From Anaerovoracaceae bacterium (GTDB lineage: Bacteria; Bacillota; Clostridia; Peptostreptococcales; Anaerovoracaceae), in contig JAZUDB010000134.1 in assembly GCA_045639385.1 (NCBI GenBank), forward strand, positions 1 through 31,848: a stretch of 31,848 nt of DNA, written 5' to 3'. Positions within the stretch are counted from its first letter, which is position 1; each line of letters opens with the position of its first letter. This document shows, piece after piece, positions 1 through 31,848 of the stretch. Under the pieces are notes generated by a model. It saw only the letters and a list, made by a program, of their open reading frames with translations, was not told the DNA's origin and made no database searches. The position numbers were made by a program, and so were the translations under genes.

Positions 1-2
1 AT

Positions 3-3000
3 TACGCTTCCGCGGCGGACAAGGCTGCCGGAATCGTTTCTACCCAGTACCTGGCCCCCACGGATCCGCGCTGCACATTCTGGGACGCTGTGGCAACAAG
101 TCCGTCCGTCAATGCCACGGTTCTGAGCGATTCCATCTGGGAAGATTTCAACGGGAAGGGTGTGGAAGCGCAGGCATCGCAGCGCATATTCTTCCAGATG
201 TTCAGCTGGGAACTGAGCGGAAGCATTTACGATAACTACAAGTACTTTACCACCGAAGCGTTCGATACGGACGGCGGTAAGAATCATTACGATTATTCCG
301 GCGGTTCCTGGTATTACAACGGCGCGGACAAGGGATACTATCACGATTTCAGCAATTATCATGAGCATGCCAACAATCTGCTGAGCCAGTTTGGCCCGGG
401 TACCCGGATTCTTGCAACCCCGGACTATATCGAAGAATTCCCCACCCCGGCGCGGAAGACCACCAACCCGGAACCGTTTGCTTCCGGCAGCACGGAATAT
501 ATCATCTTCCGTTCCGAATACGGTATTTATGAGCTGGAAAGCCTGGATTTCTACTGCGAAACAGCTTCCGCCAACGAAGCCTGGCTGATTGAGGGCTGGG
601 CCCTTTACGAGACAAACTGGAATGAAAACTTCCGTTACGGCGTGAACAACTATGCTTTCGTGTCCGACCGCATGGCCTTCGACATCGATTACGACAGATG
701 TCTGGGCAAGAGCACTTCCGACAATATGCAGGAAGGCTTTAACGTGCTGGATTCCGACTATTACCGCTTTGTAAAGGATACCTCCGCCAACCGGAATGCA
801 AAGGATTCCATCGGCGGCCAGCTGTACTCCCACTTCTTTACGGTTCCCTCGGGCAGCGTCAATCAGTCCCCGGCAGCCTATACCTTTGAAATCAATCTGA
901 TGGACAGCTACGGCGCCGGCATTGAAGGCTTCAACCGGACGCCGGCTCCCGGAGACAAACTGGAGGTTTCCGAAGCGCTGACCGCAGCCATCGAATACAA
1001 AGATGCAGCGGGCCACGCCCAGGAACTGTCGGTTCCGGTGATTACCAACGCCATATTTGAATATACCTTCCCCCTGGAGGAAAGTGCCGCATTATCCGAG
1101 AAGAACGTAAAGTATAAGAACATTCAGAACGGCACCAATCTGCTTTCCTACGCACAGCAGGGCGACAGCATCGTCTTCTCCGTAATCATGCCTTCGAAGT
1201 CGGAGATTACCAAAGTCACGCTGCACTATGAGAATCCAATGGATTACGAGGATTCCATTCTGGTGGAGGACATCCGGGTTTACGAAACCCCGGACACCCG
1301 CTTTGTGGACAGAGAAAAGCTTTCCAATGAAGCGGATCTGGAGATGACCGTTACCCCCAGAGGCAATCTGGTTTACGAAAGCGACCAGATTTCCGGCGGC
1401 GCTATTCTGGAAAACGTAAACTCCGAATTTGAGTTTGAGATGAAGCCTGCGGGTACGGGCGCAAAGAATTATACCGATTACAACGACACCTACCTGATCA
1501 GCTTTAAGACCTCTTCCGTGAACTTTACGGATACCCAGGCCGACGATATTACCGTCCGCTTTGCCTATCTGGACGAGATCACCGGAAAGGAAATGCTCTC
1601 CGCAGACTACAACCTGAAGGAAGTCTGCATGGATTTCTGTGGATACAACCCGGCTTACGATGCGGTTACCGGAACGATTACCGACGGCAGCTACGTCTAC
1701 AATATGGGCCTGGGCCGCACGCTTCGCTTCCTGGTGGAACTGAAGAACGTGAGCCGCTTTACCAAGATGATCTTTATGAAGGGCGATATTGTGGATGAAT
1801 GGCAGATCGATACCATCGAAATCCGCAGCGTCAGCAAGGTGGGCGAACGAATCATGACCCCCCTGGACAATGTAACGGCAGGGGATCTGATTCTCAACCG
1901 CATCTACGACAGAGACGTCAGCGGCAGCGTCATTTACCACAAGGAAAATGTGAACCTGTTGATCCAGCCCAACGCCACCGTGGAATTTGCGCTGGAAAAC
2001 GCCAACGTGGATATCGACATCGAGAACAGAGATTACCGCGAATACTACTACAAGATGGATTACGAAACCGCAATTTCCAACCTGCACTTTAACGAGGCAG
2101 CCTGGAATTACGAGGTTCGGGTCCACGTTTCCCCCAACAGCATCCTGACCTCCGCCAACAAGGGCGATTCCAACGGATGCGGTTCCAACAACCTGTACTA
2201 CTTCCAGCTGGTATTTACCGACGGAACCTCCGGCTACGTGCTGTCCAATGCGCTGCTCAAATCCGACTGCTTCCGTGCCGGCGAAACGGAGACCTTCACC
2301 ATTTCCGTGAACGAAAGCATGGGTGACGTTGTGGCCGTGAAGATCATTCCGGACGACGTGTCCGAGGCCTGCGACCCGCTGGACAAGCTGTCCATCGACT
2401 ATATCGAGGTCATCAAGGACAACCCCAAGACCCCCAACAAGCGCTACGTCTGCAGCGACGTGGGCTGGGTCAAGCTGGAATACCAGGATACGGAAGAATC
2501 CGTGGACAATCCGGGCCGCAGCGAATCCGAAATCGTTACCATTTGCCCGGTTTCCTCCAGCGCCTACATGCTGGATCTGGAATTCAACATCGCCATCGGC
2601 GATTATATGGACAATAACGGCATTGAACGGGATCAGTTCTACGGCAACATGACCGCAGACATTACCTACGTAACCAGCTCCGGCGAGCGGAAGGTCATCC
2701 GCGATTATCCGGTGGTGGAAAAGATGTACGAATACGCGGGAAAGACCCCGAAGACCGCGGTTTATGCCGACGGCACCGGAACGGAGCGCTACATCAGTGA
2801 CCGCGACTTTATGTTCCGCAGCGGCAAGATTGCCCGCTTCGTGGTATCCGTGGACGATGCCACCAGCATTGAAAGCATCTCCTTAAACGGTATGGGCTAC
2901 GAAAACACCTGTCTGCCCATTGCGGGAATTTCCGTGAAGATCCTGAAATCCAGCGGCCGTCTGATTATCAACAAAGATGGCGATTACGAAGTGGTTTACG

Positions 3001-4712
3001 ACGTGGAGCCGGCGCTGCTGACGGATGAGGTTCCGGGCAGAACCTTCCCCCAGCTGTACAGCTTCCCCGCCAACAAATATACGTCCTACAAGTTCACCTT
3101 CGGAATCAACGATATCGGAGAACTGGACGAATCCACCCGCCTGGAGGAGATCATCAGCAGAGTTCCCCAGTCTGCCAACGATAAGCTGAACGTGTATCTG
3201 TACATGGGTTCCGGCACGCCTACTCCGGCAGAGGGTGACTATAACCTGACGGTAAAGACCTACTACGCTTCCGTCGCCACAACCGATCTTTACCTGTCGG
3301 CCTGCGACAGCCTGAAGGCAAAGCGGGACAACGGACAGCTGGTGCTCTACGCCATGGATCTGTCCGCCGCCAATATGACCGTTCTCAGCAACGTGCAGGT
3401 GGTGTCCGACTCCATCGGACGGCAGGACATCAAGGTGGAGTACGGTATTATCCAGCAGGTGAGAAACGGTGTGGTCATTCATACCTATAAGATCAAGTTC
3501 GGCGGCAATATGCCGGCGTACACAGCCAAGGGCATTTCCATGCAGAACTCCACATCGTCTCTGGGCTTCGAGCAGGTGGTATCCGTTGCACTGGGCGAGG
3601 ATACGGTACCCGCAAAGCTGGTGGAAGAAAAGTACGATATTGCACTGGCCATCCGCTACACCAGCAGCAACGCCTCCGATAATACGGTCTTCGTTTCTCC
3701 GTATGTGTTTGCAACGGACAGCGGCGACGGCACCATTGCCCCGGGCAAGATGCTGGAATTCCGCTTCCATGAAGGCTACGTACGGGATATCGTGGGCATC
3801 GACGTGGTTGCCCTGAACGGAATCAACGCATCCCTGGCCAACGCCAACGTGCTCTGCTACAAGGCCGACAGCGCCGGAAGCAATGAACTGGTCGGCTGGT
3901 ACAGTATTGACCGTTCCGGTAAGATTTACAGCGATGTTACCAAGTTCACCGTAACAGACAACAGCATGAACGGACCCAAGACCTTAAAGCGGGTCAACTT
4001 CAGCTTTAAGACCATGGAATACTCCGACAATATCGACTGCGGCGGAACGGTGCCCATCAAGATGATCATCAATTACAAGGATGTAAATAAGAACATCAAA
4101 ACCGCTGCTATTTCCGATATCCGGAAATATGCTGCCGGCAGCCAGAGCTTTACTGCCGGACAGACCGCTGCCATTTCCTTCTTCCTGAAGGGCGTGGACA
4201 GCATCAACTACATTAAACTGATTCCTTACGACAACGTAAGTGCCAACAGAGCCACCTGGAATCTGGAGAGCATCCGGTTCAACATCGACGGCAGCGGCGA
4301 TAACAGTACCCATACCATTATCGCAAACCGTACCCTGGTAGAGACCACGGACGATGGTACTACGCCGGACGACGCCAACGATATCTTCAACCTTTCCGGC
4401 GTGAAGATGACCCTGACCGCCACGGCAGGCGGCCGGGCCTATGCGGGCGACGAGCTGGATTCTCCGGTAAGCATGAAGGTCGGCGAAGAGATCAACGTTC
4501 TGCCGGTGATTAACGGTTCCGTAACCGGAGCCTACTACGTGCGGGTGGAAAAGAGAATCGGCAGCAGCTACGCCCAGACGGGCAGCACCCAGGAACTGGC
4601 GGGAACAGGCTTCCGCTTTACCCCGGCCGAGAGCGGCTATTACCGGCTGATCTTTACGGTGGTGGAAAATCCGGCCGTCGAAAAGACCGTCAACCTTACC
4701 GTAAATCCGTAA
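3..4712 (+). CDS. Very large putative exported protein (5' end outside window) with repeated PLAT/LH2-like beta-sandwich modules and a C-terminal Ig-like domain
   Basis: Frame is open from nt 3 (YASAADKAAG...) to TAA at 4712, so the GTG at 90 is not the true start. Host-like codon usage. Recurring motif F-x-x-G...F-x-(V/I)...(I/V)-x-x-I-x-(I/L)...(W/L)-x-I-x-x-I-x-V, e.g. CFRAGETETFTISVNESMGDVVAVKIIPDD...LSIDYIEV. Confidence 0.85.
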   Translation, partial: YASAADKAAGIVSTQYLAPTDPRCTFWDAVATSPSVNATVLSDSIWEDFNGKGVEAQASQRIFFQMFSWELSGSIYDNYKYFTTEAFDTDGGKNHYDYSGGSWYYNGADKGYYHDFSNYHEHANNLLSQFGPGTRILATPDYIEEFPTPARKTTNPEPFASGSTEYIIFRSEYGIYELESLDFYCETASANEAWLIEGWALYETNWNENFRYGVNNYAFVSDRMAFDIDYDRCLGKSTSDNMQEGFNVLDSDYYRFVKDTSANRNAKDSIGGQLYSHFFTVPSGSVNQSPAAYTFEINLMDSYGAGIEGFNRTPAPGDKLEVSEALTAAIEYKDAAGHAQELSVPVITNAIFEYTFPLEESAALSEKNVKYKNIQNGTNLLSYAQQGDSIVFSVIMPSKSEITKVTLHYENPMDYEDSILVEDIRVYETPDTRFVDREKLSNEADLEMTVTPRGNLVYESDQISGGAILENVNSEFEFEMKPAGTGAKNYTDYNDTYLISFKTSSVNFTDTQADDITVRFAYLDEITGKEMLSADYNLKEVCMDFCGYNPAYDAVTGTITDGSYVYNMGLGRTLRFLVELKNVSRFTKMIFMKGDIVDEWQIDTIEIRSVSKVGERIMTPLDNVTAGDLILNRIYDRDVSGSVIYHKENVNLLIQPNATVEFALENANVDIDIENRDYREYYYKMDYETAISNLHFNEAAWNYEVRVHVSPNSILTSANKGDSNGCGSNNLYYFQLVFTDGTSGYVLSNALLKSDCFRAGETETFTISVNESMGDVVAVKIIPDDVSEACDPLDKLSIDYIEVIKDNPKTPNKRYVCSDVGWVKLEYQDTEESVDNPGRSESEIVTICPVSSSAYMLDLEFNIAIGDYMDNNGIERDQFYGNMTADITYVTSSGERKVIRDYPVVEKMYEYAGKTPKTAVYADGTGTERYISDRDFMFRSGKIARFVVSVDDATSIESISLNGMGYENTCLPIAGISVKILKSSGRLIINKDGDYEVVYDVEPALLTDEVPGRTFPQLYSFPANKYTSYKFTFGINDIGELDESTRLEEIISRVPQSANDKLNVYLYMGSGTPTPAEGDYNLTVKTYYASVATTDLYLSACDSLKAKRDNGQLVLYAMDLSAANMTVLSNVQVVSDSIGRQDIKVEYGIIQQVRNGVVIHTYKIKFGGNMPAYTAKGISMQNSTSSLGFEQVVSVALGEDTVPAKLVEEKYDIALAIRYTSSNASDNTVFVSPYVFATDSGDGTIAPGKMLEFRFHEGYVRDIVGIDVVALNGINASLANANVLCYKADSAGSNELVGWYSIDRSGKIYSDVTKFTVTDNSMNGPKTLKRVNFSFKTMEYSDNIDCGGTVPIKMIINYKDVNKNIKTAAISDIRKYAAGSQSFTAGQTAAISFFLKGVDSINYIKLIPYDNVSANRATWNLESIRFNIDGSGDNSTHTIIANRTLVETTDDGTTPDDANDIFNLSGVKMTLTATAGGRAYAGDELDSPVSMKVGEEINVLPVINGSVTGAYYVRVEKRIGSSYAQTGSTQELAGTGFRFTPAESGYYRLIFTVVENPAVEKTVNLTVNP

Positions 4713-4751
4713 AACAACAGATTTTATCAGGCAGCAGAGGAGCTGCAGAAA

Positions 4752-5930
4752 ATGAAAAGAATCAAAAGAACAGCTTTTATCATCGGAATACTTCTTCTGT
4801 GCCTTGCACTTTGTTCCTGCGGGGCCACTGAGCAGAGCGACGAACGTCTGAAAGCAAGACTGCGGGGCAGCGGGTCGGCAAAACTGAAGCTGACCATCTT
4901 CTCCGAGGTGCCGGAGGGCTACGAGTGGACCGCCTCCATGCCGGAGACCGCCGACGGCGCCCCCTATACCGTGGAACTGGACAACTCCAAGCCGGGTACC
5001 GACCGTTTCGTGATTACCGCGAACCGGGAAGGCACCAGCACCCTGACGGTTTCTTACCGGAACAAAGACGGGGAAGTCTACGGAAGCGTTAAAATGCTTC
5101 TGATTACGGACAGCAAGCGGAAGATGGAATGCGCCAGCATGCTCGTCAGCGGCAGGGACGATTTTAAGCAGTACGAAGACGAAAACCTGTCCGGAGACGA
5201 TTTTGCCATCAGCAACTACGAGAGCCGGGTCAAAGACATTAAGCTGATTTCCAAGGACGGCATCTGGAAGATCGGTGCCTACGACGCATCCGTAATCCAT
5301 CCGGAAGATACCGGCCTGGAAGACGATTATTCCACTTTCCAGGTTTCCGGCCTGAAGACCGGTGTCTCGGACCTGGTGCTTTACAACGAAAACGCCGGCC
5401 TGCAGGTAATCATCAGCTTTGCGGTAACGGAAGATACCGAAGCCCAGAAGGCCTCCGGCTCCGGAGAACCTGTGTATAAGGTGGATATTGCGGGCACGAA
5501 AACCGAACCCTATCAGAAGACCGAAGACACTGAGTATCAGCAGGGTCGTGGGGATGCACTGGAAAAGATCCGGGCCTTTGCCGCGGATCCGATCATCTCG
5601 AAAGATGCGGTGTTTGACGATTCCCGGCTGCATGTGGAGGAAAAAAGCCTGGAGCTGCAGCTGGAGTACAAGGGCTTCCTGATGTTCTGCAACGCCACCA
5701 AGGGCAAGAGCCTGAATTCCTGCATCAAGGACTATATGAACGGCATCAGCGTAAAGTCGGAAAAGACCATCACCGCAGCCGGTCTGGACGTGCAGTGCAA
5801 GTTTGCGGAAGACGGCTTTGCCGTTGCCTTCCTGGAGAAGGACGATATCGTGTGGATGCTGCTGGGCGCCGGCGAGTTTACGGAGGACAGCTTTACCGCG
5901 CTGATCACCGAGTTTATCGAAAGCAAATAG
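4752..5930 (+). CDS. Lipoprotein with N-terminal chagasin/inhibitor I42-like Ig-fold domain(s)
   Basis: Basic N-terminus, hydrophobic stretch and lipobox-like LCSC. Motif PEGYEW...GTDRFVITANREGTSTLTVSYR. RBS-like GAGGAG upstream. CDS is solid; domain call is tentative. Confidence 0.75.
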   Translation: MKRIKRTAFIIGILLLCLALCSCGATEQSDERLKARLRGSGSAKLKLTIFSEVPEGYEWTASMPETADGAPYTVELDNSKPGTDRFVITANREGTSTLTVSYRNKDGEVYGSVKMLLITDSKRKMECASMLVSGRDDFKQYEDENLSGDDFAISNYESRVKDIKLISKDGIWKIGAYDASVIHPEDTGLEDDYSTFQVSGLKTGVSDLVLYNENAGLQVIISFAVTEDTEAQKASGSGEPVYKVDIAGTKTEPYQKTEDTEYQQGRGDALEKIRAFAADPIISKDAVFDDSRLHVEEKSLELQLEYKGFLMFCNATKGKSLNSCIKDYMNGISVKSEKTITAAGLDVQCKFAEDGFAVAFLEKDDIVWMLLGAGEFTEDSFTALITEFIESK

Positions 5931-5935
5931 AAATA

Positions 5936-6003
5936 AAAAGAACCCCGCTTTCCGGAAGGAGATTCATCGAAAAATGAAGAATCTCTCGGGAAACGGGGTT
6001 TTG
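5936..6003. terminator. Long imperfect hairpin, probable bidirectional terminator
   Basis: AACCCCG/CGGGGTT, TTTCC/GGAAA and GAGATTC/GAATCTC arms. A-run on the left, T-run on the right, between convergent genes. Confidence 0.7.
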
Positions 6004-6090
6004 TATTGCATTGAATCCGGCAAGGCCGGGGGCATGCCGGCGTTTTCGTCGGAAGCGGGCTTCGCGTCAGCTGTTTCGGCGGAACCGTCG

Positions 6091-7011
6091 TTACTTCTTC
6101 CGGCGGGAGTAGATGTCGTCGATGCGTTTTAAAAAGAGATAGTCGAAATCCCGGGAATGCCGGCCGGTCAGGCTGCGGATTTCCTCGGTTTCGAAGCTTT
6201 CGCAGGGGCAGATCCGGTACCGCTTAAAAAGGTTCAGCTTCCGGTTGTTGAAGCGGGGTTCGAATACCACCACCGGCAGGAAGGTGGCCTTTGCCTCCGG
6301 ATCTTTCAGCACTCTGTGGGCCAGCAGGGTCATGGTGGGATGGATGTGACCCTCGCCCCGGGCGGCAGCCTCGTCGGGGAAGACGGTGGCCTGGCGGGTG
6401 GCGGAGGGCGCCAGCAGAATGATGGCATTTCGTTTGGCCATGTCCTGGGCGGTGCGCATATAGTTTTTCTCGAAAACGGTCTTGTATTTCTGGACCAGGG
6501 CCAGTTTTTCCGGGTTGTCCGCAAAACGGTCCTTCAGTTTGCCCTCGGTTTTGGGGGTGATCATGGGAACGATGGACACGCCCAGACGGGCCAGCTTGGG
6601 AATGTCCGGGGTCAGGGTTTCGTACCAGGGAATATTCACCGGGAAAAGGAATTCCCGGTCCGGATAGGCTTCGAAGGCCAGGTAGGTCAGGCGGAAAATC
6701 TCTCCCAGGGAGGGGTGATTAAAGCCCATGACGATGCAGTGGGCCCGCTGAGGGAATTCGTGCAGCAGCTTGGCCGGTGCGGTGGGCTTTAAAAGATCGC
6801 AGGCCAGGCGGCGCAGTCTGCGGTCGTCCGGTTCCAGGCAGATGGTGTCGATCAGGCCGCGGCAGACCGCTCCCGTGGCGTCCATTTCGTCCAGAAGCTC
6901 TCCGGCGCCGATGCTCCGCAGGAAGGACAGATTGTTTTCGTTCAGCTGAGCAAGAAAGTCCTTGCCGGAGATTTCTTTCAGCTGATCCGCTGTGATGGTG
7001 TTTTTCTGCAT
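6091..7011 (-). CDS. Putative lysophospholipid acyltransferase (PlsC/LPLAT superfamily)-like protein
   Basis: Block I-like FNHPSLGE (HX4E), block III-like LLAPSATR and block IV-like FLPVVV. Confidence 0.6.
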   Translation of the reverse strand: MQKNTITADQLKEISGKDFLAQLNENNLSFLRSIGAGELLDEMDATGAVCRGLIDTICLEPDDRRLRRLACDLLKPTAPAKLLHEFPQRAHCIVMGFNHPSLGEIFRLTYLAFEAYPDREFLFPVNIPWYETLTPDIPKLARLGVSIVPMITPKTEGKLKDRFADNPEKLALVQKYKTVFEKNYMRTAQDMAKRNAIILLAPSATRQATVFPDEAAARGEGHIHPTMTLLAHRVLKDPEAKATFLPVVVFEPRFNNRKLNLFKRYRICPCESFETEEIRSLTGRHSRDFDYLFLKRIDDIYSRRKK

Positions 7012-7057
7012 AGTTTATCCTTTGATGCGGATTGCTCCGCGTTTTTTTTGCGTTTTT

Positions 7058-7714
7058 CTACCACGCGATGGGTTCTTTGCCCAGCCCGGTCAGAATTTCG
7101 TTGACCTTCTTAAAATGTCCGTTGCCGAAGAAGCCGTTGTAGGCGGACAGGGGCGAGGGATGGGCGGATTCCAGAATAAAGTGCCGCGGGTTGGTGATCA
7201 GGGCCTTCTTCTTCCGGGCGTAGCCGCCCCAGAGCACGAAGATCACCGGGTCTTTCCGGTCGTTTAAAATGCGGATGACCGTATCGGTAAAGGTTTCCCA
7301 GCCTTTGCCCGCGTGGGAGCCTGCACTGCCGGCGCGCACGGTAAGCACCGCGTTTAAGAGCAGCACGCCCTGGGCGGTCCAGTCCTCCAGACTGCCGCTT
7401 TCCCGGTGAATGCCCAGCTCGGCTTCCAGCTCCTTGTAGATGTTTACCAGCGAGGGGGGCTTTTTAAAGTCCGCAGGCACGGAAAAGCACAGTCCCTGGG
7501 CCTGACCCGGTTCATGGTAGGGGTCCTGCCCCAGAATCACCACCTTCACGTCCTCGTAGGAGGTAAATTTGAAGGCGTTGAAAATATTGTACATATTGGG
7601 GTAGATTGTCCGCGTGGCGTATTCCGTTTTCAAAAACTCCCGCAGCTGCAGGTAATAATCTTTTTTAAATTCTTCCGAAAGAATTTCATCCCAGGAATTT
7701 CCGATGTTGACCAT
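7058..7714 (-). CDS. ung: Uracil-DNA glycosylase (family 1)
   Basis: Catalytic motifs VILGQDPYH and SAHPSPLSA, plus GVLLLNAVLTVR. Confidence 0.97.
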   Translation of the reverse strand: MVNIGNSWDEILSEEFKKDYYLQLREFLKTEYATRTIYPNMYNIFNAFKFTSYEDVKVVILGQDPYHEPGQAQGLCFSVPADFKKPPSLVNIYKELEAELGIHRESGSLEDWTAQGVLLLNAVLTVRAGSAGSHAGKGWETFTDTVIRILNDRKDPVIFVLWGGYARKKKALITNPRHFILESAHPSPLSAYNGFFGNGHFKKVNEILTGLGKEPIAW

Positions 7715-7783
7715 ACAATTCTTCCTCCGAATAGCTTATAATATAATTAATCAATTTTCCCACAAACCAGAAAGAAGGTCAAT

Positions 7784-8398
7784 ATGAGTAATTTTGTTAT
7801 CGGAATCTGCGGCGGCTCCGGCAGCGGAAAAACCACCCTTGCTGCGGAAATCCGGGATTGCCTGGGCGACAATGCGGTGCTGGTCAGCATGGATTCGTTC
7901 TATAAGTATCAGCCCAACACCACCTACGAGCAGCGCTGCCAGACCAACTACGACCATCCCAACGCTTTCGATGCGGACATCCTGGTCAAATGCCTGAAGG
8001 ATTTGAAGGAGGGCAGAGATACGGAGGTTCCCATTTACGATTTTACCATTCATAACCGCAGCGACGCCCCCTGGCAGCAGGTGAAAAGTGCGCCGGTCAT
8101 CATTATCGAAGGCATTCTGCTGTTTGCTTTCCCGGAAGTGGTGGAACTTCTGGACTGCAAGATCTTTGTGGACACCGATGCGGACATCCGGGTGCTTCGC
8201 CGGGTGGAGCGGGACATGGAAGAGCGGGGCAGAAGCCTGCGCTCCGTGGTGGACCAGTACCTGGAAACCGTGCGCCCCATGCACATGCAGTTCGTGGAGC
8301 CCTACAAGGCCATTGCGGACATTATCGTGCCGGAAAGCCGCAGAAACCCCATGGCTTTGGATATTATCGTAAATTCCGTTTTCCGCAGGATTCCCTAA
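7784..8398 (+). CDS. udk: Uridine kinase
   Basis: P-loop IGICGGSGSGKTT, NYDHPNAFD, IIIEGIL, RDMEERGRS. Confidence 0.95.
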   Translation: MSNFVIGICGGSGSGKTTLAAEIRDCLGDNAVLVSMDSFYKYQPNTTYEQRCQTNYDHPNAFDADILVKCLKDLKEGRDTEVPIYDFTIHNRSDAPWQQVKSAPVIIIEGILLFAFPEVVELLDCKIFVDTDADIRVLRRVERDMEERGRSLRSVVDQYLETVRPMHMQFVEPYKAIADIIVPESRRNPMALDIIVNSVFRRIP

Positions 8399-8450
8399 GG
8401 AAACGTCCGGAATCTGTGATATGCCGATTAAACGCGAAAATAAAAGACAA

Positions 8451-8484
8451 GAATGTTCGGTGCGTGCCGAACATTCATTTTTTT
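8451..8484 (+). terminator. Intrinsic terminator after udk
   Basis: Perfect 10-bp stem GAATGTTCGG/CCGAACATTC, 6-nt loop, then A plus a T-run. Confidence 0.85.
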
Positions 8485-8575
8485 CGGGTCCTTTTTCCGG
8501 GGAATTGCACGGGGCTTTCTTTTCAGTTCTATGCAAGTCCTTTATAATCTATATGTTATAGATTCGGAGTACAAT

Positions 8576-9151
8576 ATGAAGCTTTTAGAAGACAGAATCA
8601 TTCAGGACGGAACCTGTATCGGAACCGAAATCGTGAAGGTGGATTCCTTTTTGAACCACCAGCTGGACGTGGCTTTGTTCGACGCCATGGGCGAAGAATT
8701 CGCAAGACTTTTTGCGGCGGAAAAGCCCAGCAAGATTCTTACGGTGGAGTCTTCCGGCATTCCCATCGCCTGCGCGGCAGCCAGAGCCCTGGGCAATCTT
8801 CCCGTGGTATTCGCCAAGAAGAGTGCACCCAGCACCATGATTGACGGAGCCTACACCTCCGACGTGATGTCCTTTACCAAGGGCACCGTTTCCACGATCC
8901 GGGTGGCAAAGCCCTTCCTCTCCCCAGAGGACCGGATTCTGATCATCGACGATTTTCTTGCTTCCGGCGCGGCAGGCATGGGTCTTCTGGACCTGATCGC
9001 GCAGGCCGGGGCCAAATGCGTAGGCTTTGGTGCCGCCATCGAAAAGGCCCACCAGGGCGGCGAAGAAAAGCTGCGGGAAGCCGGAATCAAAGTGGAATGT
9101 TTAGCGGTAATCGCGTCAATCAAAGACGGTAAAATAGAGTTCAAACATTAA
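8576..9151 (+). CDS. xpt: Xanthine phosphoribosyltransferase
   Basis: ATG at 8576 after GGAG RBS (the ORF-track start at 8453 is over-extended). Motifs KVDSFLNHQLD, ILTVESSGIP, VFAKK and PRPP loop LIIDDFLASG. Confidence 0.93.
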   Translation: MKLLEDRIIQDGTCIGTEIVKVDSFLNHQLDVALFDAMGEEFARLFAAEKPSKILTVESSGIPIACAAARALGNLPVVFAKKSAPSTMIDGAYTSDVMSFTKGTVSTIRVAKPFLSPEDRILIIDDFLASGAAGMGLLDLIAQAGAKCVGFGAAIEKAHQGGEEKLREAGIKVECLAVIASIKDGKIEFKH

Positions 9152-9165
9152 TTAAAGGAGAAAAA

Positions 9166-10353
9166 ATGAAAAAAGCATTAGCAATCGTTCTCGCACTGAT
9201 CATGGTATTCAGCCTTGCAGCATGCGGAAAGAAGGAACCGGAAGTTAAGACAGTCAAGATCGGTATGGTCTGCATCGGCAACCCGGGTCTTGCATACGAC
9301 TCTAACTTCATCAATGCAGCAGAAGCTGCAGCAGAAACCCTTAAGGCACAGGGTCAGAATGTAGAATGGATTTACAAGTATGACATCAAAGAAGATGCCG
9401 CAGCAGTAAAGACCGCCAACGAAGAGCTGGTAGAAGCAGGCTGTGTCATGGTATTTGACAACTCCTACGGATTCGAACCGTACATGCTGGAAGTTGCAAA
9501 GGAAAATCCGGAAGTTCAGTTCATCGGCATGACCAACTGCGGCGGATGCCTCGACGCTCTGGACAACACCTCCAACGCATTTGCAAGAATCTATGAAGCC
9601 AGATATCTTGCCGGTGTTGCAGCAGGCATGAAGCTGAACGAACTGGGCGAAACCAAGCTCGGTTACGTAGGTGCATTCACATTCGCAGAAGTTATCTCCG
9701 GATACACTGCATTCTATCTCGGCGCAAAGAGCGTATGCCCGGAAGCAACCATGGACGTTATGTTCGTAGGTTCCTGGTCTGATGCAGAAAAAGAAGCACA
9801 GGCAGCAGAAACTCTGATTTCCCAGAACGGATGCAAGGTAATCTCTCAGCACTCCGACAACGTTACTCCGGCAACAAAGGCTGAAGAACTGGGTGCATTC
9901 CACGTTGGATACAACAAGGATATGACCACAGAAGCTGCAAAGGCTTCCATCATCTCCGCAAGAATCGACTGGACCAAGTACTTTGAATATGCTCTCGGCA
10001 AAGCAGTCAAGGGCGAAAAGCTGGATCCGGACTACTGCCACGGCCTTGCAGAAGGCGAAGTTGCTCTGACCACCCTGAACACTGCCATCGCAGCACCGGG
10101 AACCGCAGAAGCAATCGAATCCGCTAAGGCAGCCATCATCGGCGGAAGCGTTAAGCTCTTCAACATGAACGACGTAACCGTAGGCGGCGAACACATCAAG
10201 GAAGCATACGCCATCGATACCGACGGAGACTTCGTTGCAGACAAGGATATGTGCATCACCGCAGAAGGAATCTTCGAAGAATCCAAGTACCAGTCCGCAC
10301 CGTATTTCGGTCTGAGAATCGACGGAATTACACTGGTTAACGAAGCATACTAA
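9166..10353 (+). CDS. BMP-family ABC transporter substrate-binding lipoprotein (likely purine/nucleoside)
   Basis: Lipobox LAAC. Motifs YEARYLAGVAAG, LGYVGAF, FYLGAKSV, SWSDAEKE. AAGGAG RBS. Follows xpt. Confidence 0.92.
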   Translation: MKKALAIVLALIMVFSLAACGKKEPEVKTVKIGMVCIGNPGLAYDSNFINAAEAAAETLKAQGQNVEWIYKYDIKEDAAAVKTANEELVEAGCVMVFDNSYGFEPYMLEVAKENPEVQFIGMTNCGGCLDALDNTSNAFARIYEARYLAGVAAGMKLNELGETKLGYVGAFTFAEVISGYTAFYLGAKSVCPEATMDVMFVGSWSDAEKEAQAAETLISQNGCKVISQHSDNVTPATKAEELGAFHVGYNKDMTTEAAKASIISARIDWTKYFEYALGKAVKGEKLDPDYCHGLAEGEVALTTLNTAIAAPGTAEAIESAKAAIIGGSVKLFNMNDVTVGGEHIKEAYAIDTDGDFVADKDMCITAEGIFEESKYQSAPYFGLRIDGITLVNEAY

Positions 10354-10368
10354 TACACTGTAATCATA

Positions 10369-10410
10369 AAGGAAGGGGGCGAGCCGCAGAGGCTTTCCCT
10401 CTTTCTTGTT
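10369..10410 (+). terminator. Imperfect intra-operon hairpin between binding-protein and ATPase genes
   Basis: Purine-rich AAGGAAGGGGG..GAGCC pairs imperfectly with GGCT..TTCCCTCTTTCTT. Confidence 0.5.
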
Positions 10411-10439
10411 CTTAATGGAAAAAATAGGAGAATATAGTT

Positions 10440-11984
10440 TTGGAAACAACTTATTCCAAACCGCACGCCATAGATATGAAGGGCATTACCAAGCGCTTCG
10501 GAACCAATGTGGCAAACGACAATATTGACCTGTATGTGAACAAGGGCGAAATCATGGCCATTCTGGGCGAAAACGGTTCCGGAAAGACCACGCTGATGAA
10601 CATGCTGGCAGGCATTTATTTCCCGGACGAGGGAGAAATCTACGTAGACCAGAAGCCTGTCACCATCCGGAGCCCCAAAGATGCCTTCGACAACGGCATC
10701 GGCATGATTCACCAGCACTTTATGCTGGTAGACGTTTTTACCGCCGCGGAAAACATTATTCTGGGTCTGGACGACAGCGACAAGTTCGACCGGAAGCAGG
10801 CTGCGGCAAAGGTCAAGGAAATCGCCGACAAATACGGCTTTGAACTGGACCCCAATAAGAAAGTATATGACATGTCTGTTTCCGAAAAGCAGACAGTTGA
10901 AATAATCAAAGTACTGTACCGCGGTGCGGATCTGCTGATCCTGGACGAACCCACCGCCGTACTGACGCCCCAGGAAATTTCTCATCTCTTCGACGTGATG
11001 CGGGCCATGAAGGCGGACGGCAAGTCCATCATCATTATTACCCACAAACTGAACGAGGTAATGGAGATCTCCGACGTGGTGGCAGTGCTGCGCAAGGGAA
11101 AGCACATTAAGACCGTGCGCACCGAAAACACCAATCCGGAAGCCCTCACCGAAATGATGGTGGGCAAGAAGGTGGAGCTGAACATTTACCGCACCGAACC
11201 CAAGAACCCCCAGGCAAGGCTGTCCATCGCCGGTTTAACGGTAAAAGACAACGAGGGTGTAAAGAAGCTGGACGACGTGGGTTTCATCGCCTACGGCGGC
11301 GAAATTCTGGGTATTGCGGGCATTGCAGGCTCCGGTCAGAAGGAACTGCTGGAAGCCATTGCGGGGCTTCGCGGCGTTTCTTCCGGTTCCATCATCTACA
11401 GTCCCGAGGGAAAAACCGCTCAGCAGCTGGTGGGCAAGAGCCCCATGGAAATCCGGGATGCGGGGGTCGCCATGGCCTTCGTGCCGGAAGACCGTCTTGG
11501 CATGGGCCTGGTGGGCGACATGGGCATGACCGACAACATGATGCTGCGCTCCTGGAACAAGGGCAAGGGCATCTTTGTAGACCGCAAGGAGCCGGAAAAA
11601 CTGGCAAAAGAAGTTTACGACTTCCTGGAAGTTGTAACCCCGGACATCGATTATCCGGTGCGGAAGCTTTCCGGCGGCAACGTACAGAAGGTTCTGGTGG
11701 GCCGCGAAATCGCTTCCGGACCTTCCGTGCTGATGACCGCTTATGCGGTCCGCGGCCTGGATATCAATACTTCGTATATTATTTATGACCTGATGGCGGC
11801 ACAGAAAGCCAAGGGCGTGGCGGTTCTCTACGTAGGCGAGGACCTGGACGTACTGCTGGCCCTCTGCGACAAGATTCTGGTGCTCTGCGGCGGAAAGGTT
11901 TCCGGCGTAGTGGATGCCAGAAGTACCACTAAGGAAGAAATCGGACTGTTAATGACCTCTGTAGGCGGAAAGGAGAGCAACTAA
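10440..11984 (+). CDS. ABC transporter ATP-binding protein, two ABC domains (CUT2/nucleoside type)
   Basis: TTG start after AGGAG. Walker A GENGSGKT, Walker B LILDEPT, second domain with LSGGNVQK and a degenerate Walker B. Confidence 0.95.
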   Translation: METTYSKPHAIDMKGITKRFGTNVANDNIDLYVNKGEIMAILGENGSGKTTLMNMLAGIYFPDEGEIYVDQKPVTIRSPKDAFDNGIGMIHQHFMLVDVFTAAENIILGLDDSDKFDRKQAAAKVKEIADKYGFELDPNKKVYDMSVSEKQTVEIIKVLYRGADLLILDEPTAVLTPQEISHLFDVMRAMKADGKSIIIITHKLNEVMEISDVVAVLRKGKHIKTVRTENTNPEALTEMMVGKKVELNIYRTEPKNPQARLSIAGLTVKDNEGVKKLDDVGFIAYGGEILGIAGIAGSGQKELLEAIAGLRGVSSGSIIYSPEGKTAQQLVGKSPMEIRDAGVAMAFVPEDRLGMGLVGDMGMTDNMMLRSWNKGKGIFVDRKEPEKLAKEVYDFLEVVTPDIDYPVRKLSGGNVQKVLVGREIASGPSVLMTAYAVRGLDINTSYIIYDLMAAQKAKGVAVLYVGEDLDVLLALCDKILVLCGGKVSGVVDARSTTKEEIGLLMTSVGGKESN

Positions 11985-13070
11985 ATGAACGAAAAAACTC
12001 CCCTGATTCGTCTGGCAAAGCGGGAAAACGCCAGCAAAAAGCAGATCTGGACCACCCGTCTCTGCGCCTTCCTGCTGGCCCTGCTCATCGGCATGCTGAT
12101 TTATGCGCTGGTGGGAGCCAACCCGCTGGAAGCTTATCAAACCATTTTCTTTGCCAGTTTTAAGAGTAAAATCGGCAGACGGCAGATTCTCCGGAACCTG
12201 ACCACCCTGCTGTGCGCCGCACTGGCACTGGCCCCCTGCTTTAAGATGAAGTTCTGGAACTGCGGCGCCGAAGGTCAGATTACCATGGGCGCCATGGCAG
12301 CCAGTTATTTTGCCCTTTACTGGGCGGACAAGCTTCCCCGGCCCCTGCTTCTGCTGGTGATGGCAATTGCCGCGCTGGTACTGGGCGCCTTCTGGGCAGC
12401 CATCCCGGCCTTCTTTAAGGCAAACTGGAACACCAACGAAACCCTCTTCACCCTGATGCTCAACTACATCGCCATCGGCATCGTGGCCTGGCTCCAGGGC
12501 GGTCCCTGGGAAGGCGTTCCCGGCTCTCAGATCATCCCCATGTTCAAGGAAAGCGCCGTACTGCCCAAGCTCTTCGGTGTACATATCGGCTGGATCGTGG
12601 TGCTGCTGCTGGTTGGCGTGATGTACGTTTACATGAACAAGACCAAGCACGGTTATGAAATTATGGTTCTGGGCGAATCCGAGAACACGGCCCGCTATGC
12701 AGGCATGAACGTAAAGAAAATTACCATCCGCACCATAGCGCTTTCCGGCGCCATCTGCGGACTGGCGGGATATTTCCTGGCGGCAGGCGCCAACGGTACC
12801 CTGAACTCCTCGGTAGCCGGCGGCGTGGGCTTTACCGCCATTACCGTTGCCTGGCTGTCTCAGCTGAACCCCTTCGCCATGACCCTGGTAGCGCTGCTGA
12901 TCGTGGTGCTGGAAAAAGGCGCAGGCTCCGTGTACACCACCCTGGGCGTACCGTCTACCGCATCCAACGTTATTACGGGAATCATTCTCCTGTGCATGCT
13001 GGGCTGCGAATTCTTTATCAATTACCGGTTGATTTTCAGAGGAAAGAAGGAGGCGGAAAATGAGCTTTAA
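11985..13070 (+). CDS. ABC transporter permease (BPD_transp_2 type)
   Basis: Multiple TM segments, motif FWNCGAEGQ, and GESENTARYAGMN (EAA-like loop). Confidence 0.93.
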   Translation: MNEKTPLIRLAKRENASKKQIWTTRLCAFLLALLIGMLIYALVGANPLEAYQTIFFASFKSKIGRRQILRNLTTLLCAALALAPCFKMKFWNCGAEGQITMGAMAASYFALYWADKLPRPLLLLVMAIAALVLGAFWAAIPAFFKANWNTNETLFTLMLNYIAIGIVAWLQGGPWEGVPGSQIIPMFKESAVLPKLFGVHIGWIVVLLLVGVMYVYMNKTKHGYEIMVLGESENTARYAGMNVKKITIRTIALSGAICGLAGYFLAAGANGTLNSSVAGGVGFTAITVAWLSQLNPFAMTLVALLIVVLEKGAGSVYTTLGVPSTASNVITGIILLCMLGCEFFINYRLIFRGKKEAENEL

Positions 13071-14046
13071 TTACATGGGCTTTATCAATGCGGCTGTTGT
13101 GGCCGGCATTCCCATCCTCTTCGGAACCTCCGGAGAGATCCTGACCGAAAAATCCGGCAACCTGAACCTGGGCGTGGAAGGCCTCATGTACATGGGCGGC
13201 GCCTTCGGACTGATTGGGACCTATATTTATCAGCAGGCTGCGGGCGCAGCTGCCGTGGGCTGGCTGGCCGTTGTGATTGCACTGGTCTCCGCCTTCGTGT
13301 TTGGCGCCCTGGGCTCTTTGATCTACAGTTTCCTGACCGTAACCTTAAGGGTCAACCAGAACGTGACCGGTCTGGCGCTGACCATCTTCGGCACCGGTTT
13401 AGGCAAGTTCGTCTGCGAAATCATGCGTCAGAGAGAAGGGGGACAGATTTTCATTCAGAATTATCTGCGCACCAGCTTCTCCGACCCGGTACTGCCGAAA
13501 TTTCTGCAGGACATTCCCTTCCTGGGGGACCTGCTGTTTAAGTACAACATCTTCGTATATCTGGGCTTTGTGCTGGCACTGGCCCTGTACTGGTTCATCG
13601 AAAAGACCCGCAAGGGCCTTTATCTGCAGGCCGTGGGCGAATCGCCGGCCACCGCAGACTCCGCGGGCATTAACGTGGGCAAGTACAAGTATCTGGCCAC
13701 GATTATCGGCGGCGGCATTTCCGCCATCGGCGGCGTGGTTTACGTGATGACCACCGCAGGCACCGTGTGGAGCCCCCACACCCTGGACGGCAAGGGCTGG
13801 ATTTCCGTAGCCCTGGTTATCTTCTGCCTGTGGGACACCGCCAAGGCCATCTGGGGATCTCTGGTGTTCGGCGCGTTAAACCTGATGTTCATGTGGGTGC
13901 CCCTGTCCTGGCTGCCCACCCAGATCTATCAGATCGTTCCCTACATCGTAACCGTTGTGGTACTGATTCTGGTATCCATCCGTCAGAGAAGGGAGGACCA
14001 GCCCCCTGCGGCACTGGGCCTGGCCTACTTCCGGGAAGAGCGGTAA
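13060..14046 (+). CDS. ABC transporter permease (BPD_transp_2 type)
   Basis: GEILTEKSGNLNLGVEG, AVGESPATADSAGINV and GKGWISVALVIF. Overlaps the previous stop. Confidence 0.93.
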   Translation: MSFNYMGFINAAVVAGIPILFGTSGEILTEKSGNLNLGVEGLMYMGGAFGLIGTYIYQQAAGAAAVGWLAVVIALVSAFVFGALGSLIYSFLTVTLRVNQNVTGLALTIFGTGLGKFVCEIMRQREGGQIFIQNYLRTSFSDPVLPKFLQDIPFLGDLLFKYNIFVYLGFVLALALYWFIEKTRKGLYLQAVGESPATADSAGINVGKYKYLATIIGGGISAIGGVVYVMTTAGTVWSPHTLDGKGWISVALVIFCLWDTAKAIWGSLVFGALNLMFMWVPLSWLPTQIYQIVPYIVTVVVLILVSIRQRREDQPPAALGLAYFREER

Positions 14047-14082
14047 AAGTGAGCAAAACTTTTTATTCAAGGAGGTTATCAT

Positions 14083-14520
14083 ATGAAATTTGAAGATCTT
14101 CAGAAAGCGATGATCAATGCGATGAAGGCCCGTCAGCCGGAGCGCAAAGAGGTAATTTCCCTGCTGGTGGCAGGGGTCAAGAAGGCGGCCATCGACGGTG
14201 GCACCCGGGACAACATCGGAGAAGACCTGGTGGACAGCGTCATTTTGAAGGAGCTGAAGGCCACCCGGGAACAGATCGATACCTGCCCCGCAAGCCGTCA
14301 GGACCTGCTGGAGCAGTACAAAAACAAGCTGGCCATCGTGGAGGAATTTGCGCCGAAGATGCTTTCCGCCGAAGAGGTGGAACAGATTCTGACCACCAAG
14401 TTTGCGGAAGTGGTGGCAAGCAAGAACAAGGGTCAGATTATGAAGGCCGTCATGGGCGAGCTGAAGGGAAAGGCCGACGGCAAGGTCATAAGCGAAGTGG
14501 TGGCAAAACTGATCAAATAA
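14083..14520 (+). CDS. GatB/YqeY domain protein
   Basis: MINAMKAR, KMLSAEEV and KGQIMKAVMGELKGKADGK. GGAGG RBS. Confidence 0.88.
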   Translation: MKFEDLQKAMINAMKARQPERKEVISLLVAGVKKAAIDGGTRDNIGEDLVDSVILKELKATREQIDTCPASRQDLLEQYKNKLAIVEEFAPKMLSAEEVEQILTTKFAEVVASKNKGQIMKAVMGELKGKADGKVISEVVAKLIK

Positions 14521-14548
14521 AAAAACGGCCCGGCGAGGCCGAAGAACA

Positions 14549-14586
14549 AAAAAATGCGGGAGTCTGTGCGGCTCCCGCTGTTTTTA
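14549..14586. terminator. Bidirectional intrinsic terminator
   Basis: A-run, stem GCGGGAG/CTCCCGC, T-run, between convergent genes. Confidence 0.8.
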
Positions 14587-14663
14587 TTTTAAGTGTTTTC
14601 AGCGCCGGCCGGCTGCTTTTTGTATATAGAAAACCACGCGATAGCATGGTTTTCTTTTGTGTT

Positions 14664-15695
14664 CTAATCTTTTCCGTATTTTACCGCAGCTTTTACAATG
14701 CCCGGCAGCACGTGGAAAATCAGCTTTTTCTTCTGTTTTGCCAGGTCCTGCACGGTTTTCGCTTCGGTGCTTTCCAGCAGTGCAAAAATCTCTTCCACGA
14801 AGGCTTCCCGCTCGGCGATGGTCATGTTTGCCAGCATATTGCTGACCGCCTTGTCCAGCTTCCGGCCGGAAAAGCTGCGGTTCAGAACGTATGCAAAGCG
14901 GGTGCCGTCCACCGTCCAGGAGAAGGGGTCATGCTGCAGCAGCGAATAGGACGAGCTGCGGATGCTCAGGTAGTCGCAGTTGGCCAGCAGCACGCCCACG
15001 ATGGACGATTCCGGTACGAAGGACAAAATCCGGGGCTCGATGTCCAGAAAGCCTTCGCTCTGCAGGAATTCGTCGGTAAAGCCCGGTCCGTCCATATTGT
15101 ATACGTGACGGACGCGGTCCCGGGTCTCTTTGGGCAGGTTGGCCGCCGCCCACACCGCCAGGTTGCCGCCCTTGGACTGACCGCCCAGCTGCAGGGGCAG
15201 ACCGTATTCGGCGCTCATTTCCGCCGCGTACTGGGCCGCCGCCAGCTGCGCCGGCGTACCGTTCATAAAGGACATATTGCAGTCTTCCTTCCAGCCGGTG
15301 AGGGTGTTGTCCGTTCCCCGGTAGGCCACAAAAAGGGTGTCGTCGGGCAGAATAAAGGTGACCGCAGCAAACTGCTTTTCCGCGGCTTCGTCTACGCAGT
15401 CCACATAGTGAACCATCTGCAGGTCACGGAAGCGCACCGATTCCGCCGCCTTTTGGATCAGCTGCAGGTCGTGATTCTTCATGATGTCCAGCCCCCGGAA
15501 GCGGTCTTCCTCCGGCAGCTTTTCCAGGTCCTGCGCCGCTTTGCGGAAGAGTTTGGTGTCGATTTCCCCGAAACCGGAGAAATTCAGGTACGCGAAAACC
15601 GTCAGCGCCAGTGCATCCACCGCGTTGAAGGGGCTTTCCTCGAAAGTAAATTTACCCTGTTCGTCCAGGTAGCTTAAAAGATTTTTGGATTTCAT
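14664..15695 (-). CDS. DUF2974-family alpha/beta hydrolase (lipase-like)
   Basis: Start at MKSKNLL (ATG at 15695, AGGA upstream). Motifs FNAVDAL, QFAAVTF, VAYRGTD..LTGWKED, GQSKGGNLA, DGPGF, VPESSIVG, QHDPFSW. Confidence 0.88.
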   Translation of the reverse strand: MKSKNLLSYLDEQGKFTFEESPFNAVDALALTVFAYLNFSGFGEIDTKLFRKAAQDLEKLPEEDRFRGLDIMKNHDLQLIQKAAESVRFRDLQMVHYVDCVDEAAEKQFAAVTFILPDDTLFVAYRGTDNTLTGWKEDCNMSFMNGTPAQLAAAQYAAEMSAEYGLPLQLGGQSKGGNLAVWAAANLPKETRDRVRHVYNMDGPGFTDEFLQSEGFLDIEPRILSFVPESSIVGVLLANCDYLSIRSSSYSLLQHDPFSWTVDGTRFAYVLNRSFSGRKLDKAVSNMLANMTIAEREAFVEEIFALLESTEAKTVQDLAKQKKKLIFHVLPGIVKAAVKYGKD

Positions 15696-15723
15696 ATCGT
15701 TCCTGCTGCAATGTCTACCGTTA

Positions 15724-15778
15724 ATTATAGACAATGCGGCCGCGTTTTGCAAAAAAACTCCCCGGGATATGATATAAT
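15724..15778. promoter_or_regulatory. Divergent SigA-type promoters
   Basis: Minus strand: TTGCAA (15747-15752)-N17-TATAAT (15724-15729). Plus strand: extended -10 TGA-TATAAT (15770-15778). Confidence 0.6.
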
Positions 15779-15832
15779 TTCAGCAGCAATCATCGGTTCG
15801 CCGATATTCATCAAAAAAACAAGAGGTTTGCA

Positions 15833-16471
15833 ATGTTTGGATTTACACCTTTGGTAAAAGTTTGTCTCAGCGCGGCAGTCAGCCTGCTGAGCGTTGTACT
15901 GTTCTTCTGTTTTAAGGGTCCGGAGCGGAAATGGTGCATGCTGGGCATGATTTCTTCCACCCTGGGAGACGTGTTCATGACCGATGTAATCGGCATGGGC
16001 GCAGCGTCCACCTATCCCGGCGCGGCCTTCTTTATTCTGGCCCACATTCTCTACGGCGTCTGCTTTGTCCGGGCCTGCCGGCGCAAGGGATACCGCCTGG
16101 TCAACAAGGGCTTTCTGATCGGCATTCTGGTGGTGGTCATGGTGACCCTGGTGCTGACCGGTCTGATGTTTAAAGTGACCGGAAAAATGCAGGGTATGTA
16201 TCTGCCGCTGCTGGCTTACATTGCCTTTATTGGTTTCAACCTGGTGTGCCAGTTTTCTTACGGCTATTCCGAGCAGGGGCTGCGGGGTCTGCTGATTCTG
16301 GGCATGTTCCTCTTTATCGTGTCCGACTTGCTGGTGTTCCTGCCCATGGTGAACGTGTGCGAAGGCACCCACGACTACAACAGCTGGATCTGGTATCTGT
16401 ACCTGCCGGCGCAGCTTCTGATCGTGCTCTTCAATTCGGACTTTAAGAAAAAGACAGAAGAAAAGGCATGA
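15833..16471 (+). CDS. YhhN/TMEM86-family membrane protein (lysoplasmalogenase-like)
   Basis: About 7-8 TM segments with STLGDVFM, FILAHILY and FIVSDLLV (conserved GD/SD motifs of the YhhN family). GAGG RBS. Confidence 0.72.
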   Translation: MFGFTPLVKVCLSAAVSLLSVVLFFCFKGPERKWCMLGMISSTLGDVFMTDVIGMGAASTYPGAAFFILAHILYGVCFVRACRRKGYRLVNKGFLIGILVVVMVTLVLTGLMFKVTGKMQGMYLPLLAYIAFIGFNLVCQFSYGYSEQGLRGLLILGMFLFIVSDLLVFLPMVNVCEGTHDYNSWIWYLYLPAQLLIVLFNSDFKKKTEEKA

Positions 16472-16501
16472 AAAATAACGGAGCATCGGAAGAAAAGAAT
16501 C

Positions 16502-17014
16502 ATGCTTGAATTTTATTTACCCGAATACAAGGATTTGTGGTTCCGCCGCCGTCTTTTGCAGGATGAACAAACGATGTCCTACAATCACGCCTGGGGCGGA
16601 ACCATTGATTTTTCCGAGGAAAGGTGGCCCGCCTGGTATGAACGCTGGATCGCGGCTCCGGAAGGAAAACGCTTTTACAGGTATTTGCGTTGTTCCGCAA
16701 ACGGTGAATTTATAGGAGAGGCTGCCTATCATTTTGAGGGAGACCGCTGTCTGACCGACATTCTTATTTATGCACCGTATCGCAGAAAAGGCTTCGGCAG
16801 AGAAGCCCTTCGCATGCTCTGCGATGAAGCAAAAGAGCAGGGCGTTGCGGCTCTCTGGGACGACATTGCCGCCGATAATCCGGCGTTATCCTTATTTTTG
16901 CAGGAGGGATTTGCCGAGGTCGGCAGAACGGAAACCTGCGTTACAGTAAAGAAAAATCTAAAGGAGGCGGGAAAAGAATTTTGGAGCGCCCGCCTTTTTA
17001 AGAAACTGCGTTAA
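16502..17014 (+). CDS. GNAT-family N-acetyltransferase
   Basis: Acetyl-CoA motif A IYAPYRRKGFGREAL and DNPALSLFLQEGF. Confidence 0.85.
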   Translation: MLEFYLPEYKDLWFRRRLLQDEQTMSYNHAWGGTIDFSEERWPAWYERWIAAPEGKRFYRYLRCSANGEFIGEAAYHFEGDRCLTDILIYAPYRRKGFGREALRMLCDEAKEQGVAALWDDIAADNPALSLFLQEGFAEVGRTETCVTVKKNLKEAGKEFWSARLFKKLR

Positions 17015-17027
17015 CGGAGAAAAAACC

Positions 17028-17393
17028 ATGAAAATTAAAACGATAGAAGGGGATTTTACGGTCTGCAGGCTGCGTTCTGTCGGGGATATCGACCCGACCT
17101 GCGATTTTTACTTTCTCGGAAAAACCGAAGAAGAGATATCGTTGGTTTGCAGAACAGAAAATGTTCCGGCGCATACTGCTGCCCGGGAAGACGGCTGGAA
17201 AGCTTTTCGGATTGAAGGAGTTTTGGATTTTTCCCTTGTAGGGATTCTGGCTGAAATTTCCGGGATTCTCGCAAAAAACGGAATTGCTTTGTTTGCGGTA
17301 TCCACCTATAACACGGACTATATTCTGGTAAAAAAAGATGATTACAAAAAGGCGATGTCCGCGCTTTCTGCCGCCGGATACAGTGCCGCATAA
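17028..17393 (+). CDS. ACT-domain protein (ACT_7/CASTOR-like pair)
   Basis: KTEEEISLVC, GWKAFRIEGVLDFSLVGILA, IALFAVSTYNTDYILVK. GGAG RBS. Confidence 0.88.
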   Translation: MKIKTIEGDFTVCRLRSVGDIDPTCDFYFLGKTEEEISLVCRTENVPAHTAAREDGWKAFRIEGVLDFSLVGILAEISGILAKNGIALFAVSTYNTDYILVKKDDYKKAMSALSAAGYSAA

Positions 17394-17396
17394 AGA

Positions 17397-17430
17397 CCCG
17401 GGAGATGCCCGGAATTTTTTAATCAAACCA
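17397..17430 (+). terminator. Probable terminator after the ACT gene
   Basis: CCGGG/CCCGG short stem followed by AA and a T-run. Confidence 0.45.
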
Positions 17431-17453
17431 TTTTTTTTATAAATTTCAAACCC

Positions 17454-18044
17454 ATGATACAAATACTCAAATATGGAAATACGAATACTTTTTATATTCC
17501 CGGCATTCGGGGCGGTCTGCTGGTGGACACGGATTTTGCGGGCACTCTGCAGGCATTTTACCAGGCGCTCGGGCAGCAGAATCTTCGGCTGGAAGACATT
17601 TCTTACGTGCTGGCCACCCACTACCATCCGGACCACATGGGTCTGATCGGGCAGCTGGCTGAACAGGAGGTAAAGTTGCTGCTGGTAGATGTCCAGAAGG
17701 ATTCCGTGCATTTTTCCGATGCGCTTTTCGACCGGGCAAAGCTTCCGTACATGCCAATCTGCGAAGACCGGGCGAAGCTTATCTCCTGCGAAGAAAGCCG
17801 GGCGTTTCTGGCGGATCTGGGAATTGATGGTGAAATTATTTTTACGCCCAGTCACAGCCGGGACGGGATTTCTTTGATCTTGGATGAGGGCATCTGCATT
17901 GCCGGAGACCTGGAGCCTGCGGACTACATCGAGGCTTACGAAGACAGCGCTTTGCTGCAGGCGGATTGGGCGAAGATAAAGTCCTTCCGCCCTAAAAGGG
18001 TTTATTATTCCCACCGGCCGCCGCAGGAACTGAAGGAATTCTAA
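17454..18044 (+). CDS. Metallo-beta-lactamase-fold hydrolase
   Basis: Motifs LLVDT, ATHYHPDHMG (HxHxDH), TPSHSRD, IAGDL, YYSH. RBS is weak. Confidence 0.85.
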   Translation: MIQILKYGNTNTFYIPGIRGGLLVDTDFAGTLQAFYQALGQQNLRLEDISYVLATHYHPDHMGLIGQLAEQEVKLLLVDVQKDSVHFSDALFDRAKLPYMPICEDRAKLISCEESRAFLADLGIDGEIIFTPSHSRDGISLILDEGICIAGDLEPADYIEAYEDSALLQADWAKIKSFRPKRVYYSHRPPQELKEF

Positions 18045-18120
18045 AAACGGGGACGGTCAGCGAGGGAAAATATCCGAGACAGCCCTTAGAATTGCCGTAT
18101 AACGATCAAAAATACCGGTC

Positions 18121-18316
18121 ATAATGTCAGAATAGATGAAAACAGGGTGTTTTGTCATTATTTTTCTCATTTTTGGCCGAATTTCGAAAAAAAGACCCTC
18201 AAAAAAGCCTGTTTTGAGGGTCATAATGTCAAGAAAGGCTTTTTTCGAGGAAAAAGTCATTGAAAATGAGATCCTTTAATGACAAACGAGGGTAATTTTA
18301 AACCTCGTGACATTAT
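18121..18316. repeat. Array of three spaced dyads AATGWCA-N23-WGWCATT
   Basis: ATAATGTCA 18121 / TGTCATTAT 18153; ATAATGTCA 18223 / AGTCATTGA 18255; TTAATGACA 18276 / TGACATTAT 18308. Every spacer is exactly 23 nt. Confidence 0.85.
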
Positions 18317-18449
18317 ACGTTTTTTGAGAAGTCCGATACGGCAAAAGACGTTTGCAAAACGGCGAAAACGCTGCATTTTTTGCCGGACCGATACAGGCAG
18401 GGCTCATATATTGTATTTTTGATAGAAAATATGAGCTGTTTCTGCAGTT

Positions 18450-20669
18450 TTAAAAGGCTGTGTCCCAGAGCTTCTGCAGCCGTTCGTCCAGACCGCTGTA
18501 GCGGGCCTGGATGCTGTTGTTGTCCACCATGGCGTTGCACACGGCGGGATTGCCCACCAGCACCACGGCCTGCCTGGCCCGGGTAATGGCGGTGTAGATC
18601 AGGTTTCTGGTGGAAAGCATGGGCGGGAAGTTGGTCACCGGCAGAATGATCACCGGAAACTCCGAGCCCTGGCTTTTGTGCACGGTCATGGCGAAGGCGC
18701 TCTCCAGCTCCTCTGCGGAAACGTAGTCGTAGGTGACGTATTTCTCGCCGTCGAAAACCACGCCGATGGTGCCTGTGTCCAAATTGATTTTGTCGATCAG
18801 GCCCATGTCGCCGTTGAAAATGCCGGTGCCGGTGGTGAAGGTGCTCAGGCTCTTCCATTCCATTTGATAATTGTTTTTGATCTGCATCACTTTATCGCCT
18901 TCGCGGAAGATGCGGCTGCCGATTTTCTTTTCGGTTTTGGCCGGCGAGGGCGGGTTTAACGCGGCCTGCAGCGATTCGTTCAAAGAGACGCTGCCCAGGC
19001 CGCCTTTTCTTGTGGGGGTGAGTACCTGAATGTCCGTGTAGGGGTCCAGATCCTTGAAATATGCGGGCAGACGGCGGGTGCACAAATCCAGAATGGTGCT
19101 TAAAATCTCGGCGTCCTTCCCCCGCTGAATCATGAAAAAGTCGGTGTTTTTTTCGTTGTAGGCCGGATACTCTCCGTGGTTGATGCGGTGTGCGTTCACC
19201 ACGATGGCGCTTTCCTGGGCCTGGCGGAAGATGTCCGTCAGCCGCTCGGCCTGGATCAGTCCCGTGGCCAGAATGTCCTTGAGCACGTTGCCCGCGCCCA
19301 CGGGAGGAAGCTGGTCCGCGTCGCCCACCAGGATCAGGCGGGTGCCGGGTTTGACCGCGTTCAGCAGGGCCTCGAACAGCAGGATGTCCACCATGGACAC
19401 CTCGTCGATGATAATGCAGTCCGCTTCCAGGGGGTTCTCCGCGTTGCGGCCGAAAATCATCCGGTCCTGGCCTTCTTCGTAGGCGTATTCCAGCAGCCGG
19501 TGAATGGTACTGGCAGGAACGCCGGCGGACTGCTGCATGCGCTTGGCCGCCCGGCCCGTGGGAGCCGCCAGCAGGGTTTTCAGGCCCGCGGAGGTATACA
19601 CTGCCAGAATGGTGTTGATAATGGTGGTTTTTCCGGTGCCCGGACCCCCGGTAATGACCAGCACACCGCTGCGCAGACTGGCTTCGATGGCGTGCTTCTG
19701 CTTTTCGGACAGCTGGATGCCGGCGTTTTTCTCCGCCTGCCGGAGCAGGTTTTCCGTGTTGACCGCCACGGCGGAAAGGGGCGTATTGCACAGCTCGTAA
19801 AGCTTGGCTGCCGCGGCCCGCTCGGCCCGGTAGTAGCTGTAGAGCATGTAAATATTGGTGCCGCCGATGACGTCCTTGCAGATTTTGCCGTCCATCACCA
19901 GCCCGAAGGCGCCCTCCGCCACCTGCTCCCGGGTCACGTCCAGGAAAGCTGCGGTTTCTTCCGTCAGCTCGGTTTCCGGCACATAGGTGTGACCCTGGCT
20001 TACCTTTTCGCTGAGCATAAACAGAATGCCGCTCTGAATGCGGAAGGGGGAGTCCGGGGCGATGCCCACGGAGGATGCGATTTTATCCGCTTTGCGGAAG
20101 CCCACGCCGTAGATGTCGGAAATCAGGGCGTAGGGATTTTCTTTTATGATGTCCACCGCACCGGCGCCGTAGGCCCGGTAGAGCTTTAAGGCAACTCCGG
20201 CGGAAATGTCGTATTCGGACAGGGCCAGCACCGTGTCCGCGTATTCCCGGTGTTCCCGGTAGCCCGCGGCAATGGCTTCTGCCTTGGCCGGACCGATGCC
20301 GGGCACGGTCAGCAGACGCTCCGGATTGTCCTGGATGATGCGCAGGGTATCTTTGCCCAGCTTCCGCACGATGGCGGCGGCCATTTTGGGGCCGATGCCC
20401 CGGATCATGCCGGAGCTTAGGAAGGAAACGATGCCGTCTTCGGTGGTGGGTTCCAGCTCCTCTGCGGAGGAGAAGGCAAACTGCTCCCCGTATTTGGGGT
20501 GGGTCTTCCATTCGCCGGTCAGGCGGTAGTGCTTGCCCGCTTTAGGCGCAGCCATACTTCCAACGGCAAAAAACTGCTCTTCGTCGGTTTCAAAGAGCAG
20601 TATGGTGTAAAAGTTTGTTTCGTTGCGGAAGATCAGCTCCCGGGCTGTTCCTTCTTTTTCTTCTTTCAT
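18450..20669 (-). CDS. recD2: ATP-dependent RecD-like DNA helicase (RecD2)
   Basis: N-terminal HhH motifs (GIGPKMA, PGIGPAKA), TGGPGTGKTT, IIDEVSMVD, LVGDADQLPPVG and TVHKSQGSEF. Confidence 0.95.
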   Translation of the reverse strand: MKEEKEGTARELIFRNETNFYTILLFETDEEQFFAVGSMAAPKAGKHYRLTGEWKTHPKYGEQFAFSSAEELEPTTEDGIVSFLSSGMIRGIGPKMAAAIVRKLGKDTLRIIQDNPERLLTVPGIGPAKAEAIAAGYREHREYADTVLALSEYDISAGVALKLYRAYGAGAVDIIKENPYALISDIYGVGFRKADKIASSVGIAPDSPFRIQSGILFMLSEKVSQGHTYVPETELTEETAAFLDVTREQVAEGAFGLVMDGKICKDVIGGTNIYMLYSYYRAERAAAAKLYELCNTPLSAVAVNTENLLRQAEKNAGIQLSEKQKHAIEASLRSGVLVITGGPGTGKTTIINTILAVYTSAGLKTLLAAPTGRAAKRMQQSAGVPASTIHRLLEYAYEEGQDRMIFGRNAENPLEADCIIIDEVSMVDILLFEALLNAVKPGTRLILVGDADQLPPVGAGNVLKDILATGLIQAERLTDIFRQAQESAIVVNAHRINHGEYPAYNEKNTDFFMIQRGKDAEILSTILDLCTRRLPAYFKDLDPYTDIQVLTPTRKGGLGSVSLNESLQAALNPPSPAKTEKKIGSRIFREGDKVMQIKNNYQMEWKSLSTFTTGTGIFNGDMGLIDKINLDTGTIGVVFDGEKYVTYDYVSAEELESAFAMTVHKSQGSEFPVIILPVTNFPPMLSTRNLIYTAITRARQAVVLVGNPAVCNAMVDNNSIQARYSGLDERLQKLWDTAF

Positions 20670-20671
20670 GT

Positions 20672-21637
20672 TTATTTAAATGTGGGTTTGTAGAGCATGC
20701 GTCCGTCCAGGGTGCGCACTCTCTCGGAGAATCCGCCTCCGTCCACGCCGTCCAGGGCGGCTTCGAAGTCGAACATCTTGGCGTCCAGCATGTCCAGATA
20801 GTGGAGCAGTTCCGCTTCCGGGAACATGGGGCGCACCGGAGAACCGTAGTCCGGTTCGTAGTGGTGAGACAGGATCATGTGCTGCAGCATGACGGTTTTT
20901 TCTTCGTCCAGACCCGCTTTTTCGGCTCTTTCCTGCATGGAAATGGCCCCCATGACAATATGTCCCAGCATGTTGCCTTTCATCGTGTAGCCGTTGGAAA
21001 TTCCCAGTTCGCTGCTCTGGATCTCGTTGAGTTTTTCCATGTCGTGCATAATGACGCCGCAGATGACCCAGTCCGGATCCAGGTTGGTGTAAACGCTGCA
21101 GGCCTTGATGCCCAGGTCCAGCATGCGCTTGGTGTGGTACAGAAGTCCCGCGTATTCCGCGTGGTGATTGCGCATGGCGCCGGGGTAGTAGCGCAGCCGC
21201 TCTTTGTTCTCTGTCAGGGCGTTTTCGCAGACCGCCTTCAGGCCGGGGTCTTTTACATCCTCCGCCTTGTCCCAGATGAATTCGAACATTTCGTCCGGGT
21301 CTTCCGGGGCGGCTTTGATAAACTCGCTCATTTCCAGTTTGTCTTCTTTTACGGCTCTGCGGATCTTGGTGATGCGCAGCTGCTTAATACCGTTCCATTC
21401 GGAGACGCTGGCCTTGATTTTCACCAGTTCTCCTTCGGAAATACCGGCCAGGTTGGTGGCCTCGATGTCGTCCAGGTCCCACTTTTTGCCGTTGATTTCG
21501 CCGGTTTTGTCTCCCAGGGTTACGTCAAAATAGTTTTTATGATTGGAGCCCACCTTGACGGCGGCGTTTTTTACCATGAAAAAATCGGTAAACTCTTCGT
21601 TCAGCTGAAGAGCACTGATGTAAAATTCTTTGTTCAT
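20672..21637 (-). CDS. yhaM: 3'-5' exoribonuclease YhaM/Cbf1 family (OB fold plus HD domain)
   Basis: N-terminal OB-like YFDVTLGDKTGEINGKKWD. HD-domain motifs HHAEYAGLLYH, MHDMEK, ILSHH, LHYLDMLDAKM. Confidence 0.88.
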   Translation of the reverse strand: MNKEFYISALQLNEEFTDFFMVKNAAVKVGSNHKNYFDVTLGDKTGEINGKKWDLDDIEATNLAGISEGELVKIKASVSEWNGIKQLRITKIRRAVKEDKLEMSEFIKAAPEDPDEMFEFIWDKAEDVKDPGLKAVCENALTENKERLRYYPGAMRNHHAEYAGLLYHTKRMLDLGIKACSVYTNLDPDWVICGVIMHDMEKLNEIQSSELGISNGYTMKGNMLGHIVMGAISMQERAEKAGLDEEKTVMLQHMILSHHYEPDYGSPVRPMFPEAELLHYLDMLDAKMFDFEAALDGVDGGGFSERVRTLDGRMLYKPTFK

Positions 21638-21729
21638 TACAAGCCTCCTGCCTCAATTTTATACTATCATGGAATACAAAAATTGTAAATTAAGCAATGC
21701 GGTTTTTTTGTGAATTGCCGCTAAGAATC

Positions 21730-21759
21730 TTGCACAAAACAGGGGAATAATAATATAAT
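21730..21759 (+). promoter_or_regulatory. SigA-type promoter of the cdaA operon
   Basis: TTGCAC (21730-21735)-N18-TATAAT (21754-21759). Confidence 0.55.
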
Positions 21760-21794
21760 ATACTGTCAAAGTGTTTTCAGGAAAGGAGCGTTCC

Positions 21795-22643
21795 GTGAGC
21801 CAGTATATTACGGGAATTTTCATAGGCATACGGTTTACCGATATCATCGATATCCTGATTATAACCCTGCTGATTTACAAGGCCTGGGGTTACTTAAAGA
21901 CATCCCGGGCGGCACAGCTGACCAAGGGCATCGGCATTATTATCGCCATCGCTCTGATTTCGGAGGTCTGCAATCTTTACGTGGTTTCCTGGCTGATCGG
22001 AAAGATCCTGAGCATCGGACTGGTAGCCCTGGTGGTGGTGTTCCAGCCGGAACTGCGCCGGGTGCTGGGATACATCGGCAGAGGCAAGTTCAACATCCGC
22101 AGTCAGGAGTCTCTGAGCGCGGAATACAAGATGTCCATTGTGGATGCCATCGTCAAATCCGTGGAGTATTTTTCCGCCCGCAAAGAGGGCGCCATCATGG
22201 TCTTCGAGCAGGACGTGGCCCTGGATGACATTGCGGAAACCGGAACCAACCTGGACACTAAGATTTCCACCGAAGCGATCAACAACATTTTCTATAAAGG
22301 CGCACCGCTGCACGACGGCGCCGTAATTATCCGGGACGACCGGATTTACGCCGCAGGCTGCGTGCTGCCCTTAACCCAGAATCAGAACCTTTCCCGGGAT
22401 CTGGGTACCCGGCACAGAGCGGGCATCGGTATTTCCGAGGTGTCCGACGCCCTGGTTCTGATCGTATCCGAAGAAACCGGCATTATTTCCATTGCAAGAA
22501 ACGGCAAACTTTCCCGTTTTCTGGACCTGAAGAGCGTGGAAAAGCAGCTCCTGGCCATCTATATGGACGGCAGCCGGGAAGAATCCATCCTTACCCGATT
22601 TGCAAAATTATGGAGGAAGAACGATGAAGCTCAAGAACAATAA
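21795..22643 (+). CDS. cdaA: Diadenylate cyclase CdaA/DacA
   Basis: GTG at 21795 after AGGAG. Three N-terminal TM helices, VFQPELRR, DAC motifs LHDGAVII and GTRHRAG. Confidence 0.96.
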   Translation: MSQYITGIFIGIRFTDIIDILIITLLIYKAWGYLKTSRAAQLTKGIGIIIAIALISEVCNLYVVSWLIGKILSIGLVALVVVFQPELRRVLGYIGRGKFNIRSQESLSAEYKMSIVDAIVKSVEYFSARKEGAIMVFEQDVALDDIAETGTNLDTKISTEAINNIFYKGAPLHDGAVIIRDDRIYAAGCVLPLTQNQNLSRDLGTRHRAGIGISEVSDALVLIVSEETGIISIARNGKLSRFLDLKSVEKQLLAIYMDGSREESILTRFAKLWRKNDEAQEQ

Positions 22644-23838
22644 AATCGTAAGATTCCTTCTTTCCTTCCTTTTGGCGGTATTCCTGTGGTCCTACGTGAT
22701 CAACGTGGTCAACCCTTCGTCCACCACGACCCTGCGCAACATTCCGGTGACCCTGTCCGGCACCGAGGCGCTGGCGGAGAAGAACCTGGCCATCGTGGGC
22801 AGCGGGGAATATACCGTGGACATTACGGTGCGGGCCTCCCGTTCCGATCTGAGCAGTCTTTCCCCCGACAATTTCCGGGCCACGGCGGACGTTTCCGGCC
22901 TGACCCTGGGGCAGGATTACATTACCGTGGCGGTGGAAGCGCCCCACGGCTACACCGTGGACGATATCCGTTCCCGGAAAATTCAGGTGTACGTGGATGA
23001 ACTGGCAACGGTCACCGTGCCGGTTATCGTAAATTACGGGGCGGCGGATGCCGGCTACGAGGCAGCCATCCTGAACGTGTATCCCGAAAAAGTAAAGATT
23101 TCCGGCGCCAAGCAGCTCATCGGCAGCGTGGATTCGTACCGGGTTAACGTGGATACCAAAAATCTGAAGTTCGAGGAGCCGGTGAACCTTTCCGTAAAGG
23201 GAAGCATCATGGACGCCGGCGGCAACGCGCTGCAGGGTCTGGTGTCTTCTGCGGAGGAGATCAGCGTTAAGGCAGCGGTTTACAAGACCAAAACCGTTTC
23301 GCTGCAGGCTGTGTATTCCGGCGATGTGTGGGAAGGTGCCAAGGTGAAGAGCATCAATGCGCCTACCGGCATTACCATCAAGGGACCGTCGGAGAAGCTG
23401 GCGGAAATCTCCAGCGTAAAATCCAAGAACATTTCCATCGAAGGCATTTTTGAGGACTTCGAAGAGATGCTGGAAATCAGCCTGCCGGAAGGCGTATTCG
23501 TTTCGGATAAGGACAGCGGTATAAAGCTGTCTGTGGATCTGGAGGACGAAGGCAGCATCAGCTTCCGCTACTCTGCATCCGATATTAAAACCCTCAGCCT
23601 GGCGAATTCTTTGAGCGTGGTTTATTCGCTGAAAACGGATTCGCATATCACCGCGGAAATTACCGGCCCGGTCAGCGTCTTAAAGACCCTGGCGTCTTCG
23701 GACGTGCAGATTACCGTGGACGGCAGCGGCTTTGCAGAGGGAACCAGAGACGTCAAAATAACCGCATCCACCCAGGTGGACGGCATCAATATCCGCTTAT
23801 CGCACAGTACGGTAGGCGCAGTAATAAGGAAGAGATAA
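22624..23838 (+). CDS. cdaR: CdaR (YbbR-domain) regulator
   Basis: ATG at 22624 after GGAGG. N-terminal TM LLAVFLWSYV, repeated beta-rich modules, canonical position between cdaA and glmM. Confidence 0.88.
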   Translation: MKLKNNKIVRFLLSFLLAVFLWSYVINVVNPSSTTTLRNIPVTLSGTEALAEKNLAIVGSGEYTVDITVRASRSDLSSLSPDNFRATADVSGLTLGQDYITVAVEAPHGYTVDDIRSRKIQVYVDELATVTVPVIVNYGAADAGYEAAILNVYPEKVKISGAKQLIGSVDSYRVNVDTKNLKFEEPVNLSVKGSIMDAGGNALQGLVSSAEEISVKAAVYKTKTVSLQAVYSGDVWEGAKVKSINAPTGITIKGPSEKLAEISSVKSKNISIEGIFEDFEEMLEISLPEGVFVSDKDSGIKLSVDLEDEGSISFRYSASDIKTLSLANSLSVVYSLKTDSHITAEITGPVSVLKTLASSDVQITVDGSGFAEGTRDVKITASTQVDGINIRLSHSTVGAVIRKR

Positions 23839-23841
23839 GCT

Positions 23842-25215
23842 ATGGGTAAGTATTTTGGGACAGACGGATTCCGCGGTGAGGCAAACAAAGACCTTACCGC
23901 CATGCATGCATTTAAAATCGGTCTTTTTATCGGCTGGTACTACGGTACCGATCCGGAGCAGAAGCATCCGGCGGATTACCGGCCCAGAATCGTGGTGGGC
24001 AAAGACACCAGAAGATCCAGTTATATGTATGAAGACGCTCTGGCCGCAGGCATCGTAGCCGCCGGCGCAGACTGCTATCTTCTGCACGTGACCAGCACCC
24101 CCTCCGTGGCCTATGTGGCCAGAACCGAGGGCTTTGACTGCGGTGTAATGATCTCCGCAAGCCACAACCCCTTCACGGACAACGGAATTAAACTGATCAA
24201 CGGCGACGGCGAAAAGATGATGGACGAAACCCTGGACAAGGTGGAAGCCTATCTGGACGGCGACTGGGAAGTCCCCCTGGCCACCGGCGCCAATATCGGC
24301 AGCGTCATCGACCACGCGGCGGGCAGAAATCGCTATGTCGGCTATCTGATCAGCCTGGCCAGCTGTTCTTTCAAGGGCGTAAAAGTGGGCCTGGATCCTT
24401 CCAACGGTTCCACCTGGCAGATTGCCAAGAACGTATTTGACGCTCTGGGCGCAGAAACCCATGTGATCAACAATCAGCCGGACGGCCTGAACGTAAACAA
24501 GGACTGCGGATCCACCCACATCGAGGGCCTCTGCCAGTACGTAAAGGATAACCATCTGGACATCGGCTTTGCTTTCGACGGCGACGCGGACCGCTGCCTG
24601 GCCGTGGATGAAAACGGCAAGGTGGTCAACGGCGATGAAATTATGTACGTCTGCGCAAAGTATATGCAGCAGACCGGCGAGCTGGGCAGCTCCAAGGTGG
24701 TCACCACCATCATGAGCAACTTCGGCCTGTACAAGGCCCTGGACGAGCTGGGCATCGGCTACGAAAAAACCGCAGTGGGCGACCGCTACGTTTACGAGAA
24801 TATGGCGGAGAACGGCCACCTGATCGGCGGCGAACAGTCCGGTCACATCATCTTTAAGAAATACGCCACCACAGGAGACGGCGTGCTCACCGCCATTATG
24901 GTCATGCAGACCGTAATCAAGCAGAAGAGCACCCTGGCAAAGCTGGTGGAAGGGGTCACCATGTATCCGCAGGTATTAAAGAACGTGGTGGTTACCGACA
25001 AGGACGAAACCATGGCAGATCCGCTGGTGGCGGCAGCTGTGGACGCGGCGGGCGCAAAGCTGGGTAACACCGGCAGAGTGCTGCTGCGCAAATCCGGTAC
25101 CGAACCGGTGCTCCGCGTAATGGCGGAAGCACAGACAGAAGAAGCCGCAGAGGACGCGGTGGACTCCATGATTGCAGCCATGAAACAGGCGGGCAAACTG
25201 ATTAAGATTAAGTAA
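23842..25215 (+). CDS. glmM: Phosphoglucosamine mutase
   Basis: KYFGTDGFRG, ISASHNP (phosphoserine), FDGDADR, GGEQSGH, RKSGTEPVLRVM. Confidence 0.97.
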   Translation: MGKYFGTDGFRGEANKDLTAMHAFKIGLFIGWYYGTDPEQKHPADYRPRIVVGKDTRRSSYMYEDALAAGIVAAGADCYLLHVTSTPSVAYVARTEGFDCGVMISASHNPFTDNGIKLINGDGEKMMDETLDKVEAYLDGDWEVPLATGANIGSVIDHAAGRNRYVGYLISLASCSFKGVKVGLDPSNGSTWQIAKNVFDALGAETHVINNQPDGLNVNKDCGSTHIEGLCQYVKDNHLDIGFAFDGDADRCLAVDENGKVVNGDEIMYVCAKYMQQTGELGSSKVVTTIMSNFGLYKALDELGIGYEKTAVGDRYVYENMAENGHLIGGEQSGHIIFKKYATTGDGVLTAIMVMQTVIKQKSTLAKLVEGVTMYPQVLKNVVVTDKDETMADPLVAAAVDAAGAKLGNTGRVLLRKSGTEPVLRVMAEAQTEEAAEDAVDSMIAAMKQAGKLIKIK

Positions 25216-25227
25216 AAGAGGCAGAAA

Positions 25228-25893
25228 ATGATTCCGAAGATTACAGAGCTCTTCGATCTGGAGCATACCATTGCCGCAGACCTTTTCGACGGAAAAACTT
25301 ATCCGTGGGAAGTTCTGGGAGACATTAAAGAATACATCATCGCCCTGGGCAAGACCCTGCCCGCGGACGAATACGAGGAAGTTTCCGAGCACGTGTGGAT
25401 CGCCAAGGACGCCAAGGTCTTTCCTTCCGCTTATATCGGCGCACCCTGCATTATCGACCACGGCGCGGAAGTGCGCCACTGCGCCTTCATCCGCGAAAGC
25501 GCCATCGTGGGCAAGGGCTCCGTGGTGGGCAACTCCTGCGAAGTAAAGAACGCGGTGATTTTCGATAACTGCGAAGTTCCCCACTACAACTATGTGGGCG
25601 ACTCCGTGCTGGGCTATCACGCCCATATGGGGGCAGGCTCCGTTACCAGCAACGTAAAGGCGGACCGCAAGAACGTGGTGGTAAAGGCAGAAGACGAGCA
25701 GATGGAGACCGGCCGCCGGAAGTTCGGCGCCATGCTGGGTGACTGGGCGGAGATCGGCTGCAACGCAGTGCTGAACCCGGGCACCATCGTCTGCAGACAC
25801 GCCAACGTGTATCCCACCAGCTGCGTCCGCGGCATCATTCCGGAGAATTCCATCCGCAAGGACAACGGCGACGTGGTCCCCAAGCACGAATAA
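25228..25893 (+). CDS. Stand-alone left-handed beta-helix acetyltransferase resembling the GlmU C-terminal domain
   Basis: Hexapeptide repeats, PHYNYVGDSVLG, GAGSVTSN, TGRRKFGAMLGD, IGCNAVLNPG. No N-terminal nucleotidyltransferase domain. Confidence 0.8.
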   Translation: MIPKITELFDLEHTIAADLFDGKTYPWEVLGDIKEYIIALGKTLPADEYEEVSEHVWIAKDAKVFPSAYIGAPCIIDHGAEVRHCAFIRESAIVGKGSVVGNSCEVKNAVIFDNCEVPHYNYVGDSVLGYHAHMGAGSVTSNVKADRKNVVVKAEDEQMETGRRKFGAMLGDWAEIGCNAVLNPGTIVCRHANVYPTSCVRGIIPENSIRKDNGDVVPKHE

Positions 25894-25992
25894 ACAGGTC
25901 TTCGGCCTGCGGGCTGTCCGCATGCCGGCGCCTTTCGTTTCGTTAAAAAATAATTGAATATAGAGGGCAGCCAAGCTGCCCGAGGAGGCAAA

Positions 25993-26712
25993 ATGAAAGT
26001 TATCATTGGTTCCGAGCAGGAAATCGCTCAAATGGCAGCACAGCAGTACGTAGAGCTTCTGCAGAAGAAGCCCAACGCGGTACTGGGCGGCGCAACCGGT
26101 TCCACGCCGCTGGGTCTGTATGCGGAGCTGGCAAGACTGAACAAGGAAGGGGTCATCTCCTTTAAGGACGTTACCACTTTCAATCTGGATGAGTACGTTG
26201 GTCTGGGCGGCGACCACGACCAGAGCTACCGCTACTTTATGGACCACAACCTTTTCGATCATATCGACATCGACAAGGCCAATACCCATGTTCCCGACGG
26301 CATCAATCTTGAGAACATCAAGACATACGATGCACAGATCGAGGCGGCGGGCGGCATCGACCTGCAGATTCTGGGCATCGGCGTGGACGGCCACATTGCG
26401 TTCAACGAGCCGGGTACCCCCTGGGATTCCCTCACCCACGTGGTAGAGCTGGAGCAGAACACCAGAGAGGTCAACGCCAGATTCTTCAACAGCATCGACG
26501 AGGTCCCCACCCATGCGGTTACCATGGGCATTAAGTCCATCATGCACGCGCGCTCCATCATTCTGATGGCCATCGGCGAAAACAAGGCCGACGTGGTGGA
26601 AAAGATGATCAACGGTCCCATCGACACCCAGGTTGCTGCATCCATTCTGCAGCTCCACCCGGATGTAACCATTTATCTTGACCCTGCAGCGGCAAGCAAA
26701 CTCAGTAAGTAA
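25993..26712 (+). CDS. nagB: Glucosamine-6-phosphate deaminase
   Basis: ATG at 25993 after [57 protein letters not shown]. Confidence 0.96.
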   Translation: MKVIIGSEQEIAQMAAQQYVELLQKKPNAVLGGATGSTPLGLYAELARLNKEGVISFKDVTTFNLDEYVGLGGDHDQSYRYFMDHNLFDHIDIDKANTHVPDGINLENIKTYDAQIEAAGGIDLQILGIGVDGHIAFNEPGTPWDSLTHVVELEQNTREVNARFFNSIDEVPTHAVTMGIKSIMHARSIILMAIGENKADVVEKMINGPIDTQVAASILQLHPDVTIYLDPAAASKLSK

Positions 26713-26717
26713 TATAT

Positions 26718-26774
26718 AACCGGCAGATTCCAAAGACGAGGCAATGCCCCGGCTCTGGGGCTGCCGGTTTTTTT
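26718..26774 (+). terminator. Terminator-like hairpin after nagB
   Basis: AACCGGCAG/CTGCCGGTT arms (inner GCCCC/GGGGC alternative) followed by a T-run. Confidence 0.6.
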
Positions 26775-26800
26775 AGAAATATTATGAATACCGATTTGTT

Positions 26801-27234
26801 ATGCGAAATAAGAGAATGGAATCTACAAAATCAAAACTTTTTGCACTTTTTATACTTCTTGTTGTTGCGCTGTCCGGAAGTGCGAGAATCATGAATAGTA
26901 CGGGCACTTCTGTATCGGAATTGATTTTTAATGAGGTTGAGGAGATTTCTTTCAATTTTATCAGCGTTCCCGAAGAACCGCAAAACTGTATTATTCCGAT
27001 CGTCAAGAAGAGATAATCAACTATATCAGATTGATAAAAGTGGTGAGATATTCGGGGCCTTTTTTGAAACGGAGTACGATGGATTTGTGCTTTACTGCAG
27101 AAGATGATTTCTTTCTGTATGTCAGTGATAAATACATTGTATATGTACAACCATCTTTTCCCAGTCCTATATACCGTTATTATGAAGTGAAATCAGAAAT
27201 AGATTTTACATATTTGATGTCGTTGGTTTACTGA
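26801..27234 (+). pseudogene. Two short AT-rich ORFs (71 and 67 aa), possibly one frameshifted exported-protein gene
   Basis: First ORF has a signal-peptide-like KLFALFILLVVALSGS. The second begins 15 nt later in another frame without a clear RBS. Confidence 0.35.
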
Positions 27235-27330
27235 AAGGATGTGTTTATGAAAGGTTTTATTTCATTGTTGCTTTGTTTTTCTATTAGTACTTTCATTTCC
27301 TATTGATTGTTTAGCTTTTTTGGTATCGCT

Positions 27331-27447
27331 GTGGGAAAGATGATTAACGGCCCCATCGACACTCAGGTGGCAGCATCCATTCTGCAGCTGCACCCGGATG
27401 TAACCGTTTACCTTGACCCTGCTGCGGCAAGCAAGCTGAGCAAGTAA
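27331..27447 (+). repeat. Second copy of the last 39 codons of nagB (direct repeat of 26596-26712)
   Basis: Manual alignment gives 104/117 identical; 11 of the 13 differences are synonymous third positions. Confidence 0.95.
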
Positions 27448-27472
27448 ACGTTAAAAGAGGAGAAAATTCGAA

Positions 27473-28219
27473 ATGAAAAGAAAATTGTTAATTATAGGTC
27501 TGATGGTTTTCCTGCTGCTGCTTTGTTCCTGCGATAAGACGGAGGAAGATGCGTCCGTGAACGCCATAGATTTCAAAGGCTATTCTGCGTCGGAGATTAT
27601 GGATTGGGCAAGGGAAAACAACGTCGCATCGAGTATCCGCTTCGTTTATGTTTCCGATGATATCGGGGCAGCGTTCGGCGATGTGCTCCTCCAGAGCGTG
27701 GAGCCGGGCAAGCCGATCTCCGATGAAGGAATCGAGATTACCCTTTCACAGGGAAACCTGCTTCTTTCCGGCAGCGGGTCCGAGGTTGGGATTCCCAATG
27801 TAATCGGAAAGAGTCTTTCCGACGCCAAAGCCGAGCTGGAAGCGCTGGGTCTTTCGGTAGACAGCAAGTACGAATCTTCCGCGGAGGCAAAGGATACGGT
27901 TTTACTGTCCGATCCGCTTCCCGGCATGAGCGCAGCAGAGGGCAGCAAGGTTCTGCTGACCCTTTCTTCCGGCGAACGCCGCAGTCCGAGACTGTCTGTA
28001 CTTCTGGATATTCCGTCAACCGGACAGGAAAACAATATGATTAAAGCGTATGTGGACGGCGAGCTGGACAGATTGAAAACGGTTTGCCTGGATGCGTCCG
28101 TGCAGCGCAGAACCTTTTACTTTTACGGTTCCGGCGTGCAAACGGTAAAATTTACCGTCAACAACGAATTCCTGGCTGAATACACCTTGGATTTTGATAA
28201 GGAAACGGTGAAGAAATAA
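27473..28219 (+). CDS. PASTA-domain lipoprotein
   Basis: Lipobox-like LCSC. PASTA-like IPNVIGKSLSDAKAELEALGL...DTVLLSDPLPG...VLLTLSSG, preceded by a degenerate PASTA module. GAGGAG RBS. Confidence 0.85.
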   Translation: MKRKLLIIGLMVFLLLLCSCDKTEEDASVNAIDFKGYSASEIMDWARENNVASSIRFVYVSDDIGAAFGDVLLQSVEPGKPISDEGIEITLSQGNLLLSGSGSEVGIPNVIGKSLSDAKAELEALGLSVDSKYESSAEAKDTVLLSDPLPGMSAAEGSKVLLTLSSGERRSPRLSVLLDIPSTGQENNMIKAYVDGELDRLKTVCLDASVQRRTFYFYGSGVQTVKFTVNNEFLAEYTLDFDKETVKK

Positions 28220-28231
28220 CGACAGATGATG

Positions 28232-28265
28232 ATCGGCAAGAACGAAGAAGTTCTTGCCGATTTTT
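28232..28265 (+). terminator. Intrinsic terminator after the PASTA gene
   Basis: Perfect 12-bp stem ATCGGCAAGAAC/GTTCTTGCCGAT, 6-nt loop, T-run. Confidence 0.85.
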
Positions 28266-28310
28266 CGTAAATAGAAACCCTGCTTTAAGCGCAGGTTTGG
28301 TTTTTCGATG

Positions 28311-29159
28311 CTAAGAAAGCTCGCAGGGAAGGGGACTCTTCGCTTGGAGAATTGCATCAAGAATGCATTCTGCTGTGTCGGCGGCGAAAGGCACTGCCGT
28401 TGTTTCGAAGCTGAAGAACAGATTTTTTCCCGGCGCGAGTCCCGCTTTCAAATAGCGGTTTATTTTTCGGCAGGCATCGTCGCAGTAATCCGGCGTATCC
28501 ATCAGTCCGAAATGCTCCCAGTAGATCAATTTCTTTGTTCTTGGGTGAAGAATGGTGAAGTCCGGGTAGACGGGCGGCTTGCCGTCGTTCAGGTCTAAAC
28601 GGCATTCATTTCGATAAAGAATTCCCCGGCTGAAAAGCAAATCCGAAATAATCATTTCCGATTTGGATCGAACGGGGTATCCTTTTTTTGTTTCTAAAAT
28701 CAGGGCATCACTGTGGTAAGGATTTGCGGGATAGCTTGCTTCTGCCCAGCTTTGATCCAAAGCGGCGCCGGTTTGTACCAGATTTGCATTGAGTTTCTGC
28801 AGCTCCGGCGGAAAAGTTTCCGCAATTTCTGCAGCGTCCCTGCCGCTGTGTAGCTGAAGAAAGCTGTTTGCTGCCGACAAGTTTTTCTTCATGATCGGCA
28901 GCGCGTTTTCTGCCAACCGCTTGTTTGAATACTGCCGCAGCTGCCGGGAATTTCTCCGGATATAGGTCGTGGTTCTGCGGTTTTGATTGGTTTGCCGGAC
29001 TGCGTAGTAATATTTGCTGCCGCGCTGTTCGATTTTCAAGTGCCCCGCCGGGGCGTTTTCAAGGACCTTCTCCATTTGCGAAATTTTGGATACCAGTGTA
29101 TCGCGATATTTTTGAATTAATGCGATGTAGTACATAAGAGTTTTGTGATTGCTTTGCAC
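28311..29159 (-). CDS. Uncharacterised protein with a C-terminal PD-(D/E)xK (Vsr/DUF559-like) nuclease domain
   Basis: VRSKSEMIISDLL, YRNECRL, VYPDFTI and YWEHFGLMD match restriction-fold catalytic spacing. N-terminal helical segment plus a basic/aromatic beta-hairpin. Start is GTG 29159 or ATG 29135. Confidence 0.8.
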   Translation of the reverse strand: MQSNHKTLMYYIALIQKYRDTLVSKISQMEKVLENAPAGHLKIEQRGSKYYYAVRQTNQNRRTTTYIRRNSRQLRQYSNKRLAENALPIMKKNLSAANSFLQLHSGRDAAEIAETFPPELQKLNANLVQTGAALDQSWAEASYPANPYHSDALILETKKGYPVRSKSEMIISDLLFSRGILYRNECRLDLNDGKPPVYPDFTILHPRTKKLIYWEHFGLMDTPDYCDDACRKINRYLKAGLAPGKNLFFSFETTAVPFAADTAECILDAILQAKSPLPCELS

Positions 29160-29203
29160 TCCGCTGCAAAAGATAAATTAAAATGGAAATATTTTACAGT
29201 CCT

Positions 29204-29232
29204 ATTATAACGCACGATTTTGGATTTGTAAA
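29204..29232 (-). promoter_or_regulatory. SigA-type promoter of the nuclease gene
   Basis: On the minus strand TTTACA (29227-29232)-N17-TATAAT (29204-29209). Confidence 0.7.
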
Positions 29233-29280
29233 TATATGGAAGGATAAAAACTCTTGCGGGTGTTGGTTTATTTGCAGATT

Positions 29281-29669
29281 TTCACCCAGTGTCGCTTTAT
29301 GTATGCGGGTGGGACCATGTAAAAGAGGATGGCTTCACCCAATAAGCGGGCTCGCATTCAATTGGGACCACATTTTGGGCATGATTTGGATGATTTTTCA
29401 CCCAACGAGTGGTTCATGCGGTGCTTGGACACATAAAAAGACCCTTGGACTTGCCAAGAGTCTCTAAAATCTATGCCCAATCTATTGTGTCTCCGCATGA
29501 TGGGTGAAGGCTTCGAAAAATAATAGTAGAATTCTGTGCCCACAGGGGCCTTTTAATGCAGTTTGGGTGAAACGCGCAGGGTTGCAATTGTAAACTAATA
29601 TGCCCACCGAAGTCGCCCGATACAGTTTGGGTGAAAAGCAATGGCTTGCAATCGTAAAATCTATGTCCA
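29281..29669. repeat. Bidirectional array of six TTCACCCA-N21-TGG(G/A) dyads plus one half unit
   Basis: Plus orientation TTCACCCA at 29281, 29334, 29397, each followed after exactly 21 nt by TGGGAC/TGGGAC/TGGACA. Minus orientation TGCCCA at 29474, 29537, 29601, each followed after 21 nt by TGGGTGAA (29501, 29564, 29628). Half unit TGTCCA at 29664. Confidence 0.92.
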
Positions 29670-29694
29670 ATGGGGCCCTCGCTGCAGCGGCGCC

Positions 29695-30216
29695 TTACAG
29701 CTCTTCTTCGCTGAGCACCTTGTAACCGGCGGCCAGCAGGGCGTCTGTGGTCACCCCGTTGCCGGGAACCTTCGTGCCGGAAAAGCTGCCGTCATAAATC
29801 AGGCCTTTGCCGCAGCTGGGGCTGCCGGACTTGAGAATGGCATAGTCGACGCGGTTGATTTCCGCAATCCGCAGGGCAATTTCCACACCACGGGCGTAGT
29901 TTTCGCTGACGTCGGTGCCGTCGTTCATGATCAGTGCGCGGGGCCGGGCCATCGCTTCGCCTTCCGCTCCGGCTTGCAGCGGCAGATTGCCGTCCGGGCT
30001 GTTCAAAAACAGCGGCAGAACAACGCCTTCTGCATCGCGTTGGCGTTCGGAGGGGTTCCGGGGCGTGGTTAAGCCGCCCATCTGCTCGGGGCATACGGGG
30101 ATCAGCACGTTTTCCGGGTCTTCGGCCAGGGCCAGCACCTTTTCGCAGGGCTTGGAGGCCCCGTCATATCTGCATTGGCAGCCTAAAAGGCATGCGCTTA
30201 CTAAAATCTTTGCCAT
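29695..30216 (-). CDS. DUF523-family protein (2-thiouracil desulfurase-like, Fe-S)
   Basis: VSACLLGCQCRYDG, IPVCPEQMGGLTTPR, ILKSGSPSCG, GNGVTT. Confidence 0.9.
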   Translation of the reverse strand: MAKILVSACLLGCQCRYDGASKPCEKVLALAEDPENVLIPVCPEQMGGLTTPRNPSERQRDAEGVVLPLFLNSPDGNLPLQAGAEGEAMARPRALIMNDGTDVSENYARGVEIALRIAEINRVDYAILKSGSPSCGKGLIYDGSFSGTKVPGNGVTTDALLAAGYKVLSEEEL

Positions 30217-30257
30217 AATCTATCCTTTTGCGGCCGGGCAGGTTTCGCCGTTCGCCG

Positions 30258-30797
30258 CTATTCCTTGTCGTAAAGCGTAACGGAAGTGACGCCGTCGGTC
30301 TGTGCAAAGCAGACCTTTACCACTTCCTTCTGAGAGGTGGGTACGTTTTTGCCCACGTAATCCGGCTTGATGGGCAGCTCCCGGTGACCCCGGTCGATCA
30401 GCACCGCCAGACCGATCTTGGCGGGCCGTCCCAGGTCGAAGATGGCTTCGATGGCCGCCCGGATGGTGCGGCCGGTGTAGGGCACATCATCCACCAGAAT
30501 GACTTCCCTGCCGGTAATGTCCACGCCGAACTGAGCGCCGGTAACGGTGGGGTCGTCGTTCACGTGGGTCAGGTCGTCCCGGTAGAAAGTAATGTCCAGC
30601 TCGCAGACCGGAATCTGCGGGCCGCCGTGGGCCAGTATTTTGGATGCCAGAACTTTCGCCATGGGAATGCCCCGGGTTTTGATGCCCACCAGCACCAGAT
30701 TAGCCGGATCCGCACATTTTTCGATGATTTCGTAGGACAGGCGGGTGAGGGCGCGCTCCACCGCGGTTTCGTCCATCAGCTGAACTTTTGCTTTCAT
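30258..30797 (-). CDS. pyrR: Pyrimidine operon regulator / uracil phosphoribosyltransferase PyrR
   Basis: RALTRLSYEIIE, GIKTRGIP, LDITFYRDDL, LVDDVPYTGRTIRAA, DRGHRELPI, DYVGKNVPTS. Confidence 0.95.
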   Translation of the reverse strand: MKAKVQLMDETAVERALTRLSYEIIEKCADPANLVLVGIKTRGIPMAKVLASKILAHGGPQIPVCELDITFYRDDLTHVNDDPTVTGAQFGVDITGREVILVDDVPYTGRTIRAAIEAIFDLGRPAKIGLAVLIDRGHRELPIKPDYVGKNVPTSQKEVVKVCFAQTDGVTSVTLYDKE

Positions 30798-30914
30798 AGG
30801 TTCTTCCTCTCTTTTCTATATTTTATATTGAGAAAAACTTTTTTTCAATACGCCCGCCTTGAAACGGAGCGCTTTCGGGTCTAATATATAAAAAGAAGAA
30901 AACAGGAGGTCAAA

Positions 30915-31574
30915 ATGGAAGATTTTCTTAAGAACGTAACAATATTCGATCATCCGCTGATCAAGCACAAAGTGTCTCATCTCTGCGACGTACATACCGG
31001 TTCCAAGGAGTTCTGCGAGCTGGTAGGCGAGCTGGCTACCCTGATGGGTTACGAAGCCCTCAAGGATCTGCCCTTAAAGGACGTGGAGATTCAGGCGCCG
31101 CTTTCCAAAATTACCACCCCGGTTCTGGCCGAGGACTTTACCATCGTTCCCATTCTGCGCGCAGGCCTGGGCATGGTGGACGGTCTCCGCTCCCTGTCCC
31201 CCACGGCAAAGGTGGGCCACGTGGGACTCTACCGCGACGAAGAAACTCTTCAGCCTGTTACCTATTATTTCAAGCTGCCGGTGGACGTAGCCGACGGACA
31301 GGTCATTATCGTTGACCCGGCCCTGGCCACAGGCGTTTCCGCGGACGCTGCCATCAAGTACGTAAAGGAAGCCGGCTGCACCCGCATTAAGATGATGTGC
31401 ATCTTTGCGGCAAAGCAGGGTCTGGAACTGCTGTACAAGAACCATCCGGACGTGCAGATCTACTGCGCCAACTATTCCGACCAGCCCCTGAACGAAAAGG
31501 GCTACATCCTGACCGCTGCCGGAGATGCCGGTGACCGTGTCTGCGGCACCTGCTCCTACAAGCCGGCGGAATAG
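30915..31574 (+). CDS. upp: Uracil phosphoribosyltransferase (divergent)
   Basis: HPLIKHK, VPILRAGLGM, GLYRDEETL, DPALATG, GDAGDR. GGAGG RBS. Confidence 0.88.
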   Translation: MEDFLKNVTIFDHPLIKHKVSHLCDVHTGSKEFCELVGELATLMGYEALKDLPLKDVEIQAPLSKITTPVLAEDFTIVPILRAGLGMVDGLRSLSPTAKVGHVGLYRDEETLQPVTYYFKLPVDVADGQVIIVDPALATGVSADAAIKYVKEAGCTRIKMMCIFAAKQGLELLYKNHPDVQIYCANYSDQPLNEKGYILTAAGDAGDRVCGTCSYKPAE

Positions 31575-31653
31575 ACCGGGGCGAAGCGCTGCCGTAAGAA
31601 TACAGACCGCAGCGAAATTCACCGCAAAAATATATGTAGAAATGTACGAAAAG

Positions 31654-31688
31654 GGTCCTCTGTTTCTTGACAGAGGACCTTCTTTTTG
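31654..31688 (+). terminator. Hairpin terminator after upp, overlapping the next promoter
   Basis: GGTCCTCTGT/ACAGAGGACC 10-bp stem followed by TTCTTTTTG. Confidence 0.7.
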
Positions 31689-31695
31689 TTATCAT
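31667..31695 (+). promoter_or_regulatory. SigA promoter for the downstream (off-window) operon
   Basis: TTGACA (31667-31672)-N17-TATCAT (31690-31695) with extended -10 TG. Confidence 0.85.
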
Positions 31696-31716
31696 AACAC
31701 GAATGCAAAATACATG

Positions 31717-31813
31717 AACTTTAATCCAATACAGAGATATTGGCAAGGTCGTATGCAGTAGACGAAAAGCGGACTTTATTCTGCCTTGCCAAGCTTCGGC
31801 AAGGCGTTTTTTT
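31717..31813 (+). promoter_or_regulatory. PyrR-binding attenuator leader (binding loop plus terminator)
   Basis: CTTTAA, stem CCAATA/TATTGG with CAGAGA hexaloop, then CAAGG. Terminator GCCTTGCC/GGCAAGGC plus T7. GGCAAGG of the binding loop can alternatively pair with the terminator 5' arm (CCTTGCC). Confidence 0.88.
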
Positions 31814-31848
31814 ATGTGTTTTGCGGGTAAAATTTCATCCAGATGTTT

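Follow-up and report, generated by a model that had tools for sequence, protein, structure and literature searches.

The window, which is the whole stretch of 31,848 nucleotides that was analyzed, begins at the start of contig C134 and opens inside a giant gene on the forward strand (positions 3 to 4,712, stop codon at 4,710-4,712). The reading frame is open from the first bases of the contig, and the gene is 5'-truncated, with 1,569 amino acids encoded in the window. Its full length is about 1,675 residues, as judged by the orthologue P0002 (1,675 aa, 64% identity). A public DNA contig extends 1,421 nt farther upstream of the window's first base, and the last 30 nt of this extension read NCSKYIIVRY when translated in frame, in agreement with P0002. 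Signal peptides were found throughout the family. The large protein proposed in the initial annotation is borne out, and the signal peptides of its orthologues support its export. Any anchor or catalytic domain had been expected off-window, but the roughly 106 N-terminal residues that P0002 has in addition comprise nothing more than a signal peptide, an acidic linker and the initial strands of module D0. Direct reading of the C-terminus revealed no LPXTG motif, transmembrane segment or hydrophobic tail, the giant had no Pfam match to SLH or dockerin, and Pfam and NCBIfam scans of the giant and its homologues found no catalytic domain in any family member. The earlier description of a C-terminus lacking LPXTG, SLH, dockerin and transmembrane anchors was thus correct; an Ig-like domain stands at the end instead. 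Since no anchor is evident after signal-peptide cleavage, attachment would have to be non-covalent.

A BLASTP search of the giant against itself gave no internal match, and module-module matches were not significant with three-sequence profiles. The repeat was shown with 118-sequence profiles, compared module against module by hhalign. D2 and D4 matched at 97.7% (E 2e-12, 116 columns), followed by D4-D7 (96.9%), D1-D2 (94.5%), D2-D7 (94.3%), D1-D4 (94.2%), D1-D7 (92.1%), D2-D6 (89.7%), D6-D7 (84%), D3-D7 (67.6%) and D5-D6 (36%). Reversed-profile controls reached a maximum of 8.8% and a score of 19.8, and linker segments did not exceed 12% apart from overlap artefacts. The motif F-x-x-G...F-x-V...I-x-x-I-x-(I/L)...W/L-x-(I/L)-x-x-I-x-V was in register across the pairwise alignments. 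These deep profiles and alignments confirm the recurring module first noticed by its F-x-x-G...F-x-V...W/L motif: the tandem repeat is real but very divergent.

All features of the module map lie on the forward strand; where brackets hold two sets of positions, the second is that of the initial annotation, with which ours are in accord. The first PLAT-like module, D0 (3-623), has its initial strands off-window and was assigned from the occupancy profile and from hhalign to D4. Within it lies a large insert of poor conservation (aa 30-160). Its C-terminal half (aa 159-207) matches D4 at 78% with a score of 36.9, compared with the control maximum of 19.8; this half, at 477-623, is the further C-terminal half suspected near 480-615. 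The X0 linker (624-872) is unlike the D modules and has low model confidence (pLDDT 36-69 in model residues 1-85). D1 (873-1,292; 876-1,284) is PLAT-like by hhalign to D2, D4 and D7, with a pLDDT of about 90, and retains a Y-G-A-G-I-E loop (family consensus YGAGIE) resembling the canonical PLAT G-A-G-T-D loop. It is followed by X1 (1,293-1,472), a small linker with three strands in the modelled secondary structure and no similarity to the D modules. The PLAT module D2 (1,473-1,991) has its core at aa 495-612 (1,485-1,838; 1,488-1,832), and its final strands are prolonged into a beta-hairpin of about 27 residues per arm (aa 600-647); X2 (1,992-2,102) is the rest of the linker preceding D3.

D3 (2,103-2,483; 2,109-2,417) is a PLAT domain of canonical form, and no other module of the family is as well conserved. 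The short conserved linker X3 (2,484-2,567) leads to the PLAT-like D4 (2,568-2,954; 2,568-2,943), whose model, at pLDDT >90, has eight strands and a single helix that follow one another as they do in D2. X4 (2,955-3,173) is a small five-strand beta linker domain (model strands E155-202), and its HMM is conserved in most family members examined. The remaining PLAT modules are D5 (3,174-3,554; 3,183-3,460), which is degenerate in sequence, D6 (3,561-3,959; 3,573-3,860) and D7 (3,984-4,340; 3,990-4,287). The C-terminal Ig-like domain, of the filamin or macroglobulin-MG type, occupies 4,398-4,709. HMMs for each segment showed that all homologues examined keep the order D0 to D7 colinear, followed by the Ig-like domain where this was detected; individual linker, D0 or C-terminal HMMs were missed in some of them. 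Additions to this architecture occur at the ends only.

Pfam PF01477 matched the giant at aa 721-823 with 27.9 bits, above the cut-off of 23, and 16 of 24 family members had a match (best E 1.8e-9). D3 scanned alone scored only 19.8 bits and, therefore, other modules contribute weak signal. A fold search with predicted models showed that D2, D3, D5, D6 and D7 are beta-sandwiches superposable on solved PLAT domains; the AF2 models of this multidomain protein had pLDDT values of 81.5 and 88.4 and pTM values of 0.64-0.69. D0, D1 and D4 were absent from the fold-search lists, which were filled by other domains, and thus D1 and D4 are called PLAT by homology only (for D4, to D2 and D7). The PLAT/LH2 character of the modules, proposed from the letters, is upheld by the Pfam matches and the five fitting folds. 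The giant would consist of eight anciently diverged PLAT/LH2 modules, with D0, D1 and D4 assigned through homology.

In lipoxygenases, pancreatic and lipoprotein lipases and the C. perfringens alpha-toxin, PLAT is a single domain on a catalytic domain. In contrast, the giant has eight in series and no enzyme domain, most of its modules lie below Pfam detection, and the long beta-hairpin extension of D2 also sets it apart. LOXHD1, a eukaryotic, cytoplasmic protein with 15 tandem PLAT domains, shares with the giant a protein made almost wholly of serial PLAT domains. Unlike LOXHD1, the giant is bacterial and Sec-exported, has interspersed beta linker domains, ends in an Ig-like domain and has its gene in a secretion operon; beyond the domain superfamily, the two showed no sequence relationship.

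A VirB3/VirB4-like ATPase gene lies immediately upstream of the giant, on the same strand, in all 26 related loci that have upstream DNA. The gap between the two genes is -248 to +431 nt, with overlapping start and stop codons in several loci, and the linkage spans Anaerovoracaceae, Acutalibacteraceae, Oscillospiraceae and Lachnospiraceae at 25-30% protein identity. Further products of the operon are a polytopic membrane protein resembling VirB6, a bitopic protein (about 310 aa), the coupling ATPase VirD4, a VirB2-like pilin (the cluster holds a T4SS_pilin PF18895 protein), a lipoprotein and PP2C/STAS/kinase partner-switching regulators (STAS, HATPase_c_2 and SpoIIE genes). In the window, 40 nt past the giant's stop codon, is the gene for P0004 (4,752-5,930, forward strand), a lipoprotein-like downstream partner of 392 aa with an N-terminal hydrophobic segment plus Cys and no Pfam or NCBIfam family. 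Its homologue is directly downstream of the giant in loci L002, L004, L005 and L010, and one large gene farther downstream in L006. Contig C136 of the window's genome carries a pilin-like gene, VirD4, c3, c2 and VirB4 residues 1-861, and this VirB4 runs off the contig end. C136 and C134 may be two halves of one cluster, a join drawn from the orthologous locus L002 and not from the assembly.

This linkage bears on the possibility that the giant acts on its own as a lipid-binding toxin, effector or adhesin and has T4SS neighbours by chance. PLAT targets membranes in the clostridial alpha-toxin and lipases recovered as fold matches, and the giant has a Sec signal, so its export would be independent of the T4SS. 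Such a role is highly improbable given the unbroken virB4 linkage across four families at low protein identity, the overlapping codons and the lack of a catalytic domain anywhere in the family. Invariant membership of the VirB4/VirB6/VirD4 operon and the fixed module order in all homologues examined indicate a machine subunit instead. Of the initial reading, the PLAT-like modules and the large exported protein are supported, and a free-standing adhesin or effector is not; the modules may bind lipid.

VirB4 scored 554 bits against NF045975 (Mycoplasma ICE VirB4), the c2 protein matched NF045848 and NF045889 (Mycoplasma ICE TM protein) and VirD4 passed NF045973. The giant's neighbours in the clostridial clusters thus match Mycoplasma ICE models, and no NCBIfam model matches the giant itself. 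The clostridial operon order is colinear with the Mycoplasma ICE conjugation module, with the giant in the CDS19 slot. In ICEA of M. agalactiae, CDS5 has 670 aa, CDS7 326, CDS16 357, CDS17 928, CDS19 1,517 and the CDS14 lipoprotein 524, and CDS19 is essential for transfer (PMC6030558). The giant resembles CDS19 in position and size alone, since both follow the VirB4 homologue (CDS17) and precede a surface lipoprotein, with 1,517 aa versus about 1,675 aa. Beyond the Mycoplasma ICE, the clostridial clusters have the VirB2-like pilin and the partner-switching regulators, and no DDE transposase was seen in them. The standard order in Firmicutes T4SSs is VirB6/TrbL, VirB4 and a cell-wall hydrolase, and the giant's cluster keeps the step from VirB6-like protein to VirB4. 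In an ordinary Oscillospiraceae conjugative plasmid, an M23 peptidase follows virB4 and a MobP3 relaxase is nearby; the PLAT giant fills the slot held by that peptidase, and no hydrolase or relaxase was recognised in its cluster.

We favor, with a probability of roughly 0.6, the reading in which the Sec-exported giant serves a monoderm T4SS-like machine as its large extracellular subunit. Because its gene always directly follows the VirB4 motor of an unusual T4SS cluster in gut Clostridia, it is probably the outer, cell-contacting part of this machine, and as a subunit it may both span the wall and contact a membrane. Once exported through Sec, this rigid beta-sandwich chain would dock on the membrane channel through D3, the most conserved and central module, and would span the cell wall. 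The fast-evolving PLAT and Ig modules could then touch the membrane or surface of the partner cell, and the giant would form or stabilize the contact through which the T4SS acts.

Mean pairwise identity is 49% for D3 and 20-31% for the other modules, with about 20% at the ends. Between the window's genome and L002, identity is 89% for VirB4, 64% for the giant and 45% for the lipoprotein. In another explanation, the giant spans the wall as a scaffold, or protects as a sheath, the VirB2-like pilus or channel, and its PLAT modules are purely protein-protein blocks, as lipase PLAT binds colipase, with no lipid contact. The cluster has a pilin gene, the most conserved module, D3, is central, which fits a conserved protein interface, and the fixed architecture with well-defined interdomain packing (seen in the pTM values) suits a scaffold. 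However, the termini vary, which suggests that the partner is external and diversifying, and we regard a pure scaffold as very unlikely. It differs from the extracellular-subunit reading solely in the proposed ligand.

Another possible explanation is that the giant belongs to a true conjugative element and acts as its mating adhesin, with a function comparable to that of enterococcal PrgB or of the CDS14 lipoprotein of Mycoplasma. It would bind the recipient's membrane or wall and join donor to recipient during DNA transfer while staying outside the channel. VirB4, VirD4 and VirB6-like genes are hallmarks of conjugation, and the ends of the giant evolve fast. It is patchily distributed, occurring in 3 of the 120 other genera of the bacterial family, and the giant shares 35% identity with its homologue in a same-genus genome but 64% with that of another genus, which suggests horizontal movement. 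T4SSs of Gram-positive bacteria are said to depend on adhesins at the surface, and PrgB, too, is a large protein of the cell surface that is encoded alongside a monoderm T4SS and is expected to bring about cell contact (PMC12102498). Unlike PrgB, the giant has no LPXTG anchor or adhesin-type domains, its module number is fixed where adhesins typically have variable repeats, and its gene is core and not accessory in the operon, as invariant there as virB4. A search for two relaxase families, PF03432 and PF02486, in five genomes, which are MAGs, found neither on the cluster contigs, and two of these genomes had none genome-wide. No integrase or relaxase was seen among the flanking ORFs scanned, and the family was present on 0 of 72,556 plasmids. 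We therefore consider a mating adhesin unlikely. To our knowledge, Mycoplasma ICEs likewise have no recognised relaxase.

How a monoderm T4SS passes the thick cell wall and reaches the partner cell is a question of the field, and we know of no extracellular core in Gram-positive systems comparable to VirB7/9/10. Since the giant is exported, fixed in architecture and always beside VirB4, it is a concrete candidate for this missing outer component. We found no paper describing it in the literature. With this family, serial PLAT arrays would for the first time be seen as a bacterial protein class, and PLAT domains would gain a first link to secretion machines. The clusters include signalling genes of their own, and DNA-processing genes were not recognisable in them; their function may thus not be conjugation. 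A more speculative proposal, which we put forward tentatively, is that the giant serves as the extracellular conduit, or as the contact arm, of a Gram-positive T4SS that is non-conjugative, relaxase-less and under the control of a phosphorylation switch. With this machine, Clostridia of the gut and rumen would deliver protein or DNA into neighbours in a contact-dependent way, the PLAT array would engage the target membrane, and CDS19 would be a reduced homologue.

Metatranscriptome contigs cover the giant gene and its downstream partner, although contigs from RNA libraries can contain DNA. The giant family comprises at least 276 clusters at 50% identity, and it is carried by Clostridia of the gut and rumen that are abundant and uncultured.

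The gene for the PLAT giant (3..4712, + strand; 1,569 residues) has a reading frame that is open from the first bases of the window. The window covers bases 1 to 31,848 of contig C134, which belongs to a fragmented source MAG (1.68 Mb, 217 contigs, 87% complete). Its closest relative, P0002 from an Anaerovoracaceae MAG, has 1,675 residues and is 64% identical over the full length. P0002 has about 106 more residues at the N-terminus, which form a signal peptide, an acidic stretch and the initial strands of the first module. In a public run, one DNA contig reaches 1,421 nt further upstream than the window, and its 30 nt preceding window position 3 encode an in-frame peptide that matches P0002. 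Therefore, the truncation of the gene is due to the contig end only. The initial annotation had placed any anchor or catalytic domain outside the window; there is none, since P0002 adds only the elements described. P0002 was also the sole return of a profile search of a 5.8-billion-protein index.

The initial annotation had also proposed a recurring module, and this repeat was not visible by simple comparison. Self-BLASTP of the PLAT giant gave zero internal matches and hhalign with three-sequence profiles of the modules gave none that was significant, which showed the need for deep profiles. Exhaustively searching 1.84 billion representatives with HMMER yielded 276 related clusters, 235 of them with E < 1e-30, and the matches were typically colinear across most of the ~1,150-residue query. 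We aligned 118 family sequences, cut the alignment at the proposed modules (D0 to D7) and the intervening segments, and compared all pieces by hhalign. By this comparison, the modules form one similarity network. The probabilities were 97.7% for D2-D4 (E 2e-12, 116 columns), 96.9% for D4-D7, 94.5% for D1-D2, 94.3% for D2-D7, 94.2% for D1-D4, 92.1% for D1-D7, 89.7% for D2-D6, 84% for D6-D7, 78% for the C-terminal half of D0 with D4, 67.6% for D3-D7, and 36% (score 24.8) for D5-D6. Linker pieces and the C-terminal domain reached at most 12% against the modules, overlap artefacts aside. A control with reversed template profiles (56 comparisons) did not exceed 8.8% or a score of 19.8 and, thus, all module links except D5-D6 were well clear of it. 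The recurring module is real by this measure, and its motif is in register across the module alignments. Most of the proposed module starts agreed within a few codons, but several 3' ends had to be placed later; the shift is 22 to 33 codons in D3, D5 and D6.

The assignment of the modules to the PLAT/LH2 fold was borne out by Pfam and by fold matches for D2, D3, D5, D6 and D7. PF01477 matched aa 721-823 above the gathering score (27.9 bits) and also matched 16 of the 24 homologues. Two AlphaFold2 models, each made from a 61-sequence alignment, covered aa 205-830 (pLDDT 81.5, pTM 0.69) and aa 831-1569 (pLDDT 88.4, pTM 0.64), and were compared by VIA-align with PDB candidates from Foldseek. D3 matched the 5-lipoxygenase PLAT domain (score 14.4, rmsd 1.6, 103 aligned), D7 that of 15-lipoxygenase (12.6), D5 that of a plant lipoxygenase (12.2, 113 aligned), D2 the C-domain of C. 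perfringens alpha-toxin (12.0, 112 aligned) and D6 the C-domain of pancreatic lipase-related protein 1 (10.9, 107 aligned). The fold-match lists did not contain D1 and D4 and were filled by other domains. Homology to D2 and D7 indicates that D1 and D4 are PLAT modules as well. D4 has the same strand order as D2, and D1 carries a Y-G-A-G-I-E loop, which resembles the canonical PLAT loop. D0 is truncated in the window. In the AlphaFold2 model, the last strands of D2 are prolonged to form a long beta-hairpin that spans aa 600-647. Searches of PDB sequences by phmmer and by hmmsearch with the family profile returned only noise and the de novo designed beta protein AlBeta86. NCBIfam gave no meaningful match on the PLAT giant and 24 homologues, and the ESM Atlas gave, for D4 and D1, either no usable match or a 0.82 DUF4465 match inside the noise range.

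An HMM of each piece was searched against 151 family proteins. The order D0-X0-D1-X1-D2-X2-D3-X3-D4-X4-D5-D6-D7-C, where X0 to X4 are linkers and C is a C-terminal Ig-like domain, was the same in all examined members, and longer members had only N-terminal sequence or extra Ig-like copies added. The modules are old, orthologous positions and not a recently expanding repeat. Homologues of 3,100 aa were considered as fusions of VirB4 with the giant; this was rejected, as they have no P-loop family and their surplus is N-terminal sequence of unknown kind. Conservation was lowest at the ends of the PLAT giant (~20%) and by far highest in D3, where the mean pairwise identity is 49%. Within D3 (window 2163-2471, aa 721-823), the loop G-(D/N)-C-G-S-x-N and the F-Y-F-Q-L-V-F that follows it are near-invariant in ~118 homologues, and the conservation of the loop far exceeds that of the rest of the protein. 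The two motifs are a candidate conserved interface or site.

GTDB species genomes were scanned with an alignment of seven closer sequences, and 28 loci were found, all in uncultured Clostridia from gut, faeces or rumen that belong to the Anaerovoracaceae, Acutalibacteraceae, Oscillospiraceae and Lachnospiraceae. ORF clustering showed that, in 26/26 loci with upstream DNA, the gene immediately upstream is on the same strand and encodes a ~1,300-aa protein; the gap is -248 to +431 nt, and in several loci the stop and start codons overlap. The N-terminus of this protein carries two TM helices, and the protein has a VirB4 ATPase domain (554 bits on NF045975, Mycoplasma ICE VirB4). Further upstream is a VirB6-like polytopic membrane protein of 650-745 aa that matches NF045848 and NF045889 (Mycoplasma ICE TM-protein). 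The cluster also encodes a ~310-aa bitopic protein that has both a signal peptide and a TM helix at the C-terminus, a VirD4 coupling protein that passes NF045973, and a T4SS_pilin (PF18895) protein. A lipoprotein or bitopic protein follows the PLAT giant; in the window this is the 392-aa P0004 (4752-5930), which is kept in near relatives. A second contig of the same genome, C136, carries a pilin-like gene, a gene for a 536-aa secreted protein, virD4, the ORF clusters c3 and c2 (VirB6-like), and a partial virB4 that runs off the contig end; its product, residues 1-861, is 89% identical to the VirB4 of L002, the closest orthologous locus. We infer that C136 carries the upstream half of the window's cluster.

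The conjugation module of the M. agalactiae ICEA contains CDS5/VirD4 (670 aa), CDS7 (326), CDS16 (357) and CDS17/VirB4 (928), followed by CDS19 (1,517) and the surface lipoprotein CDS14 (524), and disruption of CDS19 abolishes transfer (PMC6030558). The clostridial cluster parallels this module in gene order and sizes, which puts the PLAT giant at the CDS19 position; the likeness is one of position and size. In contrast, virB4 is followed by an M23 hydrolase on an ordinary Oscillospiraceae conjugative plasmid, with a MobP3 relaxase close by. Among plasmids, the VirB4s nearest to that of the cluster (Spiroplasma, a Mycoplasmatota plasmid and an Oscillospiraceae plasmid) lack a neighbouring PLAT giant.

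The PLAT giant is best read as the extracellular subunit of a monoderm T4SS-like machine, based on Sec export, the fixed multi-sandwich architecture, the conserved centre with variable ends, the gene's invariant pairing with virB4 and its location at the CDS19 position. With virB4 adjoining throughout, a free toxin or adhesin is less likely. As such a subunit, the protein would span the cell wall and may contact a partner cell. Its PLAT modules would bind membrane or protein, and a purely protein-binding scaffold is the less likely form of this function. We found no paper on the PLAT-giant family, and literature searches gave no relevant paper linking PLAT to T4SS, VirB4 or conjugation, or partner-switching to T4SS.

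Another possible explanation is that the PLAT giant belongs to a true ICE as an accessory mating adhesin. The relaxase families PF03432 and PF02486 were absent from the cluster contigs of five genomes, and genome-wide in two of the five. No relaxase or recombinase was present among the scanned flanking ORFs, and tblastn of the PLAT giant against PLSDB plasmids gave no match. The family is patchy, being present in 3 of 120 other Anaerovoracaceae genera, and a same-genus copy is only 35% identical compared to 64% for a copy in another genus, so that movement or rapid divergence must occur. This distribution counts against a simple chromosomal-and-vertical picture of the cluster. The accessory adhesin is considered less likely than the T4SS-like subunit.

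In many loci, the cluster further includes genes for a STAS protein, a kinase of the anti-sigma type and a PP2C phosphatase of the SpoIIE type. In the Acutalibacteraceae loci L007 (7070-7456) and L009 (7146-7454), a small STAS-domain gene (c10) lies between virB4 and the PLAT giant, so that one component of partner-switching is within the structural operon. In Lachnospiraceae, STAS, HATPase_c_2 kinase and SpoIIE PP2C genes adjoin the T4SS genes (L016 17381-19878, L033 12415-14844), and Anaerovoracaceae loci have a HAMP-PP2C membrane phosphatase and a response regulator as neighbours; no sigma factor was seen beside the signalling genes of these loci. In the Lachnospiraceae cluster L032, a 1,382-aa protein without a Pfam family (705-4853) is just downstream of the PP2C gene; a membrane protein and a second STAS-like ORF come next. 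A horse-faeces Clostridia MAG encodes a second giant of 1,647 aa, outside the family clustering, between the PLAT giant and the lipoprotein (L006 6124-11067). MAG RGIG2672 has two VirB4 and PLAT-giant pairs, at loci L018 and L019 on two contigs, with identical match statistics, which may reflect duplication or assembly redundancy.

Contigs from two animal-gut metatranscriptomic runs span most of the PLAT giant gene and P0004 at 95-100% identity. This shows that both are present in RNA libraries, and such presence falls short of proof of transcription. Rfam gave zero matches on the window. The PLAT gene is overlain by antisense ORFs at 3984..5633, 3..1016, 1092..2126 and 2883..3770 (all -), the longest of 549 aa, and whole-gene antisense ORFs occur in L008 (7674-13055, -; 1,793 aa) and L017 (8172-13982, -; 1,936 aa). 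They likely arise because the sense frame avoids TTA, CTA and TCA codons; the protein matches fall on the + strand. The downstream genes at 6091-14046 are housekeeping in appearance. They comprise a 306-aa unknown, 81% identical to the L002 neighbour, a uracil-DNA glycosylase, a ComF-like phosphoribosyltransferase, and one ATPase and two permeases of a PnrA/Bmp-type ABC transporter. This stretch is syntenic with L002 and, thus, the right border of the cluster is common to two genera.

What the first reader, a model, noticed from the sequence alone, without database searches (positions are those of the whole stretch)
18117..18316. Orphan non-coding array of three AATGWCA-N23-WGWCATT dyads
Seen: three inverted-box pairs, each with exactly 23 nt of unrelated spacer, centred at 18141, 18243 and 18296 (spacing 102 and 53). 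There is a 13-bp exact direct repeat GGTCATAATGTCA (18117 and 18219) and an 11-bp-stem hairpin GACCCTCAAAA/TTTTGAGGGTC between units 1 and 2. It sits between convergent genes, where no promoter is needed, so a simple transcription-factor operator is a poor explanation. Inference: binding or recombination sites for a dimeric protein acting in trans, or a relic of a nuclease-plus-array locus like the one at 28.3-29.7 kb.
Basis: partly seen in the sequence, partly recalled or inferred. Interest (0 to 1): 0.66.

Follow-up and report, generated by a model that had tools for sequence, protein, structure and literature searches.

The report
Gene-less copy of nuclease-linked dyad repeat
The three dyads are real and form one copy of a roughly 290-bp repeat scattered through this gut bacterium's genome; the same boxes, 23-bp spacing and 53/102-bp layout sit at the start of an uncharacterised nuclease gene on another contig, which suggests an undescribed family of nuclease-linked selfish repeats in Clostridia.

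Summary
AATGWCA-N23-WGWCATT dyads lie at 18123-18159, 18225-18261 and 18278-18314; shuffles expect none.

The array is not unique. It is one of six full copies, plus one truncated copy, of a ~290-bp quasi-palindromic element (window 18065-18353). Across copies the boxes are 97.5% identical and the interiors 70%.

The element is absent from the same locus in a sister genome and in one metagenome strain, and present in three others.

The same dyads, with mirrored 53/102 spacing, form the leader of a 266-aa gene on contig C29. Its last dyad covers the probable start codon. The protein has a TnsA/Vsr-like PD-(D/E)xK domain and no Pfam match. Homologues in other genomes keep N23 dyads, but with locus-specific boxes. 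Other paralogues in this genome each have their own dispersed box family.

Best reading (about 0.6): a gene-less, MITE/REPIN-like array of binding sites for the cognate nuclease. Binding, cleavage and mobility are inferred, not shown. RNA-structure and in-situ-relic readings are poorly supported.

No description of this system was found in four full-text searches. I class it as a new variant of a known kind, interest about 0.68.

The parts
18065..18353 (.). Whole repeat element, called family A here. It is about 290 bp and quasi-palindromic. It is one of six full copies in this genome.
   Evidence: An nhmmer profile of the copies matches 18065-18353 with E 5e-88. The same profile hits C13, C171, C68, C32 and C82, and a truncated copy on C117. 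The element also matches its own reverse complement (E 1.5e-8).
18085..18122 (+). Conserved left end. It includes TTGCCGTAT (18092-18100), the core of a terminal inverted repeat, and AAAATACCGGTCAT.
   Evidence: Mean pairwise identity among copies is 82%. The 9-bp core is perfectly complementary to 18336-18344 (I17).
18123..18159 (.). Dyad 1: AATGTCA-N23-TGTCATT.
   Evidence: The boxes are invariant or nearly so in 7 copies.
18194..18222 (-). Central 11-bp-stem hairpin. On the minus strand it is followed by T7, so it looks like an intrinsic terminator for recD2.
   Evidence: Terminator scan. Folding gives -15.9 kcal/mol, z -3.8. There is no covariation support and the T-run is not conserved in other copies.
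18225..18261 (.). Dyad 2: AATGTCA-N23-AGTCATT.
18278..18314 (.). Dyad 3: AATGACA-N23-TGACATT.
   Evidence: As RNA the local hairpin is weak (z -1.5).
18315..18353 (+). Conserved right end: a T-run, then GAGAAGTCCGATACGGCAAAAG, which includes ATACGGCAA (18336-18344).
   Evidence: 81-83% identity among copies. It is the inverted-repeat partner of 18092-18100.
18402..18436 (.). Solo dyad of a different family, called D here: GCTCATA-N21-TATGAGC.
   Evidence: The pattern gives 28 dyads in this genome, all with N21. Arrays of them lie next to the nuclease paralogue on C63/C70.
18053..18448 (.). Polymorphic block that contains the element. It is absent or replaced in relatives.
   Evidence: A contig of metagenome run X1 joins 18052 to 18449 with 40 other bases between. 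X2, X3 and X6 carry the element. X3 also shows a joint from 18032 to 18447. Sister genome G003 has 152 unrelated bp between flanks that are 96-98% identical.
28311..29159 (-). Paralogous nuclease gene (P0001). It is not the cognate of this array.
   Evidence: It is 34% identical to P0002 over the C-terminal 120 aa. It adjoins the TTCACCCA-N21-TGGG array at 29281-29669.

Best explanation
**What it is.** The array is a gene-less, non-autonomous member of a family of nuclease-linked repeat elements.

**The sites.** Its six 7-9-bp boxes (ATAATGWCA) are arranged as three inverted pairs with a fixed 23-bp interior. I read them as double-stranded-DNA binding sites for a dimer of one protein. That protein is the 266-aa product of contig C29:6665-7465 (P0002). 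It has an N-terminal helical hairpin plus a small beta-sheet, and a C-terminal TnsA/Vsr-like PD-(D/E)xK nuclease domain.

**At the gene.** At its own gene the same three dyads lie between the promoter and the coding region. The last one covers the probable start codon. This most likely gives negative autoregulation.

**The gene-less copies.** These keep the binding sites and a ~35-bp imperfect terminal inverted repeat. They sit in, or replace, terminator-containing intergenic DNA, here between convergent genes. They are gained and lost between strains.

**Shown:**
- the dispersal of the repeat family;
- selective conservation of the boxes;
- presence/absence polymorphism at this locus;
- the shared site grammar between this array and the nuclease leader;
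- co-variation of box sequence with nuclease paralogue or orthologue.

**Inferred:**
- that the protein binds the boxes, as a dimer and on DNA;
- that it cleaves;
- that cleavage, followed by recombination or repair, is what spreads or maintains the arrays.
For: 1. **Dispersed family.** There are six full copies and one truncated copy in 1.68 Mb, and one more in sister genome G003.
2. **Selective conservation.** Boxes are 97.5% identical and interiors 70% across 7 copies.
3. **Polymorphism.** The element is missing at this locus in G003 and in run X1, and present in X2, X3 and X6. The C68 and C171 copies are also missing at the orthologous G003 loci.
4. **Same grammar at the nuclease gene.**
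   - C29 has dyads at 6539, 6592 (one mismatch) and 6694. Their spacing of 53 and 102 mirrors the 102 and 53 here. All have N23, and the last holds an in-frame ATG.
   - A 57%-identical homologue from another metagenome has AATGTCA-N23 dyads spaced 52 and 102, the last on its start codon.
   - The G017 and G018 orthologues carry the exact dyad at +17 to +53.
5. **Co-variation.**
   - Orthologues in G005, G002 and G011 have 3-4 leader dyads with about N23 but with different boxes: ACTGACA, GATGACA and TTACTACA. The box is the same within each locus.
   - In this genome, paralogues adjoin TTCACCCA, TGGTCCCA, GCTCATA or TTCCCCCA boxes. TTCACCCA and GCTCATA are clearly dispersed families; TGGTCCCA and TTCCCCCA gave only 2-4 further dyads.
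6. **Family-wide property.** In 24 of 51 homologue loci from other Clostridia, at least two exact dyads share a 7-mer in -450 to +70. The figure is 0 of 51 in each of three controls.
7. **Co-occurrence.** GCTCATA-N21 dyads number 28 in G000 and 35 in G003, and 0 in the other 18 genomes of the genus. Their nuclease has a close (96%) orthologue only in G003.
8. **Other genomes.** The dyad ATTGACA-N23-TGTCAAT, found on the nuclease leader, occurs 24, 16 and 14 times dispersed in three other genomes. The reversed-pattern control gives 0.
9. **Fold.** The AlphaFold2 model has pLDDT 91. Its C-terminal domain aligns to TnsA and to the I-Bth0305I catalytic domain, both at Z 8.9. The acidic and basic residues E164, D194, E208 and K225 are invariant.
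Against: - No binding, cleavage or transcription data exist. No RNA runs were found.
- No target-site duplication or clean insertion boundary was found. The empty alleles are replacements, not precise excisions.
- The copies are only 76-84% alike, so no recent movement of this family is shown.
- Sister genome G003 keeps one family-A copy, but no P0002-type gene was found there. That assembly is 77% complete.
- A PD-(D/E)xK nuclease alone has no known strand-transfer activity, so dispersal to unrelated loci lacks a known mechanism.
- Most leader dyads lie in the transcribed 5' region, so an RNA target is not excluded.
- G000 and G003 are close kin, so the co-occurrence test is in effect one event.
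Confidence: 0.6

Rival explanations
1. RNA-level element. The array, like the nuclease leader, is transcribed. Each dyad forms a hairpin that the nuclease-family protein binds or cuts. The model would be a cis-regulatory leader or a type III toxin-antitoxin-like RNA, with the gene-less copies acting as small-RNA decoys.
For: - In the P0002 clade most dyads lie downstream of the promoter, and one covers the start codon.
- Several orthologues have perfectly complementary 7-8-bp boxes.
- The whole element can fold as a long hairpin.
Against: - The local unit hairpins are weak as RNA (z -0.9 to -1.9).
- Units 1-3 carry conserved central T-T or A-A mismatches.
- There is no covariation. The RNAalifold covariation term is +2.4, and the pair counts are no better than shuffles.
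- The box sequence itself is conserved, not merely its complementarity.
- No Rfam family matches. No promoter was found in the element.
Confidence: 0.12
2. Domesticated host function without mobility. The protein is a sequence-specific regulator or chromosome-organising factor. The dispersed arrays are its regulon, decoy or insulator sites, and incidentally supply terminators between convergent genes.
For: - The boxes stay intact in copies that are about 20% diverged.
- The central hairpin is terminator-like for recD2 here.
- The arrays replace terminator-bearing intergenic DNA.
Against: - Nuclease copy number ranges from 0 to 9 per genome within one genus.
- Each paralogue has private box families, and these are lineage-specific.
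- Many arrays sit at contig ends, as multi-copy repeats do.
- The catalytic residues are invariant.
- The T-run of the hairpin is not conserved between copies.
Confidence: 0.15
3. In-situ relic. A nuclease gene once stood here next to its array and was deleted, leaving the dyads.
For: The array has the same three-dyad geometry as the nuclease leader.
Against: - tblastn finds no nuclease remnant in 18045-18449. The small ORFs there have no family hits.
- Six copies share the same ends and central hairpin at unrelated loci.
- Orthologous loci in G003 and X1 hold short intergenic DNA without a gene.
Confidence: 0.05
4. Neutral repeated DNA whose boxes have no ligand. The apparent conservation is only shared ancestry.
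For: The interiors also retain about 70% identity, and there are almost no indels anywhere in the element.
Against: - The contrast of 97.5% against 70% identity.
- The same box and N23 recur at nuclease genes of other species with unrelated interiors.
- 24 of 51 loci against 0 of 51 in controls.
Confidence: 0.03

Closest known systems
REP/BIME and REPIN elements with their RAYT gene (REP-associated tyrosine transposase)
   Same: - Short inverted boxes with a less conserved interior.
- Arranged in alternating orientation in intergenic DNA.
- Tens of copies per genome.
- Each sequence family is paired with a gene that is itself flanked by the cognate repeats (PMC2817692 and PMC3116915, abstracts seen).
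   Different: - The associated protein here has a PD-(D/E)xK (TnsA/Vsr-like) fold, not an HUH/Y1 transposase fold. The only Y1 fragment in the genome has no boxes near it.
- The boxes are 7-9 bp with a rigid 21-23-bp interior, not 20-40-nt GC-rich palindromes.
- There are several paralogues per genome, each with its own box family.
Bacterial MITEs (for example Correia, RUP, ERIC)
   Same: - Under 500 bp, multi-copy, intergenic.
- Terminal inverted repeats.
- Presence/absence polymorphism between strains.
- Can carry terminator-like hairpins.
   Different: - No DDE-transposase parent element shares the ends.
- No target-site duplication was found.
- The conserved parts are internal, phased dyads rather than only the termini.
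Free-standing homing endonuclease genes; the EDxHD/Vsr-like enzyme I-Bth0305I
   Same: - The nuclease domain superposes on the I-Bth0305I catalytic domain (Z 8.9).
- I-Bth0305I is multidomain and homodimeric, and footprints about 60 bp (PMC3239194).
- The genes here sit as indels between conserved housekeeping genes, and the whole intergenic tract is replaced, as expected for spread by recombination.
   Different: - Not in an intron or intein.
- No sequence similarity to any PDB chain.
- Homing endonucleases are not known to leave dispersed gene-less arrays of their sites, or to carry such arrays on their own leaders.
TnsA of Tn7, and the multi-site ends of Tn7
   Same: - The C-terminal domain aligns to TnsA (1t0f_A, Z 8.9, 113 residues).
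- From general knowledge, Tn7 ends carry several spaced protein-binding sites.
   Different: - No tnsB or tnsC neighbours.
- The sites are inverted pairs, not same-sense repeats at two ends.
- The gene stands alone.
Type III toxin-antitoxin loci (ToxIN)
   Same: A repeat array immediately upstream of a nuclease gene.
   Different: - ToxI is a tandem direct repeat that is transcribed and processed (general knowledge).
- Here the units are inverted dyads, the local RNA structure is weak, and gene-less copies are dispersed.

Membership tests
REPIN/RAYT system | The associated gene encodes an HUH/Y1 (IS200-like) transposase. | tested here: not met
   The associated protein has a PD-(D/E)xK fold. 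The only PF01797 hit in the genome (C4:6090-6329) has no boxes nearby.
REPIN/RAYT system | Dispersed intergenic inverted repeats whose sequence family matches the repeats flanking the gene. | tested here: met
MITE | Terminal inverted repeats, small size and many copies. | tested here: met
   A 9-bp perfect core lies within imperfect ends of about 35 bp. The element is about 290 bp and has six full copies.
MITE | Target-site duplication at the insertion. | tested here: inconclusive
   Comparing filled with empty alleles shows replacement of the intergenic DNA, not a clean insertion.
MITE | An autonomous parent with a DDE transposase and the same ends. | tested here: not met
   The only gene carrying the boxes is the nuclease-family gene on C29. 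It has no transposase neighbours.
TnsA / Tn7-like transposon | PD-(D/E)xK catalytic domain of TnsA type. | tested here: met
   Structural alignment gives Z 8.9 to 1t0f_A. E, D, E and K are invariant. This is at fold level only; no sequence family matches.
TnsA / Tn7-like transposon | Operon with tnsB (DDE) and tnsC. | tested here: not met
   The neighbouring genes are housekeeping or unrelated.
EDxHD (Vsr-like) homing endonucleases | Vsr-like nuclease fold. | tested here: met
   Z 8.9 to 3r3p_B over 92 residues.
EDxHD (Vsr-like) homing endonucleases | [quoted passage not shown] | tested here: not met
   The genes are free-standing and intergenic. The conserved motif is W-E-H-x-G. No sequence hit to PDB chains.
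Structured non-coding RNA | Covarying base pairs, or a match to a known RNA family. | tested here: not met
   No Rfam hit. No covariation beyond shuffles.
Intrinsic terminator | GC-rich hairpin followed by a U-run, conserved across copies. | tested here: inconclusive
   Met for this copy on the minus strand. The U-run is absent in several other copies.

The most novel reading that the evidence does not exclude
Clostridia carry a previously undescribed class of selfish element. It consists of solitary TnsA/Vsr-fold nucleases, a family of at least 3,000 clusters at 50% identity with no Pfam model. Each recognises its own dyads of 21-23-bp interior, autoregulates through them, and seeds REPIN-like gene-less dyad arrays across the chromosome. 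Nuclease specificity and box sequence diversify together among the paralogues within one genome.
Probability: 0.45. Interest if true: 0.82.

Novelty: new variant of a known kind. Interest (0 to 1): 0.68.

Why it matters
**An unassigned protein family.** If the reading holds, a large unannotated family gets a role and a ligand. The family has 3,157 clusters at 50% identity with E at most 1e-30, and 0-12 copies per genome in gut and rumen Clostridia.

**Unexplained repeat DNA.** It would also explain a noticeable share of the intergenic repeats that fragment MAG assemblies of these organisms.

**A second, independent case.** It would be a second instance, after REPIN-RAYT, of short dyad repeats living with a cognate enzyme, but built on a different enzyme fold.

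**A natural specificity series.** The many box-protein pairs (AATGWCA, ACTGACA, GATGACA, TTACTACA, ATTGACA, GCTCATA, TTCACCCA and others) could be used to work out how the protein reads DNA.

**Testable now.** Cultured carriers exist: Anaerovoracaceae bacterium 42-11, Senimuribacter sp. DSM 106208 and Zhenpiania hominis BX12.

Tried and rejected
- **Small hydrophobic peptide (type I toxin-like).** An ATG inside unit 1 opens a short ORF (MKTxxFVIIFLIF...). Rejected: no conserved Shine-Dalgarno, only 8 hydrophobic residues, different stops in every copy, and no ATG in the C82 copy. No Pfam hit for the 47-aa and 67-aa ORFs.
- **Known RNA families and tRNAs.** None found.
- **Sigma-70 promoter in the element.** The scan found one weak site, which is what shuffles expect.
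- **Known transcription-factor operators** (CtsR, Fur/PerR, LexA, Spo0A boxes). Considered from memory; neither sequence nor spacing fits. Not formally tested.
- **Covariation for the central hairpin and the inner stem of unit 3.** Not better than shuffles.
- **Target-site duplications.** Sought by comparing filled and empty alleles at three loci. None was convincing. The 40-nt filler in run X1 contains GCGAATTCC and AGTCCGC, which resemble the element's two ends, but this cannot be interpreted.
- **Pfam, NCBIfam, PHROGs and PDB sequence searches** for the protein. Nothing significant.
- **Phage and plasmid collections.** Only partial nuclease-domain hits, some fused to AAA ATPases.
- **RNA sequencing runs.** None found that hold the locus.
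- **Literature.** Four full-text searches found no description of this system.
- **Ends of the TTCACCCA family.** I tried to define them from near-identical copies, but most lie at contig ends.

Full report
**1. The observation**

The window holds exactly three matches to AATGWCA-N23-WGWCATT, at 18123-18159, 18225-18261 and 18278-18314. One hundred dinucleotide shuffles gave none. Five of the six AATGWCA heptamers in the window lie here. The 13-bp direct repeat, the 11-bp-stem hairpin at 18194-18222 and the convergent flanking genes are all as described. The flanking genes are an MBL-fold hydrolase at 17454-18044 (+) and RecD2/YrrC at 18450-20669 (-). There is no Rfam family or tRNA in the window.

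**2. The array is one copy of a dispersed repeat**

The window's genome is a MAG of 1.68 Mb in 217 contigs, 51.5% GC, 87% complete. Runs that hold the locus are animal gut metagenomes.

- The same three-dyad unit, with the same 102/53 spacing, recurs on contigs C13, C171, C68, C32 and C82. A left half is on C117.
- A profile of the copies delimits the element at window 18065-18353.
- The copies are 76-84% identical.
- Conservation is uneven. The six boxes are 97.5% identical. The three 23-nt interiors are 70%. The ends are about 82%.
- The element is quasi-palindromic. Box 1L is the exact complement of 3R, and 1R of 3L. TCTCATTTT pairs with AAAATGAGA. The ends share a core, TTGCCGTAT / ATACGGCAA.

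**3. DNA site or RNA structure?**

- RNAalifold prefers the long hairpin, but its covariation term is unfavourable (+2.4).
- Pair counts for the central hairpin and for the inner stem of unit 3 are no better than shuffles.
- The three local dyad hairpins are weak as RNA (z -0.9 to -1.9).
- The central hairpin on the minus strand is a good terminator-like structure for recD2 (-15.9 kcal/mol, z -3.8, then U7). Its U-run is not conserved in other copies.
- Units 1 and 2 carry a conserved T-T mismatch, and unit 3 an A-A mismatch.

Conserved sequence, orientation and spacing, with drifting interiors, point to protein sites on duplex DNA rather than to a folded RNA.

**4. The element comes and goes**

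- Sister genome G003 has flanks 96-98% identical to the window. It holds 152 unrelated bp in place of window 18033-18446.
- A metagenome contig from run X1 joins 18052 to 18449 with 40 other bases between.
- Runs X2, X3 and X6 have contigs that carry the element at about 92% identity. X3 also shows a joint from 18032 to 18447.
- The C68 and C171 copies are also missing at the orthologous G003 loci. The C32 copy is shared with G003.
- None of these comparisons shows a clean insertion with a target-site duplication. The whole intergenic tract, and sometimes the last codons of a flanking gene, is replaced.

**5. The cognate gene**

One gene in this genome carries the same dyads: C29:6665-7465 (P0002, 266 aa).

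- Its leader has AATGWCA-N23 dyads starting at 6539, 6592 (one mismatch) and 6694. The spacing is 53 then 102, the mirror image of the array in the window. The last dyad contains an in-frame ATG (M11), which aligns with the start of homologues.
- The 1.25-kb cassette is itself an indel. G003 has an 87-bp terminator-bearing spacer there.
- P0002 is homologous to the window's own gene at 28311-29159 (P0001; 34% over 120 aa).
- Neither protein matches Pfam, NCBIfam or any PDB sequence.
- The AlphaFold2 model is confident (pLDDT 91). Residues 1-125 form a helical hairpin with a three-stranded sheet. Residues 133-266 form a restriction-endonuclease-like domain.
- That domain aligns to TnsA (1t0f_A) and to the I-Bth0305I catalytic domain (3r3p_B), both at Z 8.9. 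Foldseek also gives weak hits to R2 RLE, VRR-NUC and Card1.
- E164, D194, E208, H209 and K225 are invariant.
- The family is large: 3,157 clusters at 50% identity with E at most 1e-30.

**6. The link holds outside this genome**

- A 57%-identical homologue from another metagenome has AATGTCA-N23-TGACATT dyads spaced 112, 52 and 102. The last lies on its start codon, and one lies upstream of the promoter.
- Orthologues in G017 and G018 carry the exact dyad at +17 to +53.
- Orthologues in G005, G002 and G011 keep 3-4 dyads of about N23, but with boxes ACTGACA, GATGACA and TTACTACA respectively. The box is uniform within each locus.
- G017 also has dispersed gene-less dyads whose interiors match its own leader.
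- In 51 homologue loci from other Clostridia, 24 have at least two exact dyads sharing a 7-mer in -450 to +70. The count is 0 of 51 in an upstream control window, a downstream window and shuffles.
- In Anaerovoracaceae bacterium 42-11, an Emergencia MAG and Senimuribacter sp. DSM 106208, the leader dyad ATTGACA-N23-TGTCAAT occurs 24, 16 and 14 times across many contigs. The reversed-pattern control gives 0. These genomes have 7-12 nuclease-family matches each.

**7. Other paralogues, other boxes**

This genome has about seven paralogues.

| Nuclease paralogue | Adjacent boxes | Dispersal in this genome |
|---|---|---|
| P0001 (window 28311-29159) | TTCACCCA-N21-TGGG array at 29281-29669 | at least 12 loci |
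| C117 paralogue | TGGTCCCA | 4 further dyads |
| C63/C70 paralogue | GCTCATA-N21-TATGAGC | 28 dyads at 11 or more loci |
| C108 paralogue | TTCCCCCA | 2 dyads |
| P0002 (C29) | AATGWCA-N23 | 6 full copies plus 1 truncated |

- One solo GCTCATA dyad sits in this same intergenic region at 18402-18436.
- GCTCATA-N21 dyads occur only in G000 (28) and G003 (35) among 20 genomes of the genus. Only these two carry that paralogue, 96% identical and followed by its array in both. G000 and G003 are close kin, so this counts as one event.
- Nuclease copy number in the genus ranges from 0 to 9.

**8. Interpretation**

I read the array as a gene-less member of a nuclease-linked repeat family. Its boxes are binding sites for the P0002-type protein. 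At the gene, the dyads most likely autoregulate expression. The gene-less copies persist as non-autonomous passengers.

The closest known parallels are:
- REPIN/BIME repeats with their RAYT gene, which have the same logic but a different enzyme fold and a different repeat;
- MITEs, which have a similar form but, unlike here, a DDE parent and a target-site duplication;
- free-standing homing endonucleases, which share the fold and the replacement-type indels between housekeeping genes. I-Bth0305I is a multidomain homodimer that footprints about 60 bp (PMC3239194).

Binding, cleavage, dimer state and the route of dispersal are inferences. A lone PD-(D/E)xK nuclease has no known way to integrate DNA at unrelated sites. 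That is the main gap in this reading.

**9. Rivals**

- An RNA-level role is not excluded for the leader dyads, but fits the structure tests poorly.
- A domesticated regulator or insulator role cannot be excluded. It fits poorly with the copy-number variation and with private box families for each paralogue.
- An in-situ relic is contradicted by the absence of any gene remnant and by the shared ends of six copies.

**10. Prior knowledge**

Earlier notes of this scan on the same window had proposed a nuclease-plus-array system at 28.3-29.7 kb and a shared grammar between the two arrays. The present work supports the shared grammar, and identifies the cognate gene of this array as a different paralogue.

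Noticed in passing
window 29281-29669, and at least 12 other loci in the genome (for example C54:1500-1836, C195:7416-7700, C6:20215-20445): A second, larger dispersed family of TTCACCCA-N21-TGGG units. The units switch orientation at the centre, around a hairpin that begins AAAAAGACCCT, like the one in the family-A element. Several near-identical copies end contigs.
   Followed up: partly
window 18402-18436; C70:380-605, C117:18374-18599, C45, C59, C66, C87 and others: A third dispersed family, GCTCATA-N21-TATGAGC. It has 28 dyads in this genome and 35 in G003, and none in the other 18 genomes of the genus. Arrays adjoin the C63/C70 nuclease paralogue.
   Followed up: yes
L006 (C82) about 330-460 and L005 (C32) about 2200-2330; C32 right flank: The left-end segment of the family-A element (GCGAATTCCCGTATGC...AAAATACCG) is repeated about three times in tandem, with a 44-nt period, beside two copies. 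A different ~59-nt unit is repeated about three times on the other side of the C32 copy. Unexplained.
   Followed up: no
G003:C44:2056-4405 (L040): At the locus where this genome has the C171 copy of the element, the sister genome has instead a GCTCATA array plus a blaI/blaR1-like gene pair. The same intergenic spot therefore holds different cargo in different strains.
   Followed up: partly
C117:1789-2583: A nuclease paralogue and its TGGTCCCA array lie between uvrB and uvrA. Another homologue (L043) lies between pth and mfd. Both are insertions between conserved repair genes.
   Followed up: partly
run X1, joint 18052 to 18449: The 40-nt filler of the empty allele contains GCGAATTCC, which matches the start of the element's left-end consensus, and AGTCCGC, which resembles its right end. 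It could be a footprint or a target resemblance.
   Followed up: no
plasmid hits H4-H11 (for example NZ_AP022916.1, Bacillus cereus): The nuclease domain alone is found fused to proteins annotated as AAA family ATPase on large plasmids, at 30-41% identity over about 100 aa.
   Followed up: no
C4:6090-6329: A partial IS200-like Y1 transposase lies at a contig end. It is unrelated to the dyad families.
   Followed up: yes
G017:C47 (L140, about 1170-1190) and G018:C104: The motif CCGTATCGG, the same as the core of the family-A element's ends, lies between the second leader dyad and the ribosome-binding site of the orthologous nuclease genes.
   Followed up: no

What the first reader, a model, noticed from the sequence alone, without database searches (positions are those of the whole stretch)
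28311..29669. Candidate new system: PD-(D/E)xK nuclease gene with an upstream fixed-spacer dyad array
Seen: a solitary restriction-fold nuclease gene with its own promoter, about 120 bp from six TTCACCCA-N21-TGG units whose 21-nt interiors all differ. The unit is inserted between housekeeping genes with no cas, integrase, methyltransferase or transposase genes nearby. Known: dual-box arrays with variable interiors next to a nuclease are the architecture of RNA-guided systems (CRISPR, TIGR-Tas), but this unit size and box sequence match none I recognise. Inference, two testable models: (a) the array is transcribed, for example by read-through from pyrR-DUF523, which ends at 29695 with no evident terminator, and processed into ~21-nt guides with short handles; (b) the boxes are DNA sites on which the protein assembles to autoregulate or act as a selfish or defence element.
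Basis: partly seen in the sequence, partly recalled or inferred. Interest (0 to 1): 0.88.

Follow-up and report, generated by a model that had tools for sequence, protein, structure and literature searches.

The report
Nuclease gene with matching DNA-site arrays
An uncharacterised nuclease gene in a gut bacterium sits beside an ordered array of paired DNA boxes that is also scattered through the genome, and thousands of related genes each carry their own version of such an array, pointing to an undescribed nuclease-plus-repeat partnership rather than a CRISPR-like guide system.

Summary
The six boxes are real and non-random, but they are not one direct array. Three units on each strand converge on a central hairpin, and the full unit is TTCACCCA-N21-TGGGNNCA.

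The same unit forms 12 clusters in this 1.68-Mb genome, always with this geometry. The gene encodes a Vsr/EDxHD-like PD-(D/E)xK nuclease domain behind a more variable N-terminal half. It belongs to a very large family with no Pfam model. The genome holds at least five further paralogues, and each lies next to an array with its own boxes, which is also dispersed.

In 53 of 79 homologue loci from other genomes, the strongest local repeat lies within 450 bp of the gene (12.8 expected). Boxes change as the protein diverges. Box spacing is quantised at about 10.3 bp, one DNA helical turn.

Boxes are conserved while interiors drift. Interiors show no excess hairpin and no phage match.

Binding, cleavage and mobility are inferred. 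The guide-RNA model is not supported.

This scan has noted the sister repeat in this same window, and similar DUF559-nuclease repeats on other DNA.

The parts
28311..29159 (-). Gene for a 274-282 aa protein. The N-terminal half (about residues 1-135) is the more variable: helix, three-stranded sheet, long helix. The C-terminal half is a Vsr/EDxHD-like PD-(D/E)xK nuclease domain. The start is GTG 29159 or, as the family alignment suggests, ATG 29135.
   Evidence: ORF. PADLOC PDC-S68 C-terminal and PDDEXK models. AF2 model with pLDDT 88.7. VIA-align Z 8.5 to I-Bth0305I, 8.4 to Bax1, 8.1 to TnsA. Invariant R156, S157, K158, E160, E177, D192, E207, H208, G210, K224 and E244 in 147 representatives.
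29204..29232 (-). Sigma-70-like promoter match, TTTACA-17-TATAAT, for the nuclease gene.
   Evidence: 11 of 12 positions. Conserved in the G003 orthologue. A consensus match only.
29281..29317 (+). Unit 1: TTCACCCA-N21-TGGGACCA.
29334..29370 (+). Unit 2: TTCACCCA-N21-TGGGACCA, 53 bp after unit 1.
29397..29433 (+). Unit 3: TTCACCCA-N21-TGGACACA. The right box is degenerate here and reads TGGGCACA in the G003 orthologue. It lies 63 bp after unit 2.
29437..29465 (-). Central hairpin between the two converging halves. It is terminator-like on the - strand, the strand of pyrR-DUF523. The inner units start 111 bp apart, so their dyad centres are 75 bp apart.
   Evidence: The constant 109-111 bp centre in all eight complete clusters.
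29472..29508 (-). Unit 4: TTCACCCA-N21-TGGGCATA.
29535..29571 (-). Unit 5: TTCACCCA-N21-TGGGCACA.
29599..29635 (-). Unit 6: TTCACCCA-N21-TGGGCATA. This unit is absent from the G003 orthologous array.
29655..29671 (.). Orphan right-box-like 17-mer, 94% identical to 29465-29481, with no partner left box. It abuts the DUF523 stop codon.
   Evidence: repeat D3; sequence read.
28513..28549 (-). A full unit (TTCACCCA-N21-TGGGAGCA) inside the nuclease gene, on the sense strand, encoding L-H-P...W-E-H. It is probably a product of codon choice; its significance is unexplained.
   Evidence: Not a general feature of the family.
18123..18436 (.). Gene-less copies of two other box families of the same genome. 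There are three AATGWCA-N23-WGWCATT units (18123-18314), whose cognate paralogue is on contig C29. There is one GCTCATA-N21-TATGAGC unit (18402-18436), whose cognate paralogue is on C63/C70.

Best explanation
The gene encodes a site-specific DNA-binding nuclease. A variable N-terminal half probably carries recognition and dimerisation. The C-terminal half is a conserved Vsr/EDxHD-like PD-(D/E)xK catalytic domain. Its cognate sites are the two boxes of each 37-bp unit: TTCACCCAA on the left, and TGTGCCCAA or TGGTCCCAA on the right when read as the reverse complement. The half-site centres lie about three helical turns apart.

I propose that a dimer sits on each unit, with the sequence-free N21 interior beneath it. 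Neighbouring dimers would then line up on one face of the helix, because unit centres are spaced 5, 6 or 7 turns apart. This would build a symmetric nucleoprotein complex around the array centre.

The gene-adjacent array is the 'home' copy. The other clusters are gene-less copies of the same kind of element. Together they form a nuclease-plus-cognate-dispersed-repeat partnership that works like REP/RAYT or NTS/Ssn, with different parts.

Shown here: the gene-array linkage across the family, paralogue-specific box families, dispersal, box conservation, helical phasing, and unit-number and presence/absence polymorphism.

Inferred: that this protein binds the boxes, that it does so as a dimer, that it cuts or nicks, and that cutting drives copying or maintenance of the arrays.
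For: 1. Non-random unit with fixed geometry. There are 39 full units against 0 for the control pattern, and 12 clusters. Same-strand periods are 53 (x9), 63 (x11), 62, 64, 64 and 74. Converging centres are always 109-111 bp, and units never diverge.
2. Every paralogue in the genome lies next to an array with its own boxes, and each box family is dispersed. Unit counts are 28, about 21, 9 and 17, against 0 for the controls.
3. In 53 of 79 homologue loci from other genomes the top local 7-mer cluster lies within 450 bp of the gene (12.8 expected, z = 13). It is upstream in 27 and downstream in 26.
4. Box similarity falls with protein identity. Pairs sharing at least 6 of 7 box positions make up 57% at >=70% identity, 16% at 50-70%, 4% at 40-50% and 0% below 40%.
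5. Across 48 loci with different boxes, spacing peaks at 51-52, 61, 71-72, 82-83, 92-93 and 102-104 bp. The period is 10.3 bp with vector strength 0.70 (n = 125).
6. Between this array and its orthologue, 78 of 80 box positions are conserved against 176 of 217 other positions (p = 1.4e-4). The orthologue has 3+2 units.
7. The F1 clusters tested (C134, C195, C6) share nothing detectable but boxes and geometry. F2 and F3 copies are 72-84% identical over 230-330 bp. One 490-bp F1 element lies in at least three flank contexts.
8. A 402-bp array element is present in this genome and absent in G003 between 98%-identical flanks.
9. Fold and invariant acidic, histidine and lysine residues. The N-terminal half is less conserved (0.38 against 0.56).
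10. The box patterns co-occur with their cognate gene: F1 in 2 of 61 genomes searched and F2 in 2 of 20, the same two genomes, which are also the only ones with the orthologues.
Against: - No binding, cleavage or expression data exist, and complex prediction did not fold the protein-DNA job.
- The structural matches (Z about 8) are at the level the tool calls middling, and no Pfam or NCBIfam model matches.
- Co-variation and co-occurrence are confounded by shared ancestry; the two genomes with F1 and F2 are sister species.
- No target-site duplication or terminal inverted repeat was found, so no mobility mechanism is evident.
- An active nuclease with dozens of chromosomal sites needs some restraint that I cannot name.
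- The consistent left/right asymmetry of the unit (TTCA against CACA) is not explained by a simple homodimer.
- Some homologues (26 of 79 by my crude detector) show no adjacent array.
Confidence: 0.6

Rival explanations
1. Transformation or defence role, Ssn-like. The nuclease recognises its boxes on incoming or single-stranded DNA and limits or shapes natural transformation or mobile-element entry. The chromosomal arrays are the sequence tag it reads.
For: The documented precedent is Ssn/NTS, a nuclease gene linked to a repeat present in hundreds of copies that modulates transformation (PMC11893778). In 12-13 of 80 homologue loci the gene lies directly downstream of comEC on the same strand, even though those ComEC proteins are only 27-43% identical. 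The nuclease domain matches the C-terminus of the PADLOC defence candidate PDC-S68.
Against: In this genome no paralogue lies on the comEC contig C120. The helical phasing and dyad geometry point to duplex DNA rather than ssDNA. Interiors show no hairpin excess. The comEC synteny may be confined to one Lachnospiraceae clade.
Confidence: 0.15
2. Non-catalytic DNA-binding protein. This would be an autoregulator or nucleoid-structuring factor with a nuclease-derived fold. The arrays would be operator or architectural sites near terminators.
For: Upstream arrays end about 90-170 bp before the start codon in many loci. Arrays sit in intergenic regions, mostly just after the 3' end of a gene, often around hairpins. 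The phased arrays resemble iteron or partition-site scaffolds.
Against: E160, D192, E207, H208, K158 and K224 are invariant or nearly so in 147 divergent representatives. That degree of conservation is hard to explain without catalysis. Half of the arrays lie downstream of the gene. Paralogue-specific, patchy and fast-changing families (0-11 copies within one genus) look accessory or selfish rather than regulatory.
Confidence: 0.15
3. Guide-RNA array. The array is transcribed and cut into about 21-nt guides that programme the nuclease.
For: The variable interiors have a fixed length between short conserved boxes. Read-through from pyrR-DUF523 would transcribe units 6-4 in the sense direction up to the central hairpin.
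Against: - Units converge from both strands.
- Orthologous interiors differ by point changes, not by spacer turnover.
- Other homologues have near-identical tandem units.
- The 10.3-bp quantised spacing has no meaning for RNA.
- There is no Rfam match, no phage match to the interiors and no RNA-binding or Cas/Nop partner.
- The same units are scattered in 12 clusters.
Confidence: 0.03
4. Chance adjacency. The array is an ordinary dispersed repeat that happens to lie next to an unrelated gene.
For: The unit occurs at 11 other places in the genome without the gene.
Against: Adjacency recurs for all paralogues here and in 53 of 79 loci elsewhere, each with different boxes.
Confidence: 0.02

Closest known systems
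REP/REPIN elements with their RAYT gene (PMC3116915, PMC3337134)
   Same: One gene per repeat family. The gene is physically linked to its own repeat. Many gene-less copies lie in intergenic regions, mostly just after the 3' end of a gene. Several gene-repeat pairs with different sequences coexist in one genome. The repeat changes together with the protein.
   Different: The protein is a PD-(D/E)xK/Vsr-like nuclease, not an HUH-Y1 transposase. The units are not hairpin palindromes: interiors show no excess folding. Instead they are two boxes a fixed distance apart, arranged in helically phased, converging arrays. The gene usually has the array on one side only (43 of 49 loci).
Ssn nucleases with NTS/SRM repeats (PMC11893778)
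   Same: A small site-specific nuclease whose gene is associated with a short sequence present in many genomic copies. There are thousands of homologues with differing specificities. A subset of the present family lies next to comEC, which hints at a link to DNA uptake.
   Different: Ssn is a GIY-YIG enzyme that acts on single-stranded DNA. Here the fold is PD-(D/E)xK and the site grammar indicates duplex DNA.
I-Bth0305I, EDxHD homing endonuclease (PDB 3r3p; PMC3239194)
   Same: It gives the best structural match to the C-terminal domain (Z 8.5). It has a multidomain homodimeric architecture with a Vsr-like C-terminal nuclease and a footprint of about 60 bp (abstract). That makes it a plausible model for a dimer spanning two boxes.
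   Different: It is encoded in a phage group I intron and cuts the intron-less allele. The present genes are free-standing, and their sites are intact, repeated and adjacent to the gene.
TnsA of Tn7 (PDB 1t0f) and multi-site transposon ends
   Same: The nuclease fold is similar (Z 8.1), with an S-x-x-E ... PDF ... E layout. Arrays of several phased protein sites in inverted orientation recall transposon ends.
   Different: No TnsB/C/D-type or other transposase gene recurs beside the gene. The two 'ends' face each other across only about 37 bp. No target-site duplication was seen.
CRISPR and TIGR-Tas arrays
   Same: Short conserved boxes separate variable stretches of fixed length, next to a nuclease gene.
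   Different: See the guide-RNA rival: converging orientation, helical phasing, drifting interiors, no Cas or Nop-domain partner and no protospacer matches.

Membership tests
PD-(D/E)xK / Vsr-like (EDxHD, DUF559, TnsA) nuclease fold | Alpha-beta-beta-beta-alpha-beta core that matches solved members. | tested here: met
   Residues about 130-267 match I-Bth0305I (Z 8.5), Bax1 (8.4), TnsA (8.1) and NGO0050 (7.1). Z about 8 is middling by the tool's own note. All the top non-helical hits are, however, nucleases of this fold.
PD-(D/E)xK / Vsr-like (EDxHD, DUF559, TnsA) nuclease fold | Conserved acidic (and Lys or His) catalytic residues. | tested here: met
   E160, D192 (in PDF), E207-H208 (in WEHFG), K158 and K224 are 97-100% conserved in 147 representatives. 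Their spatial clustering in the model was not checked.
PD-(D/E)xK / Vsr-like (EDxHD, DUF559, TnsA) nuclease fold | Match to a curated sequence model of the superfamily. | tested here: inconclusive
   No Pfam or NCBIfam hit for the protein, and no significant Pfam hit for any of the 15 aligned members. PADLOC PDC-S68 gives E 3e-22 and HEAT_CxxC_PD-DEXK gives E 4e-4.
REP/RAYT (REPtron) | HUH-Y1 (IS200/IS605-like) transposase. | tested here: not met
   The fold and motifs are PD-(D/E)xK.
REP/RAYT (REPtron) | The repeat is an imperfect palindrome that folds as a hairpin. | tested here: not met
   The 37 distinct units fold no better than interior-shuffled controls (mean z -0.18, p = 0.27). Only the CCCA/TGGG dyad is palindromic.
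REP/RAYT (REPtron) | The gene is linked to its own repeat, which is also dispersed in many intergenic copies. | tested here: met
Ssn/NTS | GIY-YIG catalytic domain. | tested here: not met
Ssn/NTS | Sequence-specific cleavage of single-stranded DNA at the repeat. | not testable with these tools
   This needs biochemistry. The site grammar argues for duplex DNA.
CRISPR / TIGR-type guide array | Units all in one orientation, transcribed as one precursor. | tested here: not met
   Three + and three - units converge, and the same holds in all clusters.
CRISPR / TIGR-type guide array | Variable segments match foreign DNA, or turn over as whole spacers. | tested here: not met
   There was no phage match at E <= 5 beyond chance-level hits. 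Orthologous interiors differ by point substitutions.
CRISPR / TIGR-type guide array | Associated Cas or Tas (Nop-domain) effector or adaptation genes. | tested here: not met
   The neighbours here are DUF523, PyrR, a PASTA protein and a nagB-like deaminase gene (Pfam for the first three; nagB read from the ORF). No recurrent neighbour appears in 80 loci except comEC in 13.
Homing endonuclease gene (EDxHD type) | Lies inside an intron or intein, or interrupts its own target site. | tested here: not met
   The gene is free-standing between housekeeping genes, and its candidate sites are intact and repeated beside it.
Tn7-like element (TnsA with partners) | Co-encoded TnsB/TnsC-type proteins, and ends with a 5-bp target duplication. 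| tested here: not met
   No such neighbours were found. No duplication was found at the boundaries of the multi-copy element.

The most novel reading that the evidence does not exclude
These genes and arrays are a new class of selfish or domesticated mobile DNA. A Vsr/EDxHD-like PD-(D/E)xK nuclease assembles on helically phased dyad sites and, by cutting within or beside them, drives the copying, inversion or spread of gene-less arrays. This would be a repeat-mobilising mechanism unrelated to HUH, DDE, serine or tyrosine enzymes. It would operate in thousands of gut Bacillota lineages, possibly coupled to DNA uptake through comEC.
Probability: 0.3. Interest if true: 0.9.

Novelty: new variant of a known kind. 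Interest (0 to 1): 0.78.

Why it matters
The protein family is very large. A profile search found 10,557 cluster representatives at E <= 0.001 and 4,021 at E <= 1e-30. It has no Pfam or NCBIfam model and no assigned function.

Linking it to a readable DNA grammar gives it a first testable function: two boxes about three turns apart, with units spaced in whole helical turns. It also predicts each member's recognition sequence from its own flank. That would amount to a natural library of long-site DNA-binding nucleases.

The result would also explain a class of orphan intergenic repeats in gut Clostridia that break metagenome assemblies. It would extend the idea of a nuclease or transposase with its own dispersed repeat, so far tied to HUH (RAYT) and GIY-YIG (Ssn) enzymes, to a third nuclease superfamily. 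One homologue sits in a cultured isolate, Hominiventricola filiformis CLA-AA-H276 (locus L086), so bench tests are feasible.

Tried and rejected
- Rfam found nothing, either at gathering score on the whole window or at E <= 1 on 29100-29750. There are no tRNA or tmRNA genes.
- Pfam and NCBIfam on the protein, and Pfam on 15 family members, gave no significant hit; PHROGS gave only one weak hit at E 0.11.
- A sequence search of the PDB gave only noise. Foldseek against the PDB gave no hit at E <= 0.001; only the exhaustive VIA-align search found the nuclease fold.
- The hairpin test on unit interiors was negative, so I dropped a REP-like ssDNA hairpin reading.
- BLAST of the array against 50,697 phage records gave only chance-level hits.
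- No public RNA runs were listed for this stretch, so transcription could not be examined.
- Complex prediction with two protein copies and one double-stranded unit was not folded and gave no verdict. It is not evidence either way.
- I tested whether the cognate box generally lies inside the gene. Nine of 49 loci have it against about 4.4 expected, at scattered positions. One of 15 other genes with LHP-x7-WEH encodes a full TTCACCCA unit. The in-gene unit is therefore probably codon chance.
- I looked for terminal inverted repeats or target duplications at the boundaries of the 490-bp multi-copy element and found none that was convincing.
- The empty-site comparison for the C126 cluster failed because the G003 contigs break there.
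- Polarising the C195 presence/absence with other genus members failed because they are too divergent.
- I considered sigma-54 or ECF promoter arrays, T-box, DnaA boxes and attC sites by eye. I dropped them because the box sequences or spacings do not fit. This rests on my own knowledge and was not tested.
Full report
**What is at the coordinates.** The window is contig C134 of a 1.68-Mb, 87%-complete assembly. Its nearest public relative is labelled an Anaerovoracaceae MAG (L027).
- The ORF 28311-29159(-) encodes 282 aa from GTG. The family alignment starts at the ATG at 29135.
- Upstream lie a TTTACA-17-TATAAT match at 29232-29204 and then the boxes.
- TTCACCCA occurs seven times in the window against 1.14 expected. 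It lies at 29281, 29334 and 29397 on the + strand and at 29508, 29571 and 29635 on the - strand, plus once inside the gene.
- Each intergenic copy is followed after exactly 21 nt by TGG.
- Set in register, the unit is 37 bp: TTCACCCA-N21-TGGGNNCA. Position 9 is usually A and position 29 tends to be T. The unit is therefore an imperfect dyad, CCCAA-N19-TTGGG, with different outer bases on the two sides (TTCA and CACA).
- The six units are not one direct array. Three on each strand converge on a 38-bp centre that holds a hairpin, which is terminator-like on the pyrR-DUF523 strand.
- Dyad centres are 53, 63, 75, 63 and 64 bp apart.
- I verified by Pfam that the neighbours are DUF523 (2-thiouracil desulfurase family), PyrR and a PASTA-domain protein.

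**The unit is genome-wide, with a fixed grammar.** The strict pattern gives 39 hits in this genome and none for the reversed control.
- Clustered boxes make 12 clusters on 11 contigs. The 50 isolated boxes equal the chance expectation of 51.
- In every cluster, + units precede - units.
- Same-strand periods are 53 (x9), 63 (x11), 62, 64, 64 and 74.
- The two inner, opposed units always start 109-111 bp apart, and units never diverge.
- Clusters lie in intergenic regions, mostly just after the 3' end of a gene.
- The clusters at C134, C195 and C6 have no BLAST-detectable similarity to any other place in the genome, so they share only boxes and geometry. The boxes and spacing have therefore outlived the interiors.
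- One 490-bp version lies in at least three different flank contexts at 87-90% identity. It sits at several contig ends, which marks a repeat that breaks the assembly.

**The protein.**
- Pfam and NCBIfam give nothing for the protein. Pfam gives no significant hit for any of the 15 aligned members either.
- PADLOC matches residues 136-254 to the C-terminus of the candidate PDC-S68 (E 3e-22), and weakly to a PD-DEXK model.
- An AlphaFold2 model has pLDDT 88.7. It shows an N-terminal helix, a three-stranded sheet, a 33-residue helix and a C-terminal alpha/beta domain.
- Foldseek against the PDB found nothing significant. An exhaustive structural search put I-Bth0305I (Z 8.5), Bax1 (8.4) and TnsA (8.1) at the top for residues about 130-267.
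- In AlphaFold DB the same domain is seen fused to UvrD-like helicases, DUF559 and TniQ proteins.
- A profile search of 1.84 billion representatives found 10,557 relatives at E <= 0.001 and 4,021 at E <= 1e-30. Among the 150 best hits listed, most are 250-270 aa.
- In 147 of them, R156, S157, K158, E160, E177, D192, E207, H208, G210, K224 and E244 are 97-100% conserved. The N-terminal half is much less conserved (0.38 against 0.56).
- I take this as a probably active Vsr/EDxHD-like PD-(D/E)xK nuclease with a variable front half.

**The gene-array link is a family property.** The genome holds matches on seven further contigs, which make at least five further paralogous genes. Each lies next to an array with different boxes.

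| Paralogue contig | Boxes of its array | Position | Units genome-wide (control 0) |
|---|---|---|---|
| C63/C70 | GCTCATA-N21-TATGAGC, periods 53, 54, 74, 63 | downstream | 28 |
| C117 | GGTCCCA-N22-TGCANTTT | downstream | 9 |
| C108 and C34/C96 | CCCCCA...TGGGGG | downstream | 17 |
| C29 | AATGWCA-N23-WGWCATT | upstream | about 21 (40 strand-wise hits) |

- All five families together make 48 clusters.
- Two of these families have gene-less copies in this very window, at 18123-18436.
- I then fetched 80 homologue loci from other genomes, mostly Lachnospiraceae. For each I asked where in the +/-4 kb the most locally repeated 7-mer lies.
- In 53 of 79 loci it lies within 450 bp of the gene. Uniform placement predicts 12.8 (z = 13). 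A stricter 'random intergenic region' null predicts roughly 20 by my estimate.
- It lies upstream in 27 and downstream in 26, and usually on one side only (43 of 49).
- The boxes differ from locus to locus, for example ATGCCCA, ATACCCA, GTTCCAA, TACCCCG and TACCTAA. Inspected arrays show dyads with interiors of 21-27 nt.
- In two of three other genomes tested, the cognate dyad is also dispersed: 29 units in 9 clusters, 9 units at 7 places, and 3 units only at the gene.

**Evidence that the boxes are read as duplex DNA by the protein.**
1. Box similarity tracks protein identity. Pairs sharing at least 6 of 7 positions make up 57%, 16%, 4% and 0% in the >=70, 50-70, 40-50 and <40% identity bins. 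Shared ancestry contributes to this trend.
2. Across 48 loci with unrelated boxes, same-strand box spacing falls in narrow peaks at 51-52, 61, 71-72, 82-83, 92-93 and 102-104 bp. The best period is 10.3 bp with vector strength 0.70 (n = 125). That is the helical repeat of B-DNA, so the units sit on one face of the duplex. Such phasing would have no meaning for an RNA.
3. Between this array and its orthologue in the sister species G003, 78 of 80 box positions are identical against 176 of 217 others (Fisher p = 1.4e-4). G003 has 3+2 units, so units are gained or lost at the edge. A similar difference in array length separates L066 and L067, which are about 95% identical.
4. Interiors fold no better than shuffled ones.
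5. There is no Rfam family, no phage match to the interiors and no recurrent Cas-like neighbour.

**Signs of turnover.**
- Copy number in the genus runs from 0 to 11, including 0 in two 96-98% complete genomes.
- The F1 pattern was found in only 2 of 61 related genomes searched, and the F2 pattern in only 2 of 20 genus genomes. They are the same two genomes, which are also the only ones with the cognate orthologues. They are sister species, so this counts as one observation.
- The F3 gene was not found in G003, which has one F3 cluster against seven here. G003 is only 77% complete.
- F2 and F3 copies are 72-84% identical over 230-330 bp. They therefore descend from whole multi-unit elements.
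- The 402-bp C195 array element is absent from G003 between flanks that are 98% identical. The adjoining 776-bp segment, which carries a gene I read as a helix-turn-helix regulator, is inverted there. I could not tell which state is ancestral.

**Mechanism.** I propose a dimer that spans one unit. The recognition parts would sit on the two boxes about three turns apart, and the catalytic domains over or beside the sequence-free interior. I-Bth0305I is a precedent for this shape: a homodimer with a Vsr-like C-terminal nuclease and a footprint of about 60 bp (PMC3239194). Phased units would let dimers stack along one face and build a symmetric complex about the centre. Cutting or nicking there could seed the gains, losses, inversions and new copies seen. 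All of this step is inference.
- The system works like REP/RAYT (PMC3116915) or NTS/Ssn (PMC11893778). It is a member of neither, because the enzyme class and the repeat structure both fail their defining tests.
- The unexplained points are the constant left/right asymmetry of the unit, what restrains a nuclease with dozens of genomic sites, and the full unit inside the gene at 28513-28549. That in-gene unit looks like codon chance.

**Relation to earlier notes of this scan.**
- A follow-up on 18117-18316 of this window (e1-5304336) had linked the AATGWCA repeat to a nuclease gene on another contig. I confirmed that link and found that it is one of at least five such pairs.
- Notes on other genomes describe DUF559-type nuclease genes with palindromic repeats. 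I did not test those notes. They concern a related fold but a different protein family and repeat type.
- I found no paper describing the present family.

Noticed in passing
L051, L060, L066, L067, L076, L078, L079, L085, L087, L093, L099, L101 (about 250-600 bp upstream of the homologue gene): In 12-13 of 80 homologue loci the nuclease gene lies directly downstream of comEC (Pfam Competence plus Lactamase_B) on the same strand. The ComEC proteins of these loci are only 27-43% identical. This may be an old synteny, or a functional link to DNA uptake. In the window's own genome no paralogue lies on the comEC contig C120.
   Followed up: partly
window 26596-27447 and 27473-28219; L018 (G003:C24): In the sister genome G003, nagB abuts the nuclease gene directly. 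This window has extra DNA between them: an AT-rich stretch, a second copy of the nagB 3' end (27307-27447 encodes the same C-terminal peptide) and the PASTA-domain gene. That block is an insertion here or a deletion there.
   Followed up: partly
G000:C195:7354-8631 (L107) against G003:C54:7858-8646 (L112): Next to the array that is present or absent, a 776-bp segment carrying a gene I read as a helix-turn-helix regulator is inverted between the two genomes. In this genome the segment is bounded by two inverted copies of a terminator-like hairpin. G003 has a single hybrid hairpin.
   Followed up: partly
G061:C94:9960-10218 and 53227-53485 (the genome of L088): Two four-unit TTGGAAC-N26-GTTCCAA arrays with a 73-bp period are near-identical inverted copies 43 kb apart on one contig. 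They look like the ends of a large invertible or mobile segment.
   Followed up: no
G000:C117:1735-2577: The closest paralogue (38% identical) and its GGTCCCA array lie between genes I read from their translations as uvrB and uvrA (no domain search was run on them). The same contig also carries clusters of two other box families.
   Followed up: no
window 28513-28549 (-): A complete TTCACCCA-N21-TGGGAGCA unit lies inside the nuclease gene, over the codons for LHP...WEH. It is kept in the G003 orthologue. One other homologue (L072), whose array boxes (GCCCAAA) resemble this family's right box, also has it.
   Followed up: yes
L048 and L050 (JAGAQI010000047.1, about 150 kb apart, opposite orientation): Two 8.7-kb stretches that include the homologue gene and its array are 100% identical on one contig. 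This is either a large inverted duplication or an assembly artefact.
   Followed up: no
L088 against L091; L033 against L038 and L040: The gene-plus-array module is more diverged than the housekeeping flank next to it. The proteins are 81% identical while the flank is 95% identical at the DNA level. This suggests faster evolution or allelic replacement of the module.
   Followed up: no
L081:258-418 (Roseburia MAG): A distant homologue carries TCACCCA ... TTGGGCA box pairs like those of this window, but only about 16 nt apart. Similar boxes may therefore be used with a different spacing.
   Followed up: no
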